Shown here: positions 1 through 63,529 of the stretch, one piece after another
Layout of the letters: the number at the start of each line of letters is the position of its first letter
Numbering within the stretch: the stretch's first letter is position 1
Origin: Candidatus Omnitrophota bacterium
Lineage (GTDB): Bacteria > Omnitrophota > Gorgyraeia > Aquiviventales > Aquiviventaceae
Length of the DNA stretch: 63,529 nt
Direction of reading: 5' to 3'
NCBI GenBank assembly: GCA_023247235.1
Contig: JAHFGW010000001.1
Location: forward strand, 64,586-128,114
The notes under the pieces: generated by a model
What the model saw: only the letters and a program-made list of their open reading frames with translations
Database searches by the model: none
What the model was told of the DNA's origin: nothing
Translations under genes and position numbers: made by a program

Positions 1-636
<636 letters not shown>

Positions 637-1859
637 AGGTGGCTCGTAGGCGGGGTCAATAGCCCGGTGCGCGCCTTCCGCCACACCGGCGGCTCTCCCG
701 TGCTCCTTGCCGCCAGCGGCGGGGCCTCCGTCATTGATGTCCAGGGGCGCCGCTATACCGATTTCATTATGGGCTGGGGCGCGTCGATCCTCGGGCATCG
801 GCCGGCGGTCGTCTGCGCGGCCCTGGCGCGGACGCTGCGCCAGACGCTGCTGCCTGGCCTGACGCATCCGCTGGAAATTGAGCTGGCGCGGCGAATCGGG
901 GAGGCGGTGCCGAGCGTGGAGCAGGTCCGGTTCACCACCTCGGGAACCGAAGCCTGCCTGACCGCGGTTCGGCTGGCGCGGGGCATCACGCGCCGGGCAA
1001 AGATCCTCATGTTTGATGGCGGGTATCACGGGCACGGAGAGAGCCTGATCGGACACCACGGCGCCGGGACCCCGGGGGCGCTGGCGGCCGAGACGCTGCG
1101 AGCGCCGTATAACGACTTGCTCGCGGCGAAGCGCATCATGGCGAGGCACGGCGGTGAGCTCGCATGCATCATCCTCGAGCCGGTGACCGCGAATGTCGGC
1201 GTGATCGCGCCGACCGCCGGATATCTGCGGGGGCTCCGCGATCTGGCGAGCCGCGATGGCGCGCTCCTGATCTTCGATGAAGTGGTCACCGGATTCCGGC
1301 TCGCGCGTGGAGGGGCTCAGGCGCTGTATGGCGTGACCCCGGATCTGACGACGTTTGGCAAAATCATCGGTGGAGGGCTGCCGATCGGGGCGCTGGGCGG
1401 GCCACGGGACCTGATGCGCCATCTGGCCCCGGAAGGCCATGTCTTCCACGCGGGTACCTTCGCCGGACATCCTCTGGCGATGGCCGCCGGCATCGCCACG
1501 CTGGATCAGCTCCGCGCCCGTGCCCCGTATGGGCGGCTGGAGCAGGCCGGCGCGCGGTTGACCCGCGCGCTGGCCAAGGCCGCCCGAGCGGCCGGCGTGC
1601 CGATTCAAATCAACCGCGTCGGCTCGATGATGACGGTCTTCTTCACTGACCGTCCCGTCCGAAACGCGGCGGATGCCCGCGCGACTCGCCGTGAGGCGTT
1701 CGCCCAATGGGCGCAGACGCTGCGCAGCCATGGCATCCTGATTCCGCCGTCGCCGTTTGAAGCGCTGTTCTTGTCGACGGCGCATACCGCTGGGGAGTTG
1801 GACCGGTTTGTCCGCGTCTCGAGCGCGGCGTTTCAGGCCCTTCGCCACACCGAGGGCCC

Positions 1860-2534
1860 ATGAGCCGAAACAACCACCGAGCCAATCATCGCCTGAGCAA
1901 GTCGCGCGGCATCCCGGAGGCCTGCGTGGGGCGCCTGTCGCTGTATGTCCGCGAGTTGGCCCGTTTGGGCGCGCGGCGGATCGGGTTTGTCTCATCGCGG
2001 CGCCTGGCGGAGCAGCTTGGGCTGACGGATGCTCAGGTGCGGCGCGACCTGAGCTATTTCGGGCAGTTCGGCACCAGCGGCCGCGGCTATGAAGTGCAGC
2101 GATTGCAGGAACGGCTCAACGGTATCTTGGGCGTGTCCGGACGGACGTGGCACGCCGCGCTTGCCGGCGTCGGCAATTTGGGCTCGGCGCTGCTCGCGTA
2201 CCGCGGCTTTCAGGAGCGCGGGTTCATGTTCCGGGTGGCGGTCGATACGGATGCCCAAAAGGTCGGCCGCACCGTCCGAGGGCTTGTCGTGGCTCCGGTG
2301 GAGCAGCTCCCGGACTTGATCCGGCGGCACCACATTCAGATCGGCGTGCTGGCCGTGCCGGTGGAAGCGGCACAAGCCGTCTGTGAGCAGTTTGTGCACG
2401 CGGGGGTGCGGGCCATTGTGAATTTTGCCCCCGTGCGCCTTGAGGTGCCCCCCTCGGTGCGCCTGCGCGCGGTGGATTTGGCGATTGAGTTGGAAACCTT
2501 GGCCTTCTATCTGGCCCGTTCGCATGCTCACTGA
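1860..2534 (+). CDS. rex: redox-sensing transcriptional repressor Rex
   Basis: N-terminal winged helix (RLSLYVRELARL, SSRRLAEQLGLTDAQVRRDLSYFG) plus a Rossmann domain (GVGNLGSALL). ATGA overlap with the hemL stop. Confidence 0.9.
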   Translation: MSRNNHRANHRLSKSRGIPEACVGRLSLYVRELARLGARRIGFVSSRRLAEQLGLTDAQVRRDLSYFGQFGTSGRGYEVQRLQERLNGILGVSGRTWHAALAGVGNLGSALLAYRGFQERGFMFRVAVDTDAQKVGRTVRGLVVAPVEQLPDLIRRHHIQIGVLAVPVEAAQAVCEQFVHAGVRAIVNFAPVRLEVPPSVRLRAVDLAIELETLAFYLARSHAH

Positions 2535-3303
2535 GATTGAGTCCCCGCCTGCGGCCGCCGCTCCTCCGACGCCGGCCGCGCCGGCCCCAGAGGACAAGCG
2601 GCGCTATGTGCACCGCCTCTTCACGCAGATCGCCCCGCGCTACGACTGGTTCAATCGATTGGGAAGCTTCGGATTGGACCGGCGCTGGCGCCGTGCGGCG
2701 GTGGCGCAGGCCGGATTGGGAGCCGGACACCGCGTGCTCGATGTGTGCGCCGGCACCGGTGACGTGAGTCTGTTGGCGGCCCGCAGGCATCCGGAGGTCG
2801 GCATGATCGTCGGCCTCGATTTTACCGCCGCGATGCTGTCGCTCGCACAGGTGAAACAACGGCGCGCCGGGGCCGCGGTGAGCTGGGTGCAAGGGGATGC
2901 GCAAGCGCTGCCCTTTAAGGGCGCCACGTTTGATCGTGTCTTGATCGGATTCTCGACTAGGAACCTGAGCGATCTCGACGGCGGGCTGCGGGAACTCGTT
3001 CGGGTCCTGCGGCCCGGCGGCCGGCTGGTGATTTTGGAGACGGGCTATCCGCGCCACCCCCTCGTGCGCGCCGGCTACCAAGCCTTCCTGTTCACGGTCG
3101 CCAGGACCATTGGGTTTCTGCTGACCGGACGGTGCTGGCCCTTCAGTTATCTGGCGCGCTCCGTGCGCCAATTCCTGACGCCGACCCAGATGCTGGAACG
3201 GCTCGCGGCCTGCGCCACCCAGGCGCGCTATCAGCCCTTGTCGTTCGGTTTGGCCAGCCTCTACATCGCGACGAAACGGACCGGCGATGCGCGACACGCC
3301 TGA
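2524..3303 (+). CDS. ubiE: demethylmenaquinone/ubiquinone C-methyltransferase
   Basis: YDWFNRLGSFGLDRRWRR and VLDVCAGTGD SAM motifs. I chose the internal ATG at 2524 of ORF 2425..3303, which overlaps the rex end by 11 nt. Confidence 0.85.
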   Translation: MLTEIESPPAAAAPPTPAAPAPEDKRRYVHRLFTQIAPRYDWFNRLGSFGLDRRWRRAAVAQAGLGAGHRVLDVCAGTGDVSLLAARRHPEVGMIVGLDFTAAMLSLAQVKQRRAGAAVSWVQGDAQALPFKGATFDRVLIGFSTRNLSDLDGGLRELVRVLRPGGRLVILETGYPRHPLVRAGYQAFLFTVARTIGFLLTGRCWPFSYLARSVRQFLTPTQMLERLAACATQARYQPLSFGLASLYIATKRTGDARHA

Positions 3304-4267
3304 TCTGGCGCTCGTGCTGCGGCCGATCCGGGCGGACCTGGCGGCGGTCGTGCGCCGGATCCTGCAGGAGCTGCGCGACCCGGTGGCCCGACGCGTCGCC
3401 TACTTGGTGACGGCGGGCGGCAAACGATTGCGGCCGGGCTTGGTGCTGCTGTCGGGGTTGCGCGGACCGTCACCTGATCGGCGGGCGCTGCGTGATGCGG
3501 CCGCGGCCGTGGAGATGATCCACACGGCAACGCTGATCCATGATGACATCGTGGACTCGGCGACGACGCGGCGCCAGCGGCCCGCGTTTCACCGCCGCTG
3601 GGGCGCCGAGCGGGCGGTCCTCACCGGCGATTACCTGTACGCGAGCGCGTTTTCCCTCTTAGCGCGCTTGCGGCAGGCGGATCCCCTGCGTATCATGGCG
3701 GACGTATGCCAACAGCTCTCCCGCGGCGAACTCTTGGAAGTCGAAGCCCGCTACCGCTTGGATTTGAGCGAGGCCGAATACTTCGACATCATCCGGGACA
3801 AGACCGCGTCGTTGATTGCCGGCTGCTGCCAGATCGGCGCGTCGCTGTCAGGGGCCAGCCCGCGGATACTGCGGCGATTGGGGGAATTCGGCCTGAATTT
3901 CGGCATGGCGTTTCAAATCGTGGATGACTGCCTCGACTTGACCGGCGATCCCCGGCGGCTCGGCAAGTCGATCCTCGCGGACTTGGACAAGGGCGCGCTG
4001 TCCTTGCCGATTATCTACCTGGCGCAGACCCTGAGCCTGCGGCAGCGGCGAACGCTGTTCGAGCCGCTGCGGCGGCGCGCAACCGATCCCGCCTCGTTGG
4101 CGAAGATCGCGACCGCCGCCCATGCCTCCGGGTCGCTGGGACAGGCGATGCGGCGCGCCGAACAGTTTGCGGAGCGGGCGCAGGCGTGCATCGCCCAGGC
4201 GGGCGTGGACGGATTCGGGCAGACGTATCAAGAGTTGGCGCGGTATGCGCTGGTGCGCGGCGAATGA
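3287..4267 (+). CDS. trans-polyprenyl diphosphate synthase (hepta/octaprenyl type)
   Basis: Two aspartate-rich motifs (IHDDIVD, VDDCLD) in a 326-aa ORF next to ubiE. Confidence 0.88.
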
Positions 4268-4286
4268 ACGAGCGAGGGAACTAACC

Positions 4287-4439
4287 ATGGGACGTATCGG
4301 CTGGCCGGAATTGCTGGTGATTCTTGTTATTGTCCTGCTGCTGGTGGGGACGCGCCGGCTGCCGGAGATCGGGCGTTCCCTCGGCGAAGCGATTCGAGAG
4401 TTTCAGCGAGCCATGCGCGGCGGATCGCGCAAGCGATAA
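4287..4439 (+). CDS. tatA: twin-arginine translocase subunit TatA/E
   Basis: 50-aa product [43 protein letters not shown], a typical TatA TM segment plus amphipathic helix. It uses an internal ATG of ORF 4122..4439. Confidence 0.85.
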
Positions 4440-4461
4440 CAGTAAGGGCGGTTCAGACGCG

Positions 4462-5022
4462 ATGAACGGCACAGGCACCACGCAGGCCCCGGCGGAGAGG
4501 CCGCCGGCGAAGATGGATCTCTGGCGCCGGCTTGACGAGCGGCTCGGCCGCCGGCAGTTTCTGCTCAAGGCGGGATGGGCATGTTTCTGGGCCTTCCTTG
4601 GCGGGTGGCTGCTCTCCAATCTGCGGTATCTCTTCCCGAATGTCCTCTATGAGCCGACGCTCACGTTCAAGGCCGGCCAGCCTGATGAGTATCCGCTGGG
4701 GGTCAGCACGAAGTGGAAAAAGACCAATCGAGTGTGGATCATCCGAGAGCCGGCCGGCTTCTACGCCTTCTGGGCGCGGTGCACGCATCTGGGCTGCACG
4801 CCGAACTGGTTTGACGCGGAGCAGCGATTCAAGTGCCCCTGCCACGGATCCAACTTCAATACGGAAGGCGATGTGATTGCGGGCCCCGCGCCGAAGCCGC
4901 TCTGGCGCTGCGCGATTCGGCTGGCGGACGATGGCCAGATCCTCATTGACAAGGCCCGCCTGGAAAACCGGCCCGACGCGCGGCGCAAAGGGGACTTCTT
5001 CCTGCCGTACCATTCGGCATGA
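4462..5022 (+). CDS. Rieske [2Fe-2S] subunit of a cytochrome bc-type complex (Tat signal RRQFLLKAG)
   Basis: CTHLGC...CPCHGS cluster-binding boxes. Start taken at MNGTG within ORF 4324..5022. Confidence 0.88.
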   Translation: MNGTGTTQAPAERPPAKMDLWRRLDERLGRRQFLLKAGWACFWAFLGGWLLSNLRYLFPNVLYEPTLTFKAGQPDEYPLGVSTKWKKTNRVWIIREPAGFYAFWARCTHLGCTPNWFDAEQRFKCPCHGSNFNTEGDVIAGPAPKPLWRCAIRLADDGQILIDKARLENRPDARRKGDFFLPYHSA

Positions 5023-5037
5023 CGAGGCGACCACGGC

Positions 5038-6858
5038 ATGCCTGAGCCAGCGCCACCGCGATTCTCGATCAAGCCGTACCTGAAGAAGACCAAGCTCTGG
5101 AAGTCGATCTTCCGGCACGACTTCACGGACAGCCCCCGGACGCGCTTGCAGCGCGTCTTCGGCAACGTCTTCCTCCATCTCCATCCGGTGCGCGTGCCCA
5201 AGGACGCCTTGCGGATTCCGTATACGTGGGGCCTGGGCGGCCTCTCCTTCTACCTGTTCCTCGTGCTCACCGTCACGGGCATCCTGCTGATGTTCTATTA
5301 CCGGCCGGCCAGCTCGCTGGCGTACCAAGACATGAAGGACCTCTCCTTCGCCGTGACCCTGGGACGCCTGCTGCGCAATATGCACCGCTGGGCCGCGCAC
5401 CTCATGGTGGTGGCGGTGATCCTGCATATGGTGCGCGTCTTCCTCACCGGGGCCTATAAGCCGCCGCGCGAGTATAACTGGGTGATCGGAGTCCTGCTGC
5501 TTGTCATGACGCTCTTCCTGAGCTACACGGGCTACCTCTTGCCGTGGGATCAGCTGGCGCTCTGGGCGGTCACCGTGGGCGCGCAGATGGCGGCCAACTC
5601 GCCGCTGTTGGGCAATGAAGGGCCATTTCGCCTGCCGTTCATCACGACGGCCAACGATGCCAGGTTTGTGCTGATCGGCGGCACGGTGATCGGAGATGCC
5701 ACGCTGATCCGCTTCTACGTGCTGCATTGCGTGGCCGTCCCGTTCATCTTCGCGATCTTCTTGTCGGTGCACTTCTGGCGGGTCCGCAAGGACAGCTTTT
5801 CGAAACAGACCGGGGACAAGGTGGATGTGTGGCCGCATCTGGTGTCGCGCGAGCTGCTGGCGGCGCTGCTCATGACCGTGATTCTCTTTGTCTGGTCGAT
5901 CCTGATGAATGCGCCGCTGGAAGGCGTGGCCAACCTCAATGTCACGCCGAACCCGTCAAAGGCGCCGTGGTATTTCGTCGGGCTGCAGGAGCTCCTGGTC
6001 TATTTTGATCCGTGGATCGCAGGGGTGGTGCTCCCGACGCTGATCGTGGTCGGGCTCATGGCGATCCCGTACGTGGATCTCAACCCGCAGGGCGTGGGTC
6101 GGTGGCCGAAGATCGGCTGGAAGCGTCTCGGCCCGATCGCCATGCCTTCGCCGAAGGAACGCGCGTTCGCCGTCAACGTTTTCATGCTCGGCACGATCAT
6201 GTGGTTCGTGCTGATCTTCATCGGAGCCTATGATCGCGGGCCCAACTGGGAGTGGTACTGGCCGTGGGAAACCTGGAGCCATCGGCGCATGACGAAGCTG
6301 ACGCTGAAAAACATCCCCAACCTCTGGGGGTTGCTCCTGCTGGCCAGCTACTTCGCATTGGGATCGCCCATTCCCAAGCGGATCAAGGCATGGCTGGCGG
6401 CCCGGGGGGGGGCCAAGGCCCCGGCAGCCGCCTCGGCCGCGCTGCACACGGGCCTTGGCTTGGCGATCGCAGGGGCGGTCCTCATTCCGTTGCTGATCAG
6501 CCCGGATCCCGCGTACCCGAATGGAAGCCGGTATCCCACGCTGTTGGAGGCGCTGGGCCGCTCGCAGAATGCGCCGATCGTCCACGGCATGTTTCGCGTG
6601 GTGCAGACGCTTGGGCCCCTCATGGGGTACGTGGTGAATGCCGGGCTGATTGTGCTGGCGGGATTGACGCTTGCGTGGCTGGGCGTCCAATTCGGCCGCT
6701 TCAAGGACCGCCGGTACGAAGAATTGGGGCCGATCAAGTACGCGATTGTCATGGGGTTGCTCCTGATGATGATGGGCGTGCTGGGCAAGATCGGCCTGCG
6801 CCTGCTCTTCGGGATCAAGTACATCCTCAGCTTTCCCGGCGTCAACCTGAACATCTGA
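5038..6858 (+). CDS. cytochrome b, fused b6-like plus subunit-IV-like, with a long extra C-terminal membrane domain (606 aa)
   Basis: Haem-ligand helices ([22 protein letters not shown]) and the PWDQ quinol-site motif, with several additional hydrophobic segments after about residue 400. Confidence 0.88.
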
Positions 6859-6861
6859 CAG

Positions 6862-8133
6862 GTGATGAAGCGAGTCATCTTCGTTCTGTTGAGCGGCGCG
6901 CTGGTGGCGCTGTTTATGCTCGCGATGTGGCAGGACACGACGCGCGAGTGGACGCATCCCCAGCAGGCGTTTCGCAACACGCTGGCGAAAGAGGAGCGGT
7001 CAGGCCTGCACCCGGGGATTCACCAGATGATCCTGGCGGACCTCAACCGCGTGGACCGGTGCACGACCTGTCACGTGGCGATCGATAAGCCGCAACTGGC
7101 GCTGGCCGAGGAGCCGTTCACGGCGCATCCGGGCCGGTTCCTTGAGTGGCATCCGCCGGAGCGGTTTGGCTGCACGGTGTGCCATGGCGGCCAAGGGTTG
7201 GCGACCGAGGTGAAGGCTGCGCACGGCGACGTGCCGCACTGGGAAGAGCCCCTGCTGCGCGGCTCCCTTGTGCAGGCGTCATGCTATCAGTGCCATGGGG
7301 ACCTCGCCCCGATCGCGGCCTACGCGCCACAGCTGGTTCGCGGCAAGGCGCTGTTTGAGGCCAAGGGATGCTACGGCTGCCACACGATCAAGGCGTTCGG
7401 GCATGAGTTCGGCGGCACGATCTCACAGGATCTCAGCGACATCGGCGCGAAGCCCTACGAATTGATCAAGGCTGACTTCGAGATGTTGGAGGAGCCTCAT
7501 ACCCGGATCCATTGGCTCTTGCGCAAGCTGGCGCATCCGCGGGCGCTGAACCCCGGCTCCCGGCCCGAGGAGTTGCCGCCGGGGGAGGAAGAAGTCTTTC
7601 CCAGCGCGATGCCGCATTTCGGATTAGCGCCCGATGAAGCTGAAGCGATCACGACGTACCTGCTGAGTCTGCGGGGCCTCGACCTGCCGTCTTCGTACGT
7701 CAGGCCGCCGAAGGAGGCCCCGCAGCCTGTCTACGCGTCGGTGGTCGAGCGGGGCCGGGCGATGTTTGAGAAATTCGGCTGTAACGGCTGCCATGGCGCC
7801 GGCGGCGCGGGGGGGCGCAGGAACTGGAACGCGGGACTTGGGCAGGAAGTGCCCTCGCTGCTCTACGTGAAGGCGTATTATGGCAATCGAATCGACGCGC
7901 TCAAAGACCTGATCCGTGACGGCCGGCAGCCGGCCCCGCGGGCTGATCCAACCCGGCCGTTTCCCTCGCTGTACATGCCGTCATGGAAGGGACGCATCCC
8001 GGAGGGGGACTTGGACGCGCTCACGGCCTATCTGTTTTCGCTGCATGACCAGTTGCCCGCGCAGCCGGCGATGGTGAGTGGCGCGGCCCAGGCCGCGGCG
8101 AGCGACGCGCCTCCTGAGGCGCCAGCTCCCTGA
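6862..8133 (+). CDS. membrane-anchored pentahaem c-type cytochrome
   Basis: Five CxxCH motifs (CTTCH, CTVCH, CYQCH, CYGCH, CNGCH) and an N-terminal TM helix. It lies directly downstream of cytochrome b. The start is GTG 6862 or ATG 6865. Confidence 0.85.
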   Translation: MMKRVIFVLLSGALVALFMLAMWQDTTREWTHPQQAFRNTLAKEERSGLHPGIHQMILADLNRVDRCTTCHVAIDKPQLALAEEPFTAHPGRFLEWHPPERFGCTVCHGGQGLATEVKAAHGDVPHWEEPLLRGSLVQASCYQCHGDLAPIAAYAPQLVRGKALFEAKGCYGCHTIKAFGHEFGGTISQDLSDIGAKPYELIKADFEMLEEPHTRIHWLLRKLAHPRALNPGSRPEELPPGEEEVFPSAMPHFGLAPDEAEAITTYLLSLRGLDLPSSYVRPPKEAPQPVYASVVERGRAMFEKFGCNGCHGAGGAGGRRNWNAGLGQEVPSLLYVKAYYGNRIDALKDLIRDGRQPAPRADPTRPFPSLYMPSWKGRIPEGDLDALTAYLFSLHDQLPAQPAMVSGAAQAAASDAPPEAPAP

Positions 8134-8135
8134 CC

Positions 8136-9224
8136 ATGCGCGAGCGAGTGGTGGTGGCGATGAGCGGCGGCGTGGACAGCTCAGTCGCGGCCGCGTTGCT
8201 GCATCAACAGGGCTTCGACGTGATCGGGATGACCCTGGAGCTCTGGGGCCGCGATGTCTGCGCCTCGGCCGGCAGCCGCCTGTGCTGCTCGGTCCGGGAT
8301 ACGCTCGATGCGCGGGCCGTGGCGGGGCGCCTGGGCATTCGGCACGAGAAGCTCGACCTGGCCGCGACATTCCGCGCGACGGTCATTGACTATTTTGTCT
8401 CCAGCTATCGAGACGGCCTGACCCCGAATCCCTGCATCGCGTGCAACGACCACATCAAATTCGGCGCGCTGCTGGACCATGCTCGGGCGCTCGGGGCCGA
8501 GCGCGTGGCGACAGGCCACTATGCGCGCACCGACGTGGACCAGGTGACTGGACGTCATCGATTGCGGCGCGGGCTGGCCCCGGACAAAGATCAGTCCTAT
8601 GTCCTGTTTGGCCTGAGCCAAGCGCAGCTGGCGCGGACCCTGTTTCCGGTTGGCGACTTGAACAAGGCCGAGGTCCGCGCGCAGGCGCGCGAGCTGGGCC
8701 TGGTGACGGCGGATAAGCCGGACAGCCAGGACGTCTGCTTCATCCGTGACCGCAATAAGGATGGCTTTCTGCGGCGCGAGCTGCATGTGACGGATGAGCC
8801 GGGACCGATCATGGATAGCGCCGGCCGTGTGCTGGGCTCGCACCGCGGCCTGTTAGGCTACACGATTGGCCAGCGCGAAGGCTTGGGCGTGGCGGCCGGG
8901 CGCCCCCTCTACGTGCTGGCGTTTGATCGGCCCAATAACCGGCTGATCGTCGGCTCGCGCGAAGAGCTGCTCCAAGCGACCTGTACCGCTGAACGCGTGA
9001 ATTGGGTGTCGGTGGCTCCGCCCGTTGCCCCGCGCCAGGCGCGCGTCAAAATCCGCTCGCGGCACGAGGCGGCGCCGGCCACCTTGCTGCCCCTGGGGGC
9101 GGGGCGCGTGCGCGTGGAGTTTGAGGAGCCTCAGTCGGCGATCACGCCGGGCCAGGCCGCGGTCTTTTATGAGGGGGACCTGGTGCTGGGCGGGGGATGG
9201 ATTGCGGCGGAGGAGGCCCAATGA
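8136..9224 (+). CDS. mnmA: tRNA-specific 2-thiouridylase
   Basis: PP-loop VAMSGGVDSSVAA, catalytic Cys region NPCIACND, 362 aa. Confidence 0.92.
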   Translation: MRERVVVAMSGGVDSSVAAALLHQQGFDVIGMTLELWGRDVCASAGSRLCCSVRDTLDARAVAGRLGIRHEKLDLAATFRATVIDYFVSSYRDGLTPNPCIACNDHIKFGALLDHARALGAERVATGHYARTDVDQVTGRHRLRRGLAPDKDQSYVLFGLSQAQLARTLFPVGDLNKAEVRAQARELGLVTADKPDSQDVCFIRDRNKDGFLRRELHVTDEPGPIMDSAGRVLGSHRGLLGYTIGQREGLGVAAGRPLYVLAFDRPNNRLIVGSREELLQATCTAERVNWVSVAPPVAPRQARVKIRSRHEAAPATLLPLGAGRVRVEFEEPQSAITPGQAAVFYEGDLVLGGGWIAAEEAQ

Positions 9225-10075
9225 AGCCGTGCTCGATCGCACCAGCACGGACGACGGATGCCACGCTGGCGCGCATCCGGGAGCGGTTCCGGGGATTAGA
9301 CAAGGTCCTTGTCGCGTACTCGGGTGGCGTCGACTCCACGTTGCTTGCCTATGTGGCTCGCATGATACTTGGCCCCCAACGCGTCCTGGCGGTGACGGCG
9401 GACTCTCCCTCGATTGCGCGCGCCGACCTGGCCGAGGCCGTTCAGGTTGCGGACCTGCTTGGGGTGCCGCATGAGGTCATCGCGACGAGCGAGGTGTCAC
9501 GCCAGGCCTATCGAGCGAACACGGCGGCCCGCTGCTATTGGTGCAAGTCAGAGCTGTTCGAGCGGCTCGACGAGCTGGCGCAGATGCGGCAGTTCGACGC
9601 CGTTCTCTATGGCGCGATCGGGGATGATCGGCTCCAGGAGCGGCCGGGACAGCGCGCGGCCTTGGAGCATCGCGTGCGCGCGCCGCTACAGGAGGCGGGG
9701 TTGAGCAAGGCGGAGATTCGAGACCTCGCGCGCCGCCTGGGGGTCCCCAACTGGGACCGCCCTCAGAATGCCTGCCTGGCTTCGCGCATCCCGCACGGAA
9801 GCGAAGTGACGGAGGCGAAGCTCGGCCAGGTGGAGCAAGCGGAGGCCTTCTTGCGCAGTCACGGGTTCGTGCAGGTTCGCGTGCGGCACCTGGGGTTGCG
9901 GGCACGCATCGAGGTTGAGCCTGAGGGCGTCGCGCGCTTCACGGACGTCGAGCTGCGACGCCAGGTCGGCCGCGCGCTGCGGGGTTTGGGATTCGACATG
10001 ATCGAGGTGGATCGTGGCGGCTACCGGCCCGGCGGCGCCAACGATGTTCCAGGAGCGCCTCCACTTGTCCTGTGA
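9221..10075 (+). CDS. LarE-like PP-loop ATP pyrophosphatase (TIGR00268-type sulfur transferase family)
   Basis: VAYSGGVDSTLLA PP-loop and ACLASRIP motif. ATG 9221 forms an ATGA overlap with the mnmA stop. Confidence 0.75.
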   Translation: MKPCSIAPARTTDATLARIRERFRGLDKVLVAYSGGVDSTLLAYVARMILGPQRVLAVTADSPSIARADLAEAVQVADLLGVPHEVIATSEVSRQAYRANTAARCYWCKSELFERLDELAQMRQFDAVLYGAIGDDRLQERPGQRAALEHRVRAPLQEAGLSKAEIRDLARRLGVPNWDRPQNACLASRIPHGSEVTEAKLGQVEQAEAFLRSHGFVQVRVRHLGLRARIEVEPEGVARFTDVELRRQVGRALRGLGFDMIEVDRGGYRPGGANDVPGAPPLVL

Positions 10076-10120
10076 AGGTTTGTGGAAGGTGCGGGGTGAA
10101 AGGTGTAGGGTGAAGGGTCG
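10072..10120 (+). repeat. single-armed heptamer array H2 (AAGGTGC GGGGTGA AAGGTGT AGGGTGA AGGGTCG)
   Basis: A GGTG core recurs every 7 nt immediately after the larE-like stop. I found no complementary array downstream. Confidence 0.55.
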
Positions 10121-10150
10121 ACAGAACAAACATGGAAGACGCCTCCGTTA

Positions 10151-10200
10151 AGGAAAGGGATGGTTCTCCAGGAAGGGAAAACTTCGTTTTCCCTTCCTGG
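10151..10200 (+). repeat. AGGAAAGGGATGGTT box followed by a perfect hairpin CCAGGAAGGGAAAAC-TTC-GTTTTCCCTTCCTGG
   Basis: 15-bp perfect stem read from the sequence. A near-identical copy lies at 17594-17640 and a variant palindrome at 17732-17759. Confidence 0.8.
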
Positions 10201-10259
10201 ATTAAGTCAGCGATTGAGATGAGCAGAGATTCCTTTCAGACCGACTGATGGTGCGACAC

Positions 10260-10332
10260 GGCGGTGTAGCTCAGTTGGCAGAGCAGCGGACTCATAAGCC
10301 GCGGGTCACAGGTTCGAATCCTGTCACCGCCA
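10260..10332 (+). tRNA. tRNA-Met (anticodon CAT, elongator-like); CCA not encoded
   Basis: Hand-folded cloverleaf GGCGGTG/TA/GCTC-AGTTGGCA-GAGC/A/GCGGA-CTCATAA-GCCGC(one mismatch)/GGGTC/ACAGG-TTCGAAT-CCTGT/CACCGCC/A. The T arm and variable loop resemble elongator Met. An Ile2 (lysidine) identity cannot be excluded by eye. Confidence 0.85.
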
Positions 10333-10591
10333 TCTCTCACAAGCAGACAGGGTTCAAAGGCCGAGCGCCCGTCGCGCTCGGTGCAGCAGCCACAGCCAGT
10401 GTGGCTGCGGAATGCCGACCGGGCTGGCGGTCGGCCTTTCCGCGCCTGCCACGATGGCAGGCGCTTCATGAGCCGCAGAGCATGAGCCTGGCCACATGGG
10501 TGGCGCCGATCCTTCGCTTCGCTTCGCTCGCTCAGGATCGTGGTGAGCGAGGCCGAAGGCCGAGTCGAACCACGAATCCTGTCACCGCCAT
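10333..10591 (+). other. 239-nt hairpin-rich insert bounded by a 19-nt direct repeat of the tRNA-Met 3' end (10315-10333 = 10573-10591)
   Basis: CGAATCCTGTCACCGCCAT occurs twice. Between the copies are GC-rich hairpins at 10361-10381, 10387-10407, 10414-10435 and 10442-10464, plus a CTTCG/GAGCGAG hairpin near 10515-10558. Confidence 0.7.
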
Positions 10592-11144
10592 GATTTTTGC
10601 GGTTGTGCTGGCGTGGCCGCCGCTGGCCCTGCGCGCGGAGGCGGCCGCTCCGAAGCTGAGCCCGCAAGCGCAGGAAGCGGTCGCGCTGCTAGACTCGGAT
10701 GACGCGTACGAGCGGAAGATGGGCTTCCTGCGTCTTGAAGCGCTCCGCGAACCGGGAACGGCCGACATCATCCGGCGTTACTTGGACCACAAGAGCTCCG
10801 ACATGCGGGCTGACAGCCTGCGCGCGTTGGCGGCCATCGAGGGGCCGAACGCGATCCCGGAGATCCGGCAGCGGCTAGAGCGGGACAAGCGCGCGCGCGT
10901 ACGATGGTCGGCGCTCCTGGCCTTGGAACCGTTTGCGAAGAGCCACCCGGAGCTGCTGCCGATTTTTATCGGCGCGATGGACGACTATCGCACCGAGGTG
11001 CGCATGGCGGCAATTGATATCGTCAGCCGGATCAAGGATCCGGCGGCGCGCGAGGCCATCCAGCTTCACTATCGCAAGGAACTGCACCCGGACGTGCGCC
11101 GCGTCCTGAAGATGGCCCTGGAGCGAATGGGCGATGGCTCGTGA
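10590..11144 (+). CDS. secreted HEAT/PBS-lyase-repeat protein
   Basis: Signal-like N-terminus MIFAVVLAWPPLALRAEA, then repeated helical units with VR..A...L spacing. I chose the internal ATG of ORF 10248..11144 because the upstream part overlaps tRNA-Met. Confidence 0.6.
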   Translation: MIFAVVLAWPPLALRAEAAAPKLSPQAQEAVALLDSDDAYERKMGFLRLEALREPGTADIIRRYLDHKSSDMRADSLRALAAIEGPNAIPEIRQRLERDKRARVRWSALLALEPFAKSHPELLPIFIGAMDDYRTEVRMAAIDIVSRIKDPAAREAIQLHYRKELHPDVRRVLKMALERMGDGS

Positions 11145-12231
11145 CGCGTTGCTCGCTGACGTTCAAGCGACGATCCGAACCCATCAGCTATTTGCGCCAG
11201 GGGCGCGCATGCTGGTGGGCGTCTCCGGGGGGGGTGATTCGGTCGCGCTCCTACGGATCCTCGTGCTGCTGCGGCCGACATGGCGTCTAGGGCTGCGCGC
11301 GGTCCACGTGGACCACGGGCTGCGACCGGAGTCCCCGCAGGATGCGGCGTTCGTTGAGAGCCTGGGTCGGCGCTGGGACGTGCCCGTCACGGTGGTCCAA
11401 CGCGAGGTCGCTGCAGCGTGCGCCCGCCAGGGATGGTCGCTCGAAGACGGCGCGCGGCGGATTCGTTATGCGGCGTTTTGTGAGACCGCCGAGGCGGCGG
11501 GCGTCCAGGTCGTCGCGCTGGCCCATACGGCCGATGACCAAGCGGAGACGGTGCTCATGCGGTTGGTTCGCGGAACCGGGTTGCTCGGCCTGGGCGCCAT
11601 GCCGATTCGGCGGCCGCTGGAGGACCGCTGGATCGTCCGCCCGCTGCTTGAGCGGTGGCGCGAAGAGCTCCTACAGTTTCTCCGCGAGGAACACCTGCAG
11701 TGGCGCGAGGATGCCACCAACAAAGATCCGCGGTTTCTGCGAAACCGGATCCGCCATCAGCTCTTGCCGCTCTTGGCGCGCGACTATAATCCGAACATTA
11801 AGCAGGCGTTGGTCCAGCTCGCGCAGCAGAGCCTGGCGGACTATGCCTACCTACAGGACGCGGCCGGACGTCAATGGCGCCGCATTGCGAAGCCGATGAA
11901 GACGCAGGCCGCCCCAGCGGGCGCGGTGCGCGCCTGGACCGTCAGCCTCTCGGTGTCCCGGTTCTTGCACCAGCCAAAGGCCGTGCAACGGCAGCTGATG
12001 CGGCAGGCGATCCAGCGCGTGCGGGGCGACGTCGGCCGGCTGGAGTTCCGGCATTGGATCCAGGCCGAGCGGTTGTTCCAGGAGCCGCGCGCCGGATCGC
12101 TCGATTTGCCAGGCGGTGTTCAGCTTCGGCGAGAGTCCGACCGCGTCATCTGCGAGGTGCTTGGGCCTCAGCGTGCGCCAGCCGAGTCCGCTCGCCTGCG
12201 CCTTTCGCGTCCTCCGTCGACGCTTGCGTAA
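11134..12231 (+). CDS. tilS: tRNA(Ile)-lysidine synthase
   Basis: PP-loop VGVSGGGDSVALL, AHTADDQAETVLMRLVRG block, 365 aa. Confidence 0.9.
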   Translation: MARDALLADVQATIRTHQLFAPGARMLVGVSGGGDSVALLRILVLLRPTWRLGLRAVHVDHGLRPESPQDAAFVESLGRRWDVPVTVVQREVAAACARQGWSLEDGARRIRYAAFCETAEAAGVQVVALAHTADDQAETVLMRLVRGTGLLGLGAMPIRRPLEDRWIVRPLLERWREELLQFLREEHLQWREDATNKDPRFLRNRIRHQLLPLLARDYNPNIKQALVQLAQQSLADYAYLQDAAGRQWRRIAKPMKTQAAPAGAVRAWTVSLSVSRFLHQPKAVQRQLMRQAIQRVRGDVGRLEFRHWIQAERLFQEPRAGSLDLPGGVQLRRESDRVICEVLGPQRAPAESARLRLSRPPSTLA

Positions 12232-12306
12232 ACCCCGTAAGACGCGGTAATATAATACGCTGCGTCAGAGTAGGGCGGCAGCCTCTATCGAGGAGCCAGA
12301 TATCTC

Positions 12307-14205
<1,899 letters not shown>

Positions 14206-14218
14206 CTCGCGGGTCCCC

Positions 14219-15109
14219 ATGCCCCGCGAGCACATGCACCCCACCCCAAGCCGCAATGGCGGATCCGTGGCGTCGCGCCTCATTCGATGCGGCCGTTATC
14301 GCGTGCGCATCGAGCGACGCCCGCTCATCATGGGGATCCTGAATGTCACGCCCGACTCCTTCAGCGACGGCGGTCGTTTCGTCTCGCCCCGCGCCGCGCT
14401 TGAGCATGGCCTGGCCATGGTCGAGGATGGAGCCGATCTCCTTGATGTCGGCGGGGAGTCCACGAGGCCCGGATCGCGCCCCGTGCCGCTCGGCGAAGAG
14501 CTGCGACGGACCATTCCGGTGATTGAACGGCTGGCGAAGCGGGTGCGTTTGCCGATCGCCGTCGATACCACCAAGGCGGAAGTGGCTCGACGGGCGCTGG
14601 AGGCAGGCGCCTCGATCGTGAATGACACCTCGGCGCTTCGCGATGACCCTGAGATGCTTGAACTGCTTGCCGCCCGCGAGGCCGCGGTCATCCTGATGCA
14701 TCGAGCCGGCACCCCGCGGACGATGCAGCGACATGCGGCCTATGGCGATGTGGTGGAAGAGATCGCGGCGTTTCTCTCGCGGCGGGCCATGACGGCCTGC
14801 CGCGCAGGCGTTGACGCCTCGCGTATCGTGTTGGACCCGGGCATCGGCTTCGGCAAGACCCTGGCGCATAATCTCGCGCTGCTGCGGGGGCTCCACCAAC
14901 TGCTCGCGCTGGGCTATCCCATTCTCCTCGGTCCATCCCGAAAGTCTTTTCTCGGCACGCTCCTTGGAGCGCCGGTGGAAGACCGGCTGGCCGGAACGCT
15001 CGCATGTCTGGCGGCCGCCATGCGGCAGGGAGTCCATATCGTGCGCGTCCACGATGTCAGGCCGGCGGCGCAGCTGCTGCGGACGTTGGAGGCCATTGAA
15101 GCGGCATGA
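14219..15109 (+). CDS. folP: dihydropteroate synthase
   Basis: GILNVTPDSFSDGG and DVGGESTRPG motifs. The exact start is uncertain. Confidence 0.9.
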   Translation: MPREHMHPTPSRNGGSVASRLIRCGRYRVRIERRPLIMGILNVTPDSFSDGGRFVSPRAALEHGLAMVEDGADLLDVGGESTRPGSRPVPLGEELRRTIPVIERLAKRVRLPIAVDTTKAEVARRALEAGASIVNDTSALRDDPEMLELLAAREAAVILMHRAGTPRTMQRHAAYGDVVEEIAAFLSRRAMTACRAGVDASRIVLDPGIGFGKTLAHNLALLRGLHQLLALGYPILLGPSRKSFLGTLLGAPVEDRLAGTLACLAAAMRQGVHIVRVHDVRPAAQLLRTLEAIEAA

Positions 15110-15867
15110 GGGCACAGGACGGGCGGGTTATGCGGCTGGGCGTGAACGTCGATCATATTGCGACAATCCGCCAGGCCCGGCGCGGTCGGCATCCCGACCC
15201 GATTGAGGCCGGGCACGTCGCCGAGCGGGCGGGCGCGAGCAGCATAGTCTGCCACCTGCGCGAGGACCGGCGACATATTCAAGATGAAGACGTCCGAAAG
15301 CTGCGGGCTGCCGTTTCGCGTCTGAATCTTGAGATGTCCATCGCCCGAGACATCGTCGCGGTGGCGTTGGAGGTTGGGCCGCAGCAGGTGACGCTGGTTC
15401 CTGAACGGCGACAGGAGCTGACGACTGAAGGGGGACTGGATGTCGTGAAGTTGCGGCGGCGGCTTGGCCCGTTGATTGAGCGGTTCCGCGGCGCCGGCAT
15501 TATCCCAAGCCTGTTCATTAATCCCGTGGCCACGCAGATCCGGGCGGCGCGCCAGCTCGGCGCTCCCGTCATCGAGCTGCATACGGGCCGCTACGCGGAG
15601 GCGATCTCGGCCACTGCGCGCGGCCGCGAGCTCGCTGCGCTTCGCAAGGCGTCCCAATTGGCCGCGGCGCTCGGCCTGACGATTGCGGCCGGCCACGGGT
15701 TGGACTATGAGAACACGGGCGCGATCGCCCAGATTCCGGAGATTGAAGAGCTGAACATCGGGTTCTCCATCATCACGCGGGCGCTTGCCGTCGGCATGGA
15801 CGAGGCGGTGCGGCAGATGGTGCGACTCATCGCGGAGCAGCGGGTGGATGCCCTCCAAGCGGCGTGA
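15106..15867 (+). CDS. pdxJ: pyridoxine 5'-phosphate synthase
   Basis: LGVNVDHIATIRQARR and HLREDRRHI motifs. ATGA overlap with folP; an alternative start is at 15130. Confidence 0.9.
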   Translation: MRAQDGRVMRLGVNVDHIATIRQARRGRHPDPIEAGHVAERAGASSIVCHLREDRRHIQDEDVRKLRAAVSRLNLEMSIARDIVAVALEVGPQQVTLVPERRQELTTEGGLDVVKLRRRLGPLIERFRGAGIIPSLFINPVATQIRAARQLGAPVIELHTGRYAEAISATARGRELAALRKASQLAAALGLTIAAGHGLDYENTGAIAQIPEIEELNIGFSIITRALAVGMDEAVRQMVRLIAEQRVDALQAA

Positions 15868-15874
15868 CGCCCGC

Positions 15875-16249
15875 GTGCGCGGCTCGGCGCTGGCCTGCGG
15901 CGTCGATGTCGTAGAGTTGGCGCGGCTCGCGCAGGCGATCCGGCGCGGCGGGAACGCCTTCATGCGGCGTATCTTCACGGTGCATGAGACCGCCTACGCT
16001 CGGGCGCGCAAGCGCACGACACTGCAGCACCTGGCGGGGCGCTTCGCCGCGAAAGAAGCCGTCATCAAGGCCCTGGCACAGGTCGACCCGCAGCATGTCC
16101 CTGCCATGAATCAAATCGAGATCCGCAATGACCGTCACGGCCGACCATCGGTGGTGCTCATGGACCGACGCCGCCGGCGGGTCAAGATCCATGTAAGCCT
16201 CTCCCATGTCGATACCGTGGCCGTGGCCAGCGCGATCGTGACGCGATGA
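15875..16249 (+). CDS. acpS: holo-[acyl-carrier-protein] synthase
   Basis: GVDVVEL...FTVHE...RFAAKEAVIKAL...SLSH pattern of 4'-phosphopantetheinyl transferases. I chose an in-frame GTG just after the pdxJ stop; the ORF track starts it at 15785. Confidence 0.8.
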   Translation: MRGSALACGVDVVELARLAQAIRRGGNAFMRRIFTVHETAYARARKRTTLQHLAGRFAAKEAVIKALAQVDPQHVPAMNQIEIRNDRHGRPSVVLMDRRRRRVKIHVSLSHVDTVAVASAIVTR

Positions 16250-16403
16250 TCCCACCACCTGCTACCGGCCGCCGCAGGCGGCCTCGGCCGGCTCGTTACG
16301 GCGAAGCACCGGGACGCCGGCCGTGGCGGTGGCGTATGATGTCTCATAGGTCTCGAGTCCCCGCCTCCCAGTGTCGCCACCGCCAGGAGCAGGTGGGGGA
16401 ATG
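16247..16403 (+). mobile_element. 157-nt terminal-inverted-repeat element, copy A (acpS stop TGA to nnrD start ATG)
   Basis: TGATCCCACCACCTGCT...AGCAGGTGGGGGAATG. Blocks at positions 31-54 and 71-88 are identical to copy C at 43698-43854. ATGA is present at both flanks. Confidence 0.8.
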
Positions 16404-17264
16404 ATCCCTGCCGGCCTGCTGCCGCCTCGTCAACCCGAAGCACACAAGGGGGATGCGGGGCGGGTGCTGATCGTGGCCGGCTCGATGCATTATAGTGGGG
16501 CGGCCGCGCTGTGCGTGCTGGGAGCCTTGCGCGCGGGGGCAGGGCTGGTGACGCTCGCCACGCCCAAGAGTTTGCACGGCCCGATGGTGCAGAAGCTGAC
16601 CGAGGCGATGTGCATCCCGCTGCCGGAGACGCGGGAGGGCAGTGTGAGCATCCAGGCGCTGCCCGAGTTGGCACGCCTGGGCGATCGGGCGGAGGCGGTT
16701 GCGATCGGGCCGGGCCTGTCGCAGGAGGCGCAGACGAAGACGCTCCTGCGGCAGCTGCTGCCCAAGATCGTCAAGCCGCTGGTGGTGGACGCGGACGGGC
16801 TGAATGCCCTGGCCGAAGAGGTTGACCTCCTCAGGCGCCGGACGCTGCCATGCATCCTCACGCCGCATCCGGGCGAGATGGCGCGGCTGATTCGCCAGTC
16901 GGCGGAGGCGGTGCAGTCGGATCGCGAGCGGATCGCCGGAGAGTTTGCAAAGAAATACCAAGTGGTCGTCGTCCTCAAAGGCCACCGCAGCGTTGTGGCG
17001 AATTTCGACGGCACCCTCTACGTCAACGAGACAGGGAACCCGGGGATGGCGTCGGGGGGCTCGGGGGATGTGCTGACAGGCATGATCGTCGGCTTGCTGG
17101 GGCAGCGCCTTTCGCTCTTTGATGCCGCACGCCTGGGCGTCTACCTGCACGGTTTGGCCGGCGACCTGGCTGCTCGCGAGAAGGGCGAGATAGGCTTGAT
17201 TGCGTCAGACGTCGCCGATAGAATACCGCTGGCGATCCGCCAGTATCAGAGCTCGCCGACGTAG
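16401..17264 (+). CDS. nnrD: ADP-dependent NAD(P)H-hydrate dehydratase (YjeF C-terminal/Nnr family)
   Basis: HKGDAGRVLIVAGS and GGSGDVLTGMI motifs. Start taken at the ATG created at the right end of the 157-nt element. Confidence 0.85.
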   Translation: MIPAGLLPPRQPEAHKGDAGRVLIVAGSMHYSGAAALCVLGALRAGAGLVTLATPKSLHGPMVQKLTEAMCIPLPETREGSVSIQALPELARLGDRAEAVAIGPGLSQEAQTKTLLRQLLPKIVKPLVVDADGLNALAEEVDLLRRRTLPCILTPHPGEMARLIRQSAEAVQSDRERIAGEFAKKYQVVVVLKGHRSVVANFDGTLYVNETGNPGMASGGSGDVLTGMIVGLLGQRLSLFDAARLGVYLHGLAGDLAAREKGEIGLIASDVADRIPLAIRQYQSSPT

Positions 17265-17300
17265 CTCAGGGGCAGAGCAGCTGTTGTGTCCCTCGTCGGC
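17255..17300 (+). pseudogene. 5' half of a Thr-like tRNA (acceptor, D arm, 5' anticodon stem) closed prematurely by a copy of its own 3' acceptor strand
   Basis: GCCGACG-TA-GCTC-AGGGGCA-GAGC-A-GCTGT then TGTGTCCCT-CGTCGGC. It overlaps the last codons of nnrD. Confidence 0.5.
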
Positions 17301-17315
17301 AACGAGCAACGACGC

Positions 17316-17387
17316 GCTGGCGTAGCTCAATGGTAGAGCAGCGGTTTTGTAAACCGCCGGTTGGAGGTTCGATTCCTCTCGCCAGCT
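17316..17387 (+). tRNA. tRNA-Thr (anticodon TGT)
   Basis: GCTGGCG/TA/GCTC-AATGGTA-GAGC/A/GCGGT-TTTGTAA-ACCGC/CGGTT/GGAGG-TTCGATT-CCTCT/CGCCAGC/T. Confidence 0.9.
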
Positions 17388-17432
17388 CGCCTCCTCGGGA
17401 TCTCATAGGATCCTGAGCGCAGCGAAGGATAC

Positions 17433-17467
17433 ACAGCGGGTCGGGGGTTCAAATCCCTCCGTCGGCT
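17433..17467 (+). pseudogene. 3' half of the same Thr-like tRNA (3' anticodon stem ACAGC, variable loop, T arm, acceptor CGTCGGC, discriminator T)
   Basis: ACAGC is complementary to GCTGT at 17280-17284, and CGTCGGC is complementary to GCCGACG at 17255-17261. GGGGG-TTCAAAT-CCCTC forms the T arm. Confidence 0.5.
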
Positions 17468-17495
17468 CCTTGATCTTTCAGACTGAAGGTGCGTT

Positions 17496-17581
17496 GGGCA
17501 GGTGCCGGAGTGGCCAATCGGAGCAGCCTGTAAAGCTGCCGGGCTTACCGCCCTACGGAGGTTCGAACCCTCCCCTGCCCA
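17496..17581 (+). tRNA. tRNA-Tyr (anticodon GTA, long variable arm)
   Basis: GGGCAGG...CCTGTAAAG anticodon loop...long extra arm...GGAGG-TTCGAAC-CCTCC/CCTGCCC/A. Confidence 0.9.
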
Positions 17582-17584
17582 CCG

Positions 17585-17640
17585 TTTCCTTTCAGGAAAG
17601 GGATGGTTTCAAGGAAGGGAAAACTTCGTTTTCCCTTCCT
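17585..17640 (+). repeat. small hairpin TTTCCT-TTC-AGGAAA, AGGAAAGGGATGGTT box and perfect hairpin AGGAAGGGAAAAC-TTC-GTTTTCCCTTCCT
   Basis: Second copy of the element at 10151-10200. Confidence 0.8.
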
Positions 17641-17731
17641 GATCGAGCCTACATTCTGTATCGTTCGTTCCTCTTAGGAAAGGGAGACCAGGGAGTCCCG
17701 CGGTTAGGTAGGCCATGGCGGGACGACCGCG

Positions 17732-17759
17732 AGGAGGGAAAACCTAGGTTTTCCCTCCT
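17732..17759 (+). repeat. 28-nt perfect palindrome AGGAGGGAAAACCTAGGTTTTCCCTCCT (variant of the GGAAGGGAAAAC hairpin)
   Basis: Read directly from the sequence. It is preceded at 17676-17697 by an AGGAAAGGGAGACCAGGGAG box that resembles the box in the other two copies. Confidence 0.75.
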
Positions 17760-17792
17760 AGGGAGCCCCCCTAAGAGGACTGCTGGTGCGAC

Positions 17793-17863
17793 GCGGGCAT
17801 AGCACAGTGGTAGTGCACCAGTTTTCCAAACTGGCTACGCGGGTTCGATTCCCGCTGCCCGCT
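17793..17863 (+). tRNA. tRNA-Gly (anticodon TCC)
   Basis: GCGGGCA/TA/GCAC-AGTGGTA-GTGC/A/CCAGT-TTTCCAA-ACTGG/CTAC/GCGGG-TTCGATT-CCCGC/TGCCCGC/T. Confidence 0.9.
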
Positions 17864-17899
17864 GTCTCCCTCCAAAGTCCTGCAAACGCCACATAACGC

Positions 17900-17928
17900 T
17901 TGACAAGGCTGCTGAGTCGCGCTAAAAT
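17900..17928 (+). promoter_or_regulatory. sigma-70-like promoter candidate TTGACA-N17-TAAAAT
   Basis: Hexamers and spacing read from the sequence. It lies upstream of the small HTH ORF in a lower-GC stretch. Confidence 0.45.
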
Positions 17929-18021
17929 TCCTCTTCGTGTTTCGAACTGCACGCGACAGCCCGCCAGTCGAACAGAGCTACAGGGTTTCCGCGAACAATG
18001 AGTGCAAGGGAGGTGAGTGTC

Positions 18022-18207
18022 GTGGCACACATCATGAATGTCGATGAGGTGGCCCGCTACCTCGGGATCGTCCCAGACACCGTCTACCGCAAGGCGCGGC
18101 GCGGCGAGATCCCGGCGGTGAAGATGGGAAAAGTATGGCGGTTCCCGAAAGAAACGCTAGACAAGTGGCTCAACGACCAGGCACTTCAGATGGTCAAAAA
18201 GACTTGA
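18022..18207 (+). CDS. small excisionase-family (MerR-superfamily) helix-turn-helix DNA-binding protein
   Basis: MNVDEVARYLGIVPDTVYRKARRGEIPAVKMGKVWRFPKETLDKWL matches the Xis/AlpA-type HTH_17 pattern. GTG 18022 has a GGGAGG 9 nt upstream; ATG 17998 and ATG 18034 are alternative starts. Confidence 0.65.
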   Translation: MAHIMNVDEVARYLGIVPDTVYRKARRGEIPAVKMGKVWRFPKETLDKWLNDQALQMVKKT

Positions 18208-18232
18208 CAGCCGTCTGATGCTTGGCATAATA
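18204..18232 (+). promoter_or_regulatory. sigma-70-like promoter candidate TTGACA-N16-CATAAT (or N17-ATAATA)
   Basis: Overlaps the HTH stop codon. It is the only good promoter-like sequence upstream of tRNA-Thr(GGT)-tuf. Confidence 0.45.
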
Positions 18233-18471
18233 GAGGTTTACGTTTGAGTTACTCTCCGCTCGCAATCCATGACGAATTGCTTTGACATGTGGGCGTGCCG
18301 CGCGCGCAGGGAGTCGGGTTCTCGCCCGACGCTGCGCGACCGACGCGATGGGTCTTGCGTCCACGCGAGTTGGTCGCAGTGAATTTCGGCGCTTCTCGCA
18401 TCATCAGGTAAGCATGCCGAATTGCATCCCCTGGAACGACATCACACGGCCGGTCTGCATGGTCTCGCCGC

Positions 18472-18543
18472 GCTGGAGTAGCTCAGGGGCAGAGCACGTG
18501 CATGGTAAGCACGGGGTCACGGGTTCAATTCCCGTCTCCAGCT
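18472..18543 (+). tRNA. tRNA-Thr (anticodon GGT)
   Basis: GCTGGAG/TA/GCTC-AGGGGCA-GAGC/A/CGTGC-ATGGTAA-GCACG/GGGTC/ACGGG-TTCAATT-CCCGT/CTCCAGC/T. Confidence 0.9.
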
Positions 18544-18623
18544 TGGTTTCCGCTGCGGGGGAATTGAGCGGTCAACGGGCGCGACGCATTTAAGGGACGC
18601 GCAACGGGCGAGGAGGAGTTCCG

Positions 18624-19814
18624 ATGGCCAAAGCCAAATTCGAACGGACCAAGCCCCACGTGAACATCGGCACGATCGGCCACGTCGATCACGGCAAGAC
18701 GACCCTGACCTCCGCGATCACCAAGGTCCTCGCCCGCGCCGGCCTGGCCCAGGCGCGCAGCTACGAGGAGATCGACAACGCCCCCGAGGAGCGCGAGCGC
18801 GGGGTGACGATCAACGTCCACCACGCCGAGTACGAGACCCCGGCGCGCCACTACGCCCATGTCGACTGCCCGGGCCATGCCGACTACATCAAGAACATGA
18901 TCACCGGCGCCGCCCAGATGGACGGCGCCATCCTGGTCGTCTCCGCGGTCGATGGGCCCATGCCCCAGACCCGTGAGCACATCCTCCTGGGCCGCCAGGT
19001 CGGCCTGCCCACGATCGTCGTCTTCCTCAATAAGGTCGATGCGGTCGAAGACCCGGAGCTCTTGGACCTCGTCGAGCTGGAGGTCCGGGAGCTCTTGACC
19101 AAGTACGGCTTCCCGGGGGAGAAGACCCCGATCATCCGCGGCTCGGCCCTGCTCGCCGCCCAGGGCGACCAGGGGGAGCTGGGCGAGCCGGCCATCACGA
19201 AGCTCCTGGCCGCGGTGGACACCGCCATCCCCACCCCCACGCGCGACATCGAGCGGCCCTTCCTCATGTCGGTCGAAGATGTCTTCTCGATCACCGGCCG
19301 CGGCACCGTGGGGACCGGCCGCGTGGAGCGCGGCAAGGTCACCGTGGGCCAGGAGGTGGAGATCGTCGGCCTCAAGGCGACCAGCAAGTCCGTCGTGACC
19401 GGCATTGAGATGTTCCGCAAGCTCCTGGAGGAGGGCATCGCCGGAGACAACCTGGGGGTCCTGCTGCGCGGCCTCGAGAAAGCGGACCTGCAGCGGGGCA
19501 TGGTCCTGGCCGCCCCGGGCACGATCACCCCGCATACGACCTTCACGGCCGAGGTCTACTGCCTCACGAAAGAAGAAGGCGGCCGCCACACCCCCTTCTT
19601 TAAGGGCTACCGCCCGCAGTTCTACTTCCGCACGACCGATGTGACCGGCGCGGTCACCTTGCCCGAGAAGACCGAGATGGTCATGCCGGGGGATAACATC
19701 CGCGTGACGGTCGAGCTCATCCAGCCCATCGCCATGGAGAAAGAGCAGCGCTTCGCCATCCGCGAAGGCGGCAAGACCGTCGGGGCGGGCGTCATCACGG
19801 AGATCCTCAAGTGA
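18624..19814 (+). CDS. tuf: elongation factor Tu, copy 1
   Basis: [18 protein letters not shown] and NKVD GTPase motifs, 396 aa. Identical to the product of 34302..35492. Confidence 0.97.
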
Positions 19815-19859
19815 GGGTCGGGCGCACCCCGAACCCCGAACCCCGAACCCCGAACTAAC
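19815..19859 (+). repeat. short bulged stem (GGGTCGGG/CCCCGAACCC) plus CCCCGAA x4 heptamer array (H3a)
   Basis: CCCCGAA at 19827, 19834, 19841 and 19848. Duplicated at 35493-35537. Confidence 0.75.
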
Positions 19860-20012
19860 ATGGCGCAGGATCAAGTGACGCTGGCCTGCACCGATTGCCA
19901 GCGGCGGAACTACCACACGAGCAAGAACAAGCGCAACGTGACGGATCGGCTCCAGCTGCGGCGGTACTGCAAGTGGTGCCGGAAGCATACGTCGCACAAA
20001 GAAACCAAGTAA
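19860..20012 (+). CDS. rpmG: 50S ribosomal protein L33 (zinc-ribbon form)
   Basis: Hand translation [50 protein letters not shown]. It is below the length cut-off of the ORF track. Confidence 0.9.
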
Positions 20013-20085
20013 TGCAGCACGCAGCGCCGAGATGGAGGACGGCCGCCGACGACGGAATCGAAGGGGCACGGTGTGAGGCCTCATC

Positions 20086-20156
20086 AGGAGCGTCGGTTAA
20101 CGGCAAACCACCGGTCTCCAAAACCGGAACTGCAGGTTCGACTCCTGCCGCTCCTG
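20086..20156 (+). tRNA. tRNA-Trp (anticodon CCA)
   Basis: AGGAGCG/TC/GGTT-AACGGC-AAACC/A/CCGGT-CTCCAAA-ACCGG/AACT/GCAGG-TTCGACT-CCTGC/CGCTCCT/G. Conserved position between rpmG and secE. Confidence 0.88.
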
Positions 20157-20236
20157 TTCTTTTTTTCGACGCGACGTTCCGCCACGCGCTGGCGATACAC
20201 GCCAGGGGCGTGGCGCATCCCTGAGTCAGCTACCGC

Positions 20237-20431
20237 ATGGCCAAGACAGCTGGTCGAGTTGGTGTTTTTGTCCGTGGCGTGATCGAGGAGCTCAAGCAGG
20301 TGACCTGGCCGACCCGCGAAGAGCTGCTCGGCTCGGCCCTGGTGGTGTTTGTCGGAGTCGCGCTCTTGGGCGCCTTCATCGGCACCTGCGACGTCCTGTT
20401 ATCGCAGGCGGCGCGGGCCCTGCTGCGGTAG
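20237..20431 (+). CDS. secE: preprotein translocase subunit SecE
   Basis: 64 aa. The EELKQVTWPTREEL motif is followed by a single TM helix. Confidence 0.9.
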   Translation: MAKTAGRVGVFVRGVIEELKQVTWPTREELLGSALVVFVGVALLGAFIGTCDVLLSQAARALLR

Positions 20432-20441
20432 CGGATTGAGG

Positions 20442-20993
20442 ATGGACGAACAGGCGACAAGCAACGACCAACGGTGGTACGTCATCCATACGCAGACAGG
20501 CCAGGAGCTCAAAGTGAAGAGCAACCTGGAGCATAAGGTTCAGCAGGGCCCGGCCAGCAGCCAGATCAGCGAAGTGCTTGTCCCCACGGAACGCGTCGCG
20601 GAGATCCGTGGCGGCAAAAAACATATTTCCGAGCGCAAGTTCTTTCCCGGCTACCTCCTCGTCAAGATGGAGATGACGGATGAAAGCTGGCATGCCGTCC
20701 GGACGACGCCGGGGGTGACGGGATTCATCGGCGCCGGACGCCGGCCGGTCCCGCTCTCCGAAGACGAGGTGGCGGAGATCCTGCGGCAGACCGAGGAGCG
20801 CAAGGACAAGCCCAGCCCGCGGGTCTCCTATCAGAAGGGCGAGGGCGTCCGGGTCGTCGATGGGCCATTTTCCAACGTGACCGGTATCATTGAAGAGGTC
20901 AATGTGAACCGCGGCAAGCTCAAGGTCATGGTTCCCGTGTTCGGCCGTCAAGCCCCGCTGGAAGTGGAATTTTGGCAGGTTGAGCGCCTCTAA
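20442..20993 (+). CDS. nusG: transcription termination/antitermination factor NusG
   Basis: RWYVIHTQTGQE NGN start and KOW motif (GEGVRVVDGPF). Internal ATG of ORF 20349..20993. Confidence 0.93.
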   Translation: MDEQATSNDQRWYVIHTQTGQELKVKSNLEHKVQQGPASSQISEVLVPTERVAEIRGGKKHISERKFFPGYLLVKMEMTDESWHAVRTTPGVTGFIGAGRRPVPLSEDEVAEILRQTEERKDKPSPRVSYQKGEGVRVVDGPFSNVTGIIEEVNVNRGKLKVMVPVFGRQAPLEVEFWQVERL

Positions 20994-21425
20994 ATGCCCC
21001 CCAAGGTCAAGAAAGTCAAAGCGGTGATCAAGCTGTACTGTCCGGCCGGGCAAGCCAATCCCGCGCCGCCGGTTGGGCCGGCTCTGGGGCAGCATGGCGT
21101 GAACATCATGGAATTCTGCAAGAAATTCAATGAGCAATCCAAGGGCAAGGAAGGTCTTGTGCTGCCCGCCGTCATCACGGTGTACGAGGACCGCACGTTT
21201 ACCTTCATCATCAAGAGCCCGCCGGTGTCGGTCCTCCTCAAGCAGGCGTGCGGGATTGCCAAGGCCTCCGGGAACCCTCCGCGCGAGAAGGCCGGGCAGG
21301 TGCCGCGCGCAACCGTCGAAGAGATCGCCCGGCAGAAGCTCCCGGACTTAAACGCCGGCAGCCTCGCCGCAGCCGTGCGCATGGTGGAAGGGACCGCCCG
21401 CAGCATGGGCATTGACGTCACCTGA
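20994..21425 (+). CDS. rplK: 50S ribosomal protein L11
   Basis: [30 protein letters not shown] block. Confidence 0.96.
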
Positions 21426-21430
21426 GCCAG

Positions 21431-22135
21431 ATGCGTCGACACGGGAAACGGTTCCAGCAGGCCGCGAAGCAGGTGGATCAGAGCAAGACCCATCCGCTGG
21501 AGACCGCGGTGCAGATGCTGCAACAACTGCCGGCTGCGAAGTTCAATGAAACGGTCGAGCTGTCCGCCTCCTTGAATGTCGATCCGGAGAAATCCGACCA
21601 GTCCGTGCGCGGCACCGTGCTGCTGCCTCACGGCACCGGCAAGAGCTGCCGGGTGCTGGTGTTCTGCAAGGGAGAGCAGGAAATCCTGGCCAAGCAGGCG
21701 GGGGCCGAGTTTACAGGTGGTGCGGACTTGATTGCCAAAGTTCAAGACGGCTGGCTCGACTTTGACGTGGTGGTCGCCAGTCCCGAGATGATGCGCGATG
21801 TCTCCAAGCTCGGCAAGGTCCTGGGGCCGCGCGGCCTGATGCCGAACCCGAAGGCCGGCACCGTCACGACCGATATTCCCAAGGCCGTCCGCGAGCTCAA
21901 GCAAGGCAAGATTGAATTTAAGATGGACAAGCTCGGGAACCTGCACCTGAGCATCGGCAAGCGCTCCTTCAAGCCCGAAGAGCTGGCGGCCAATGGACGC
22001 GCGGCGCTGGGCGCGATCGCCCGCGCCAAGCCGGCCGCCGTGAAGGGGCGGCTGCTCCGCCGAGTGGCGATTTCGAGCACGATGAGCCCGAGCGTGCCGG
22101 TGAGCACCGAAGGGCTTGAAGAGACGTTGGAGTAA
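21431..22135 (+). CDS. rplA: 50S ribosomal protein L1
   Basis: uL1 family sequence and operon position. Confidence 0.95.
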   Translation: MRRHGKRFQQAAKQVDQSKTHPLETAVQMLQQLPAAKFNETVELSASLNVDPEKSDQSVRGTVLLPHGTGKSCRVLVFCKGEQEILAKQAGAEFTGGADLIAKVQDGWLDFDVVVASPEMMRDVSKLGKVLGPRGLMPNPKAGTVTTDIPKAVRELKQGKIEFKMDKLGNLHLSIGKRSFKPEELAANGRAALGAIARAKPAAVKGRLLRRVAISSTMSPSVPVSTEGLEETLE

Positions 22136-22140
22136 CCCGA

Positions 22141-22863
22141 ATGCCAAGCGTCGGCCGGGTGGTCAAAGAGCGGATGGTGGAGGAGCTGGCCACGCGCGTC
22201 GGCGAATCCCATGTGCTGGTGACCTCCGTCAGCCGGCTCAGCGCCGCGGAAGCCGATGCCCTTCGGCAAAAGCTGCGAAGCTCCCGCGCGCGGCTGATCA
22301 TGATGAAGCGGCGGCTCGGCCTGCGGACGCTTGAGCGGCTCAACCTCGCGGCCCTAGGCAGCCTGCTGGAAGGCACGGTCGGCTTCGTCGTGACCGCGGG
22401 TGAGGCGACCCCGATCGCCAAGGAGCTGATCGATTTTAGCAAGGCGCATGAGAATCAGCTCCAGGTGCGCGGGGGCTGGGTGGATGGCCAGCTCTTGGAT
22501 TCAACGCAAGTCGAAGCGCTGGCCCAGTTGCCGCCAAAGCCCATGCTGTTGGCCGACGTGATCGCCACGCTCGAATCGCCGCTCGCCGGCCTCATCTTCA
22601 CGATCGAGCAAGTGGTGGGAGACATGATCTGGGTGGTCGAGCAGCGCGCTGGGCAAGCGCCCGCGCAGGCGGCTGCCATGGCAGCCGCCCCGATCAGCCC
22701 CGAGCCGCCGCCCCCCGCCGCAACGAGCCAGAGCCGCGGGGCAGGCGAGCAGGCCGCAGCGAACGAGCCTCCCACGCCCGCCTCGGGTGCAAGCCCGGCT
22801 CAGGAGGGACCGGCCGCTCCGACCACTGAAACGCAAACGCCACAGGAGGGCACGCAGGCATGA
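22141..22863 (+). CDS. rplJ: 50S ribosomal protein L10 with about 70-aa Ala/Pro/Glu-rich C-terminal tail
   Basis: uL10 core (residues 1-170), then a low-complexity tail. ATGA overlap with rplL. Confidence 0.9.
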
Positions 22864-23255
22864 CCGAGCAATTGACTAAACGGGTCGAGGACGCGTTGAA
22901 GTTGACGAAGGAAATGACCGCCATAGAACTGGCGAGCTATGCCAAGGCGATGCGGGATGAGTTCGGCATCACCGCGACGCCGATGGTTGCGGCGGGCGCG
23001 GCACCGGGTGGCGGCCAGGCGGCAGCGGCGGCGGTTGAGGAACAGGACAGCTTCGACGTCGTCCTCGCGCAGGCCGGCACCAACAAGATTCAGGTCATCA
23101 AAGAAATCCGCGGCATGATCAGCCTTGGGCTCAAGGAGGCGAAGGACCTGGTGGAGTCGGCGCCGAAACCCGTGAAGACCGGCGTGCCGAAAGCCGAAGC
23201 GCAGGAGATGAAAAAGAAGCTCGAGGCGGTAGGGGCGACGGTCGAACTCAAGTAA
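22860..23255 (+). CDS. rplL: 50S ribosomal protein L7/L12
   Basis: Ala-rich hinge, C-terminal [24 protein letters not shown] block. Confidence 0.96.
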
Positions 23256-23277
23256 CTCAGCCGGGGGCGCCACACTC

Positions 23278-26200
23278 ATGAAGAAGATCGTCAGTTTTGC
23301 CAAGCTGCCCGAAGGGCTCGCTCCGCCGGATTTGGTGGAGGTCCAGAAGCGCTCGTATCTGGACTTCCTGCAAGCGGATGGCGCCAAGCAGAAGCGGCAG
23401 AACCTCGGGCTCCAGGCGTCGTTCCTCGAGACGTTTCCCATCGAAAGCCCGGATAAAACCTATCGCCTCGATTTCACACACTATACGCTCGGCAAGCCGC
23501 GCTACAGCGTCGGCGAGTGCCTCCGCAATGGGCTCTCCTTTGCGGCGGCCTTGAAGGTGAAACTGCGCCTGTCCGGCCCAAAGGAAGCTCGCGAGCAAGA
23601 GGTGTACTTCGGCGAGATCCCCCTCATGACCGAATGGGGGACGTTCATCATCAACGGCGATGAGCGGGTCGTGGTGAGCCAACTCCACCGCTCGCCGGGG
23701 GTGACCTTCGAAGTCACGGTCCATCCAACCGGTAAGCGGCTGTACGCGGCGCGGATCATTCCCTATCGGGGTGCGTGGACTGAGCTCGAGTTTGATCTCA
23801 CCGATCTCTTGCATGTGGCCATCGATCGGCGCCGGAAGATGGTCGCGACGATCCTGCTGCGCGCCTTGGGTCTCTCGACGGATGAGGACATCCTCAACGC
23901 CTTCGGCAAGAGCGAGACCGTGAATTTCAGCAGCGCGGCGGACTTACGATCCCTGGTCGGCAGCCACCTCGGGGAGCGCGTGGTCGATGAGTCCAGCGGC
24001 CAGGTCGTCCTGCGCGCCGGCACCAAGATTACCGACGAGTGGATTGACACGATTTGGCAGAGCGGCAAACGGCAGATTAAGCTCGTAGTCAACGTGCCGC
24101 CGGAAGTCCTGAAGACGCTCGAGCGCGACCACACGACAACCCGAGAAGAGGCGCTGCTGGAAATCTTTCGCCGCCTGCGTCCCGGGGATCTCGTCAACCT
24201 GCCTTCCGCCGAAACCCTCATCCGCCGGCTGTTCTTCAATCCGCGCTACTACGATCTGGGCCGCGTCGGGCGGTATGTCATTAATCGCAAATTGAGTCTC
24301 AATCAACCGCTGGATGAACGGCTGATGAGCGGTCAAACCATCGTGCACGTGATCAACTACCTGCTAGGCTTGCGCCGGGGTGAGGGCGAAGTCGATGACA
24401 TCGATCATTTGGGCAACCGCCGCGTCCGCTCGGTCGGCGAGCTCGTGTATCACCAGTTTCGCATGGGGCTGGAGCGGTTAGAGCGCACGATCCGCGAGCG
24501 CATGGCCATCTACGATCTTGAAAAGGTCATGCCGCATACGCTCGTGAACTTCAAGTTGGTGGCCTCGGTCGTGCGGGACTTCTTCGCGCGCTCGCAGCTG
24601 TCGCAGTTCATGGATCAAACCAACCCGCTCGCAGAGCTGACGCACAAACGGCGGCTGTCGGCGCTGGGGCCCGGCGGCCTCTCGAGAGAGCGAGCCGGCT
24701 TTGAGGTCCGGGACGTGCATCCCTCGCACTACGGCCGGATCTGCCCGATTGAAACGCCTGAAGGCCCGAACATCGGGCTCATCTCCAGCCTCACGGTCTT
24801 CGCCCGCATCAACGATCACGGATTTATCGAAACCCCCTACCGCCGCGTCAAAGCCAGCACCGTCACGAATCAAATCGATTACCTCACCGCGGACATGGAA
24901 GACCGGGTCCGCATCGCCCAAGGCAGCAGCCCGCTCACCAAGGCCAGTCGCTTCACCGAGGCGCTGGTCAGCTGCCGCCACCGAGGCAACATTATCCGCA
25001 TCCCGCCCGAGCAGGTCGAGTACATGGATGTGTCGCCGAGCCAGACCGTGAGTATTGCTGCTAGCCTGATTCCGTTCCTCGAGCATGACGACGCCAATCG
25101 CGCGCTCATGGGCTCGAACATGCAACGCCAGGCGGTGCCGCTCCTGGTCACGGAAGCGCCGCTGGTCGGCACGGGGATCGAGAACCGCGTGGCCGTGGAC
25201 TCCGGGGCCTGCATCACGGCCAAGGAGGATGGGGTCGTCGGCTACGCGGATGGGCAGCGCATCGTGATCGGTCGGCAGACCTACGAGCTCAAGAAGTTCC
25301 AGCGCTCCAATGCCAACACCGCGATTAACCAACGGCCGTTGGTCAAGCCGGGCGACAAGGTCAAGGCTGGCCAAGTGATCGCGGATGGGATGGCCACCGA
25401 CCAAGGGGACCTGGCCCTGGGCCGCAATGTCTTGGTGGCCTTCATGCCCTGGCGGGGCTACAACTTCGAAGATGCCATCCTGATCAGCGAGCAGCTGCTG
25501 AAGGAAGACATGTTCACCTCCGTTCACGTCGAGGAATTCGAAACCGAGGCCCGCGAAACCCGGCTGGGCAACGAGGAAATCACGCGCGACATTCCCAATG
25601 TCGGCGAGGAAGCCCTGAAGGACCTCGACGAGCAGGGCATCGTGCGTGTCGGCGCGGAAGTGGGCCCCCGGGACGTGCTGGTGGGGAAGGTGACCCCCAA
25701 GAGCGAAACGGAACTGACGCCTGAAGAGAAGCTCCTGCGCGCGATCTTCGGAGAGAAGGCCGAGGATGTTCGCGATACGAGCCTCCGAGTGCCTGCCGGT
25801 GTCGAGGGGATCGTGGTGGATGTCAAAATCCTCACGCGCAAGGGCGCCAGGCCGAAGACCAAGGAAGAGCAACAGGAAGAGCAGCGGCAGATCGCCGAGA
25901 TTCGCAAGACCTATGAGACGCAGGTCAAGAAGCTGATCGAAGAGCGCGCCGAGCGGCTCACCAAACTGTTAGAAGGGAAGAAGCTCGCCGGACCGTTGAG
26001 CGAAATTGACTCCGGCGATACGCTCTTCGAGAGCGGCCGGACCATCAAGGTGGCCGATATCGATAAGCTGGCGCGCGCCGATTTTTCGGATATCCGGCTC
26101 GATCGCGAGCCCGCGCTTGAGGCGGAAGTACGCCGCGTGGCGGATTTTTTTGATGAGCGCATCCGCGAGGTGCACGCCGAGGAAGAGATGGAAGTCGACA

Positions 26201-27102
26201 AAATCAAGCGGGGCGATGAGCTGCCCCCAGGCGTGCTCAAGCGCGTGATCGTGCAGGTCGCCTCCAAGCGCAAGGTGTCCGTCGGCGACAAGATGGCCGG
26301 GCGCCACGGCAACAAGGGCGTGATCGCCAAGATCCTCCCGGAAGAAGATATGCCGTTTCTGCCGGACGGCACGCCGGTTCAAATCGTGCTCAATCCGCTG
26401 GGGGTGCCCTCCCGCATGAACGTGGGGCAGATCCTGGAAACCCACCTAGGGTGGGCGGCCAAGGTGCTCGGCTTCCGCGCGGTCAACCCCGCCTTCAACG
26501 GGGCGCGGGAGGAGGAAATTCGCGAGCAGCTCAAGAAGGCGGGCTTGCCATCCTCCGGCAAGATCCGGTTGCGCGACGGGCTGACCGGCCATGCGTTCGA
26601 CCAGGACAGCGTCGTGGGCTACATCTATATGATTAAGCTGGTGCACCTGGTGGACGACAAGATCCACGCGCGCTCCATCGGCCCCTACTCCCTGGTCACG
26701 CAACAGCCCTTGGGCGGCAAAGCCCAGTTCGGGGGCCAGCGTTTCGGCGAGATGGAGGTCTGGGCGCTGGAGGCCTACGGCGCGGCGTACACGCTCCAGG
26801 AGCTGCTGACCGTCAAGAGCGACGACGTCAACGGCCGCACCAAGGTCTATGAGGCAATCGTGAAGGGCGAGCACGCGCTGCAGCCCTCGGTGCCCGAGTC
26901 CTTCAACGTGCTGGTGAAGGAGCTCCAAGGCCTAGCACTTGACGTCCGCCTGGAATCGAAGGAGCGGGCCGTGACCCCGGCGGAGTTGTTCGACAAGCTG
27001 ATCCGGCGCGAAGTGGAAGAGGGGGCTGTGCGGCGAGCGCTGGGCGCCGAGCTCCCCGCGACGAAGAAAGACGCCAAATCCGCAGCGGCGAAAAAAGGAT
27101 GA
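23278..27102 (+). CDS. rpoB: DNA-directed RNA polymerase subunit beta
   Basis: 1,274 aa with conserved beta blocks (e.g. [24 protein letters not shown]). Confidence 0.98.
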
Positions 27103-30100
27103 CGGCACCCTTGACAGGCGATCTGAACGTCTTTGATGCGATTACGATCCGCGTCGCCTCAGACGATGTGATCCGGGGCTGGTCCCGCGGCGAAGTGAAG
27201 AAGCCGGAGACCATCAACTACCGGACGCTGAAGCCGGAAAAAGACGGCTTGTTCTGCGAGCGCATTTTCGGTCCGACGAAGGACTTTGAATGCAATTGCG
27301 GGAAGTACAAGAAGATCAAGCACAAGGGCATCACCTGTGACCGCTGCGGGGTCGAAGTGACCAAGTCCAATGTGCGGCGCGAGCGCATGGGTCATATCGA
27401 GCTGGCCGCCCCGGTCTCCCACATTTGGTTCTTCAAGAGCGTGCCGTCGCGCATGGGGGCCTTGCTCGACATGACGGTGCGCGACATGGAGCGCGTCCTC
27501 TACTACGAGGCATTCGTTGTGACTGATCCGGGGACGACGCCCCTGAAACTCCGCGAGATGCTCACCGAGGACCGCTACCAAGAAGCGCTCAAGACCCACG
27601 GCAAGAGCTTCACCGCCAAGATGGGCGCCGAGGCCCTCAGTGACCTGTTGGTGAATTTGGATTTAGGACAGATGGTCCGCTCGCTGCACAAGGACCTCCA
27701 AAAACAGAAGGCCGAACAGGCGCAGAAGCGGATCCTCAGGAATCTCCGGATCGTCGAAGCCTACCGCAAGAGCGCCAACCACCCGGAGTGGATGATCTTA
27801 CAGGTGGTCCCAGTCATTCCGCCGGACCTGCGTCCGCTGGTGCCGCTGGATGGCGGGCGTTTTGCGACGTCCGACCTGAACGACCTCTACCGCCGGGTCA
27901 TCAACCGCAACAACCGGCTCAAGAAGTTGATCGAGCTGAAGGCGCCGGAGATCATCATCCGCAATGAGAAACGGATGCTCCAGGAGGCCGTGGATGCGCT
28001 CCTGGATAACGGGCGCCATGGGCGGCCGGTCCTGGGGCCCATGAACCGTCCGCTGAAGTCGCTCGCCGATATGCTCAAGGGCAAGCAGGGGCGTTTTCGC
28101 CAGAACCTGCTCGGCAAACGCGTGGACTATTCGGGCCGCTCAGTGATCGTCATCGGGCCGGAGTTGAAGCTGGATCAGTGTGGCCTGCCGAAGAAGATGG
28201 CGCTGGAGCTCTTTGAGCCCTTCATCATCCGCCGATTTCGCGAGCAAGGCTTCGCGCAAACCATCAAGACCGCGAAGCGGATGGTCGAGAAGGAACGGAC
28301 GGAAGTCTGGGATATCCTGGATGAGGTGATCAAGGACCATCCGGTCCTGCTGAATCGTGCCCCCACGCTCCACCGGCTGGGGATCCAGGCCTTCCAACCA
28401 CTGCTCATTGAGGGGAAAGCGATCCGCATTCATCCGCTGGTGTGCGCCGCGTTCAATGCGGACTTCGACGGCGATCAGATGGCGGTCCACGTGCCGCTCT
28501 CCATCGAGGCGCAAATGGAAGCGCGGCTCTTGATGCTGGCCTCGCAGAACTTGTTCTCGCCGGCCAGCGGCCGGCCGATCGTGACGCCGACCCAAGACAT
28601 CATCCTCGGCTGCTACTACTTGACCAAGGTGCGAGAAGGGCTTCGAGGGCAGGGCGTCATCTTCTCGGGCCTGGAGGAGGCGGTGCTGGCCTATCAGGAT
28701 GGTGCCGTGGAGCTGCACGCCAAAGTGAAGCTTCGCTGGAAGGAGCAGCTCTTGGACTCCACCGTCGGACGGGTCCTGTTCAACCTCGTGCTGCCCCAGG
28801 AAGTGCGCTTTGCCAACGAGCTGATCGACAAGAGCCGGCTCAGCAACCTGATCACCAAGGTGTACCGTACGTGCGGGCACACGCGCACCGTCGAGCTGCT
28901 GGATGATTTGAAGATGCTCGGGTTCGAATGGGCGACCCTGGCCGGGATGTCCATCTCGGTGGCGGACCTCGAGATCCCGCCGGACAAGCCGAAGATCCTG
29001 CAGCGGGCGTATCGAGAAGTCGAGCAGGTCGAGGCCCAGTATCGCCGTGGGTTGATTACGGATGGAGAGCGGTACAACAAGATCATCGATATCTGGATGC
29101 ACACGACCGAGGCGGTCTCGGATCATGTGATGGAAAACCTCGATGCGTTCAATCCCATCTTTATGATGGCCGACTCCGGGGCGCGCGGTTCCGAGCAGCA
29201 GGTGCGCCAGCTTGCGGGCATGCGCGGCCTCATGGCGAAGCCCTCCGGCGAGATCATTGAGAGCCCGATCGTGGCCAATTTCCGCGAGGGGCTGACTGTG
29301 CATGAGTATTTCATTTCGACGCACGGCGCGCGCAAGGGGCTGGCGGATACTGCCCTTAAGACGGCGGACTCCGGGTACCTCACGCGCCGGCTCGTTGATG
29401 TCGCTCAGGACGTCATCATCACGGACCAGGACTGCGGCACGCTCAACGGCATCCTCATGACCCCAATCCGCGAGGGCGACGAGGACATCGTCGCGCTGAA
29501 GGAGCGCATCGTGGGTCGGGTGGTGCTGGATAACGTGGTCGACGTGGTGACGGATGACATGATCATCCGATCGAATGAGGAGATCACAGAAGAGATCGCG
29601 GACCGCATGGAGGCAGAGAATATCGAGCGGATCAAGATCCGCAGCGTCCTGACCTGCGAGACGCGCCGCGGCGCCTGCGCGAAGTGCTACGGGCGCAACC
29701 TGGCCACCGGGGCCATGGTGGACATGGGCGAGGCCGTCGGCATCATTGCCGCCCAGTCGATCGGCGAGCCCGGAACCCAGCTGACGATGCGGACGTTCCA
29801 CATCGGGGGCACGGCGCACCGCGCGATCGAGCAGTCCGAGATCAAGGCCAAGCACAAGGGCAACATGAAGTTCCATAACGTGAAGACCGTCCAGATCAAG
29901 CCCGACGAGCTGCTGGTACTCAACCGCAACGGGGAACTGTCCGTCGTCGATTCCGATGGCCGAGAGCTGGAGCGGCACCGCATCCTGCAGGGAAGCGTCG
30001 TTACCAAGCAAGACGGCGAACCCATCGTGCGCGATGAGCTGCTGGTGCGGTGGGATCCCTATACGACTCCGAACTTGACCGAGTTTGCCGGGCGGGTCCG

Positions 30101-31160
30101 CTTCGAGGACGTGCGTCTTGGCGTGACGATGCGCGAAGAGCTGGATGAGGCCACCGGGTTGACCAACCGCGTGATTGTCGAGCACAAGGGCGATTACCAG
30201 CCGCAGGTGATCATCGAGACGGACAAGGGCGAACTACTGGCCTCCTATGGGTTGCCGGTGGGCGCGCATGTCCTGGTCCGGGAGGGCCAGATGGTCAAGA
30301 CCGGAGACATGATCGCCAAGACGGCGCGCAAGATCAGCCAGACCAAGGATATCACCGGCGGTCTGCCCCGCGTGGCGGAACTGTTCGAGGCCCGCCGGCC
30401 CAAGGACCCGGCGATCATCGCCGAGATCGACGGCATGGTGGAATTCGGCACGGCGAAGAAAGGTCAGCGGCGCATCATCATCAAGAGCGCCTCCGGCATG
30501 TCGAAGGAATACCTGATCCCGCACGGCAAGCATCTCAATGTCTACAAGGGAGACTATGTGCAAAGCGGGCAGGCGCTGACCGATGGCCCCGCAGTGGCCC
30601 AGGACATCCTGCGGGTCTGCGGCGAACGCAAGCTGCAAGAGTATCTCGTGGACGAGATCCAGGAGGTCTACCGCTCGCAAGGGGTCAAGATCAATGACAA
30701 GCATATCGAAGTCATCGTGCGCCAGATGCTGCGCAAGGTGACCATCGACGATCCGGGCGACACCGAGTTCCTGGTGGGCATGCAGGTGGACAAGTGGCGC
30801 TTCAACGAGGAGAACGAGCGGGTGAAGAACAAGGACGGGAAGCCGGCTCAGGCCAGCCCGACGTTGCTGGGGATCACGAAAGCGAGCCTGGCGACCGACA
30901 GCTTCATCGCCGCCGCGAGCTTCCAGGAGACGACGCGCGTGCTGACGGAAGCAGCCGCCAGCGGCAAGCGCGATACGCTCCTGGGCCTAAAAGAAAATGT
31001 CATCATGGGCCACCTCATTCCTGCCGGCACAGGGTTCAGTACGCATCGCATCGACGAAATCGGCCGCATCGCGCCGGAGCTGCCGAAGCTCGAATCCAAC
31101 GGGAGCGAGGCCGGGGAGGCGTCGGAGGACGGCCAGTCCTCCGAGGAGCCCGACGCATGA
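27099..31160 (+). CDS. rpoC: DNA-directed RNA polymerase subunit beta'
   Basis: 1,353 aa with zinc motif CNCGKYKK...CDRCG and catalytic NADFDGDQM. Confidence 0.98.
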
Positions 31161-31185
31161 CCCGGCACGGGCGGCGCTGACGCAT

Positions 31186-31569
31186 ATGCCGACCATCAAT
31201 CAGCTCGTGCGCCGCGGCCGCGAGGCGCTGCAGAAAAAGACCAAGGCCCCGGCCCTGAAGGCCTCGCCGCAGCGACGCGGCGTGTGCGTGCAGGTGCGCA
31301 CCATGACGCCCAAGAAACCGAACTCCGCGCTGCGCAAGATCGCGCGCGTGCGGCTCACCACGGCGATTGAAGTCACCGCCTATATTCCAGGGGAAGGGCA
31401 CAACCTCCAGGAGCACTCGATCGTCCTGGTCCGCGGCGGCCGGGTGAAGGATCTGCCGGGGGTGCGCTATCACATCATCCGCGGCACGCTCGATGCGTCC
31501 GGGGTGAACCAGCGGCGCAAGTCGCGCTCGAAGTACGGCGCCAAGATGCCCAAGCGCGAGGGCGCATGA
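31186..31569 (+). CDS. rpsL: 30S ribosomal protein S12
   Basis: [13 protein letters not shown]...[10 protein letters not shown]. Internal ATG of ORF 30997..31569. Confidence 0.96.
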
Positions 31570-31593
31570 ACCTGCAAACACTCTTCAGCATAC

Positions 31594-31648
31594 GGGTGGC
31601 TGGAGGCGACGATCAAACCCTCCAGCCTCCAGCCTCGAGCCTCGAGCG
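31594..31648 (+). repeat. 9-bp stem (GGCTGGAGG/CCTCCAGCC) plus heptamer array CCTCCAG x2, CCTCGAG x2 (H4), followed by TTTTT
   Basis: Read directly from the sequence. It fills the rpsL|rpsG spacer. Confidence 0.7.
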
Positions 31649-31657
31649 GTTTTTACA

Positions 31658-32128
31658 ATGAGACGTCGACGTATCGCGCGCCAGGAGACCGCGCCGGATT
31701 CACGCTACAATAACCGGCTCGTGCAAAAGCTGATCAATATCGTGATGGTCGATGGCAAAAAATCCAAAGCCGAGCAGATCGTGTATGGCGCGTTCGACTA
31801 CCTCAAGAAAAACGCGGCCAGCAACGATGTCGTGACAGTCTTCCATAAGGCCATCGAGAACGTCCGGCCCCACGTGGAGCTCAAGGCGCGGCGAGTCGGC
31901 GGCGCCACCTACCAGATTCCGATCGAAGTCCGGCATGACCGCAGCCTCTCGCTCGCGCTGCGCTGGATCCGAGATGCGGCCCGCAGCCGGCAGGGCAAGC
32001 CGATGCTGGCCCGCCTGGGCGAAGAGCTGGCCAGCGCCTACCGCAACGAAGGCACCGCCGTGAAGAAGCGCGAGGATACGCACAAGATGGCCGAGGCCAA
32101 CCGAGCGTTCACCCATTACCGATGGTAA
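31658..32128 (+). CDS. rpsG: 30S ribosomal protein S7
   Basis: uS7 family sequence and position. Confidence 0.96.
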
Positions 32129-32133
32129 CACCC

Positions 32134-34296
32134 ATGAGCAGCAACGGCGACCGTCCTGCACCGAGCCCGCTGAGCGCCGAGTCGCTTGAGCGCCTGAAGT
32201 CCACCAGGAACTTCGGCATCGTCGCGCATATCGACGCCGGGAAGACGACGACGTCGGAGCGAATTCTGTTCTACACGGGACGGATCCACAAGATCGGCGA
32301 GATCGACGAGGGGACGACGACGCTGGACTGGATGGCGCAGGAGCGCGAGCGCGGAATTACGATCACGGCGGCCACGACGACGTGCTTCTGGCGGAAGTTC
32401 CGGCTCAATCTCATCGATACGCCCGGGCACGTGGACTTCACCGCCGAGGTTGAACGCAGCCTGAAGGTGCTGGACGGCTGCGTGGTCGTGTTCTGCGCCG
32501 TCGGCGGAGTCGAACCGCAGTCGGAAACAGTCTGGCGCCAAGCGGACAAATACGGCGTCCCCCGCATGGCGTACGTCAACAAACTGGATCGGACCGGCGC
32601 GAACTTCTTTGAAGTGCTCAAGGAAATCCGGGAGCGGCTTGGCGCGAAAGCCGTCCCCCTGCAGATCCCTTGGGGCCTGGAAGACAAGCTGGCCGGCGTG
32701 ATCGACCTGGTCCGGATGCAAGCGATCAAATTTAATCTGACGGATCCGTCGCAAGAGCCCGAGCGGCTCGAGATCCCTGAGGAGCTAAAGCAACAGGCCG
32801 CGACCTATCGCCACGAGCTGCTGGAGGCCGTGGCCGAGTACGATGATGCCATAATGGAGAAGTACATTCACGAGCAGACGCCAACCGAGCATGAGCTTCA
32901 AGCGGCGATTCGCAAAGCCACCATCCAGGCGGTCCACCTGACGGCGGAAGGCGATAAAAAAGAAGCGCTCTTCGTGCCGGTGCTCTGCGGCGCGTCCTTC
33001 CGCAACGTCGGGGTGCAGCCGTTGCTCGATGCGGTCTGTGATTACCTCCCTTCGCCATTGGACATTCCCAACCCCCCGGCGCATGAGCTGGGCAAGGAGC
33101 AGGAGATCGTGCTGGCGCCGGATGAAGGCGGTCCCTTCGGAGGCCTGGCGTTTAAAATCGCGCGTGACCCGTATGTCGGCAAGCTGTTCTTCGTGCGCGT
33201 GTATTCCGGCACTCTGCGCGCCGGCGCCACGGTCTATAACAGCACGAAGCAGAGGAAAGAACGCATCAGCAAGCTCATGCGGATGCACGCGAACAAGCAG
33301 GAGCTGGTCGAGGAGATCAAGGCGGGCGATATCGCGGCGGCCGCCGGCCTGAAAGTCACCACGACGGGCGATACGCTGTGCGATGGCGAGCGCGAATTCT
33401 TGTTTGAGCGCATCCAGTTTCCCGAACCGGTCATCTCCATGTTCATCGAGCCCAAGAGCAAGGTGGATCAGGACAAACTGGCCAACGCGCTGGGTCTGCT
33501 CCAAGACGAAGACCCGACCTTCCGGATCAACTACAACCAGGAGACGGGGCAGACGCTCATGTCCGGCATGGGCGAGCTGCACCTGGAGATCCTGGTGGAC
33601 CGCATGCGGCGCGAGTTCAACGTCGAGCCCATTGTCGGCAAGCCGCAGGTGGCCTACAAGGAGACCATACTGCAGGCGGTCGAGAAGATCGAAGGCAAGC
33701 ACATCAAGCAGACAGGCGGCCGCGGCCAGTACGGCCATGTCGTCATCAAGCTCGAGCCCGGTGAGCCCCGCAGCGGCGTCACGTTCGTCAATAAGATCGT
33801 TGGCGGCCGCATCCCGCGCGAATTCATTCCTGCGGTCGAGGCGGGTATCCTTGAGGCGTCCAAGACTGGACCGCTTCGCGGCTACCCGGTGGTCGATGTC
33901 ACGGCCACGTTGTTCGACGGCTCATACCATGACGTCGATTCCTCTGAAATTGCCTTTAAGATCGCCGCGATCGAAGCCTTCAAGGAAGGCTTCATGCGCG
34001 GCAAACCCGTGCTCCTGGAACCGATTGCCTCGGTTGAAGTCGTCACGCCGGAGGAGTGCATGGGGCAGATTAATGGCGACCTCCAGTCGCGTCGAGGGCG
34101 GATCGAGTCGATTAGTAATCGAGGCTCCACTCGGGCCGTACGCGCCTTCGTCCCCGTGGGAGAGATGTTCGGATACGCCACAACCATCCGATCGCTCTCG
34201 CAGGGCCGCGCGGCGTATACCATGGAGCCGGCGCGCTACGAGCAGGTGCCGCAGCAGATCGCCGCAAAAATCATGGGCAGCAAACAGGGAGGCTGA
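32134..34296 (+). CDS. fusA: elongation factor G
   Basis: [17 protein letters not shown] and NKLD motifs. The start is ATG 32134 or ATG 32122, which overlaps rpsG. Confidence 0.96.
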
Positions 34297-34301
34297 AGCA
34301 C

Positions 34302-35492
34302 ATGGCCAAAGCCAAATTCGAACGGACCAAGCCCCACGTGAACATCGGCACGATCGGCCACGTCGATCACGGCAAGACGACCCTGACCTCCGCGATCACC
34401 AAGGTCCTCGCCCGCGCCGGCCTGGCCCAGGCGCGCAGCTACGAGGAGATCGACAACGCCCCCGAGGAGCGCGAGCGCGGGGTGACGATCAACGTCCACC
34501 ACGCCGAGTACGAGACCCCGGCGCGCCACTACGCCCATGTCGACTGCCCGGGCCATGCCGACTACATCAAGAACATGATCACCGGCGCCGCCCAGATGGA
34601 CGGCGCCATCCTGGTCGTCTCCGCGGTCGATGGGCCCATGCCCCAGACCCGTGAGCACATCCTCCTGGGCCGCCAGGTCGGCCTGCCCACGATCGTCGTC
34701 TTCCTCAATAAGGTCGATGCGGTCGAAGACCCGGAGCTCTTGGACCTCGTCGAGCTGGAGGTCCGGGAGCTCTTGACCAAGTACGGCTTCCCGGGGGAGA
34801 AGACCCCGATCATCCGCGGCTCGGCCCTGCTCGCCGCCCAGGGCGACCAGGGGGAGCTGGGCGAGCCGGCCATCACGAAGCTCCTGGCCGCGGTGGACAC
34901 CGCCATCCCCACCCCCACGCGCGACATCGAGCGGCCCTTCCTCATGTCGGTCGAAGATGTCTTCTCGATCACCGGCCGCGGCACCGTGGGGACCGGCCGC
35001 GTGGAGCGCGGCAAGGTCACCGTGGGCCAGGAGGTGGAGATCGTCGGCCTCAAGGCGACCAGCAAGTCCGTCGTGACCGGCATTGAGATGTTCCGCAAGC
35101 TCCTGGAGGAGGGCATCGCCGGAGACAACCTGGGGGTCCTGCTGCGCGGCCTCGAGAAAGCGGACCTGCAGCGGGGCATGGTCCTGGCCGCCCCGGGCAC
35201 GATCACCCCGCATACGACCTTCACGGCCGAGGTCTACTGCCTCACGAAAGAAGAAGGCGGCCGCCACACCCCCTTCTTTAAGGGCTACCGCCCGCAGTTC
35301 TACTTCCGCACGACCGATGTGACCGGCGCGGTCACCTTGCCCGAGAAGACCGAGATGGTCATGCCGGGGGATAACATCCGCGTGACGGTCGAGCTCATCC
35401 AGCCCATCGCCATGGAGAAAGAGCAGCGCTTCGCCATCCGCGAAGGCGGCAAGACCGTCGGGGCGGGCGTCATCACGGAGATCCTCAAGTGA
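34302..35492 (+). CDS. tuf: elongation factor Tu, copy 2
   Basis: Protein identical to copy 1. Confidence 0.97.
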
Positions 35493-35537
35493 GGGTCGGG
35501 CGCACCCCGAACCCCGAACCCCGAACCCCGAACTAAC
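35493..35537 (+). repeat. CCCCGAA x4 heptamer array (H3b)
   Basis: Identical to 19815-19859. Confidence 0.75.
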
Positions 35538-35846
35538 ATGGCGCAGGCACCGAAGATTCGCATTAAGCTGAAGGCCTATGACCACCGCCTCCTGGACCAG
35601 TCGGCGGGAGAGATCATCCAGACGGTCCGGCGGACTGGGGCGCGCGTGGCCGGCCCGATCCCGCTGCCGTCAAAGCGGGAGCTCTATACCGTGTTGCGCT
35701 CGCCCGTGATCGACAAGAAGGCGCGCGAGCAGTTTCAAATCGTGACGCACAAGCGGCTCCTGGAGATCCTGGAGCCGACATCCAAGACTATCGACGCGCT
35801 CCGCAAGCTCAATCTTCCATCGGGCGTCTACGTAGAGGTCAGATGA
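35538..35846 (+). CDS. rpsJ: 30S ribosomal protein S10
   Basis: [16 protein letters not shown] start, 102 aa. Confidence 0.96.
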
Positions 35847-35851
35847 GGTTT

Positions 35852-35922
35852 TAGCGTATAGCGGGTAGCGTTCAGCGTACAGAATCCGTATACGCTAAAC
35901 GCTATACGCTGCACGCTAGACG
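35852..35922 (+). repeat. heptamer-array hairpin H5 (TAGCGTA TAGCGGG TAGCGTT CAGCGTA / loop / ACGCTAA ACGCTAT ACGCTGC ACGCTAG)
   Basis: Four heptamers per arm, with about 23 of 28 positions complementary by hand alignment. It fills the rpsJ|rplC spacer. Confidence 0.8.
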
Positions 35923-35932
35923 ATGAGTTGCA

Positions 35933-36724
35933 ATGGCTCTCGGCCTATTGGGAAAGAAATTGGGCATGACGCATGTGCACGACAAGTACGGCCGCCAGGT
36001 CGTGGTGACCGTCCTGCAGGCAGGGCCCTGCACGGTCCTCAGCCTGCGTGAGCCTGCGCGGCACGGCTATCATGCGCTGCAAATCGGGTTTGAGACCATC
36101 GAGGAGAAGCGTGTGACAAAGCCCGTCCGGGGCCAGTTCAAGCTAGCGGGCACTGGGCTGTTCCGCCATGTGCATGAGTTCCGAGTCCCGGCCACCGTGT
36201 CGGAACCTGTGGCCGAAGCCAAGGCGCCTGCAGGCGAGGAACGCTCAGAGCATGACGAGGCTCCAGCGCCTGCAGGATGGGCTGTCGGGCAACAGCTCAA
36301 GGTCGATCTCTTCAAACCGTATGAACTGGTGGATGTGACCGCCATCTCCATCGGCAAGGGATTTCAGGGTGGCATGCGGCGCTGGAACTGGAAGGGGGGC
36401 CCGCAAACGCATGGCTCCACGTCCCATCGCGCGCCGGGCTCGATCGGCTCCACGACGTTTCCCGGGCGCGTGCTGCGGGGACACCACTTGCCCGGCCACA
36501 TGGGGGCGCGACGAGTCACCATCGAGAACCTTCGCGTGATCCGCATCGATCCGAACGCTGACCTGCTGCTGCTGGAGGGTGCGGTTCCGGGACCGGAGCA
36601 CGGACTCGTGATCATCGAGAAATCAACCAAGCGCTTTGAAGTCATCAAGGCCCCGCTGGCCCTCGTTGAAGCCGTTGAAGAGGAAGAGCAGACGCCAGCG
36701 AAGAAAGAGAAGGCGAAGAAATAG
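35933..36724 (+). CDS. rplC: 50S ribosomal protein L3 (with acidic/Ala-Pro insertion and Lys/Glu tail)
   Basis: uL3 blocks (LLGKKLGMTHV, GKGFQGGMRRWNWKGGPQTHGS). Confidence 0.95.
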   Translation: MALGLLGKKLGMTHVHDKYGRQVVVTVLQAGPCTVLSLREPARHGYHALQIGFETIEEKRVTKPVRGQFKLAGTGLFRHVHEFRVPATVSEPVAEAKAPAGEERSEHDEAPAPAGWAVGQQLKVDLFKPYELVDVTAISIGKGFQGGMRRWNWKGGPQTHGSTSHRAPGSIGSTTFPGRVLRGHHLPGHMGARRVTIENLRVIRIDPNADLLLLEGAVPGPEHGLVIIEKSTKRFEVIKAPLALVEAVEEEEQTPAKKEKAKK

Positions 36725-36726
36725 TC

Positions 36727-37368
36727 ATGGCTGCGCAGATCGCGATTGTGGACCTTAGCGGAAAGAACGTTGGACAACTCACGCTCCAAGGAGCGAGCTG
36801 GAGCAAGCCGGTGCGCCTGGGCGTGATCGCGCAGGCCGTCGCGGCGTATCGCACGAACCTACGCGCCGGCACCGCCTCAACCAAGCACCGGGGCGAGGTC
36901 TCAGGCGGCGGCAAAAAGCCTTGGAAGCAAAAACATACCGGCCGAGCGCGCGCCGGCTCGATCCGCTCGCCGCTCTGGCGGGGGGGCGGCATCGTCTATG
37001 GCCCTAAGCCGCGCATCATCCGGCAATGGCCTGGGCAGGCCATCCGCCGCCAGGCGCTGCTGGAAAGCCTCAAGGGCAAGTTACGGGATGAGGAGCTGGT
37101 GGTCCTGGATGCGTTGCAGGCCGACGCGCCAAAGACCAAACCGTTTGCAGGCCTGCGCAAAACATTCAGCATCCAGCGGCGAGCCCTGCTGGTGCTGGCC
37201 AGCGCGCCGGTGGCGCTGAGGCGCTCCGTTCGGAACATCCGAGAGCTCGAACTGCGCAGCGCGGACAGCCTGAATGCCTACGACGTGGTCAACGCGCACA
37301 AGGTGCTCGTCACCCGCGAGGCGTTCGACAAGCTGCAAGCGCGGCTTGGAGACGGGTCCTCGAGATGA
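36727..37368 (+). CDS. rplD: 50S ribosomal protein L4
   Basis: KPWKQKHTGRARAGSIRSPLWRGGG block. Confidence 0.95.
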   Translation: MAAQIAIVDLSGKNVGQLTLQGASWSKPVRLGVIAQAVAAYRTNLRAGTASTKHRGEVSGGGKKPWKQKHTGRARAGSIRSPLWRGGGIVYGPKPRIIRQWPGQAIRRQALLESLKGKLRDEELVVLDALQADAPKTKPFAGLRKTFSIQRRALLVLASAPVALRRSVRNIRELELRSADSLNAYDVVNAHKVLVTREAFDKLQARLGDGSSR

Positions 37369-37649
37369 CGCGCACGCCCACTGACATTGTGAAAGCCGTG
37401 CGCCAGTCGGAGAAGGCCAGGCGGATCGCCGGGTATGACCAGTTCGTGCTGGAAGTCGCGCCCGAGGCGAACAAGATTGAAATTCGACAGGCCGTCGAGG
37501 CCCTCTTCAAAGTCGATGTGCGCCGCGTGAACACCTGCAATACGCACGGGAAGGCGCGCCGGCTCGCGTCTCGAACGGGCCGGCGAATCGATCGGAAGCA
37601 CGCGATCGTCACGCTGGCAAAAGGCCAGAAGATTGAGGTCAAAGGCTAA
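37365..37649 (+). CDS. rplW: 50S ribosomal protein L23
   Basis: uL23 family sequence and position. Confidence 0.93.
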
Positions 37650-38479
37650 TGGGCGTGAAGACGCATCGCCCGACCAGCGCCGGCAGGCGCTTTGCGGTCA
37701 CCGCGGATTTCACCGAGCTGACGACCAAGCGACCGCAGAAGTCTCTCACGGTGCCGCTGCCAGGCACCGGGGGCCGCAACGCCCACGGACACGTCACGTC
37801 GCGGTTCCGCGGAGGCGGGCATAAACGGCTCTACCGCTTAATCGATTTTTATCGGCGGGACCGGGCGGGCGTAGGCGGCACCGTCCTGGGCATCGAGTAT
37901 GATCCGAATCGCTCGGCGCGCATTGCGCTGATCGAATACGCGGACCGCCAACGCCGCTACATTCTCTGGCCCGAGGGTCTCGCCGTAGGAGAGGCGGTGG
38001 GCGCGGGGGATGACGCGGAGCTGAAACTGGGCAACGCCCTGCCGCTGCGGCGGATTCCCGCCGGGCTGCCGATTCACAATCTCGAGCTGCACCGCAATCG
38101 CGGAGGGCAAATCGTGCGGAGCGCCGGATCCTCCGCCACGATTCAGGCGAAGGAGGGTGACCTGGCGCACGTGCGGCTGCCTTCAGGCGAAGTGCGCATC
38201 GTGCACCTGGAGTGCTGGGCGACGGTCGGCCAGGTTGGCAACATCGAGCATAAGTCGCTCGTCTATGGGAAAGCCGGCCGCTCGCGCTGGAAGGGGCGCA
38301 TGCCTCACGTGCGAGGCGTCGCGATGAACCCGGTCGATCACCCCCATGGCGGCGGCGAAGGCAAGTCCGGCCAAGGCAATCCCCACCCGGTGTCGCCCTG
38401 GGGCTGGCATACGAAAGGTCGCAAGACCCGCAACCGCCGGAAATATTCGCGCCGGTGGATCGCCAGCCGCCGCCCGTAA
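37649..38479 (+). CDS. rplB: 50S ribosomal protein L2
   Basis: GGGHKRLYR and [13 protein letters not shown] blocks. Confidence 0.96.
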
Positions 38480-38482
38480 CGA

Positions 38483-38570
38483 TGTGTAATGTCCAATGTG
38501 TCGTGTGTAATGGATAAGGTGCGCACGATGCGTGTTTTCCCATTACACAGTACACGTGACACATTACACA
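38483..38570 (+). repeat. heptamer-array hairpin H6 (TGTGTAA TGTCCAA TGTGTCG TGTGTAA TGG / 26-nt loop / CCA TTACACA GTACACG TGACACA TTACACA)
   Basis: Hand pairing gives 26 of 31 positions paired, including one G-U. It fills the rplB|rpsS spacer and is followed by GAGGAG and the ATG. Confidence 0.85.
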
Positions 38571-38590
38571 GAACATTTTCCTGAGGAGAC

Positions 38591-38926
38591 ATGGGACGCT
38601 CAGCGAAAAAAGGCGCGTTCGTGGATGAGTCGGTGCTGCGCAAAATCGCGCGGGCGCGGCAGGCGAACGACCGCAAACCCATCAAAACGTGGTCGCGGCG
38701 CTCGACCGTGACGCCCGACTTTGTGGGGATGAACTTCCTGGTCCACAACGGCAAGGGATTTCAGCCCGTCTACGTCAGCGAGCACATGGTGGGGCATTGC
38801 CTGGGAGAGTTCGCCCCGACGCGCGTCTTCAGGCGCCACGGCGGCGTGAAGAAGGCCGAGGCGCCCGGCGGCGCGCCGGCTCCGGCCGCGGCGGCCGGCG
38901 GCGGCGCGGGCGCTCCCGGAAAGTGA
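38591..38926 (+). CDS. rpsS: 30S ribosomal protein S19 (Ala/Gly/Pro tail)
   Basis: [10 protein letters not shown]...[14 protein letters not shown] block. Confidence 0.95.
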
Positions 38927-38931
38927 CGCAG

Positions 38932-39327
38932 ATGCCCACGGCAGCGGCGGCTCCCGAGGTCGCGGGACCTGAGACGGTGGTCGGTCGGGCCATCGCGCGC
39001 TATATCCGGATGACGCCCCGGAAGGTGGGCTACGTCATCCGGCCGCTGCGCCACCATACGGTGGCGGAAGCGCTGACGATCCTCTCGGTGACGAATCGAC
39101 GGGCCTGTGGGCCTGTCGCCAAGCTCCTCGCCTCGGCGTTTGCCAATGCCCGCGCGAAAGAGCCGACGCTGCGGGAAGAAGACGTCTTCATCAGCCGCAT
39201 CACGGCGGATGACGGGCCGCGCTGGAAGCGATTTCGTGCGGCGGGATTCGGGCGCGCGACGCGGATTCTGAAACGGACCACGCACATTACCATCGAACTG
39301 GAGAAGCGAGCACGCCATGGGGCATAA
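38932..39327 (+). CDS. rplV: 50S ribosomal protein L22
   Basis: uL22 body (ARYIRMTPRKV...). Internal ATG of ORF 38689..39327. Confidence 0.92.
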   Translation: MPTAAAAPEVAGPETVVGRAIARYIRMTPRKVGYVIRPLRHHTVAEALTILSVTNRRACGPVAKLLASAFANARAKEPTLREEDVFISRITADDGPRWKRFRAAGFGRATRILKRTTHITIELEKRARHGA

Positions 39328-40087
39328 AGTCAATCCGATCTGTCTGCGGTTGAACTTGACACACAATTGGCGCTCGCGGTGGTTTACCCCGGAAAAGAAG
39401 CTCTTTGTGCAATACATTCAAGAAGACCGGACGATTCGCCAGATGCTCAGGAAGGAGCTGGCGGCCGCCGCAGTGGCTCGGGTTGAAATCGAGCGGTCGC
39501 CCGACCGCGTCCGCGTGCTCATCCATACCGCGCGCCCGGGGATTCTCATCGGCCGCCGCGGCGAAAACATCCAGCGGCTGCAAGAAGCCGTCCAGCGGAT
39601 CGTCGGCACGGACCGGCAGCTCAAGATGGACTACCTTGAGATCACCAACCCGGCGATCGAAGCGCAATTGATCGCGGATTCCCTTGCGTTTCAGCTTGAA
39701 AAGCGCATCGCGTTTCGCCGAGCCATGAAGCGCGCGATTCAGCAGGCCATGGAGGCGGGAGCCAAGGGCATCCGCGTCATCTGCGACGGCCGGCTGGGAG
39801 GCGCGGAGATGACCCGACGCGAAGGCTACCGCATGGGCAAAGTCCCCTTGGGGACCCTGCGGGCGGACATTGATTTTGGCCAAGGCCTGGCGCATACGCC
39901 GCTGGGCTGCATTGGCACACGAGTGTGGGTGTGCAAAGGCATGTTGAACCTCAAGGGACGGCGGGGGGCCACAGCCACCGCGCAGGCACAGGCGCCCGCG
40001 ACGGTCAAGGCCGCTCCGGCTCCTGCTGCGGCTGCCGTGACACCAGGCGCTCAGGAACCCTCACCCGTCGCTCCGGTCAGCCCCTAA
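39317..40087 (+). CDS. rpsC: 30S ribosomal protein S3 (Ala/Pro tail)
   Basis: MGHKVNPICLRL start, KH domain. Confidence 0.96.
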   Translation: MGHKVNPICLRLNLTHNWRSRWFTPEKKLFVQYIQEDRTIRQMLRKELAAAAVARVEIERSPDRVRVLIHTARPGILIGRRGENIQRLQEAVQRIVGTDRQLKMDYLEITNPAIEAQLIADSLAFQLEKRIAFRRAMKRAIQQAMEAGAKGIRVICDGRLGGAEMTRREGYRMGKVPLGTLRADIDFGQGLAHTPLGCIGTRVWVCKGMLNLKGRRGATATAQAQAPATVKAAPAPAAAAVTPGAQEPSPVAPVSP

Positions 40088-40093
40088 CGCTCG

Positions 40094-40525
40094 ATGCCGC
40101 TCCTCTTTCCCAAACGTGTCAAGTACCGCAAGGCGCACCGCGGCAAACGCCGCGGGGCGGCCAAGGGTGGCACCAGCCTGGCGTTTGGCGAGTTTGGGCT
40201 CAAGGCATTGGAGAACGGGTGGATCACCGCCGCACAGATTGAAGCCTGCCGCGTGGCGATGACCCGCGCGATGGGCCAGGGCGGCAAGACATGGATTCGC
40301 ATCTTTCCGGACAAACCGGTGACGGTGCATGGACAGGAAAAACCAATGGGAGCCGGCAAGGGCATGGTGGACCATTGGGTCGCGGTGGTGAAGCGCGGGC
40401 GCATCTTGTTCGAGGCGGATGGGGTCCACGGGCTCTTGGCGCGCGATGTGATGCGCATGGCGGCGTCAAAACTCCCCTTACGCACGCGCATGGTGCAACG
40501 CCGTGACGGGAGCGCGACGGCCTGA
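40094..40525 (+). CDS. rplP: 50S ribosomal protein L16
   Basis: MPLLFPKRVKYRKAHRGKRRG start. Confidence 0.96.
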   Translation: MPLLFPKRVKYRKAHRGKRRGAAKGGTSLAFGEFGLKALENGWITAAQIEACRVAMTRAMGQGGKTWIRIFPDKPVTVHGQEKPMGAGKGMVDHWVAVVKRGRILFEADGVHGLLARDVMRMAASKLPLRTRMVQRRDGSATA

Positions 40526-40731
40526 TGGCTCAGAAGCGGCCCAAGGCTCGCGAGCTGCGGACGATTTCCACGGAAGAATTGCGCGACCAAGTCCAGGCGC
40601 TGCGCCAGGAACTCTGGGAAACCCGCCTGAAGGCTCGCAGCGGCGCGGCCACGGCGCCATCTCACGAGATCCGCCAGGCGCGCCGGCAGCTTGCGCGCGT
40701 CCTCACGATCTCACGGGAGCGAACAACATGA
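40525..40731 (+). CDS. rpmC: 50S ribosomal protein L29
   Basis: LRTISTEELRDQVQALRQELWETR pattern, 68 aa. Confidence 0.92.
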   Translation: MAQKRPKARELRTISTEELRDQVQALRQELWETRLKARSGAATAPSHEIRQARRQLARVLTISRERTT

Positions 40732-40778
40732 TCCCACCACCTGTTGCTAGCGGCGCCACACGCGATGAACAACCCATG
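40729..40778 (+). mobile_element. truncated copy B of the 157-nt element (left end only), rpmC stop to rpsQ start
   Basis: TGATCCCACCACCTGTTGC is identical to the first 19 nt of copy C, after which the sequence is unrelated. ATGA is present at both flanks (40728-40731, 40776-40779). Confidence 0.65.
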
Positions 40779-41126
40779 ACGGCACCCCAGGTCCGCGGGA
40801 TCCGCCGGACGCGCATCGGCATTGTCACCAGCGACAAGATGCAGAAAACGCGGGTCGTGCGCGTCGAGCGGCTGTCACGCCATGGGCGCTACCCGCGCAC
40901 GTTGCGTCTGCGGACGAGCTTCAAAGTGCATGATGAAGGCAACGAATCGCATCTCGGAGACTTGGTAGAAATCATGGAAACCCGCCCGCTGTCCAAGGAG
41001 AAGCGCTTTCGCCTTGTGAAAGTGCTCCAGCGTGCGTCCACCGCGCCCCCGGTACCCGGGGAGCCGTCGGAAGCGTCCGCCAGGCCGCCGGAAGACGCTC
41101 CTCCTTCAACGAGCGACGCGGGGTGA
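40776..41126 (+). CDS. rpsQ: 30S ribosomal protein S17 (Pro/Ala/Glu tail)
   Basis: [23 protein letters not shown] block. Internal ATG of ORF 40503..41126. Confidence 0.92.
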
Positions 41127-41130
41127 TGCC

Positions 41131-41499
41131 ATGATCCAAATGCGGACCCACCTCACGGTGGCGGATAATTCCGGCGTGAAAAAAGTCTGGGCGATCGGCG
41201 TCCTCGGCCAGGGCAACAAGCGGTACGGCAAAATCGGCGATGTCATTCGGTGCAACGTGAAAGAAGCCGATCCTGAAGCGATGGCGAAGAAGGGGGAAGT
41301 GGTGCACTGCGTCATCGTGCGCACTCGGACACCGATCCGCCGCGCAGACGGCACCACGCTGCGTTTCGATTCCAATGCGGTGGTGCTGATCGACCCCTCG
41401 AAGAATCCCAAAGGCACGCGCGTCTTCGGGCCGGTGGCCCGCGAGCTGCGCGAGAAACACTTCATGAAGATCATTTCGTTAGCGCCGGAAGTTGTCTGA
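41131..41499 (+). CDS. rplN: 50S ribosomal protein L14
   Basis: [19 protein letters not shown] start. Confidence 0.96.
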
Positions 41500-41810
41500 T
41501 GGCGCGGATCAAGAAGGGCGATACGGTCGTTGTGCTCGGCGGCAAGGACCGAGGCAAGTCCGGGAAGGTGCTGCAGGTCTGGCCTGTGGAAGACCGGGCG
41601 CTCGTAGAGCGGTTGAACCTCGCCAAGCATTTTGATCGGCCGCAAGGCCAGAACCAGCCCGGCGGCATCATCGAACGGGAACGTCCCATCCCGCTGGGCA
41701 AGCTGGCGCCGCTGTGCGCCAAGTGCGGCAAGCCCGCGCGCGTGGGCTGGCAGATCTCGGATCAGGGCGATAAACGGCGCATATGCCACCGATGCCGCGA
41801 CATAGTCTAG
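41499..41810 (+). CDS. rplX: 50S ribosomal protein L24 (CxxC...CxxC C-terminus)
   Basis: KKGDTVVVLGGKDRGKSGKVL KOW motif. Confidence 0.94.
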   Translation: MARIKKGDTVVVLGGKDRGKSGKVLQVWPVEDRALVERLNLAKHFDRPQGQNQPGGIIERERPIPLGKLAPLCAKCGKPARVGWQISDQGDKRRICHRCRDIV

Positions 41811-41816
41811 CCATGA

Positions 41817-41880
41817 TGTGTAATGTTCAATGTGTAACGTGTAATGGTCAGGAGCTTGAGGGGAGCATTACACAGAATGC
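41817..41880 (+). repeat. asymmetric heptamer element H7 (TGTGTAA TGTTCAA TGTGTAA CGTGTAA TGG ... single TTACACA unit)
   Basis: Four left-arm heptamers face only one complementary unit (41868-41874), plus a local GCATT/AATGC stem. It lies in the rplX|rplE spacer. Confidence 0.7.
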
Positions 41881-41895
41881 TCAACGGCCAAAACA

Positions 41896-42534
41896 ATGAG
41901 CACGAAAAGCGCAAAGGCGACAACCCAGCTCACAGCGCCACGACTACTCGAACAGTATCGGAAGGAGATCGCCCCTGCACTGGGCAAGACGCTCCACCAA
42001 TCCAATCTCATGGCGGTGCCGCGGCTCAACAAGATCGTCCTGAACGTCGGCTGCGGGGAAGCGGCGCATGATGCGAAGATCCTGGAGGCGGTGCAGCGCG
42101 ACCTGGCGCTGATCGCGGGACAGCGGCCGATCATCACCAGAGCCAAGCGCGCGATCTCGAACTTCCGGATCAAGGAAGGCGATCCGGTCGGCTGCAAGGT
42201 GACGCTGCGCCGCGCCCGGATGTACGAGTTCTTTGAGCGGCTGATTCACGTGGCCCTGCCGCGCATCCGGGATTTCCAGGGACTGAGCCCTCGCGGCTTC
42301 GACCAGCAGGGCGGCTACAGTTTCGGGATCGTGGAGCACACCATTTTTCCGGAAGTGAATCTCGACGAAGCCCGGTTCCCCTTCGGCCTGGACATTGCCA
42401 TCGTGACCAACGCAACGGGCCCCCAGGGCACGCTCGCCCTGTTGACGGCATTTGGCGTTCCCTTCACGCGAAGCAAGACGAGCAACGCACCCGGCGCGCC
42501 GGCCGAAGCCGCTGCCGCGCCCGAGGACGCTTGA
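41896..42534 (+). CDS. rplE: 50S ribosomal protein L5 (Ala/Pro tail)
   Basis: uL5 family sequence and position. Confidence 0.95.
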
Positions 42535-42719
42535 TGGCGAAGAAAGCCTGGATTCTCAAGTCGCAACGGCCTCCGAAATTCAAAGTTCGCGCGGTCAATC
42601 GCTGTCTCCGCTGCGGGCGCCGCCGAGGGTTCTACCGCCGGTTTGGCCTGTGCCGGATGTGCTTCCGCGAGCTGGCATGGGTCGGCGAGATCCCGGGCGT
42701 GATGAAAGCGAGCTGGTGA
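42534..42719 (+). CDS. rpsN: 30S ribosomal protein S14, type Z (zinc form)
   Basis: 61 aa with [20 protein letters not shown]. The start is ATG 42534 (the ORF track shows TTG 42531). Confidence 0.93.
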
Positions 42720-42721
42720 AG

Positions 42722-43123
42722 ATGGGCGCCCCCACGGATCCGCTCGGCGACATGCTGACCAAGGTCCGCAACGCCTCGCGGGCGAAGCACCCGACGGTGG
42801 ATGTCAAACCGTCCATGTTTGCGCAGCGCGTCCTGGATGTCCTGCGGCAAGAGGGGTTCATCCGAGCCTACAAGCCCCTTGGCGAGACGCCAGCGCGGCG
42901 AATGCTGCGCGTGTATCTGAAATACTCGAATAAGATCCCCGCAATCAGAGAGCTCGTGCGCGTCTCGAAGCCGGGCCAGCACCACTATCGCACCGCGACC
43001 CGGTTGCCTCGCATTATGCGGGGCTTGGGCGTGGCCGTCATCTCGACCTCGCGGGGCGTGATGACGGATCGCGACGCCTACCGCCAGCGCATTGGCGGCG
43101 AAGTGGTCTGCTACGTGTGGTGA
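42722..43123 (+). CDS. rpsH: 30S ribosomal protein S8
   Basis: DPLGDMLTKVRNA start. Internal ATG of ORF 42452..43123. Confidence 0.95.
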   Translation: MGAPTDPLGDMLTKVRNASRAKHPTVDVKPSMFAQRVLDVLRQEGFIRAYKPLGETPARRMLRVYLKYSNKIPAIRELVRVSKPGQHHYRTATRLPRIMRGLGVAVISTSRGVMTDRDAYRQRIGGEVVCYVW

Positions 43124-43133
43124 GCCTCCTCCC

Positions 43134-43700
43134 ATGTCTCGTATCGGTCGGTTGCCTGTCCCGGTGCCTCAAGGCGCCACAGTGAAGCTTGACGGCGCGC
43201 GCCTGACGGTCGAAGGGCCGAAGGGCACGCTCGCCGTGACCGTGCCCGGCGTGCTGGCAGTCGAGCTTGGCAGCGAGCAGGTCGTGGTGGCGCGCCGTGA
43301 TGAGGAGCAGCAGACGCGCGCCCTGCATGGATTGTACCGCGCGCTGGTGGCCAACATGGTGCAGGGCACCGTGAACGGGTTTTCAAGGAATTTGGAGATT
43401 GTCGGCGTTGGCTACCGGGCCGAAGTGTCGGGCAAGCGGTTGACGCTGCACGTGGGGTTCTCGCATCCCGTCGTGCTGCAGATCCCCGAAGGGCTGGCGG
43501 TCGAGCTGCCCAAGCCGACGACACTCATCGTCAAGGGCGCCGACAAGCAGCTTGTGGGCCAGTTCGCCGCCACGATTCGGCGCACTGCGCCTCCAGAGCC
43601 GTACAAGGGGAAGGGGATTCGATACGCGAACGAGACGATCCGCCGCAAGGCGGGCAAGGCGGCCACGGGCGCGGCCGCCAAGAGCGGCGGGGGGTCATGA
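43134..43700 (+). CDS. rplF: 50S ribosomal protein L6
   Basis: MSRIGRLPVPVPQGATV start. Internal ATG of ORF 43092..43700. Confidence 0.95.
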   Translation: MSRIGRLPVPVPQGATVKLDGARLTVEGPKGTLAVTVPGVLAVELGSEQVVVARRDEEQQTRALHGLYRALVANMVQGTVNGFSRNLEIVGVGYRAEVSGKRLTLHVGFSHPVVLQIPEGLAVELPKPTTLIVKGADKQLVGQFAATIRRTAPPEPYKGKGIRYANETIRRKAGKAATGAAAKSGGGS

Positions 43701-43854
43701 TCCCACCACCTGTTGCCGGCCGCCAAAGGCGGCCTCGGCCGGCTCGTTACGCCCTGGTACCGCTGCGCCGGCCGTGGCGGTGGCGTCGTATGTCTCAGAT
43801 ATCGTACATCCCCGCATTCAACCCTCGTCACCGCCAGCAACAGGTGGTGGGATG
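43698..43854 (+). mobile_element. 157-nt terminal-inverted-repeat element, copy C (rplF stop TGA to rplR start ATG)
   Basis: TGATCCCACCACCTGTTGC...GCAACAGGTGGTGGGATG. Internal GGCCGCC-AAA-GGCGGCC hairpin and GGCGGTG/CACCGCC pairing. ATGA at both flanks. Confidence 0.85.
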
Positions 43855-44220
43855 AGCCACACGGCGCGCCGCCAGCTCGGCCGACGGGCCCGCCACCGGC
43901 GGATCCGCAAACGAGTCATCGGGATGCCTGATCGGCCAAGAGTGTGCGTGTTCCGCAGCCACAAGCACCTGCAGGCGCAGCTGATCAACGACGTGGAAGC
44001 TAAAACGCTCCTGGGTGGCTCGACGCTGGACAAGCAAGTCCGCCAGGCGGTCAAGGGAGGGTCGCGCACGAGCTTGGCGCAGGCCTTGGGCTCCGCGCTG
44101 GCCCAAGAGGCCGGCAAACTTGGTATCACCCAGGTGGTCTTCGACCGCGGGGGCTATGTGTATCACGGGCGCGTCAAGGCATTCGCCGAGGCGCTGCGCC
44201 AGGGAGGCCTCCAGTTCTGA
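43852..44220 (+). CDS. rplR: 50S ribosomal protein L18
   Basis: [32 protein letters not shown] block. Internal ATG of ORF 43552..44220. Confidence 0.94.
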
Positions 44221-44221
44221 C

Positions 44222-44743
44222 ATGATGACGAAACCCGGTCAACGGTCGCACGGACCTGAAGGATCGCAGTTCATTGAGAAGCTGATCAGCGTCAACCGCG
44301 TGGCGAAGGTGCACAAGGGCGGCAAGCGGCTCGCCTTCAACGCGCTCGTGATCGTGGGTGACGGGAAGGGGCGGGTCGGCATGGCCCTGGGGAAGGCAAA
44401 CGAGGCGGCCGAAGCGATTCGCAAGGGCTTCACGATCGCTCAGCGCACGATGTTCAACATCCCCCTGGCTGGCTCTACGATCCCGCATGAGACCATCGGG
44501 AAGTTCGATGCCTGCGAGGTGATGTTGAAACCGGCCAGCCCAGGCACCGGCATCATCGCCGGCAGCACCGTCCGGGCGGTCTGCGAGGCGTCCGGCATCC
44601 GCGATATCTTGACGAAGTGCCTCGGCTCCACGAACGCCGTCAATCTGGTCAAGGCCACCCTCCAGGGGCTGCAGTCGCTCGAGACGCAAGAGGCTGTTCG
44701 GGCGCGCCGCCAGCATGTTGTCGACGTCGCCGAGCACGCCTAA
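44222..44743 (+). CDS. rpsE: 30S ribosomal protein S5
   Basis: [29 protein letters not shown] block. Confidence 0.95.
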
Positions 44744-44755
44744 CGAGCTGACCCT

Positions 44756-45280
44756 ATGGACGTCACGTCGATCCCTGCAATGCGCGGCGCGCGCAAACGG
44801 CGCAAGCGGCTCGGACGGGGCCCCGGCTCCGGCCATGGCAAAACGGCGACCCGCGGCCAGAAGGGCCAACGCGCGCGCACTGGCTCGCGCAAGCGCCCTG
44901 GGTTTGAAGGTGGACGCACGCCGCTCATCCGGCTGTTGCCCAAGCGCGGCTTTCGCCGCAAGGCCACCGGCCAGCAGCCGCCGCCGCAGATCGTGAATGT
45001 CGGGCGGCTTGAGCAGTGCGCGGAGGGTGAGCGGGTGACGCCGGAGCGCCTGGAAGCGATGGGACTGATCCGAAACGGCCGCGGCCGGGTCAAACTGCTC
45101 GGGGAGGGCACTCTCTCGAAGCGGCTCACGATTGCCGTGCACGCGGCCAGCGGCTCAGCCAAGACCAAGGTCACTCAGGTCGGCGGCGCCGTCGAGTTGC
45201 TGAGACGCCTTCCTGCCTCAGAAACTGCTGCCACGTCCCACCAGGGCCAGGCCGGGAAGGCCCAGGGCCCTGATCGGTGA
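44756..45280 (+). CDS. rplO: 50S ribosomal protein L15 (extended C-terminus)
   Basis: RKRLGRGPGSGHGKTATRGQKGQ block. It begins 12 nt after rpsE, so no rpmD lies between them. Confidence 0.93.
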   Translation: MDVTSIPAMRGARKRRKRLGRGPGSGHGKTATRGQKGQRARTGSRKRPGFEGGRTPLIRLLPKRGFRRKATGQQPPPQIVNVGRLEQCAEGERVTPERLEAMGLIRNGRGRVKLLGEGTLSKRLTIAVHAASGSAKTKVTQVGGAVELLRRLPASETAATSHQGQAGKAQGPDR

Positions 45281-45303
45281 TGGACTCATGGGGCGCGACG
45301 TAA

Positions 45304-46665
45304 ATGTTCCGATTGCTCAGCGCGCTGCTGAACGCCTGGCGGATTCCCGAGCTCCGCAAAAAACTGCTGTTTACGCTCGGCATGATCGTCATCTACGAGG
45401 TGGGGATCTTCATCCCCGTTCCAGGAGTCAACGGGGCCGAATTGGGCCGGATCTTCGATCAGTTTACGCAGGCGACGGGCGGCGGTTTTCTGAACTTGAT
45501 GAACATGTTCACCGGTGGGGCGCTGTCGCGCGCCACGGTGTTCGCGCTGGGCGTCATGCCCTATATCAGCGCGACCATCATCGTCGAGACGCTGCTGGCC
45601 AACGCCATCCCGGCCCTGGAACGCCTGCGCAAGGAGGGTCGAGCCGGCTATCAGAAGCTCCACCAGTACTCCCGCTACGCCACGATCGCCTTGGCCGTGA
45701 TCAACTCGTTCATGTACGCCATGCTGCTGGAGAAAGTCATCCCCCAGCAATTTCACACGCAGATCGTCCTGTTTCCCGGCATGGGATTCCGGGTGCTCAC
45801 CGTGCTGACAATGACGGCCGGCATGAGCATCATCATGTGGCTCGCGGAGCAGATCACCGAGCGGGGCATCGGCAACGGCATGAGTCTGCTCATCACGGCC
45901 TCGATCGTCGGCCGGATCCCCCTGGCGCTGCGCGATATGCTCGTCCAACTCGGTCCGGGCGGGCTCGAGCAGTCGCCGATGGCGCCGCTCGTGCTGGCCT
46001 TCATGGGGGCGCTGTTGATCGGGATCGTGCTGATCGTGATCTTCGTGGAGCAGGCGCAGCGACGGGTACCGGTCCAGTACGCGCGCCGGGTGGTCGGCCA
46101 GCGGGTCTATGGGGGCCAGAGCACCTACCTCCCGTTGAAGGTGAACACCGGGGGCGTGCTGCCCATTATCTTCGCGATCTCGCTGCTGTATTTCCCGGTC
46201 CAATTGGCCACGTTCGTGCCGGCGCTGCAGGGCGTGACGGAACACTGGTTCTCGCGCACGTCGCTCGTGATGAACGTGCTGTACGCCCTGCTGATCGTCT
46301 TCTTCACGTACTTCACGACGGCGATTACGGCCAGCCAATTCCTCGACGCCGCGGACCAGATGAAGAAGGTGGGCGCGTTTATCCCTGGCATCCGGCCCGG
46401 CGGCTCCACGGTGGAGTTTCTGGATCGCATTTTAACCCGCGTCACCTGCGTCGCAGCGGTCTATCTGGTCGTGATCGCCATCCTGCCAGACATCATCATG
46501 GCGGGGATGAAGATCCCCTCCACCGTGGCCAGCTTCTTCGGCGGCACGAGCCTGCTCATCGTCGTGGGGGTCACGCTGGACACCATGAAACAGATCGAGT
46601 CGCACTTGCTGATGCGCCATTACGAGGGGTTCTTTAAGCACGGCCGCATCAAGGGCCGGCGGTAG
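45304..46665 (+). CDS. secY: preprotein translocase subunit SecY
   Basis: 453 aa, 10-TM profile, GGALSRATVFALGVMPYISA block. Confidence 0.96.
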   Translation: MFRLLSALLNAWRIPELRKKLLFTLGMIVIYEVGIFIPVPGVNGAELGRIFDQFTQATGGGFLNLMNMFTGGALSRATVFALGVMPYISATIIVETLLANAIPALERLRKEGRAGYQKLHQYSRYATIALAVINSFMYAMLLEKVIPQQFHTQIVLFPGMGFRVLTVLTMTAGMSIIMWLAEQITERGIGNGMSLLITASIVGRIPLALRDMLVQLGPGGLEQSPMAPLVLAFMGALLIGIVLIVIFVEQAQRRVPVQYARRVVGQRVYGGQSTYLPLKVNTGGVLPIIFAISLLYFPVQLATFVPALQGVTEHWFSRTSLVMNVLYALLIVFFTYFTTAITASQFLDAADQMKKVGAFIPGIRPGGSTVEFLDRILTRVTCVAAVYLVVIAILPDIIMAGMKIPSTVASFFGGTSLLIVVGVTLDTMKQIESHLLMRHYEGFFKHGRIKGRR

Positions 46666-46670
46666 CGGAC

Positions 46671-47339
46671 GTGCGGCTCGCATTATTGGGCCCGCCCGGC
46701 GCGGGCAAGGGTTCTTTGGCATCGGTATGCGAGGAGCGCCTGGGATTGCGGCACCTCTCCACCGGCAATATTTTCCGGCAGGAGATGGCCCGCGGGAGCG
46801 CGTTGGGACGCCGGGTGCGGCGCTTCGTCACGGCCGGAACGCTCGTGCCGGATTCCCTCGTCGTCCAGGTGATGGTGCAGCGTCTGCGACGGCTGCCCCG
46901 CGCGGCCGGGGTCGTGCTCGACGGCTTCCCCAGGACGGTGGGTCAGGCTCGGGGCCTTCAGGCGGCCATGGGACGTGTCAAACCGCTCGACGGGGTGGTC
47001 TATCTGGAGACTCCTGAGCGGGTGTTAGTCGCCAGGTTGTCCGGGCGGCGGGTGTGCGCGCAATGCGGCGCCAACTTCCACCTCCGGACCATGCGCCCAC
47101 GGCGCGCCGGCCGGTGCGACCGATGCGGGGGACCGCTCACCGTGCGCAACGACGACCGGCCGGACACGATTCGGCGCCGCCTGGCGATTGACCGGGCGAA
47201 AGCGCAACCGCTGCTTCGCTATTACGAGCGGCACGGGATGTTGCACCGCATCAACGGGGCCGGACGCTTGGGCACTGTCTTCGACCGGCTCGTACGACTG
47301 TGCCGCCGCGAGGGATGGCTCAAGGGCTCCCGGCGATGA
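46671..47339 (+). CDS. adk: adenylate kinase (zinc-lid form)
   Basis: GPPGAGKGS P-loop, CAQCG...CDRCGG lid, GTG start. Confidence 0.93.
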   Translation: MRLALLGPPGAGKGSLASVCEERLGLRHLSTGNIFRQEMARGSALGRRVRRFVTAGTLVPDSLVVQVMVQRLRRLPRAAGVVLDGFPRTVGQARGLQAAMGRVKPLDGVVYLETPERVLVARLSGRRVCAQCGANFHLRTMRPRRAGRCDRCGGPLTVRNDDRPDTIRRRLAIDRAKAQPLLRYYERHGMLHRINGAGRLGTVFDRLVRLCRREGWLKGSRR

Positions 47340-47493
47340 TCCCACCACCTGCCGCAGGCCGCCATCGGCGGCCGGGCCGCGCTGGACGCGCACCCAAGTG
47401 TGCCTGCGGCCCTGGCGGTGCGCGCCACGGATCATCGGATCGATTGAGCTGGGCCTTGAAGGCAAGGCACCGCCGGCGGCAGGTGGTGGGATG
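47337..47493 (+). mobile_element. 157-nt terminal-inverted-repeat element, copy D (adk stop TGA to map start ATG)
   Basis: TGATCCCACCACCTGCCGC...GCGGCAGGTGGTGGGATG. It has the same length and the same conserved sub-stems as copies A and C, but a diverged interior. Confidence 0.85.
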
Positions 47494-48261
47494 ATCGAGC
47501 TCAAAAGCCGTCAAGAGATCGAGACCATGGCGCAAGCCGGCGCGGTCGTGGCGGCGCTTCTTGAGTATCTGGCCGATCTGACACGGCCGGGCATCACCAC
47601 GAAAGCGCTGGATGAGGAAGCCCGCGCGTTTTTGCGGGCCAAGAAGGCCAAGCCGGCGTTCCTTGGCTACCGCGGGTTTCCCGCGTGCATCTGCGTGTCC
47701 GTGAACGAGGAAGTCGTGCATGGAATTCCCGGCGAGCGCGAGATCCGGCACGGAGACTTAGTGAGCCTTGACGCCGGCGCGGTCGTGGATGGGTTTTACG
47801 CCGACGCAGCCCGAACAGTTGCGGTTGGCGTCGTCTCGCCGGAAGCCCAACGGCTGCTCGAGACCGCTGAGCGGGCGCTGGCCGAGGGGATCCAGCAAGC
47901 GGTCGTGGGACGGCGCGTGAACGACATTGCGCATGCCGTGCAGCGCCTGGTCGAGGCGGAGGGGTTCAGCGTCGTTCGGGAGTTCGTGGGGCATGGGATC
48001 GGCCGCGCGATGCACGAGGAGCCTCCGGTGCCCAACTTCGGTCCCCCGAACATCGGGCCGCGCCTGAAGGCCGGCATGGTGCTGGCGATCGAGCCGATGG
48101 TGACGGCTGGGCGGCCGGACGTTGAGATCCTCGCGGATGGGTGGACGGCGGTCACCAAGGATCACTCGCTGGCAGCGCACGCGGAGGACACGGTGGCCGT
48201 CACGGACCACGGCGCGCGCATCCTGACGAGGGTGCTGGATGCCCAAAGAAGAGGCGATTGA
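47491..48261 (+). CDS. map: methionine aminopeptidase type I
   Basis: [13 protein letters not shown] start, metal ligands (D..D..H..E..E pattern, FVGHGIG). Internal ATG of ORF 47188..48261. Confidence 0.94.
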
Positions 48262-48454
48262 AGTCGAGGGCACCATCTTGGAAGCCCTGCCAAACGCGGT
48301 GTTTCGCGTGGAGATCGAAGGCGGGCACCAGGTGTTGGCCCATATCGGGGGCAAATTGCGCATGCACTATATCCGGATTCTGCCGGGGGATCGAGTGAAG
48401 CTGGAGCTCTCGCCCTACGATGTGACGCGAGGGCGGATCACGTACCGCCTCTAA
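48239..48454 (+). CDS. infA: translation initiation factor IF-1
   Basis: 71 aa, S1-like ([34 protein letters not shown]). Confidence 0.96.
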
Positions 48455-48457
48455 GCC

Positions 48458-48571
48458 ATGAAGGTCCGCGCGTCTGTGAAACGGGTTTGTGCCAAGTGCA
48501 AGATTATCCGCCGCCAGCGGGTGGTGCGCGTCATTTGTAGCAACCCGAAACACAAACAACGCCAAAAATAA
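48458..48571 (+). CDS. rpmJ: 50S ribosomal protein L36 (zinc form)
   Basis: Hand translation [37 protein letters not shown]. It is below the ORF-track cut-off. Confidence 0.92.
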
Positions 48572-48572
48572 C

Positions 48573-48662
48573 TGTGTAATGTGTAACGTGTAATGCAAGA
48601 GCCGTAATCCAGGTGTTCACGAACGGCAGTTCCATTACACATGACACCTTACACATTACACA
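48573..48662 (+). repeat. heptamer-array hairpin H8 (TGTGTAA TGTGTAA CGTGTAA / 38-nt loop / TTACACA TGACACC TTACACA TTACACA)
   Basis: Read directly from the sequence. It fills the rpmJ|rpsM spacer and is followed by GAGGAG and the ATG. Confidence 0.85.
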
Positions 48663-48682
48663 ACATGTGATAGAGGAGTGAA

Positions 48683-49084
48683 ATGCCTCGTATTGTTGGA
48701 GTGGATATTCCCAAGGAGAAGCCGATTGAGATCTCATTGGCGCAGATCTACGGCATCGGCCGGCCGCTGGCCCGGCGGCTGCTCGCCGAGACGCAGATTG
48801 ACCCGACCCGCCGGGCCAAGGACCTGAGCGACGAGGAAGTCGGCAAGCTGACGCGCGCGATCCAGACGTCGTACCGCGTGGAAGGCGACTTGCGCCGCGA
48901 GCAGACGGGCAACATTAAACGGCTCATCGACATCGGATGCTACCGCGGCCTGCGCCACAAGCGCGGCTTGCCCGTTCGCGGCCAGCAGACGCGCACCAAT
49001 GCCCGGACCCGCAAGGGACCCCGGCCGCGGGTCGGCGTGCGCAAGCGCACGCGGGCCCCGGCGGGCGCGGAAGCCAGGACGTAA
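48683..49084 (+). CDS. rpsM: 30S ribosomal protein S13
   Basis: [13 protein letters not shown] start. Confidence 0.96.
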
Positions 49085-49093
49085 GGAGGTCTC

Positions 49094-49606
49094 ATGCTCT
49101 CAGAGACGCCACAAGACGCGCCAACGCCTGAATCCCCTGAACCCGAGAAGGCCCAGCCCCCCAAAGCTGATGCGCCATCCGCCGCAAGCCCCGCGACAGC
49201 CGAGGCAAGCAAGGACGCCGAGCGGCCGGCCCGGAAGACCAAGGGCAAGCGCAAGCTCCAAGTCACCCAAGGCATCGCGCATATCCTTGCCTCCTTCAAC
49301 AATACCGTGGTGACCATCACGGACCGGCAGGGCAATACGATCGCGTGGAGCACGGCTGGCAGCAGCGGCTTCAAGGGATCCCGCAAATCTACGCCGTACG
49401 CGGCCCAGATCGCCGCCATGAACGCGGCCAAGAAGGCCCTTGAAATGGGATTGAAGGAAGTCGAAGTCTTCGTCAAAGGTCCAGGGCAAGGCCGGGAATC
49501 GGCGATCCGATCCCTCTCGCAGGCCGGCCTGACGGTGACCGCGATCCGCGATGTGACGCCTATTCCGCATAATGGCTGCCGCCCCCCGAAGCGAAGGCGC
49601 GTGTGA
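49094..49606 (+). CDS. rpsK: 30S ribosomal protein S11 with about 45-aa Pro/Ala/Glu N-terminal extension
   Basis: uS11 core ([18 protein letters not shown]...). The upstream 45 codons are low complexity. Confidence 0.9.
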
Positions 49607-49625
49607 TCATGAAAGACCTATCGAT

Positions 49626-49700
49626 TCAGCGGATAGCGTTGAGCGTTCAGCGTATAGGAGGGCCCAAACTATACGCTCTACGCTCTACGCTCTACGCTAA
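49626..49700 (+). repeat. heptamer-array hairpin H9 (TCAGCGG ATAGCGT TGAGCGT TCAGCGT ATAG / loop / CTATACG CTCTACG x3 CTAA)
   Basis: Same AGCGT/ACGCT unit family as H5. It lies in the rpsK|rpsD spacer. Confidence 0.85.
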
Positions 49701-49722
49701 CCGTCAGCGGAGCACGTAGTCT

Positions 49723-50352
49723 ATGGCGCGATATACCGGTCCCTCATGTCGCCTGTGCCGCCGGGAAGGGATGAAGCTCTTCTTGAAGGGCACGAAATGC
49801 TATACGCCGAAATGCCCCATTGAAAAGCGAGGCTTTCCTCCGGGACAACACGGGCAGCTGCGCATCCGGCTGTCGGATTATGGCGTCCAGCTCCGCGAGA
49901 AGCAGAAGGTCAAGCGGATCTACGGCGTCTTGGAACGGCAATTTCGCCGGTATTTCAGCTTGGCGCAGAAGACCAAGGGCGTGACCGGCCAGTTCCTGCT
50001 GGAGATGCTCGAACGGCGGCTGGACAACGTGCTCTACCGGTTGGGGTTTGCGACGTCGCGGAAGGAAGCCCGGCAGGTGGTCCGCCACCGGCTCGTCGCG
50101 GTCAACGGACGGCTGGTAGACATTCCGTCCTTCTCCGTGCGCGTCGGCGATGTCATCCAAGTGCGCGCAGGCGCCAACGGCCCTTCCGAGCGATTCAAAG
50201 CGACCTTGGAGCGGACCAAGGACCGTCCCGTGCCGGCCTGGCTGCAGGCAGACGCCGAGCATTTGAAGGGGCAGATCCTGCGCATGCCGCAGAAAGACGA
50301 TCTCGGATTACCGATCCAGGAACAGCTCATCGTGGAGCTCTACTCGAAATAA
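49723..50352 (+). CDS. rpsD: 30S ribosomal protein S4
   Basis: [23 protein letters not shown] start. Confidence 0.96.
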
Positions 50353-50396
50353 GCCCGGCCCGTTGGCGGGGAATCGCACAGAGAGGGAGGCGCGGC

Positions 50397-51392
50397 ATGG
50401 GAACTGTCTGGCGGGATTTCGCAAGCCCGAAGAAGCTGATCTGCGAGGAGAAGAGCCTCACGGACACCTACGGACGATTCATCGCTGAGCCGTTCGAGCG
50501 GGGCTTCGGCATGACGATCGCCAACGGGCTGCGCCGGGTCCTGATCTCCTCGATCGAGGGGGCCGCCGTCACGTCGCTCAAAATCGACGGGGTCTTGAAC
50601 GAGTTCAGCACGGTCCCCGGGGTCCTGGAGGACGTGACCCAGATCGTCCTGAACATTAAGCAGCTGGTGCTCCGAGTGCACTCGCGCCAGCCGAAGACGC
50701 TGGTCGTGGAGAAGGACAAGAAGGGCCCGGTGACCGCGGCCGACCTCGTCGGCGATGATACGGTGGATATCGTCAATCCTGACTTGCACCTGTGCACGAT
50801 CACCAAAGCCGGAAAGTTCCGCATGGAGCTTGATGTGAGCCGCGGCCGCGGGTACGTCATCGCGGAGAAGCACAAGAAGTCCGAGGCCCCGATCGGCGTG
50901 ATTCCTATCGATGGGCTTTTTTCGCCCGTGCAGCGCGTCAATTTCGCCGTGGAAGACACCCGCGTGGGCCAGGTGACGGACTACGACCGGCTTATCCTGG
51001 AGATCTGGACCAACGGCGCCGTCACGCCCAAAGACGCGTTGCTCTACGCCTCCAATATCCTCCAACGCCACCTGGACCTCTTCGTCAACTACGGCAGCCT
51101 GCCTGAGGAGCCGGAGGATGGGGAGTCCCCTGAATTGAGCGCAGAGCTGCAAGAGAAGCTGCGCACCCCGATTGGGGAGCTGGAACTCTCGGTGCGCTCC
51201 GCAAACTGCCTTCGCGAGGCGAAGATCACGTCGATCGGCGAGCTGATTCAAAAGACGCCGCAAGAGCTCCTGAAGTACCGCAACTTCGGCAAGAAGTCTC
51301 TGGCCGAGATCGAGGAGCTCCTGCGGGGCATGGGGCTCGAGTTGGGCAAGGCGCCCGGTCCCGCCGAGTCGACGAGCGAAGCAGCCGCCTAA
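50397..51392 (+). CDS. rpoA: DNA-directed RNA polymerase subunit alpha
   Basis: NTD (FGMTIANGLRRVLISS) and CTD (ELSVRSANCLREAKI) blocks. Confidence 0.96.
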   Translation: MGTVWRDFASPKKLICEEKSLTDTYGRFIAEPFERGFGMTIANGLRRVLISSIEGAAVTSLKIDGVLNEFSTVPGVLEDVTQIVLNIKQLVLRVHSRQPKTLVVEKDKKGPVTAADLVGDDTVDIVNPDLHLCTITKAGKFRMELDVSRGRGYVIAEKHKKSEAPIGVIPIDGLFSPVQRVNFAVEDTRVGQVTDYDRLILEIWTNGAVTPKDALLYASNILQRHLDLFVNYGSLPEEPEDGESPELSAELQEKLRTPIGELELSVRSANCLREAKITSIGELIQKTPQELLKYRNFGKKSLAEIEELLRGMGLELGKAPGPAESTSEAAA

Positions 51393-51403
51393 GGCAGTCA
51401 CCG

Positions 51404-51925
51404 ATGCGTCACGCCAAGCGCTCTCAGCGTCTGTCCCGCCCGCGCCATCAGCGCGACGCGCTCCTGGATGGCTTGGTGCGCCACCTGATTCTCCACGATC
51501 AGATCCGCACGACCCACGCGCGGGCCAAAGAAGCCCAGCGGCTCGCCGACCGGCTGGTCACGTTGGGCAAGGATGGCAGCGTGAGCGCCAGACGGCGGGC
51601 GCTGGTCATCCTGCGCGATCGCAGCCTTGTCAGGCAACTCTTCGTGGACGTCGCCCCTCGTTTTCTGGAGCGCGCGGGCGGCTACACGCGCGTCGTGCGC
51701 CTGGGCATGCGGCGCGGCGACGGCGCCCAGGAAGCGGTCCTGGCCTTCAGCCTCCTGAGGGCGCAAGAGCCGGCCAAGCCGCAGGCCGCCAGGGCCCAGG
51801 CTCCGCCGAAACCCGGTAGTCCGCCCAAGCCGCAGCCTGAGGCGGCGCCCGAGAAGCCGAAGAAGTTCTTCGAGGGCCTGCGGTCGCTGTGGACGCGCAA
51901 GCGATCGCAAGCACACGCGCCTTGA
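51404..51925 (+). CDS. rplQ: 50S ribosomal protein L17 with Pro/Ala/Lys-rich tail
   Basis: MRHAKRSQRLSRPRHQR start, bL17 core. Confidence 0.94.
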   Translation: MRHAKRSQRLSRPRHQRDALLDGLVRHLILHDQIRTTHARAKEAQRLADRLVTLGKDGSVSARRRALVILRDRSLVRQLFVDVAPRFLERAGGYTRVVRLGMRRGDGAQEAVLAFSLLRAQEPAKPQAARAQAPPKPGSPPKPQPEAAPEKPKKFFEGLRSLWTRKRSQAHAP

Positions 51926-53100
51926 CCGCGCTCACCCTGCCTGAACGCCTTCGCGACGTCGAAGGCTCACCCACGCTTGCCCTGGCCGCCAAGGCCAAGG
52001 CGCTGGCCAACGCCGGCAAGCCGGTCTTGGATTTTACGGCCGGCGAGCCGGATTTTCCGACGCCGGATCCCGTCAAGCGTGCAGGCATCCGGGCGATCGA
52101 GTCGAATCAGACCCGCTATACCCCGGTCGCAGGATTACCCGAGCTGCGGGCCGCCGTCGCCCAGCAGGTCAACCGGACCCGGCACACGAACTATTCCGCT
52201 GCCCACGTGCTGGTGAGCTGCGGCGCCAAGCACGCGCTCTTTAACGTCTTCCAGGCGCTGTGCCAACCGGGCGACGAAGTCATCCTGCTCAGCCCGTATT
52301 GGGTCAGCTTTCCGGCGCTGGTCCGTTTGGCAGGCGCCAAGCCGGTGATTGTGCCGACACAGGAGGCGGACGGCTTCCAGCCGGATCTTGCGGCGATCCG
52401 CAACGCGATATCCGGCGCGACCAAAGCGCTCGTCATCAACAGCCCGAGCAACCCGACCGGCGCCGTCGTCTCCAAGGCTCGACTGGAGGCGTTGGCCGCC
52501 CTGGCGCTGGAGCGGCACCTGGTCGTGATCAGCGATGAGATTTACGACGAACTCGTCTACCCGCCGGCCGCCCATCGCTCTATCACGCAACTCAACCCGC
52601 AGATGGCGGATTGCACCGTGCTCATCGGCGGGGTCTCCAAGACCTACAGCATGACCGGGTGGCGGATTGGGTGGGCCGTCGGCCCGGAACCGCTCGTCGA
52701 GGCCATGACGACGCTGCAGAGCCATTCGACGTCGAATCCCACGTCCATCAGCCAGCATGCGGCCTTGGCCGCGCTGACCGGCGAGCAATCCTCTGTTGCG
52801 GCGATGCGAAAGGAATTCCTGGCTCGCCGTGACCGGCTGGTCCAGGGCCTGGCTGCGCTCCCCGGGTTGCGTGTCAAGACACCCGAGGGAGCGTTCTATG
52901 CGTGGTGCAATGTCCGTGGCCTGGGGCAGTCGGCCCAGGCCACCGCGCAACAGTGGTTGGACGAGGCGCTCGTGGCGACGGTCCCCGGCGAAGGATTCGG
53001 GTCCTCCGAGCACATCCGCTTCAGCTTTGCGACGAGCCTGCAGACGATTGACGACGCGTTGCGGCGGCTCGACAGCTGGTGCCGCAAACGGAGTTCATAG
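51889..53100 (+). CDS. aspartate/aromatic aminotransferase, class I PLP enzyme
   Basis: DFTAGEPDFPTP, NSPSNPTG and SKTYSMTGWRIGW (PLP lysine) motifs. The start is GTG 51889 or TTG 51922. Confidence 0.85.
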   Translation: MDAQAIASTRALTALTLPERLRDVEGSPTLALAAKAKALANAGKPVLDFTAGEPDFPTPDPVKRAGIRAIESNQTRYTPVAGLPELRAAVAQQVNRTRHTNYSAAHVLVSCGAKHALFNVFQALCQPGDEVILLSPYWVSFPALVRLAGAKPVIVPTQEADGFQPDLAAIRNAISGATKALVINSPSNPTGAVVSKARLEALAALALERHLVVISDEIYDELVYPPAAHRSITQLNPQMADCTVLIGGVSKTYSMTGWRIGWAVGPEPLVEAMTTLQSHSTSNPTSISQHAALAALTGEQSSVAAMRKEFLARRDRLVQGLAALPGLRVKTPEGAFYAWCNVRGLGQSAQATAQQWLDEALVATVPGEGFGSSEHIRFSFATSLQTIDDALRRLDSWCRKRSS

Positions 53101-53228
53101 TTCATAGTTCATAGTTCATAGTTCGTAGTTCGGTGTTCGGTGCGGATGAGCTTCAGACTGATCTCGCTCGGAGATACTCTAGCATTGCCCTTACTATGAA
53201 CTACGAACAATGAACACCGAACGAATGA
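53092..53228 (+). repeat. heptamer-array hairpin H10 (AGTTCAT x4, AGTTCGT, AGTTCGG, TGTTCGG / 48-nt loop / CTATGAA CTACGAA CAATGAA CACCGAA CGAATGA)
   Basis: Seven left and five right heptamers. The array starts inside the last codons of the aminotransferase and ends 1 nt before the icd ATG. Confidence 0.85.
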
Positions 53229-53229
53229 C

Positions 53230-54333
53230 ATGGCCCATCGTGTAACCTTCATCCCTGGAGACGGCATCGGCCCTGAAGTCGCATGGGCGGCCCGGCGCTG
53301 CCTGGAGGCCACCGGGGTCGCCTTCATCTGGGATGAGCGGTTGGCCGGGGAGGCGGCGCTCAAGCAGACGAACACCCTCTTGCCCGAGGACACGCTGCGC
53401 TCGATTCGGGAGAACCGCGTGGCGATCAAGGGCCCGATTACGACCCCCATCGGCAAGGGGTTTCGATCCGTCAATGTCGCCTTGCGTAAGCAGCTGAATC
53501 TGTATGCCTGCGTGCGTCCCTGCCGCTCCTACGCGGGCGTCCCGGCGCCGGTCCGGGACGTTGATCTGATTATCGTGCGCGAGAATACCGAGGACCTCTA
53601 CGCAGGAATCGAATTCCCGGCCGGGGAACCCCGCACCCGGCAACTCATCGACCAGTTGGTGGAATGGTCGAAGCAACCGATTCAACCCGACGCGGGCATC
53701 AGCATCAAACCCATCTCCGCCAGCGCGACCGAGCGCATCACGCGCTTCGCTTGCGAGTACGCGCTGGCTCGCGGGCGCAAGAAGGTCACCGCCATCCACA
53801 AGGCCAATATCATGAAATTCACCGACGGCCTGTTTATGGAGGTCTCCCGCCGCGTGGGCCAGGAGTATCAAGGCCGCCTGGTTTTCGAGGACCGTTTGGT
53901 GGACGCCGCCAGCATGCAGCTCGTGTTGCGGCCCCAGGAGTTCGACGTCCTGCTGCTGCCAAATCTCTACGGCGATATCCTCTCGGATCTCTGCGCCGGG
54001 CTGGTCGGCGGGCTGGGCGTGGCCCCTGGGGCCAACCTCGGCGATGACGCCGCGGTCTTCGAGGCGGTGCACGGCAGCGCCCCGAAATATCAGGGGCTGA
54101 ATAAGGTGAACCCGACCGCCATGATTCTCTCCGGCGTCATGATGCTGCGGCACCTTGGGGAGCGCGAAGCGGCTGATCGTCTTGAGCAGGCCGTGGCCGC
54201 CGTGTTGCGTGAAGGCCGCGTGGTGACCTATGATTTGAAACCCACACGGAATGATGTCAGCGCCGTGGGGACCAGCGAGATGACTGACGCCATTATTCAA
54301 CGGTTGAAGATCGTCAAGACTCAGGTTCTCTGA
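53230..54333 (+). CDS. icd: NAD-type isocitrate dehydrogenase (isocitrate/isopropylmalate dehydrogenase family)
   Basis: GDGIGPEV, GFRSVNVALRKQLNLYACVRPC and NLYGDILSDL motifs, 367 aa. Substrate specificity is inferred. Confidence 0.75.
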   Translation: MAHRVTFIPGDGIGPEVAWAARRCLEATGVAFIWDERLAGEAALKQTNTLLPEDTLRSIRENRVAIKGPITTPIGKGFRSVNVALRKQLNLYACVRPCRSYAGVPAPVRDVDLIIVRENTEDLYAGIEFPAGEPRTRQLIDQLVEWSKQPIQPDAGISIKPISASATERITRFACEYALARGRKKVTAIHKANIMKFTDGLFMEVSRRVGQEYQGRLVFEDRLVDAASMQLVLRPQEFDVLLLPNLYGDILSDLCAGLVGGLGVAPGANLGDDAAVFEAVHGSAPKYQGLNKVNPTAMILSGVMMLRHLGEREAADRLEQAVAAVLREGRVVTYDLKPTRNDVSAVGTSEMTDAIIQRLKIVKTQVL

Positions 54334-54340
54334 GAGCCTC

Positions 54341-55261
54341 TTGATGCCGCGATACCCTCGGTGGCTCAAGCGCGAGTTTTCGCCTAACGGCACGGTCCGC
54401 ACCGTGCGCGGCCTGCTCACGGATCTGGAACTCGAGACAGTCTGCGAGCAGGCGCGCTGCCCCAATCTCACGGAGTGCTGGGCGCAGCGCCAGCTCACCT
54501 TCATGATCCTCGGGCAGCGCTGCACGCGCGCCTGCGGCTTCTGCGCGGTGGAGCACGGGCGGCCCCGCCCGGTCGATCCGCAGGAACCCAAGCGAGTGGC
54601 GGAGGCGGTGCAGCGGCTCGGACTGCGCCATGCGGTGATCACCTCGGTCGCGCGGGATGAGCTGGCCGATGAGGGCGCCGGACATTTCGTTGACGTCATC
54701 CGGGCCGTGAGGCAACGCAACCCTGGGGTGACGATCGAGGTCCTGGTGCCTGATTTTCATGGCCGTCCCACCCTGATCGCCCGCGTGGTCCAGGAAGGCC
54801 GTCCCGAGGTGTTTGCGCACAATGTCGAAACCGTCGAGCGCCTGTCTCCGCTGGTGCGGCCGCAGGCGGCCTATCGCCGGTCCCTCGGCGTGCTCCGCGA
54901 AGCCCAACACAGGGCCGAGGGAGCCAGCCTGATCAAGTCGAGCCTCATGGTGGGGTTGGGTGAGACGTTGGAAGAAGTTCGGCAGACATGTACGGACCTG
55001 GTCGCCTCTGGCGTATCGCATTTGACGATCGGCCAGTACCTGCGCCCGGATGCCAATCATCTGCCGGTGATGGACTATCTGAGTCCGCAGCGCTTTCAGC
55101 TCTATGAAACCGTGGCATACCGCGCAGGGCTGCGATGGGTCAAGGCTGGGCCCTTCGTCCGCAGCTCCTACCACGCGGTGGACGCGCTCATCCCAGCGCG
55201 GAATGAACTCTGCACTCCGCATGCCGCATTACCAGGAGGTCCACCTGCGAGGAGATCATGA
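54341..55261 (+). CDS. lipA: lipoyl synthase
   Basis: CPNLTECW plus radical-SAM CTRACGFC motifs. Confidence 0.93.
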   Translation: MMPRYPRWLKREFSPNGTVRTVRGLLTDLELETVCEQARCPNLTECWAQRQLTFMILGQRCTRACGFCAVEHGRPRPVDPQEPKRVAEAVQRLGLRHAVITSVARDELADEGAGHFVDVIRAVRQRNPGVTIEVLVPDFHGRPTLIARVVQEGRPEVFAHNVETVERLSPLVRPQAAYRRSLGVLREAQHRAEGASLIKSSLMVGLGETLEEVRQTCTDLVASGVSHLTIGQYLRPDANHLPVMDYLSPQRFQLYETVAYRAGLRWVKAGPFVRSSYHAVDALIPARNELCTPHAALPGGPPARRS

Positions 55262-56547
55262 GGCGATTACACCCTCGGTCCTTGCATCCGTCGATCACGC
55301 AGATCCAGCGTCGGCTCCGCGAACGAGAGAAGCTTGAGCGCGAGCGTCGCAACCGCCAGGCCTTTCCGGAGGCTCATCGCCTGCGCCGGCTGCCGCTGTA
55401 TCTGTTCAGCATCCTGGATGAGCTGAAGGCCCAGGCGCGGCGCGAGGGGATTGACGTCATCGATCTGGGCATGGGAGACCCTGACATTCCTCCACCCAAA
55501 CACGTCATCGATGAGCTGGTGAAGCGCGGGCGCCGACCGGAGAACCACCGCTATTCGCGCAAAGACGGAGAAGTCGAACAGCGAGTCACCGAGGCGATCG
55601 CCGCGTGGTACCAGCGGAAGTTCCATGTCTCGCTGGATCCCAAGACCGAGGTGTTGCCGCTGTTGGGCTCCAAAGAAGGCATTGCGCACCTGTCCTTGGC
55701 ATTTCTCAACCACGACGACATTGCGCTGGTGCCCAGCCCGGCCTATCCGGTGCACTTCAACGGCATCATCCTGGCCGGCGGCATCCTGTACAGCATTCCG
55801 CTGTCGGCTGAGCGAGGCTACCTTCCGGATCTGAGCACCATCAATCGCGAAGTGCTGAAGATGGCGAAGATGCTGTTCATCAGCTACCCGAACAACCCGA
55901 CCACGGCCGTGGCGGATCTGAAGTTCTTCAAGGAGATCGTCGCCTGGGCCCGCAAGTACCACATCATGGTCGTCCATGACTTCGCGTATTCAGATTTCGT
56001 GTTCGAGGGACCCAGGGCGCCCAGCATCTTTGAGGTGCCCCGCGCCAAGGAGATCGCGGTCGAATTTCATACGCTGTCCAAGTCCTACGGGGCGCCGGGC
56101 CTCCGCTTCGGATTTGCGGCCGGCAACCGCGAGATCCTCGCGTCGCTGGCGAAGACGAAGCACTATGTGGACTTTGGGATTTTCCGGGCGGTGCAGTGGG
56201 CCGCCATCCAGGCGTTGACGGGTCCGCAGGACGATGTCCGGCGGGCCGTCGACACCTACCGCAAGCGGCGAGACGTCTTCGTGCCCGGGCTGCGGCGCAT
56301 CGGCTGGGACGTCGCGATGCCCAAGGGGACCTTCTATGTCTGGGCGAAAATTCCGCGCAAGTTCAGCGCCCTCACCTCGCTGGAATTCGCGACGCTGCTG
56401 ATGCACGAAGCGGGCGTGGTCGTCGCGCCGGGCAGCGGCTTCGGCGAGAACGGGGAAGGATACATCCGGTTTGCCCTCGTCGAGCCAGCGCCGAGGCTGC
56501 GCGAGGCGGTCAAGCGGATCGAGCGGGTCTTGCGCATGCAAGACTGA
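55258..56547 (+). CDS. class I PLP aminotransferase (LL-diaminopimelate/alanine aminotransferase-like)
   Basis: LGMGDPD, NNPT and LSKSYGAPGLRFGF motifs. ATGA overlap with lipA. About 40 aa at the N-terminus are basic and may not all be real. Confidence 0.75.
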   Translation: MRRLHPRSLHPSITQIQRRLREREKLERERRNRQAFPEAHRLRRLPLYLFSILDELKAQARREGIDVIDLGMGDPDIPPPKHVIDELVKRGRRPENHRYSRKDGEVEQRVTEAIAAWYQRKFHVSLDPKTEVLPLLGSKEGIAHLSLAFLNHDDIALVPSPAYPVHFNGIILAGGILYSIPLSAERGYLPDLSTINREVLKMAKMLFISYPNNPTTAVADLKFFKEIVAWARKYHIMVVHDFAYSDFVFEGPRAPSIFEVPRAKEIAVEFHTLSKSYGAPGLRFGFAAGNREILASLAKTKHYVDFGIFRAVQWAAIQALTGPQDDVRRAVDTYRKRRDVFVPGLRRIGWDVAMPKGTFYVWAKIPRKFSALTSLEFATLLMHEAGVVVAPGSGFGENGEGYIRFALVEPAPRLREAVKRIERVLRMQD

Positions 56548-56569
56548 CCTTACTCGGAGAGCCTTCTCC

Positions 56570-56680
56570 TGTGTTATGTGTAAGGTGTAAGGTGTCATGT
56601 GCATGACCAAATTGAAGAGGCTCGTCCGCGATACCTGTTCGGTCGCATTACCTTACGCATTACGCATGTCACATTCAACA
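56570..56680 (+). repeat. heptamer-array hairpin H11 (TGTGTTA TGTGTAA GGTGTAA GGTGTCA TGTGCAT / loop / CATTACC TTACGCA TTACGCA TGTCACA TTCAACA)
   Basis: Same TGTGTAA/TTACACA unit family as H6-H8, but outside the ribosomal operons. Confidence 0.8.
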
Positions 56681-56705
56681 GACGAAGGATTTTCTTCAGC
56701 CTGAC

Positions 56706-57911
56706 ATGTGGGGCGGCCATCCCATGGGCGAATCGAACGGCCCGCGGGACCTTGGGACCTCGGGCCCGGCTGTGCTGCCAAGCGGGCCGCGGGTCCTGCT
56801 CATGCACGTCAGCACCCACCTCGGCCACCAGCAGGCCAGCCGCGCGATCGGCCAGACCGTGCAGCGCCTGTATCCTCAAGCCCACGTCACCAGCGTGGAT
56901 GCTTCGCAGTACGCGAGCCGCCTGGTCCGTTGGGCCATCGCGCAGTCCTATCTTTCGCTCATCCGCCATCAGCCCGACGTCTGGGAGTACCTCTACGACA
57001 ATCCGACCGTCCATCGCCGCATTCAGTGGCTTCGGACGCTGCTCCACCACTATCACGCCGCCAACCTGGGTCGCCTGCTTGAAACCGTCCGCCCGGATGT
57101 CATCGCCTGCACGCAGGCGTATCCCTGCGGGATCGCCGCGCACTTCAAGCGCGTGCACCAGGTGTCTATTCCGCTGGTAGGGGTCCTGACAGATTACGCC
57201 CCGCACCTGTATTGGTTCCATGACGACGTGGATGTCTATGTCGTCCCCTCGGAAGAAGTGAAGCAACGTTTCCTCGCCCGTGGCGTCGAAACCTCCCGGA
57301 TCCGCGTGCTGGGCATCCCCATTGACCTGCGCTTCCTCGAGCAGGTGGACCGCGCGGCCTTGGCGCGGGAGTTCGGTCTGGACCTTGCCGATCCGATCAT
57401 CCTCATCATGGGAGGCGGCAGCGGCTTCGGGCCGCTGCGCGAGATCGTCATGAACCTGGATCGCCTGCCGCATCCCTGCCAATTCATCGTCGTCGCAGGC
57501 AGGAACCTGGCCCTGCACCACTGGCTGATGCGCCAGCGATTCCGGCACCGGATCGTCAGCTTCGGCTATATCCGCATGATCCCGCAACTCATGGACTTGG
57601 CGACCCTGCTGATCAGCAAGCCCGGCGGGCTGACCACCTCGGAAGCGCTCGCCAAGCGGTTGCCGCTGGTCATGGTGAATCCGATCCCGGGCCAAGAGGC
57701 CTATAACGCCCGCTATCTGCTGGCCCAGGGCGCGGCGGTGCAAGCGAACTCTGCGGAGACGGTCCGCCAAACGGTGCGGGATCTCTTGGATGATCCCGAG
57801 CGCATCGAGGCCCTGCGTCGCCGCATTGACGAAGTCGCCCGGCCCATGGCCTCCGTGGATATCGCGCGGCTGCTCGTGTCGCTGGTCGAGCAGGCCCGCG
57901 TCAGCGCGTAG
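56706..57911 (+). CDS. MGDG-synthase-like diacylglycerol glycosyltransferase (GT28 family)
   Basis: N-terminal MGDG_synth-like region (LLMHVSTHLGHQQASRAI...) and C-terminal GT-B region (ISKPGGLTTSEALA). The start is uncertain. Confidence 0.75.
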   Translation: MWGGHPMGESNGPRDLGTSGPAVLPSGPRVLLMHVSTHLGHQQASRAIGQTVQRLYPQAHVTSVDASQYASRLVRWAIAQSYLSLIRHQPDVWEYLYDNPTVHRRIQWLRTLLHHYHAANLGRLLETVRPDVIACTQAYPCGIAAHFKRVHQVSIPLVGVLTDYAPHLYWFHDDVDVYVVPSEEVKQRFLARGVETSRIRVLGIPIDLRFLEQVDRAALAREFGLDLADPIILIMGGGSGFGPLREIVMNLDRLPHPCQFIVVAGRNLALHHWLMRQRFRHRIVSFGYIRMIPQLMDLATLLISKPGGLTTSEALAKRLPLVMVNPIPGQEAYNARYLLAQGAAVQANSAETVRQTVRDLLDDPERIEALRRRIDEVARPMASVDIARLLVSLVEQARVSA

Positions 57912-57916
57912 CGCCC

Positions 57917-58828
57917 ATGGACGCGTGGTACCGGCTGGCCCGTTCCGTGAGTCGGGGGCTTCCCAGCTCATGGGCCTGGAGTTGCGCGGATCGCGCGGCC
58001 GATCTTCGATGGCTCAGCTGGGCCGCCGGGCGCCAAGGGGTGCAAGCGAACCTCGGCATGGTGCTCGGGAGCGCCGTCAGCGAGCGCTCAGCGCCGGTGC
58101 GCGAGGTCTTCCGCAACTTCGCCCGGTATCTGCTGGAACTCCTGGACCTCTCGCGCGCCGTGGAGCGCGCGACGCTGCGCGTCGAGGGCGACGCGTCCTT
58201 GGCGACCGTGAAGGCCCAAGGCGGCGGAGCGATTCTTGTGACCGCGCACGTGGGGAACTGGGAGCTCTTGGCGGCCGTGGCGGCGCGCCGGCTCGGTCTG
58301 TCAGTCAGCGCGGTGGCACTGCCCCATCCGGAGGAAGGCGTCGATCGCTTCTTCAACGCGCAACGGCAGCGGCAGGGGATCGAGCTCATCCCGCTGGGGC
58401 CCCAGGCGGGGCAAGAGAGCCTGCGCGCGCTGCGGCGCGGCCGAGCGCTGGGCGTCTTGGGCGATCGGCCATTCGGGGAGCCGGGCGTGTGGGTGCGCGC
58501 GTTTGGCCGGCTGATTCGGTTGCCGCGCGGCCCAGCGCTGATGAGCCTGCGCAGCCGGGCACCGATGGTGCCGATGTTTCTGATTCGTGAAGCTCGAACC
58601 CGGTTCCGCGTGGTGATGGACGCTCCAATTTGGCCCGGCCCTGAGGCAGGGGATCAGGCGGTCTTGACGCTCGTGCAATCCTATGCCGAATCGCTTGAGC
58701 GGCTTGTCCGCCGCGCGCCGACGCAATGGCTCCTCTTCGACGCCGTAGACGCCAAGCCCCTGCCGCGGCTGCGCGTGGGGGGCGCGCCGGCAGCCGAAGC
58801 CCCGCACGCCGTCGGCTCGACAGGATGA
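57917..58828 (+). CDS. HtrB/LpxL-family lipid acyltransferase
   Basis: Bacterial lauroyl/myristoyl acyltransferase pattern including AHVGNWELLA. Confidence 0.7.
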   Translation: MDAWYRLARSVSRGLPSSWAWSCADRAADLRWLSWAAGRQGVQANLGMVLGSAVSERSAPVREVFRNFARYLLELLDLSRAVERATLRVEGDASLATVKAQGGGAILVTAHVGNWELLAAVAARRLGLSVSAVALPHPEEGVDRFFNAQRQRQGIELIPLGPQAGQESLRALRRGRALGVLGDRPFGEPGVWVRAFGRLIRLPRGPALMSLRSRAPMVPMFLIREARTRFRVVMDAPIWPGPEAGDQAVLTLVQSYAESLERLVRRAPTQWLLFDAVDAKPLPRLRVGGAPAAEAPHAVGSTG

Positions 58829-59475
58829 ACTTCGACGAGCTGCGCCGCCGCATGATTGCGCAGCATCTGCGCGCCCGCGGCATCCAAGACGAGCGCGTCT
58901 TGGCCGCGTTTGCGAACGTGCCTCGCGACCTGTTCGTGCCTGAAGCCCTGCAGGCGCAGGCCTACGCGGATCACCCGCTGCCTATCGGCTCGGGCCAAAT
59001 GATTAGCCAGCCGTATATCGTGGCGCTCATGACCGAACTGCTCGAACTTCAGGGTCATGAGCGCGTCCTGGAAATCGGCACCGGATCAGGGTATCAGACC
59101 GCCATGTTGGCCCAGTTGGCCCTCGAGGTCTATTCCGTGGAGCGCTTGCCGGAGTTGGCGGCCCTCGCGGCCGAACGATTGCAGGCGCTCGGCTATCGGA
59201 ACGCCCATGTCCGCTATGCGGATGGGTCGTTTGGATGGCCAGAACAAGCTCCGTTTGACGGCATCATTGTCACGGCCGCCGTGCCGAAGGTCCCCGAGCC
59301 GCTGATCGCGCAGCTGGCCGAGGGGGGTCGCCTCGTGCTCCCGATTGGAACCCAAGCCGCGCAGACACTCGTCCAGGCGCGCAAGCGGCATGGCGCGCTC
59401 CAGCCCCGCGAGGTAGCCGCCTGCGTGTTCGTCCCGCTGCTTGGAGAGCATGGCTGGTCTGAGACCACGGAATGA
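58825..59475 (+). CDS. pcm: protein-L-isoaspartate O-methyltransferase
   Basis: VPRDLFVP, QMISQPYIVALM and VLEIGTGSGYQTA motifs. ATGA overlap with the preceding gene. Confidence 0.92.
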   Translation: MNFDELRRRMIAQHLRARGIQDERVLAAFANVPRDLFVPEALQAQAYADHPLPIGSGQMISQPYIVALMTELLELQGHERVLEIGTGSGYQTAMLAQLALEVYSVERLPELAALAAERLQALGYRNAHVRYADGSFGWPEQAPFDGIIVTAAVPKVPEPLIAQLAEGGRLVLPIGTQAAQTLVQARKRHGALQPREVAACVFVPLLGEHGWSETTE

Positions 59476-59492
59476 GGACTGCCCAGGGGCAA

Positions 59493-59521
59493 TTGACAGT
59501 CGTAACACCTCGTCTTATAAT
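59493..59521 (+). promoter_or_regulatory. consensus sigma-70 promoter TTGACA-N17-TATAAT upstream of rpsU
   Basis: Both hexamers are perfect with a 17-nt spacer. An AAAGGAG Shine-Dalgarno sequence and the ATG follow 27 nt later. Confidence 0.7.
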
Positions 59522-59548
59522 AACTTAACTACCCCGAAAGGAGATTCC

Positions 59549-59767
59549 ATGCCACGCGTTGAGGTTCGTGAAGACGAATCTCTAGAGAAGGCGTTGCGGC
59601 GCTTCAAACGGATGCTCGAACGTGAGGGCATCCTCAAGGCGCTCAAGGCGAAAAAGCACTACGAAAAGCCCAGTGAGCGCAAGCGCCGGGAGATGCGGCA
59701 GGCGATGAGCCGCCGCAACCGAGGTCCTCGGGGCGAGCGTCGGTCATTTGGCCGCGGCCCGAGATAG
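59549..59767 (+). CDS. rpsU: 30S ribosomal protein S21
   Basis: MPRVEVREDESLEKALRRFKR start. Internal ATG of ORF 59441..59767. Confidence 0.93.
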   Translation: MPRVEVREDESLEKALRRFKRMLEREGILKALKAKKHYEKPSERKRREMRQAMSRRNRGPRGERRSFGRGPR

Positions 59768-59799
59768 CGCGTCCGCGTTAGTGGAACCCTCCTGATCCC

Positions 59800-62433
59800 G
59801 TGTTGACACGTGACGTCCGGTGCGGACTCGGTCTTTTGACCTTGATCGGGGGACTCATCATGCCTAATGCCGCCGCCGCGCTCAGCGAGCGGTCCGGTAC
59901 GGTTTCTCAAGTCGTCCTGGACAACGGGCTTCAGGTTGTCTGGGAAGAAAACCACCGCCAGCCCCTGGTCGCGATCGAGGCCAGGATCAAGGGCGGCCTG
60001 CGCGCTGAGGGCCCGTTCGTCGGAACGGGGATCACGCACTTCATCGAGCACATGCTCTTCAAGGGGACGCCGTCGCGGCCGCCAGGAACCCTCGACCAGG
60101 AAGTCCGCCGCTACGGCGGCACCATCAACGCCTTCACCTCTTTCGACACGACGGGCGTTACGCTGTTCGTGGAGTCCCGCCATCTGAAGCCCGCGCTGGA
60201 ACTGCTCGCCGACATCCTGCAGCACGCGATCTTCGATCCCCAAGAGTTTGAGCGCGAGCGCGCGGTGATCCGGTCCGAGATCCAGATGAATGAAGACGAC
60301 CCGGATCGTCGGATCCAGCAGCTCTTCTGGAACCGCCATTTCCTCGAGCATCCGTACCGGCATCCCATCCTTGGCTACGAACCGCTGCTCCAGACCTTGA
60401 CCGCCGAAGAGCTCACCGGATTTTACCGCCGTCAGTACCAGCCGCAGCACATGGTGCTCTCCTGCGTCGGAGATCTCGATGGCTCCGCATTGCCCGGGCT
60501 GGTGAAGGAGGTCTTTGGCGGCTGGGCGCGCGGCCGAATTGACTTGCAGCAGGCGGTCGTCCCGCTAGAGCCTCCGACGGCGTCCTCGAAGGACACCTCG
60601 GTGGAGCTGCCGGTGCAACGGGCATATGTCCTGCTGGGCTTCACGTCCACGCGCCTGTCGGACCCCGATCTGTATCCCCTGGATGTGTTGGCGAACGTGA
60701 TTGGGCAGGGCCGCAGCGCCCGTCTCTATGAGCTGCTGGTCCGTGAGCGCCAATTGGTGGACCAGGTCGCCTCGTGGAACTACACGCCGGCCGACCCAGG
60801 GATCTTCGCCGTGCAGTTCCGCACGGATCCGGAGCGCGTTGAGCCGGCGACCGACGCCGTCTTTGAGGTCCTCGAGCGGATCAAGCGGGAAGGCCCGTCG
60901 CCCGAAGAACTGCAGAAGGCCAAGCGGCAAGTGATCGCCAACTACCAATTTTCAAGGCAGACGATGGAATCCCGGGCGGCGGACCTGGCCGATTCGCTGT
61001 TGACGACCGGCGATCCGCTGTTCTCGCAGCGTTACGTCTCGCGGATCGAGGACGTGACGGCTGGCCAGGTCCGGGAGGCCGCTGCGCGCTACTGCGACCG
61101 CGCCCGCATGACGCGGGCGATCATCCGTCCGGCCGGCAGCCAAGCCGCCACCGCGCCGCAGGCCCCGCCGTCGGAGGCGATCGCGTTAAGCAAAACCGTG
61201 CTCGACAATGGGGCGACGCTCATTGTGGGCGAAGATCATCGCCTGCCCATTGCGGCCATCATCATCGCGTTTCGGGGCGGGGTGCGCGTCGAGCAGGAGG
61301 AGACGCAGGGCCTCTCGAATCTCGTCGCGGGGCTGCTGACCAAGGGCACGACCCAGCATGACGCGTCGGCCATTGCGCGGAATATCGAAGGGTTGGGAGC
61401 CACCCTGGATCCTTTTAGCGGCCGCGACGGGTTCGGACTCTCCGTGCGGCTGCTGAGCGAGGATCTGGCGGCAGGCGTCTCGTTAGCTCACGAGCTGGTG
61501 ACGGCGTCCACCTTTCCGGAGCAGGAGCTGGAAATCCAGCGGCAGCTCGTGCTCAATGAACTCAAGGCGCAGGACGATGAGATCTTCGAGGTGGGTAATC
61601 GGCTGTTCCGGCGAACGCTGTTTCAGCAGCATCCGTATCGCTTTCACCCGCTGGGGGCGCAGGAGACAGTCCAACGCCTTGCCCGCGCCGACTGCCAGAC
61701 GTTCGCCGCGAAGTGGCTGGTGCCCTCCAATATGGTGATGGCGGTGTTTGGGGATGTGACATCGCAAGCGGTCACGCGCCTCATCGGCGAGACGTTCGGC
61801 CGCATGCCGAAGCAGGCTGCGGCATGGCCTGAGCGGCTGCCTGAGGAGCCGATTCAGGGCATCCGGCGTGCCAGCTTGGACTTGCCGAAGGCGCAAGCAC
61901 TGGTCCTCATGGGTTTCCGCGGAAGCACGCAGATGGCGCCCGATCGCCATGCCCTGGATGTGCTGACCGCAGTGCTGTCCGGCATGTCGGGCCGGCTCTT
62001 CCAAGCCGTCCGCGAGGAGCATGGGCTGTCCTATACGCTGGGCGCCGTGCACGTGCCGGGCTGGGACCCGGGCTATCTCATGATCTACGCCGCCACCAGA
62101 CCTGAGGAGCGGACTCGGGTCTTGGAAGTCCTTCAGGAAGAGCTGCAGCGCGCCGTGGACCAGGGCGTCAGCGAAGAGGAGGTGCGGCAAGCGCAGCGCT
62201 ACCTGATCGGACAGCACCGCATGGAGCTGCAGGATATGGTCGGGTTGGCCCGCCGCTCCGCATTGGAGGAGCTGTACACGATCGGCTACGACGCCTGGCA
62301 AACGTACGAAGCCGACATCAACGCCGTCACGCTGGAACAGGTGCAGGAGGCCGCCCGACACTACATGACACTGCCTCGCCGCGCTGAAATTGTCATTTCT
62401 CCCAATGGTCACGACGACGCTCTCGTGCATTAG
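59800..62433 (+). CDS. secreted tandem M16 (pitrilysin/insulinase) zinc peptidase, two fused halves
   Basis: The HFIEH inverted zinc motif is in the first half and the second M16 unit lacks it. Signal-like N-terminus, GTG start. Confidence 0.85.
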   Translation: MLTRDVRCGLGLLTLIGGLIMPNAAAALSERSGTVSQVVLDNGLQVVWEENHRQPLVAIEARIKGGLRAEGPFVGTGITHFIEHMLFKGTPSRPPGTLDQEVRRYGGTINAFTSFDTTGVTLFVESRHLKPALELLADILQHAIFDPQEFERERAVIRSEIQMNEDDPDRRIQQLFWNRHFLEHPYRHPILGYEPLLQTLTAEELTGFYRRQYQPQHMVLSCVGDLDGSALPGLVKEVFGGWARGRIDLQQAVVPLEPPTASSKDTSVELPVQRAYVLLGFTSTRLSDPDLYPLDVLANVIGQGRSARLYELLVRERQLVDQVASWNYTPADPGIFAVQFRTDPERVEPATDAVFEVLERIKREGPSPEELQKAKRQVIANYQFSRQTMESRAADLADSLLTTGDPLFSQRYVSRIEDVTAGQVREAAARYCDRARMTRAIIRPAGSQAATAPQAPPSEAIALSKTVLDNGATLIVGEDHRLPIAAIIIAFRGGVRVEQEETQGLSNLVAGLLTKGTTQHDASAIARNIEGLGATLDPFSGRDGFGLSVRLLSEDLAAGVSLAHELVTASTFPEQELEIQRQLVLNELKAQDDEIFEVGNRLFRRTLFQQHPYRFHPLGAQETVQRLARADCQTFAAKWLVPSNMVMAVFGDVTSQAVTRLIGETFGRMPKQAAAWPERLPEEPIQGIRRASLDLPKAQALVLMGFRGSTQMAPDRHALDVLTAVLSGMSGRLFQAVREEHGLSYTLGAVHVPGWDPGYLMIYAATRPEERTRVLEVLQEELQRAVDQGVSEEEVRQAQRYLIGQHRMELQDMVGLARRSALEELYTIGYDAWQTYEADINAVTLEQVQEAARHYMTLPRRAEIVISPNGHDDALVH

Positions 62434-63238
62434 ACGGCCTGCGGTCGCGGGCTACTACTACCCAGAGGAGCCTGAGGCGCTGCGGCAGGCCATCTGCCAG
62501 CTGATCCAACGCCAGCCGGAGGCTTCCTCGGTGGCCCCCCGCGCCATCATGGTTCCGCACGGCAGCCTGCAGCAATCCGGGGCGGTGAGCGCCGCGGTCT
62601 TTGGGAGGCTGCGCGTCCCGCGCCGGTGCGTGTTGGTTGGCCCCTCGCACACGAACAGCGCGATGCGCTGGGCGGTCTTTGCGGAGGGCAGCTACCGTAC
62701 CCCGCTGGGTGATGTCGAGGTCGATGCAGGAATCGCCGCGGCGTTGCTGGAGCGATGCGTCTGGCTTGAGCGGGACGCGTGGGCGCACCGGGGGGAGCAC
62801 GCCTTGGAGGTGATCCTGCCCTTTCTGCAGTGGGCCAGGCCTGAAGGCTTCTCGATCGTGCCGGTGGTGACCAGCTCCGATGTGCTCTCCGAATGCGCCG
62901 ACGTGGGCCAAGCGCTCGCGGAGGTCCTCGGCCCGCTGGGCGAAGACGTCTTGCTGATCGCCAGCTCCGATCTGTCCCAGTATGAAGCGGCACAGGCCGG
63001 CGCCGCCAAGGACCGCCGGCTCCTGGCGCGCATTCTCGCGCTGGATGCCCAGGGACTCCTGCGCGCGGTGCAGGAGGAACCCGCCCTGATGTGCGGAGCC
63101 GGAGCCGTGGCCTGCGTGCTGATCGCGGCCCGGCGGCTCGGCGCGACGCGCGCGGACCTGCTACAATACGACACGAGCCTGAACGTCGGCGGCGATCCGC
63201 ACTCCGTGATCGGCTATGCCGGCGTCGCCCTGAGCTAA
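62405..63238 (+). CDS. Memo-like protein (AmmeMemoRadiSam system protein B family)
   Basis: RRPAVAGYYYP...VPHGS...GPSH...SSDLSQY pattern. ATG 62405 within ORF 62390..63238. Confidence 0.75.
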   Translation: MVTTTLSCIRRPAVAGYYYPEEPEALRQAICQLIQRQPEASSVAPRAIMVPHGSLQQSGAVSAAVFGRLRVPRRCVLVGPSHTNSAMRWAVFAEGSYRTPLGDVEVDAGIAAALLERCVWLERDAWAHRGEHALEVILPFLQWARPEGFSIVPVVTSSDVLSECADVGQALAEVLGPLGEDVLLIASSDLSQYEAAQAGAAKDRRLLARILALDAQGLLRAVQEEPALMCGAGAVACVLIAARRLGATRADLLQYDTSLNVGGDPHSVIGYAGVALS

Positions 63239-63242
63239 TCCC

Positions 63243-63529
63243 ATGCCCGACGAGATCAATAAGCGGGTCGACGAGTCCTGGAAAGAGCAAGCGCAGCGGG
63301 AGAAGGAGACCATCGCCCGACAGCAACCTCCTCCCGCTCCCGCGGCGCCGACGAGTCCCAGCGCGGTGGAGCGGCCGGCTGCACGTCCAGAACCCGAGGC
63401 CACGGCCGAGGCATCGCCGGAATCCCTTCAGGCCCGATTTGATCTGTTGATCTCGAGTCTCGCGATGGAAGCGTTGATCGCGATGGGCGATATGGTGCAT
63501 CCTGCGACGCACAAGCAGAACGTGAACCT
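63243..63529 (+). CDS. DUF1844-like protein, N-terminal part (runs off the window)
   Basis: Hand translation MPDEINKRVDESWKEQAQREKE...ARFDLLISSLAMEALIAMGDMVHP. The frame is open to the end of the window, and the ORF is absent from the ORF track because no stop is reached. Confidence 0.55.
   Translation, partial: MPDEINKRVDESWKEQAQREKETIARQQPPPAPAAPTSPSAVERPAARPEPEATAEASPESLQARFDLLISSLAMEALIAMGDMVHPATHKQNVN

What the first reader, a model, noticed from the sequence alone, without database searches (positions are those of the whole stretch)
38483..38570. Family of intercistronic hairpins whose arms are tandem heptamer arrays (archetype in the rplB|rpsS spacer)
At least 11 spacers contain low-GC elements with strict 7-nt periodicity. 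They lie at 496-636, 10072-10120, 19815-19859 (= 35493-35537), 31594-31648, 35852-35922, 38483-38570, 41817-41880, 48573-48662, 49626-49700, 53092-53228 and 56570-56680. Typically 3-7 GT-rich heptamers come straight after a stop codon, then a 10-58 nt loop, then a complementary AC-rich heptamer array that ends just before the next Shine-Dalgarno sequence and ATG. In the archetype, hand pairing gives 26 of 31 positions. The unit sequences fall into distinct families: TGTGTAA/TTACACA, TAGCGTN/NACGCTA, AGTTCAT/ATGAACT, CCCCGAA and CCTCCAG. The architecture and orientation (GT-rich arm first on the coding strand) are constant. Because the arms are periodic they can pair in several registers. Most GT-rich units contain TAA, TAG or TGA, and a 7-nt spacing places stops in all three frames. 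The only precedent I know is the heptameric STRR repeat class of heterocystous cyanobacteria. This paired-array hairpin form inside ribosomal operons of a GC-rich bacterium looks undescribed. Possible roles include RNase III or other processing sites, mRNA stabilisers, Rho-loading (C-rich, G-poor arm) or insulation of translation between cistrons.
Basis: partly seen in the sequence, partly recalled or inferred. Interest (0 to 1): 0.78.

Follow-up and report, generated by a model that had tools for sequence, protein, structure and literature searches.

The report
Heptamer-repeat hairpins between operon genes
The gaps between ribosomal-protein genes of this uncultured GC-rich Omnitrophota bacterium hold hairpin-forming pairs of 7-base tandem repeats; these are real and shared by the whole lineage, but they belong to a repeat class already seen in cyanobacteria and Xanthomonas whose function is still unknown.

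Summary
Period-7 arrays occur 17 times in the window against 0.8 expected, and 16 lie in gene junctions. No other period from 4 to 15 is enriched except the harmonic 14. Seven of 12 elements are full two-armed hairpins, six of them with z of -3.4 to -5.9; five are one-armed or weak.

The organism is a GC-rich Candidatus Omnitrophota. Thirteen of 18 related MAGs carry the same architecture in the same operons. Four or five have none and keep 1-15 nt junctions. Outgroups have none.

Arms are about 4.4 units (about 31 nt). Arm units are complementary at 6 of 7 or better in 21 of 32 adjacent array pairs (null 2.7%). The commonest state is one systematic mismatch per heptad.

Elements form families within a genome, recur at the same junctions across genomes, and are gained and lost quickly.

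Best reading: dispersed heptamer palindromes of the STRR type that behave like REP elements, co-transcribed as self-contained hairpins. Their physiological effect is inferred, not shown.

The parts
496..540 (+). E1 5' arm (AGTTCRT units followed by TGTGCAAGA-type units). It overlaps the hemB stop codon (502-504).
598..636 (+). E1 3' arm (ATGAACA/CCGAACA units). It lies inside the probable hemL N-terminal coding region.
10076..10120 (+). E2: single G-rich heptamer array directly after a stop codon, with no complementary arm.
19815..19855 (+). E3: GGGTCGGG partner plus (ACCCCGA)x4.3, ending 4 nt before the rpmG start. It is a copy of E5 inside the tuf duplication.
31596..31647 (+). E4 (rpsL|rpsG): short GGCTGGAGGC partner plus a (CCTCCAG/CCTCGAG)x4 array.
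35493..35533 (+). E5 (tuf|rpsJ): the same sequence as E3.
35852..35880 (+). E6 (rpsJ|rplC) 5' arm, TAGCGTN units.
   Evidence: (z -5.7)
35889..35922 (+). E6 3' arm, NACGCTA units. It shares a 17-mer, ACGCTGCACGCTAGACG, with the same junction in L008.
38483..38513 (+). E7 archetype (rplB|rpsS) 5' arm, TGTGTAA-type units. It starts 3 nt after the stop codon.
   Evidence: (26 of 31 paired, z -5.3)
38540..38570 (+). E7 3' arm, TTACACA-type units. It ends 20 nt before the rpsS ATG, with the GAGGAG Shine-Dalgarno sequence in between.
41817..41847 (+). E8 (rplX|rplE) 5' arm, nearly identical to the E7 5' arm.
41866..41875 (+). E8 truncated 3' arm (one TTACACA unit).
48573..48595 (+). E9 (rpmJ|rpsM) 5' arm, TGTGTAA x3.3. 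It starts 1 nt after the stop codon.
   Evidence: (z -4.7)
48633..48662 (+). E9 3' arm, nearly identical to the E7 3' arm.
49626..49656 (+). E10 (rpsK|rpsD) 5' arm, NAGCGTN units.
   Evidence: (z -5.9)
49670..49700 (+). E10 3' arm, TACGCTC x3.9.
53092..53142 (+). E11 5' arm, AGTTCAT x5.7 then GTTCGGT. Its first units supply the upstream stop codon (53098-53100).
   Evidence: (z -3.4)
53193..53228 (+). E11 3' arm, ATGAACN/CCGAACN units. It ends 1 nt before the next ATG.
56570..56605 (+). E12 5' arm, TGTGTAA/GGTGTAA units.
   Evidence: (z -4.9)
56644..56680 (+). E12 3' arm, CGCATTA/CCTTACG units.

Best explanation
These are heptameric simple-sequence-repeat palindromes of the STRR type. They behave like REP elements.

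Each element is a pair of complementary arrays of about four to five 7-nt units (about 31 nt per arm) around a short, unconstrained loop. Elements sit in co-directional gene junctions and usually start 0-5 nt after the upstream stop codon.

Within a genome they form a few sequence families. These are spread over many junctions and kept alike by a copy or conversion process acting on DNA. Single insertions come and go quickly, while the families persist across the GC-rich Omnitrophota clade.

Because they lie inside conserved ribosomal-protein operons, they must be transcribed as part of the polycistronic mRNA. There each folds on itself into a long imperfect stem, typically six pairs plus one mismatch per heptad. 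This leaves the neighbouring ribosome-binding site no less accessible than in element-free junctions.

The most likely consequence for the cell is the one known for REP-type intercistronic stem-loops: a barrier to 3'-to-5' exonucleases or a processing point that segments operon mRNA decay. There may also be some interference with termination at the adjacent stop codon.

Shown here: periodicity, pairing, position, family structure, clade distribution, turnover, and the unchanged predicted RBS accessibility.
Inferred: co-transcription, the DNA-level spreading mechanism, and any effect on mRNA stability or translation.
For: Period-7 enrichment is confined to junctions. Hairpin stability is z -3.4 to -5.9 for six elements.

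The same architecture is present in 13 of 18 related Omnitrophota MAGs and absent from outgroups. Empty and occupied orthologous junctions have unchanged protein termini: 1-15 nt spacers against 75-130 nt.

Arms are complementary at 6 of 7 or better in 21 of 32 adjacent array pairs, against a null of 2.7%. Copy number peaks at 4-4.6 units.

Intragenomic families: 12.8% of same-genome pairs share at least five 9-mers, against 1.2% background (p=1e-8). The E7/E8 5' arms and the E7/E9 3' arms are near-identical while their loops are unrelated.

The same junction in different genomes shares 9-mers in 10.2% of pairs against 1.2% (p=5e-6), although four-fold sites are saturated.

Turnover is fast. 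L013 and L014 (79% identity at four-fold sites) differ by presence or absence at rplN|rplX and rplV|rpsC.

Both strands fold almost equally well (-36.9 against -34.6 kcal/mol). The pairing is therefore mostly Watson-Crick, as expected for a DNA-level inverted repeat.

RBS opening energy equals that of controls. There is no terminator signature and no Rfam family.

The same kind of element (four-unit heptamer arrays, often in inverted pairs, close behind ORFs, transcribed, no function found) is documented in Xanthomonas and cyanobacteria (PMC4692102; PMC2670836). Thirty of 80 metagenome contigs fetched with one heptamer pattern also carry complementary array pairs, at GC 0.36-0.67.
Against: No transposase, no fixed-length target-site duplication and no conserved interior were found. 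The spreading mechanism is therefore unknown, and spread could be gene conversion or repeated local origin.

The narrow four-to-five-unit length mode and the repeated one-in-seven mismatch are not predicted by a purely selfish or slippage model. They hint at a constraint.

Arm sequences shared between genomes with saturated synonymous sites could reflect selection for a host function rather than family persistence.

No transcript data exist, so co-transcription, hairpin formation in vivo and any stabilising effect are unproven.

The preference for sense-strand folding is weak (33 of 54, p=0.04).

Only 63 kb of this genome and one operon region of its relatives were seen, so genome-wide dispersal is extrapolated.
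Confidence: 0.55

Rival explanations
1. Host-selected cis-regulatory RNA. The heptads are reiterated binding sites for a protein that reads about 7 nt per domain (a cold-shock-domain or S1-type OB fold, or an unknown factor). About four protomers bind per arm. The protein competes with hairpin formation to tune decay or translation of operon segments.
For: The length mode is tight at about 4.4 units whatever the G content: 72 of 86 arrays without G3/C3 runs fall in 3.5-5.0 units.
Some arm sequences, and even the position of the mismatch (ATTTTRG opposite CGAAAAT), are shared by L004, L007 and L008 and by two loci in L008, despite saturated four-fold sites.
One-armed arrays exist directly upstream of start codons that lack a Shine-Dalgarno sequence (E3/E5).
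Cold-shock proteins binding one protomer per heptamer are cited in PMC4679880.
Against: There are dozens of unrelated unit sequences per clade and at least five per genome, which one sequence-specific reader cannot explain.
Four to five relatives lack the elements altogether in the same essential operons.
The closely related pair L013/L014 shows gain and loss, and arms that diverge about as fast as neutral sites.
No candidate protein was examined.
Confidence: 0.15
2. A purely local mutational by-product. Replication slippage favours 7-nt units, and template switching within quasi-palindromes copies changes between arms. Arrays therefore grow in place from small seed hairpins. There is no mobility and no function.
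For: Over-representation of heptamers among bacterial SSRs has been ascribed to polymerase slippage (Mrazek 2007, as summarised in PMC4692102).
Each arm is homogenised internally, with the same mismatch repeated in every unit.
The 18-nt L013 rplV|rpsC spacer shares the loop hexamer CGAAAG with the 108-nt L014 element. This fits growth from, or collapse to, a small hairpin.
No target-site duplication was found.
Against: Local growth does not explain near-identical arms at different junctions of one genome, down to shared variant units (E7/E8/E9, p=1e-8).
It also does not explain the same families turning up in genomes whose synonymous sites are saturated.
Slippage alone predicts a broad, decaying length distribution, not a peak at 4-4.6 units with almost nothing above 5.5.
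Confidence: 0.15
3. A translational-coupling device. The stem holds the upstream stop and the downstream start together, or masks the start until the terminating ribosome melts the 5' arm. Cistrons therefore stay stoichiometrically coupled despite a spacer of about 100 nt.
For: Stems start 0-5 nt after the stop codon in about 35 of 50 elements and end a median of about 7 nt before the start.
About two thirds of downstream genes lack a good Shine-Dalgarno sequence.
Element-free relatives have overlapping or 1-15 nt junctions.
Coupling was proposed for hupS-hupL STRR hairpins (PMC2670836).
Against: Predicted RBS opening energy is the same as in element-free junctions (13.4 against 12.4 kcal/mol).
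Forcing open the 13 nt covered by a terminating ribosome lowers it by only 1.6 kcal/mol. The drop is at least 5 in 7 of 53 elements.
Shine-Dalgarno frequency is not significantly different from controls (17/54 against 110/258).
The 'bridging' version cannot be tested by computation.
Confidence: 0.07
4. A DNA-level non-B structure (G-quadruplex, i-motif or cruciform) that acts on replication, transcription or nucleoid organisation, as proposed for GGGAATC and GGGGAYT repeats.
For: E3/E5 is (ACCCCGA)x4.3. On the template strand this is four GGGG tracts with 3-nt loops. E2 is G-rich. This matches the class in PMC4692102.
Both strands fold equally well.
Against: Eighty-six of 97 arrays have no G3/C3 run, yet show the same four-unit mode.
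Long cruciforms are normally selected against, and no test at DNA level was possible.
Confidence: 0.05
5. Transcription terminators or attenuators, or Rho-loading sites, between cistrons.
For: The stems are long, and the 3' arms are C-rich and G-poor in most elements (C is richer in the 3' half in 42 of 50).
A small stem plus T5 lies at the end of E4 (31634-31655).
Against: No U-tract follows the hairpins. Terminator-like hits total 16 against 14.6 expected, and none coincides with a full element.
The elements sit inside operons whose downstream genes are essential.
The C-rich arm is paired in the predicted fold.
Confidence: 0.03

Closest known systems
GGGAATC heptameric SSRs of Xanthomonas (Rehm et al. 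2015, PMC4692102)
   Same: The host is GC-rich (about 65%). The unit is 7 nt and most arrays have four units. About 90% are intergenic. Arrays lie close behind the upstream ORF. There are 70-75 convergent (inverted) pairs per genome that can form stem-loops. They are transcribed, and their length and sequence vary between close species.
   Different: Xanthomonas has one dominant G-tract family, interpreted through G-quadruplexes. Here there are at least five families per genome, most without G-tracts. The paired form dominates. Elements fill whole intercistronic junctions of ribosomal operons.
Cyanobacterial STRR heptamers, including the hupS-hupL intergenic hairpin (Mazel et al. 1990, from my own knowledge; PMC2670836)
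   Same: Several heptamer families occur per genome. Arrays are tandem and intergenic, and some form hairpins between co-transcribed genes. Transcript stability or translational coupling has been proposed, and the function is unresolved.
   Different: The phylum is different and the genome is GC-rich. The unit sequences differ: none of CCCCAGT, TTGGTCA or CAACAGT is in the window, and the nearest is CTGGTCA in L021. Cyanobacterial arrays are often longer or composite.
TAACTGA direct repeats of Beggiatoaceae, cyanobacteria and Bacteroidetes (MacGregor 2015, PMC4679880)
   Same: Heptamer arrays lie in intergenic regions, including ribosomal-protein operons, and often end just before a start codon that lacks a Shine-Dalgarno sequence. 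E3/E5 resembles this.
   Different: Those are almost all direct, one-armed arrays of a single heptamer: 169 sets against one inverted repeat. Here complementary pairs are the rule.
REP/BIME (REPIN) elements of enterobacteria and pseudomonads (my own knowledge: Higgins/Newbury 1987; Bertels and Rainey 2011; Liang, Rudd and Deutscher 2015)
   Same: They are multi-copy extragenic imperfect palindromes inside operons and just after stop codons. They form species-specific families with presence/absence polymorphism. They are co-transcribed, and they are known to block 3' exonucleases and, within 15 nt of a stop codon, to disturb termination.
   Different: REP arms are not internally periodic, and the stems are shorter. 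REPs are linked to a RAYT transposase, which could not be looked for here.
Correia/nemis MITEs of Neisseria (my own knowledge)
   Same: Inverted-repeat elements are co-transcribed with neighbouring genes, and their hairpins are cut by RNase III.
   Different: Correia elements have a conserved interior, fixed TA target duplications and non-periodic terminal repeats. None of these is seen here.

Membership tests
Heptameric SSR / STRR-type repeats | Tandem array of a 7-nt unit, three or more copies | tested here: met
   TRF and the lag-7 scan give 17 segments against 0.8 expected. The copy-number mode is 4-4.6.
Heptameric SSR / STRR-type repeats | Strong bias to intergenic DNA, with many dispersed copies | tested here: met
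   Sixteen of 17 segments are in junctions, and there are 12 elements in 63.5 kb. The genome-wide count is extrapolated.
Heptameric SSR / STRR-type repeats | Occurrence as convergent (inverted) pairs able to form stem-loops, as in Xanthomonas and hupS-hupL | tested here: met
   Fifty-eight of 97 arrays are in complementary pairs. Twenty-one of 32 adjacent pairs match at 6 of 7 or better, against a null of 2.7%.
Heptameric SSR / STRR-type repeats | Canonical unit sequences (STRR1-3 CCCCAGT/TTGGTCA/CAACAGT; GGGAATC; TAACTGA) | tested here: not met
   The window units are TGTGTAA, TAGCGTN, AGTTCAT, ACCCCGA and CCTCCAG. The catalogue for the clade contains none of the canonical units exactly.
REP/REPIN elements | Short imperfect extragenic palindrome in multi-copy families specific to a lineage | tested here: met
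   Family structure within genomes gives p=1e-8. Imperfect stems are shown.
REP/REPIN elements | Cognate RAYT (Y1 transposase) gene in the genome | not testable with these tools
   Only 63 kb of this genome and about 13-20 kb of each relative were available. No transposase is present in them.
REP/REPIN elements | Non-periodic conserved arm sequence with a conserved head motif | tested here: not met
   The arms are internally periodic at 7 nt, and no motif is shared across families.
MITE (for example Correia, ERIC) | Fixed-length target-site duplication | tested here: inconclusive
   The longest flanking direct repeat averages 2.42 against 1.70 nt in shuffles, and no constant length appears. 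Element boundaries were taken from minimum-free-energy (MFE) stems and are imprecise.
MITE (for example Correia, ERIC) | Conserved internal sequence among copies | tested here: not met
   Loops of same-family elements (E7, E8, E9, E12) and of same-junction elements in other genomes cannot be aligned.
Intrinsic terminator | GC-rich stem followed directly by a U-tract | tested here: not met
   The scan finds 16 hits against 14.6 expected, and none is a full element. Only a small stem plus T5 lies at the end of E4.
G-quadruplex-forming heptamer repeats (Rehm et al.) | Four or more G3+ tracts at 7-nt spacing on one strand | tested here: not met
   This is met only by E3/E5 (template strand) and partly by E2. 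Eighty-six of 97 arrays in the clade lack G3/C3 runs.
Known RNA families (ribosomal-protein leaders and others) | A match to an Rfam covariance model at its gathering score | tested here: not met
   Only tRNAs pass the threshold. Sub-threshold hits are to miRNA-precursor hairpins.

The most novel reading that the evidence does not exclude
The four-heptad, six-pairs-plus-one-mismatch hairpin may be a selected, cross-phylum 'operon punctuation' element. It would be read by a molecular ruler with heptad periodicity: a protein or nuclease that measures about four 7-nt steps. The families conserved across saturated divergence would then be its cognate sites. This would give STRR-type repeats, unexplained since 1990, a defined function.
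Probability: 0.15. Interest if true: 0.8.

Novelty: new member of a known kind. Interest (0 to 1): 0.5.

Why it matters
Heptamer tandem repeats have been known in bacteria for more than thirty years without a function or an origin. This lineage is an unusually clean comparative series. The same essential, collinear ribosomal operons exist with and without the elements in related genomes, and the insertion points are exact.

Three points bear on the open question:
- The preference for four units holds for units that cannot form G-quadruplexes, which undercuts the explanation published for Xanthomonas.
- The two arms usually differ at one fixed position per heptad.
- Families persist while single insertions turn over.

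A pattern scan also shows that paired heptamer arrays are common in environmental contigs across a wide GC range. The class is therefore probably much broader than the literature suggests.

Tried and rejected
1. Orientation test. I meant to use contigs with genes on both strands, then saw that an inverted repeat has no G-rich-first orientation. The only strand-sensitive measures are weak: G-U against A-C is 139 against 114, and sense folding beats antisense in 33 of 54 (p=0.04).

2. An excess of G.G over C.C single mismatches in minimum-free-energy (MFE) folds (28 against 3) did not survive analysis of the consensus units, one count per element. I dropped it.

3. Three-frame stop insulation was rejected.

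4. RBS masking or unmasking by the terminating ribosome was rejected. Shine-Dalgarno frequency is not different.

5. Terminators and known RNA families were rejected.

6. A fixed target-site duplication was not found.

7. Copy-number variation within the strain: none. L001-L003 are 99.97-100% identical to the window.

8. Extending the genome beyond the window failed. One end gene is not on record, and the other end gave only 1.2 kb more, all on the same strand.

9. I could not assign the metagenome contigs L086-L165 to taxa with the tools at hand. 'Widespread' therefore means a wide GC range, not named phyla.

The Liang 2015 REP paper was not in the held text and is cited from memory.
Full report
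**Observation.** The archetype at 38483-38570 reads TGTGTAA TGTCCAA TGTGTCG TGTGTAA TGG, then a 26-nt loop, then CCA TTACACA GTACACG TGACACA TTACACA. It lies between the rplB stop codon (38477-38479) and the rpsS ATG (38591).

I also scored self-match at a fixed lag in 21-nt windows. At 85% match there are six segments for period 7 and none for any other period from 4 to 15, and none in 20 Markov controls. At 71% there are 17 against 0.8 expected, and only the harmonic 14 is also enriched.

Sixteen of the 17 segments lie in or overlap gene junctions, which make up roughly 6% of the window. GC3-based gene calling puts every gene on the + strand.

Five further elements have z between -3.4 and -5.9.

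Five of the 12 elements are one-armed or weak:
- E2 (10076-10120) is a single G-rich array.
- E3 and E5 are a (ACCCCGA)x4.3 array with an 8-nt partner.
- E4 and E8 have a truncated second arm.

E1 has two arms but a weak fold score (z -1.2).

E3 and E5 are one sequence. They lie inside a 1246-nt perfectly identical tuf duplication that runs from the tuf ATG to 10 nt into the next gene.

**Organism and relatives.** RplB finds its best matches, at 67-75% identity, in GC-rich Candidatus Omnitrophota MAGs from groundwater (L004-L021). More distant hits are Kryptonia, Ignavibacteria, Bacteroidota and other Omnitrophota. Contigs of the same strain occur in three public metagenomes. They are 99.97-100% identical, with no unit-number differences.

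Thirteen of the 18 related MAGs carry paired heptamer arrays in the S10/spc region. L009, L012, L015 and L019 have none, and L005 has essentially none. Outgroups L022-L083 have none.

I mapped orthologous genes and tabulated every junction. Where there is no element the spacer is -4 to about 15 nt. Where there is one it is 75-130 nt. The flanking protein termini are unchanged.

Junctions occupied in many genomes are rpsJ|rplC, rplB|rpsS, rplV|rpsC and rpsH|rplF. Overlapping junctions such as rpmC|rpsQ are never occupied.

In the S10, spc and alpha operons of the window, every spacer of 45 nt or more holds an element, except the rpsM|rpsK gap, whose length depends on an uncertain rpsK start.

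**Anatomy.**
- *Arm length.* Period-7 arrays in the clade show a sharp copy-number mode at 4-4.6 units (median length 28 nt), with almost nothing above 5.5. Eighty-six of 97 arrays lack any G3 or C3 run and show the same mode.
- *Pairing.* Fifty-eight of 97 arrays have a complementary partner within 120 nt, and the median loop is 14 nt. The consensus units of adjacent arrays match as reverse complements at 6 of 7 or better in 21 of 32 cases. For randomly paired arrays the figure is 2.7%.
- *Mismatch.* The commonest state is 6 of 7 (17 of 29 pairs). The arms differ at one fixed position in every heptad, which gives six pairs plus one mismatch.
- *Position.* Stems begin 0-5 nt after the stop codon in about 35 of 50 elements and end a median of about 7 nt before the next start.
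- *Strand symmetry.* Both strands fold almost equally well: -36.9 against -34.6 kcal/mol, with sense better in 33 of 54 (p=0.04). G-U pairs number 139 against 114. The pairing is therefore mostly Watson-Crick.

1. 'GT-rich arm first on the coding strand' cannot be an orientation. The reverse complement of [arm][loop][rc arm] again starts with the same arm. It is a class of palindrome. Across the clade the G-rich arm comes first in 37 of 50 elements (p about 0.001), so the bias is real but not constant.
2. Stops in all three frames are not enriched. The first 35 nt close 1.07 frames on average, against 1.23 after shuffling.
3. Masking of the downstream RBS is not supported. The energy to open -15..+12 is 13.4 kcal/mol with elements and 12.4 in 257 element-free junctions. 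Forcing open the 13 nt covered by a terminating ribosome lowers it by only 1.6.
4. Good Shine-Dalgarno sequences are present in 17 of 54 downstream genes, against 110 of 258 controls.
5. There is no terminator signature. No Rfam family matches; only sub-threshold hits to miRNA-precursor hairpins appear.

**Evolution.** Four-fold degenerate sites are saturated between almost all genome pairs (38-58% identity in a GC3-rich background). The exception is L013-L014 at 79%.

Even so, elements at the same junction in different genomes share at least five 9-mers in 10.2% of pairs, against 1.2% for different junctions (p=5e-6). Elements at different junctions of one genome do so in 12.8% (p=1e-8). Examples:
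- W and L008 at rpsJ|rplC share the AGCGTN/ACGCT arms, including an identical 17-mer.
- L004, L007 and L008 at rplB|rpsS share ATTTTRG opposite CGAAAAT, including the purine-purine mismatch.
- In every case the loops cannot be aligned.

Within the window, the 5' arms of E7 and E8 and the 3' arms of E7 and E9 are near-identical down to their variant units.

Against long-term conservation of single insertions, the close pair L013/L014 differs by presence or absence at two junctions. The arms of their one shared element have diverged about as much as neutral sites.

So families persist and are kept homogeneous, while insertions turn over. No fixed target duplication was found.

**What is known.**
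- Cyanobacterial STRR heptamers are the classic case. Hairpin-forming STRRs between hupS and hupL have been described, with transcript stability or translational coupling suggested (PMC2670836).
- In GC-rich Xanthomonas, GGGAATC arrays mostly have four units and are about 90% intergenic. They lie on average 28 nt behind the upstream ORF. They occur as 70-75 inverted pairs per genome and are transcribed. They showed no regulatory effect. The authors linked the four-unit preference to G-quadruplexes and cited a polymerase-slippage idea for heptamers (PMC4692102).
- TAACTGA arrays in Beggiatoaceae are nearly all direct repeats just upstream of start codons (PMC4679880).
- I found no paper on such repeats in Omnitrophota.
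Thirty of the 80 loci fetched carry complementary array pairs, at GC 0.36-0.67. Arrays of other families on those contigs again peak at 4-4.5 units.

**Interpretation.** The elements are heptameric SSR palindromes of the STRR type in a new phylum, and they behave like REP elements. They are multi-copy families of extragenic imperfect palindromes that colonise co-directional junctions just after stop codons, with rapid gain and loss.

Inside essential, collinear operons they must be transcribed. I infer this from their position; it is not shown. Their self-contained fold explains why they are tolerated: predicted RBS accessibility is unchanged.

By analogy with REP stem-loops (my own knowledge: malE-malF stabilisation; REPs within 15 nt of a stop codon disturbing termination), the most likely effect is a barrier to 3' exonucleases or a processing point. 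There may also be a cost to termination of the upstream cistron.

Two features are not explained by a selfish or slippage model: the narrow four-unit mode without G-tracts, and the fixed mismatch once per heptad. They keep open a rival in which a heptad-periodic factor reads the arrays.

**Limits.** Transcript data, whole genomes and taxonomy for the metagenome hits were all unavailable. The mechanism that spreads the elements is unknown.

Noticed in passing
window 18624-19869 and 34302-35547: The two tuf copies are a 1246-nt block with 100% identity. It starts exactly at the ATG and runs through the 45-nt heptamer spacer to 10 nt into the downstream genes (rpmG and rpsJ, both starting ATGGCGCAGG). 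This implies recent gene conversion reaching beyond the coding sequence. Many related MAG contigs end about 2-3 kb upstream of rplB, near this position, probably because the repeat breaks assemblies.
   Followed up: partly
window 10171-10197, 17613-17639, variant 17733-17758: A perfect 27-nt hairpin, GGAAGGGAAAACTTCGTTTTCCCTTCC, occurs twice (0 expected by chance). A close variant occurs once. All lie 35-155 nt upstream of tRNA genes (tRNA-Met at 10260, tRNA-Gly at 17793). Both tRNA leaders also end in CTGNTGGTGCGAC. This may be a tRNA-operon leader or processing element, and it is unrelated to the heptamers.
   Followed up: partly
window 598-636 (E1 3' arm) and 592-1863 (hemL): Homology to solved HemL structures starts at residue 15 of the 553-start ORF. 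The gene therefore most likely starts at GTG 592 (or ATG 553), and the AC-rich heptamer array is translated as the N-terminal SYNEHRTPNNEL.
   Followed up: partly
window 496-504 and 53092-53100: In both AGTTCAT-family elements, the stop codon of the upstream gene is supplied by the array itself (AGT TCR TAG).
   Followed up: no
window 38854-38926 (3' end of rpsS): S19 is 111 aa and has a Gly/Ala-rich C-terminal tail encoded by GC-rich tandem repeats of period 10-30. Relatives show similar extensions of varying length.
   Followed up: no
window 49094-49606 (rpsK): The longest ORF for S11 has an N-terminal extension of about 40 aa, rich in Pro and Ala, before the conserved part. The true start is uncertain, so the rpsM|rpsK spacer length is uncertain too.
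   Followed up: no
L016 3168-3326 (rplB|rpsS junction): A 159-nt hairpin (dG -80.8) has arms built from repeats of about 10 nt (AGAAGGCTTG-like) rather than 7 nt. Periodic-arm palindromes in this clade are therefore not strictly heptameric.
   Followed up: no
L020 367-599 (rpsJ|rplC junction): An N-run assembly gap sits inside a heptamer element with nine copies of TCGCTGG. These repeats cause scaffolding gaps in MAGs, so censuses from draft genomes will undercount them.
   Followed up: no
L013 3212-3229 against L014 11532-11639 (rplV|rpsC): The 18-nt element-free spacer of L013 contains the same CGAAAG hexamer that forms the loop of the 108-nt L014 element. It is flanked by short GC-rich complementary bases. 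This may be a seed or a remnant hairpin.
   Followed up: partly
L086-L165 (metagenome contigs): Several contigs are very rich in heptamer arrays of many families, for example L134 (6 segments in 2 kb, GC 0.37), L095, L120, L123 and L148. Some carry composite arrays of different heptamers side by side. L120 contains STRR1-like AGTCCCC arrays. Their taxonomy is unknown.
   Followed up: partly

Follow-up and report, generated by a model that had tools for sequence, protein, structure and literature searches.

A MITE-like inverted-repeat element at ATGA stop/start overlaps of operons, with an open frame bridging the flanking genes

Overlaps between the stop codon of one gene and the start codon of the next are usually seen as fragile points of operons, and insertions there are expected to be strongly counter-selected. 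In the 63,529-nt stretch of DNA analysed here as a whole (the window; all features below are on the plus strand), such overlaps are occupied by copies of one inverted-repeat element, among them the overlap between the ribosomal protein genes rplF and rplR. This raises the question of how an operon can accommodate the element at this very position.

Copies of the element in the window

Three full copies of 152 nt each, extending from TCCC to GGGA, are located at 16250-16401 (copy 1, acpS/nnrD), 43701-43852 (copy 2, the focal copy, rplF/rplR) and 47340-47491 (copy 3, adk/map); in addition, a remnant lies at 40728-40779 (rpmC/rpsQ). The distance from the T of the upstream stop codon to the G of the downstream start codon is 157 nt in all three full copies. 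The sequence TGATCCCACCACCTG occurs exactly at 16247, 40729, 43698 and 47337, and its reverse complement, with 1-3 mismatches, at 16390-16404, 43841-43855 and 47480-47494. Each full copy has TGA on both sides, and likewise ATGA at both flanks. The flanking genes were identified by Pfam as L6/L18, ADK/Peptidase_M24 and, for the remnant, L29/S17; the acpS/nnrD junction was recognized as ACPS/Carb_kinase from Pfam hits to orthologous contigs. Coordinates and sequences of the 157-nt inserts and of the remnant were all correct in the preliminary description of this DNA, and the eight uninterrupted ATGA junctions reported there exist, with long ORFs on both sides.

In copy 2, the left target-site duplication TGA (43698-43700) is the rplF stop codon and forms, together with A43697, the ATGA at which an ORF begins that spans the element (43697-43855; 52 codons plus stop, MIPPPVAG...QQQVVG*). 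The right target-site duplication TGA (43853-43855) is the stop codon of this bridge ORF, and together with A43852, the last base of the element, it yields the ATG of rplR. Thus, the bridge ORF shares one ATGA with the rplF stop and another with the rplR start, and the sequence agrees with the earlier proposal, by which the left TGA keeps the upstream stop while the downstream ATG is restored from the element's terminal A and the right TGA. The 5' strand of the terminal helix P1 (43701-43716) consists of the 12 invariant nucleotides TCCCACCACCTG and four variable ones covarying with the other end; the 3' strand GCAACAGGTGGTGGGA (43837-43852) includes the Shine-Dalgarno (SD)-like AGGUGGUGG and the A of the rplR start codon. 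Between them are located P2, a short G+C hairpin with a triloop (GGCCGCC-AAA-GGCGGCC; 43718-43734) that serves as polarity marker of the element, the hairpin P3 (43736-43774), which differs in sequence among copies, and the P4 stem GGCGGTGGCG...CGTCACCGCC (43775-43836), the distal part of which is variable.

The same arrangement is found in copy 1, with a slightly diverged right arm CAGGTGGGGGAA, TGA duplications at 16247-16249 and 16402-16404 and a bridge ORF at 16246-16404, and in copy 3, with TGA duplications at 47337-47339 and 47492-47494 and a bridge ORF at 47336-47494. The interior of copy 3 displays compensated indels and compensatory stem changes relative to the other copies. All three full copies are therefore uninterrupted 52-codon ORFs from upstream ATG to downstream TGA, a feature absent from the preliminary description; the three 52-aa peptides matched no Pfam family. 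In the remnant, ATGA and an intact left arm with a TTGC extension are followed by some 32 nt of other sequence and by a second ATGA; a matching right arm was not found, and with a spacing of 48 nt the first ATG shares the reading frame of the rpsQ ATG at 40776. The nnrD start ATGATCCC was considered as a decayed arm and rejected, as the orthologue at an empty site has the same N-terminus (M-T-I-P-A-G-L-L).

A dispersed family with target-site duplications

Family members were found in Omnitrophota- and Planctomycetales-labelled MAGs. The 39 matches of a first pattern to a genome collection were mostly chance or coding matches (e.g., C-termini of the GGDEF type), real elements among them being confined to one Planctomycetales-labelled and two Omnitrophota MAGs. 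The family sample was drawn from at least 120 metagenome loci with both arms perfect, the copies of which are not phylogenetically independent, with cluster-level counts in agreement; among the matches listed it comprises 144 arm pairs, and 118 copies, i.e. 102 unique ones in ATGA context and 16 in non-ATGA context. Element size ranges from 86 to 207 nt across these 144 pairs, and the terminal inverted repeat measures 16 bp (12 invariant plus 4 covarying). Identical 3-bp flanks were observed in 134 of the 144 listed arm pairs (TGA 64, TCA 63, CCA 3, TGG 2, TTA 1, TAA 1). Matching flanks include rare types; they represent a real target-site duplication, and the element is therefore MITE-like. 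Near-identical copies (91-99 %) reside at different sites of one contig, both orientations relative to TGA occur, tandem insertions of complete inverted-repeat units sharing a TGA are common, and nested copies were seen in listed sequences. Interiors are hypervariable, with 79 blastn clusters among the 118 listed copies. The target is T(G/C)A in a weak symmetric GA/TSA/TC context and, as TGATG junctions are used too, is not strictly ATGA; of the earlier suggestion of a MITE-like element duplicating an ATGA (or TGA) target, the mobile, target-duplicating nature thus holds, and the target is to be widened.

An autonomous transposase with TCCCACCACCTG termini was not found in the approximately 1 Mb of loci carrying the family, where arms (at most 2 mismatches) 260-4000 nt apart and orphan arms were screened; all long pairs were neighbouring MITEs, and no candidate was found. 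Likewise, blastn of the element against PLSDB plasmids and the arm-pair pattern against IMG/VR viral contigs gave no match. Only tRNAs passed the Rfam gathering thresholds across the whole window, and a permissive Rfam search with the element returned VA RNA as best match (18.7 bits versus a threshold of 62, E = 0.61). Literature searches for the arms, for MITEs and coupling, for Planctomycetes/Omnitrophota repeats and for ATGA with a small ORF revealed no description. By Rfam and literature, therefore, we found no description of this family, as had been surmised from the window alone.

Location at gene junctions is pronounced. The window contains 1851 TGA/TCA trinucleotides versus about a dozen ATGA gene junctions; such junctions being so rare, the presence of three full copies and the remnant exclusively on them is not due to chance. 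Among the matches listed, 101 of 117 unique copies have A as the base preceding the left TGA; ORFs of 50 codons or more start at the downstream ATG in 98 of 109 copies (versus 16 % of control frames) and end at the upstream TGA in 78 of 113 (versus 28 % for controls). Target preference accounts for part of this excess of A, as reflected in the weak GA/TSA/TC signal. Retained copies are overwhelmingly located at ATGA stop/start overlaps in these G+C-rich, gene-dense genomes, including ribosomal-protein and other core operons.

Empty sites bear out the expectation that relatives without the insert carry a single ATGA at the orthologous L6/L18, adk/map and acpS/nnrD junctions. These were GGCGGATGAGCCACACGG (L6/L18) and GACCGCATGATCGAACTCAAAAC (adk/map) on contig L162, and GATCCGATGACGATCCCC (acpS/nnrD) on contig L165. 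Omnitrophica WOR_2 harbours a different family member at the same L6/L18 ATGA. Searching reconstructed empty sites against the family loci by blastn yielded, besides L162, tandem-array artefacts alone.

An open frame of quantised length and a stable predicted fold

Among the matches listed, element length is of the form 3n+2 in 114 of 144 arm pairs (lengths 86-188 nt). This property is tied to the junctions: it was found in 89 of the 102 listed ATGA-context copies versus 7 of 16 elsewhere (Fisher p = 2.8e-4). The bridge frame is free of stops in 96 of these 102 copies, the other five frames being open in 35-48; of the non-ATGA copies listed, 6 of 16 have an open bridge frame, no different from controls, and shuffling the interiors gave an open frame in 38 % of trials. 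At the level of listed sequence clusters, 59 of 66 are both in frame and open. Five of the seven listed ATGA-context copies whose length is 3n continue in frame into the downstream ORF. Once these 5 open fusions and the 89 copies that are in frame and open are subtracted from 102, there remain about 8 % of the ATGA-context copies in which no open path leads to the downstream start. Read in the opposite orientation, the frame is open in just 43 of the 96 listed copies of length 3n+2. The arms themselves are free of stops, the left one being read ATG-A/TC-CCA-CCA-CCT-G and the right one CAG-GTG-GTG-GGA/TGA; by direct reading, the arm always encodes PPP right after the start, i.e. an invariant Met-Ile-Pro-Pro-Pro.

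The pattern shown by these counts is one of length quantised to 3n+2 with a single sense frame kept open, as expected if copies or lineages losing the frame or gaining a stop are removed. Given the hypervariable interiors and the use of both orientations, it is a pattern of selection on readability, to which the encoded peptide itself would be irrelevant. From the 3n+2 and open-frame data we infer translation through the element as a bridge ORF.

The three window copies are predicted to fold far better than shuffles (z = -5.25 for the copy at 43701; -2.99 and -7.55 for the others), the MFE structure of the 43701 copy being a four-way junction of -88 to -95 kcal/mol. P1 is present in 112 of the 118 predicted MFE folds among the matches listed, and four-way junctions in 84. 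P1 positions 13-16 are complementary in 92-111 of the 118 listed copies versus 8 of 118 at position 17; P2 has a conserved GCC/GGC top, and its pairs 4-8 covary throughout the family. The four variable yet complementary P1 pairs and the covarying P2 show selection for pairing. The predicted P1 helix buries the downstream AUG and the SD-like AGGUGGUGG, and the duplex of the right arm with the canonical anti-SD (-10.7 kcal/mol) ranks in the top 1.5 % of window 12-mers. No asymmetry between sense and antisense was detected, with 12 G-U versus 12 A-C at P1 positions 13-16 and antisense folds slightly more stable than sense; the fold may therefore serve transposition at the DNA level rather than an mRNA function, and it is not claimed here as an RNA feature.

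Relayed coupling, its alternatives and related systems

Taken together, the data are best explained, in our judgement with good probability, by a MITE-like non-autonomous transposon that heals ATGA junctions and is selected as a readable bridge cistron, relaying translational coupling. Upon insertion at T(G/C)A, these 3 bp are duplicated. The left TGA remains the upstream stop, the preceding A completing an ATG, and the last A of the element plus the duplicated TG remakes the downstream ATG, overlapping the new TGA. With both codons healed by its termini, the element constitutes a self-contained mini-cistron with an ATGA overlap at each end. A ribosome ending the upstream gene would reinitiate at the first ATGA, translate through the element while unwinding its approximately -90 kcal/mol four-way-junction fold, terminate at the second ATGA and reinitiate on the downstream gene. 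With reinitiation at both ATGAs, coupling would be relayed, not broken. Such a termination-reinitiation relay is likely from the sequence pattern, and staying readable probably lets the element sit in essential operons without breaking them. A further-reaching version, to which we give slightly less than an even chance, holds that the termini evolved as a portable coupling cassette (start, stop, SD-like sequence and stop-free arm), with which a throw-away bridge cistron colonises ATGA overlaps of essential operons, ribosomal-protein ones included. Because the fold buries the downstream start, downstream expression would then obligatorily need ribosomes reading through a selfish element, and Met-Ile-Pro-Pro-Pro may add dependence on EF-P.

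The preliminary description favoured melting of the terminal helix: in such shunt-like coupling, a ribosome at the left UGA would unwind the 16-bp P1 and free the SD-like arm and the AUG; the downstream gene would then be started by this or a further ribosome, and the interior would never be decoded. The near-universal prediction of P1, its pairing of the A of the downstream AUG and of AGGUGGUGG, the affinity of the latter for the anti-SD and the placement of stop and start at the base of one predicted helix are all compatible with this proposal. Moreover, copies at TGATG junctions without a left ATG exist, their lengths are unconstrained, and some non-relay route must work there. Melting predicts, however, no constraint on length modulo 3 or on stops, and fails to explain 89 of 102 copies at 3n+2 and 96 of 102 stop-free in the bridging frame; as the account of coupling it is unlikely. 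Since the helix buries AUG and SD-like sequence, melting may still contribute alongside the relay. It is quite improbable that the element is a domesticated cis-regulatory RNA, acting as a fold for RNase processing or stability, or through an EF-P-dependent stall at Met-Ile-Pro-Pro-Pro that tunes downstream translation. The very stable fold with conserved architecture and covarying stems, the PPP directly after every start and the copies in core operons would suit such a role, but the element is used in both orientations, neither the G-U versus A-C counts nor stability favour the sense strand, and PPP is an automatic result of the arm sequence. In addition, close relatives differ in whether the element is present, and a given site can be occupied by different members, which is the behaviour of a selfish element and not of a conserved regulator.

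Two further explanations dispense with selection on a bridge or with mobility. A neutral MITE would have inherited 3n+2 and the open frame from a few master copies, with junction location resulting from target preference and lethality elsewhere. The copies are indeed related, the sample of at least 120 loci was ascertained with perfect arms, and a weak GA/TSA/TC preference exists; against this, at least 20 different 3n+2 lengths between 86 and 188 nt imply many independent indels, all of them frame-keeping, the sequence clusters agree (59 of 66), neither bias is seen in the 16 family members outside ATGA context, and the sense frame alone is open, the opposite-orientation frame (43 of 96) being close to the 38 % of shuffled interiors. 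We regard neutrality as very improbable. Hardly credible at all are genuine small-protein genes (approximately 30-60 aa, MIPPP...QVVG) with palindromic ends by chance: their ORFs would be open and their ATG starts would overlap upstream stops, as observed, but target-site duplications and empty sites, hypervariable interiors giving unrelated peptides in both orientations, compensated frameshifting indels between window copies, and the lack of a Pfam match or any visible conserved peptide speak against them.

Among known mobile elements, IS5-family subgroups and PIF/Harbinger-type DDE transposons generate 3-bp TNA duplications and possess short terminal inverted repeats; the likeness in T-N-A duplication and short inverted ends is a lead only. 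The attC sites of integrons are comparable in conserved ends, highly variable interior and conservation of structure and length class over sequence. They are, however, located 3' of cassette ORFs, are recombined by IntI and lack target-site duplications, whereas the present copies lie between core housekeeping genes with a duplicated TGA. REP/BIME (mobilised by RAYT) and IS200/IS605-derived PATE are palindromes or subterminal hairpins of 20-40 nt at a fixed tetra- or pentanucleotide without target duplication; the present element has a true 3-bp duplication of variable sequence, terminal repeats and 86-207 nt. Resemblance to bacterial MITEs such as Correia/NEMIS, ERIC/IRU, RUP and MITEAba12 (PMC10969869, PMC3184786) extends to small size without transposase coding, terminal inverted repeats, target-site duplication and many dispersed copies with empty sites, as well as to mostly intergenic location, co-transcription and stable hairpins. 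From these four the present element differs in its termini, its TSA duplication and its host phyla, and in the MITE literature searched no MITE was found that is directed at stop/start overlaps, restores the two codons or has a length quantised for a bridging frame. Rickettsia palindromic elements (RPE) and intragenic ERIC/RU are palindromic mobile elements made compatible with translation by an open frame (PMC10969869; PMC2759123). RPE and the present element are alike in being mobile, palindromic and open; in contrast, RPE reside inside genes, where they are read in frame and extend the host protein by a conserved peptide, whereas the insert described here (element plus 3 bp) measures 3n+2 instead of 3n, the element forms its own cistron via two ATGA overlaps and the peptide is unconserved.

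The closest functional analogue is MIRU (mycobacterial interspersed repetitive units), which would follow the same functional logic as the proposed bridge. MIRU are short, apparently mobile repeats at gene starts within operons, and their insertion has been read as allowing minimal effect on expression (PMC12548453). The literature searches on arm sequences and the other terms returned just primer coincidences and this analogy. Like MIRU, the present element has a small ORF that overlaps the stop codon of the upstream gene and the start codon of the downstream one. The MIRU of mycobacteria (Supply et al. 1997) reportedly consist of units of about 46-101 bp repeated directly in tandem, and have neither inverted repeats at their ends nor a defined target-site duplication. 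The present element differs by 16-bp inverted termini, a 3-bp duplication, the four-way-junction fold, use in both orientations and hosts of the PVC group; its arrays consist of complete inverted-repeat units sharing a TGA instead of direct tandem units, and there is no sequence relationship. The comparison suggests that MIRU-like logic arose independently in an unrelated mobile element and phylum.

A transposon that brings along a start, a stop and an open frame would have become nearly harmless at stop/start overlaps. The combination of 3n+2 with one open frame out of six, in the absence of selection on a peptide, represents a rare clean signature of selection for translatability alone. The family may serve as a natural test system for termination-reinitiation over 90-190 nt of very stable structure, and the element as a ready-made design for synthetic coupling cassettes. 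For genome annotation, it is a warning that 100-200-nt gaps in operons of Omnitrophota and Planctomycetes may be translated mini-cistrons.

Element copies and other repeats in the window

The 15-mer TGATCCCACCACCTG has four exact occurrences in the window (16247, 40729, 43698 and 47337), at three of which its reverse complement follows ~143 nt downstream with 1–3 mismatches. Each of these three sites harbours a full element copy of 152 nt, extending from TCCC to GGGA with TGA on both flanks: copy 1 (16250–16401) between acpS and nnrD (ACPS and Carb_kinase by Pfam matches on orthologous contigs), copy 2 (43701–43852) between the genes for L6 and L18, and copy 3 (47340–47491) between those for adenylate kinase and methionine aminopeptidase; the fourth site is a remnant between the genes for L29 and S17 (Pfam matches on the window neighbours for the latter three pairs). 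Positions, copies and termini agree with the preliminary description, and the eight intact ATGA junctions that it listed in the window are all real. The preliminary description makes no mention of the uninterrupted 52-codon frame spanning each full copy (16246–16404, 43697–43855 and 47336–47494), termed bridge ORF, the ATG of which overlaps the upstream stop and the TGA of which overlaps the downstream start. The three copies are far more stably folded than shuffled controls (z = -5.25, -2.99 and -7.55). Among named proteins, those most similar to the L18 and nnrD products of the window are from Omnitrophica/Omnitrophota. One retrieved locus (L160, 830–1010, versus window 43678–43860) represents the same organism assembled from another sample and differs by one substitution (GGCGGCC to GGGGGCC) in the stem of P2, a short G+C hairpin beside one arm, with loss of one base pair; this shows copy 2 to be evolving in situ.

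The remnant (40728–40779) has kept the left arm and an ATGA at each end; since these lie 48 nt apart, its first ATG is in frame with that of rpsQ. S17 may be longer by 16 N-terminal residues (MIPPPVASGATRDEQP), or translation may begin at either ATG. The same GAACAAC stands before each ATGA (upstream, GAACAACATGA; downstream, GAACAACCCATGA), suggestive of a deletion via microhomology. Other intergenic inverted repeats of the window (10167–10201, 17599–17772, 35853–35910, 38483–38570, 48573–48662, 49628–49698 and 53089–53222) consist of short A+T-richer tandem words (TGTGTAATG, AGCGTATAGCG, GTTCATAG and, near tRNA genes, AGGGAAAAC...GTTTTCCCT); they are unrelated to the element and might be terminators or members of a different repeat family. 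In L163, a locus of Omnitrophica WOR_2 67_20, the spacers between S8 and L6 and between adk and map contain CGCGGATT/ACGGATT-type words, possibly a comparable word-built repeat.

Family members, insertion sites and fold

A scan that covered a single genome of each species, with left arm and P2 stem as query, revealed true relatives in a Planctomycetales-labelled MAG (four contigs) and two Omnitrophota MAGs; the remaining matches were due to chance or coding sequence. At L012, L026 and L033, the pattern hits lay antisense to coding sequence apparently ending in ...RGGRNQVVG*, which seems to resemble the C-terminus of a diguanylate cyclase (GGDEF-type); the likeness to the element's QVVG* end is coincidence. 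A metagenome scan with only the two 12-nt arms as query, leaving flanks and interior unspecified, yielded at least 120 loci with paired arms among the matches listed. Together with all other retrieved DNA, these provided 144 usable arm pairs, the 3-bp flanks of which match in 134, as TGA/TGA (64), TCA/TCA (63), CCA/CCA (3), TGG/TGG (2), TTA/TTA (1) and TAA/TAA (1). Such matching of flanks that themselves vary in sequence is characteristic of insertion at a staggered cut. The expected empty site, a single ATGA, is present at all three orthologous junctions, i.e. at L6–L18 (GGCGGATGAGCCACACGG; L18 63 % identical, element absent) and adk–map (GACCGCATGATCGAACTC) in L162, and at acpS–nnrD in L165/L166 (nnrD 78 % identical).

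In Omnitrophica WOR_2 67_20 (L163, 5858–6004; L164, 833–979), exactly the L6–L18 ATGA at which the window has its 152-nt copy is occupied by another family member, of 143 nt; either a hot spot was hit independently, or the insertion is old and its interior has been replaced. Copies of 91–99 % identity reside at separate sites of one contig, and both orientations relative to TGA were found. Tandem arrays are common (L059, 1347–1614; L084, 689–973; L005, 63–342; L006, 5599–5884; many more upstream flanks), with a single TGA common to adjacent units and hence ATGA at each junction; of the 22 units that follow another element, 20 have an open bridge ORF (counted from the flanks listed), and such open units would form chains of mini-cistrons. 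Nested or compound copies (L108, 1748–1954; L137, 4182–4312; L085, 1773–1916; L091, 2011–2198) include a 126-nt element into whose P2 loop a small member has inserted, with apparent TCG duplication, and L091 also contains a minimal hairpin-only unit (~41 nt; arm, short loop, arm). A sister subfamily has the arms AGGTGGTGCGGA or AGGTGGTCGGGA. The WOR_2 member, the near-identical dispersed copies, the tandem arrays, the nested copies and the use of both orientations are evidence of mobility, and the preliminary description was right to see the element as MITE-like, making use of TGA/ATGA and restoring stop as well as start.

Overall, 118 unique copies were compared, 117 recovered by pattern plus window copy 1 with its diverged right arm. 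The copies, 86–207 nt in length, otherwise have very diverse interiors, which fall into 79 blastn clusters. The first 12 bp of the 16-bp terminal helix P1 are set by the search pattern; positions 13–16 are variable in sequence, yet Watson-Crick complementary in 92–111 of the 118 copies, as opposed to 8 at position 17. P2 is a 7–8-bp hairpin with a triloop, a conserved GCC/GGC top and several pair types at pairs 4–8. MFE folds contain P1 in 112 and a four-way junction (P1, P2 and two more hairpins) in 84 of 118 cases. No sense/antisense asymmetry (G-U versus A-C mismatches, stability) was found in the family copies, and selection on the fold is therefore assignable to neither RNA nor DNA in particular. 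Family-wide, P2 adjoins the downstream arm in 64 and the upstream arm in 21 copies, the latter minority type including all three window copies; this skew may arise because many lineages are stop-free in one orientation only.

Reading frame across the element

With copies oriented by TGA, 101 of 117 unique ones have an A before the left TGA. At the downstream end, the last A of the element joins the duplicated TG into an ATG, which begins an ORF of 50 or more codons in 98/109 cases (control frames, 16 %); the left TGA terminates an ORF of this minimum length in 78/113 (controls, 28 %), the copies without such an upstream ORF being mostly units of tandem arrays. The target context shows a weak symmetric GA|TSA|TC preference with T on the 3' side in only 38 % versus A on the 5' side in 86 %; this 3' preference is far too weak to account for the 5' A, and therefore retention, besides targeting, favours ATGA. 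A minority of copies occupies CTGA|...|TGATG sites, i.e. TGATG overlaps, where stop and start are likewise both restored.

Element length is 3n+2, exactly that placing the right TGA in frame with the left ATG, in 114 of 144 arm pairs, in a series spanning 86 to 188 nt. Among the unique copies, this applies to 89 of 102 in ATGA context versus 7 of 16 in other contexts (Fisher p = 2.8e-4). The bridging frame is stop-free in 96/102 ATGA-context copies (other five frames, 35–48), and in 6/16 of the others, similar to their remaining frames; with shuffled interiors, 38 % of trials gave an open frame. When each sequence cluster is counted only once, 59 of 66 are both in frame and stop-free. In ATGA context, seven copies have length 3n, five of which continue in frame into the ORF downstream. 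Of the 96 copies with length 3n+2, only 43 are open in the frame that reverse insertion would use. The signal therefore reflects a filter acting on inserted copies and not a trait of the sequence family. Since the interior is hypervariable and both orientations are used, the bridge peptides are unrelated; what is conserved across copies is readability and not a peptide.

Upon insertion, TGA is duplicated, the left copy retaining the upstream stop and the right one rebuilding the downstream start with the element's terminal A; both arms are stop-free in the bridging frame (ATG-A|TC-CCA-CCA-CCT-G and CAG-GTG-GTG-GGA|TGA). Overlaps of the ATGA and TGATG types occur commonly in prokaryotes and have been linked to termination-reinitiation coupling (PMC6728339). 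A ribosome ending the upstream gene would reinitiate at the overlapping ATG, decode the element while melting its fold of ~-90 kcal/mol, stop at the second ATGA and reinitiate on the downstream gene. Unmelted, the fold would pair the downstream AUG and the SD-like AGGUGGUGG, which scores -10.7 kcal/mol against the canonical anti-SD (top 1.5 % of window 12-mers). The preliminary description had attributed coupling to melting of the terminal helix, which may contribute and must operate at TGATG sites, but by itself predicts no frame constraint. Translation of the element as a bridge cistron is the better explanation of coupling.

Relation to known repeats

Structurally, the element fits the definition of a MITE, save for an autonomous partner, none of which was found among the retrieved loci. 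Its 3-bp T-N-A duplication is reminiscent of IS5-family and PIF/Harbinger transposases. MIRUs of mycobacteria are direct tandem repeats not known to possess inverted termini or a target duplication, and the element is therefore not a MIRU. They represent the closest functional precedent, being apparently mobile, inserting at start codons and possessing an internal ORF coupled with -4 spacing (2025 review, PMC12548453). Rickettsial RPEs are also translatable, but as in-frame fusions within genes (PMC10969869). Searches of Rfam, PLSDB plasmids, IMG/VR and the literature returned no match, and in the preliminary description, too, the element was not recognised as a described one. The element represents a previously undescribed MITE family, the sequences of which bear the mark of selection for translational transparency.

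Follow-up and report, generated by a model that had tools for sequence, protein, structure and literature searches.

A probable MITE family at ATGA stop/start overlaps that rebuilds the codons of both neighbouring genes

Results

The insert that separates adk from map in this stretch of DNA (copy D) is probably a non-autonomous MITE of a large unnamed family, which occupies ATGA overlaps between genes, rebuilds both the stop and the start codon, is constrained in its reading frame and would serve as a relay cistron between its neighbours. As a MITE the element is of a known kind; what is new is a codon-rebuilding, frame-keeping and probably coupled mini-cistron.

Copies in the window

Copy D proper covers 152 nt of the + strand (47340..47491) of the window, the whole 63,529-nt stretch that was analyzed, and runs from a terminal T to a terminal A with the ends TCCCACCACCTG and CAGGTGGTGGGA and a TGA on either side. 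The left TGA (47337..47339, + strand) is one half of a 3-bp target duplication and at the same time the stop codon of the adk ORF (46671-47339, + strand; Pfam ADK match); together with A47336 it represents the original ATGA. The right TGA of the duplication (47492..47494, + strand) is the stop codon of a mini-ORF of 52 codons plus stop (47336..47494, + strand) that has no Pfam match, and the start codon of the map ORF (47491-48261, + strand; Pfam Peptidase_M24 match) is composed of the last base of the element, A47491, and the TG of this right duplication. Counted from the first base of the adk stop codon to the last base of the map start codon (47491-47493), the span of 47337-47493 has exactly the 157 nt given in the first-pass annotation of this DNA, and the same span is common to copies A (16248-16404) and C (43699-43855). 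Homologues of Map with approximately 70-73% identity carry the labels Candidatus Omnitrophica or Omnitrophota.

The other copies in the window likewise lie on the + strand. Copy A (16250..16401, 152 nt; mini-ORF 16246-16404) is located between acpS and a NAD(P)HX dehydratase gene and has a right end with two mismatches, and copy C (43701..43852, 152 nt; mini-ORF 43697-43855) is located between rplF (L6) and rplR (L18). Copy B (40732..40775), between rpmC (L29) and rpsQ (S17), is a truncated remnant consisting of the left end only, and reading from the ATG at 40728 runs in frame into the S17 ATG at 40776. The genes flanking the window copies were confirmed by Pfam. The full copies A, C, and D are all found between ORFs and not inside them, all window copies are co-oriented with their operons, and within the window the element is found at three junctions of the ribosomal-protein gene cluster.

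Target duplication and empty sites

One genome per species was scanned for two 11-nt ends separated by a gap of 113-143 nt, which yielded 85 loci, nearly all of them in MAGs labelled Omnitrophota, Planctomycetales or Auribacterota. An identical scan of metagenome contigs yielded at least 120 loci, and more than 200 copies were found overall in the genome MAGs and metagenome contigs. Since perfect 11-nt ends and an interior of 113-143 nt were demanded throughout, degenerate copies and much shorter or longer ones are under-sampled. The 12 terminal bases are near-invariant and consist of T or C followed by CCCACCACCTG, where positions 2-12, i.e., CCCACCACCTG itself, are set by the search pattern.

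The outer 3-bp flanks were equal in 80 of the 96 genome-scan hits (TCA 42, TGA 27, TTA 5, plus CGA, ACA, CCA, CTA, and TGG pairs) and in 107 of the 119 metagenome matches listed (TGA 55, TCA 43, others). TGA or TCA is the duplicated triplet in approximately 90% of the copies, TCA/TCA and TGA/TGA being one site seen on opposite strands. TGA, TCA, TTA, and TAA make up about 90-95% of the equal flanks, and the equal triplets include some that are neither stop nor start codons. On insertion, a T(G/C)A target is duplicated over 3 bp. We discarded the alternative of an offset end combined with duplication of all four bases of ATGA, because the first and last bases of the element change together (T...A or C...G), whatever base precedes the TGA; they pair as T...A in 56 of 68 genome copies and 87 of the 98 metagenome matches listed, and as C...G in 9/68 and 8/98, respectively.

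Empty sites are present in the closest relatives. The genes at the adk|map site overlap by 4 nt in the relatives L086, L087, and L088, and a 4-nt gene overlap is also found at the L6|L18 site in L087 and L089. Other genomes have other junctions of the same operon filled; L090, for example, has copies at S17|L14 and S5|L15 and a short degenerate one at adk|map. In one MAG, copies that are approximately 90% identical and free of indels occur at different, unrelated loci, indicating that the element is not a decaying relic. The earlier statement that copy D reflects more than the decay of a dead transposon agrees with this finding; to read that statement as meaning "not a transposon" would be wrong, in view of the 3-bp target duplication and the empty sites in relatives.

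The element is small and without transposase coding, has terminal inverted repeats and a target duplication, and occurs in dispersed copies with presence/absence polymorphism, all of which are characteristic of MITEs; a related autonomous IS with the same ends was not found. Neither a transposase nor a full-length partner with these ends, nor unpaired ends 400-5000 bp apart, were detected in the 1.38 Mb of DNA flanking the copies, which is a weak negative as it comprises only loci around MITE copies. As candidates for an autonomous element, all long-range end pairs with a matching duplication were discarded, as each turned out to be two separate MITE copies. The putative chemistry of transposition is deduced from the inverted ends and the duplication. 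IS5-family and PIF-Harbinger-type transposons make 3-bp TNA target duplications and have terminal inverted repeats. The present family resembles them in its T-N-A duplication (TGA/TCA, fewer TTA/TAA) and its terminal inverted repeats, but differs from them in that no transposase and no known IS with the ends TCCCACCACCTG were found and in that CCA, CGA, ACA, and TGG duplications occur. A possible assignment to IS5/Harbinger is therefore to be taken as a lead and not as a result.

Insertion at ATGA overlaps

With every copy turned so that its duplicated triplet is TGA, the left TGA is preceded by an A in 52 of 69 genome copies and in 78 of the 98 metagenome matches listed, while there is little bias in the base that follows the right TGA (T 23, G 20, A 15, C 11; genome set, the sole set tallied). 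An A before the left TGA with little preference after the right TGA indicates that the original target was an ATGA stop/start overlap, and this asymmetry of the flanking bases points to selection rather than to a preference of the transposase.

The surviving copies are nearly all located at ATGA, where the TGA stop of the upstream gene overlaps the ATG start of the downstream gene. The left duplication preserves the upstream stop. The last base of the element (A, sometimes G) together with the right duplication re-forms the downstream ATG or GTG start; among the 69 genome-scan copies this start is ATG in 59 and GTG in 10, and of the 98 metagenome matches listed 90 terminate in A and the other 8 in G. 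The old ATG, now stranded at the left junction, opens a frame through the element.

In copy D the right end also contains a Shine-Dalgarno-like AGGTGGTG, separated from the map ATG by 3-4 nt depending on the motif end chosen. The duplex of the right arm CAGGUGGUGGGAUG with a generic anti-Shine-Dalgarno tail (not that of this organism) has an energy of -10.7 kcal/mol, compared to -11.6 kcal/mol for GGAGG, and ranks in the top 2% of random GC-rich 14-mers. Use of Shine-Dalgarno motifs in related genomes is only moderate.

Length class and reading frame

The length conservation that had been claimed for the copies is not a property of the family, whose lengths range from 119 to 188 nt; what is conserved is the 3n+2 class with an open frame. 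A length of 3n+2 was found in 124 of 166 copies overall (genome set plus metagenome matches listed). The excess seen in the genome set (50/68, p = 1.6e-11) was replicated in the independent metagenome set (74 of the 98 matches listed, p = 2e-17) and was retained after clustering of related copies (49/75 clusters, p = 2e-8).

A 3n+2 length puts the left ATG in frame with the right-hand TGA, and the frame between them is open in 121 of the 124 3n+2 copies versus an expectation of approximately 40%. By set, it is open in 49/50 genome copies and in 72/74 of the metagenome matches listed, compared to about 20 and 27, respectively, when the interiors were shuffled, and the reverse complement of the element is open in only 20 (genome) and 30 (metagenome matches listed). 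The remaining frames contain about one stop each. Copies with an A before the TGA, that is, with a left ATG, are 3n+2 in 107 of 129 cases, whereas those without it are 3n+2 in 17 of 37 (83% vs 46%; Fisher p = 2e-5), and copies that break the rule contain an internal in-frame stop in 35 of 42 cases. Where related copies differ in length, they do so by multiples of 3 in 25 of 49 cases, which is above expectation. The 3n+2 length without in-frame stops is kept by selection, so that the frame terminates precisely at the right-hand ATGA. That copies A, C, and D all have a core of 152 nt accordingly reflects a frame rule at the level of translation and not a fixed size.

A putative relay cistron

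The mini-ORFs of A, C, and D each comprise 52 codons and start with MIPPP; they end with QVVG* in C and D and, owing to its degenerate right end, with QVGE* in A. Across the family the ORFs have 38-64 codons and the termini MIPPP... and ...QVVG. The frame has a stop/start overlap (ATGA) at both of its ends, as in a termination-reinitiation coupled cistron, and judged from these sequences each copy probably represents a small relay cistron (MIPPP...QVVG*) that is ATGA-linked to both neighbours. On leaving adk, ribosomes would reinitiate at the left ATGA, unwind and translate the folded element, stop at the right ATGA and begin anew on map, so that translational coupling would outlive the insertion. 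The restart on the downstream gene may be aided by the Shine-Dalgarno-like AGGUGGUG of the right arm. With such a relay, an insertion would cost the operon little. In the wrong frame, ribosomes would overrun the true start out of frame, which would explain both the excess of 3n+2 lengths and the internal stops in the exceptions. About one quarter of the copies are not 3n+2, most of them with an internal stop, and the relay is thus not obligatory.

We considered it very improbable that the mini-ORFs are genuine small-protein genes with a functional peptide, making up a mobile gene family instead of a tolerated spacer. The strongly kept open frame and the conserved termini would be in line with such a role, as would the 38-aa ORF that a gene caller predicts in one of the copies. 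However, the conserved termini are accounted for by the translated inverted repeats, the peptide interiors show no detectable amino-acid conservation, lengths vary between about 41 and 64 codons, the mini-ORF peptides have no Pfam match, and the frame is absent in approximately 25% of the copies.

A more elaborate form of the relay proposal can be put forward tentatively, with a probability that we place below even. It reads the elements jointly as a selfish family specialized for the overlaps of coupled genes, each copy being translationally transparent because it is itself a relay cistron. The invariant ends would have a triple role as transposon termini, as an anti-Shine-Dalgarno/Shine-Dalgarno-like stem and as the codons M-I-P-P-P ... 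Q-V-V-G-stop. At codons 3-5, the invariant Pro-Pro-Pro might, speculatively, stall the ribosome in an EF-P-dependent manner, and a ribosome stalled there would, given its estimated footprint, occlude the 5' arm of the closing stem over its full length, leaving the Shine-Dalgarno-like right arm and the downstream AUG exposed. If this is true, hosts could adjust the expression of ribosomal-protein and other operons via these insertions.

Fold and covariation

The element was proposed earlier to fold, and folding of the copies was in line with this: copy D has a fold energy of -109 kcal/mol compared to -76.8 ± 4.4 kcal/mol for its dinucleotide shuffles (z = -7.34, 0/200), and the corresponding z values of C and A are -7.39 and -4.46. 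All three share one architecture consisting of a closing stem plus three arms. In copy D (all on the + strand) the left arm of the closing stem, which is the terminal inverted repeat, extends over 47340..47355 and the right arm over 47476..47491. The stem has exactly 16 bp; its first 12 positions are conserved, with T-A or C-G at position 1, and positions 13-16 covary. Arm P2 (47357..47373) is the hairpin GGCCGCC-ATC-GGCGGCC that had been reported for positions 21-37 of the 157-nt span, and it covaries across its subfamily. Arm P3 (47374..47412) is formed by GGGCCGCG...UGCGGCCC; compared to A and C, one of its pairs is swapped from C-G to G-C (alignment columns 41/79), and the remainder aligns poorly. 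Arm P4 (47413..47475) is closed by the previously noted pairing of GGCGGTG (47414-47420) with CACCGCC (47468-47474), at about positions 78-84 and 132-138.

A closing stem with at least three hairpins is predicted for 64 of 68 copies, the number of hairpins in the MFE structure being 3 in 38, 4 in 25, 5 in 3, and 2 in 2 copies, and the interior alone has a mean z of -3.7 (68 copies). The interior contains almost no conserved sequence, and the three-arm architecture is held across lineages of 37-82% G+C.

Directly after CCCACCACCTG, copy A has CT, copy C has TT, and copy D has CC, and these dinucleotides face AG, AA, and GG, respectively; pairing is thus kept in 3/3, so that the compensatory changes described for positions 13-14 were borne out. 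They extend to the family (metagenome part: the matches listed), where positions 13-16 form Watson-Crick pairs in approximately 77-94% of 166 copies and switch among C-G, G-C, T-A, and A-T. Position 17 is paired in only 5/68 genome copies and 6/98 metagenome matches listed and is hence mismatched in about 93%. Over positions 13-18, Watson-Crick pairing amounts to 65% within copies versus 40% when arms from different copies were combined. The larger alignment that had been suggested as a check, comprising 26 copies aligned with MAFFT and fitted to no structure, revealed double-sided changes in 16 of 28 consensus pairs, as opposed to 7.8 ± 1.5 when shuffled (0/500) and 2-7 in slid controls, where it should be considered that the 26 sequences were picked for the 5' short hairpin and that kinship alone can exceed shuffles without any structure.

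What keeps the fold

The first-pass annotation had concluded that selection acts on a folded structure, be it RNA or a DNA cruciform. Our data bear out the covariation as well as a constraint on the fold, but an RNA-specific fold is not supported, given the strand symmetry of the pairing. A cis-acting structured RNA between the cistrons, regulatory or stabilizing, whose fold is selected in the adk-map transcript and for which mobility is incidental, would account for the very stable fold, the conserved architecture and covarying base pairs, and the co-orientation of all window copies with their operons. It would also fit the observation that related copies mostly share their orientation relative to the gene (in the genome set, where no flanks are orthologous, 66 pairs agree and 21 are opposed; in the combined set, whose metagenome part consists of the matches listed, the numbers are 98 and 9). 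A constraint at the RNA level normally gives asymmetry between sense and antisense and between G-U and A-C. Here, however, the sense strand is the better-folding one in 80 and the antisense strand in 86 copies (Wilcoxon p = 0.94), and stem positions 13-16 contain 22 G-U versus 25 A-C, the metagenome part of both counts being the matches listed.

This strand-symmetric pairing provides no evidence for mRNA-specific selection of the fold. A fixed orientation of the interior relative to the gene had to be rejected as a strict rule, since one subfamily is present in both orientations, and the open-frame filter by itself would account for a large part of the orientation bias, as only approximately 40% of reversed copies would be open. 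The interior nearly devoid of conserved sequence also stands against an RNA function, as does the lack of a match to any Rfam family: in the whole window only tRNAs reached the gathering score, and at a permissive E-value the best hits of the element had E of about 5. We therefore judge the structured RNA to be improbable. A hammerhead-like CUGAUGA at the left junction was likewise dismissed, because its flank is not conserved. Repeat covariation alone does not prove RNA structure.

We favour a strand-symmetric constraint at the DNA level, in which the fold is required of the transposition substrate or by its machinery, and consider it at least as likely as a function of the sense RNA. Compared with mRNA-level selection, homogenization of the arms by template switching is also at least as likely. 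In bacteria, the correction of quasi-palindromes by template switching is a well-established route of mutation, and such correction homogenizes both halves of strong palindromes and thereby mimics covariation. That the complementarity of the arms stems from mutation and not from selection altogether, through template switching in quasi-palindromes or mismatch correction in extruded hairpins, seems to us unlikely, though somewhat less so than the structured RNA. In its favour, the pathway is already known from bacteria, the pairing is strand-symmetric and almost purely Watson-Crick, and every hairpin covaries whatever its sequence. On the other hand, it leaves unexplained both the sharp 16-bp limit of the stem, with its mismatched position 17, and the persistence of three arms over such a broad range of G+C contents.

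Discussion

The present family shares with the bacterial MITEs (Correia/NEMIS of Neisseria, ERIC, Chunjie of Geobacter uraniireducens) the small size, terminal inverted repeats, short duplication, absence of a transposase and many copies, as well as a stable fold-back structure and a life inside operons without destroying them. Correia and ERIC elements are co-transcribed fold-back repeats. Chunjie is described, in a title cited by the 2024 review of prokaryotic MITEs, as an insertion that left the operon structure undisturbed (PMC10969869). Together with the Rickettsia repeats discussed below, these are the published elements that come closest to the present family in their behaviour. Unlike known MITEs, the present family sits almost exclusively on the ATGA stop/start overlap and rebuilds both codons, has a 3n+2 length with an open frame that ends on the next start, and conserves its sequence at the 12 terminal bases alone, the interior being constrained in fold but not in sequence. 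The same review contains neither the term "start codon" nor "stop codon" (0 occurrences) and describes no codon-rebuilding or coupled mini-cistron MITE (PMC10969869). A literature search by concept and by the end sequences returned no earlier description of the element.

Selection on the reading frame of a selfish repeat is also known from the Rickettsia palindromic elements (RPE), palindromic mobile repeats of approximately 150 bp that are in frame and translated within host messages (PMC10969869). However, RPE are inserted within coding sequences and contribute a segment to the host protein, whereas the present element lies between genes and forms its own cistron bounded by overlapping stop and start codons. 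The full copies are not of this type; an RPE-like situation was seen solely in copy B, which is in frame with S17.

Termination-reinitiation coupling at ATGA/TGATG overlaps has been described for native gene pairs (Huber et al., 2019; PMC6728339). The element resembles these pairs in that the ATGA junction would be used twice, from the upstream gene to the mini-ORF and from there to the downstream gene, and in that the upstream frame carries a purine-rich Shine-Dalgarno-like motif in its last codons. None of the papers on coupling that we retrieved describes a mobile element that makes use of the ATGA junction and reproduces it.

Short conserved ends, a variable interior in which pairing is kept, compensatory changes and a defined unpaired position are features that the family has in common with REPINs/REP elements mobilized by RAYT and with integron attC sites. 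REP/REPIN and attC are not known to make a target duplication and are recognized in single-stranded form by HUH or tyrosine recombinases. The present ends read TCCCACC..., the GTAG/CGTC tag is absent and a 3-bp duplication is present, all of which sets the family apart from REP/REPIN. The tag itself is a feature of REPs according to the title and abstract of PMC3733652. Unlike in integron cassettes, the genes flanking the present element are core housekeeping genes.

The family suggests that a transposon which imitates the coupling signal of its host can colonize even the densest and most essential genome regions without causing polar damage. It may represent a natural portable coupling spacer, and its hundreds of diverged copies constitute a data set on what ribosomes need for termination and restart. 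For genome annotation, short "hypothetical proteins" beginning with MIPPP in Omnitrophota and neighbouring candidate phyla should be regarded as transposon copies.

Small Open Reading Frames Within the Element

At the locus L090 of another genome, the copy of the GC-rich element located between the S17 and L14 genes (1513-1629) is present in the public gene call as a 38-aa protein, whose frame overlaps both neighbors by 4 nt. Short hypothetical proteins beginning with MIPPP or MIPTT in Omnitrophota and the neighboring candidate phyla are probably copies of the element. Codons 3-5 of the predicted mini-ORF, which are encoded by the invariant left end (window 47342-47350 and the equivalent positions in all copies), specify Pro-Pro-Pro, a known ribosome-stalling motif in the absence of EF-P.

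Tandem copies of the element were found at L017 (3137-3292 and 3298-3435), L014 (64-341), and the right flank of L040, and a single duplication triplet is common to both adjoining copies. Since the ATGA target is remade by every insertion, chains of the putative relay cistron can accumulate.

Remnant B (window 40728-40778) has lost all of the element but its left end. The ATG overlapping the L29 stop codon opens a frame that reads MIPPPVASGATRDEQP through the remnant and is in frame with the S17 start codon. As this frame runs into the S17 start, S17 may carry an N-terminal extension of transposon origin or be accessed via a 16-codon leader.

Other Repeats in the Window

A second family, distinct from the GC-rich element, consists of AT-rich fold-back repeats in 66%-GC surroundings. 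Copies are located at window positions 38481-38591, 41815-41880, 48571-48662, and 56568-56680, and outside the window at a relative's locus (L089, 7880-7995). Units resembling TGTGTAATG are arranged as inverted triplets (TGTGTAATGTGTAACGTGTAATG ... CATTACACATGACACCTTACACATTACACA) on either side of a spacer of approximately 40-50 nt. The copy at 48571-48662 is flanked on one side by the S13 gene and has upstream a short ORF that is probably rpmJ (L36). The gene that begins a short distance downstream of the copy at 38481-38591 looks, from its N-terminal sequence, like S19. In both cases, the left edge closely follows a stop codon and the right edge closely precedes a Shine-Dalgarno sequence and ATG. 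In one relative, the adk|map junction contains a repeat resembling this AT-rich family in place of the GC-rich element.

Tandem heptamer-like repeats, (GTTCATA)n, were identified at 53089-53222. A distance of 70 nt separates them from an inverted partner, and sequence of a related kind is found near the window start (610-635). Near-identical perfect hairpins, CAGGAAGGGAAAAC-TTCG-GTTTTCCCTTCCTG (10167-10199, 17609-17641, and 17729-17761), adjoin tRNA genes (at 10260, 17316, 17496, and 17793) and could represent terminators or processing signals. Lastly, an exactly identical 300-nt direct repeat (18624-18923 and 34302-34601, 15.7 kb apart) probably marks two putative tuf gene copies, judging from its setting, a region of ribosomal-protein genes with tRNA genes nearby.
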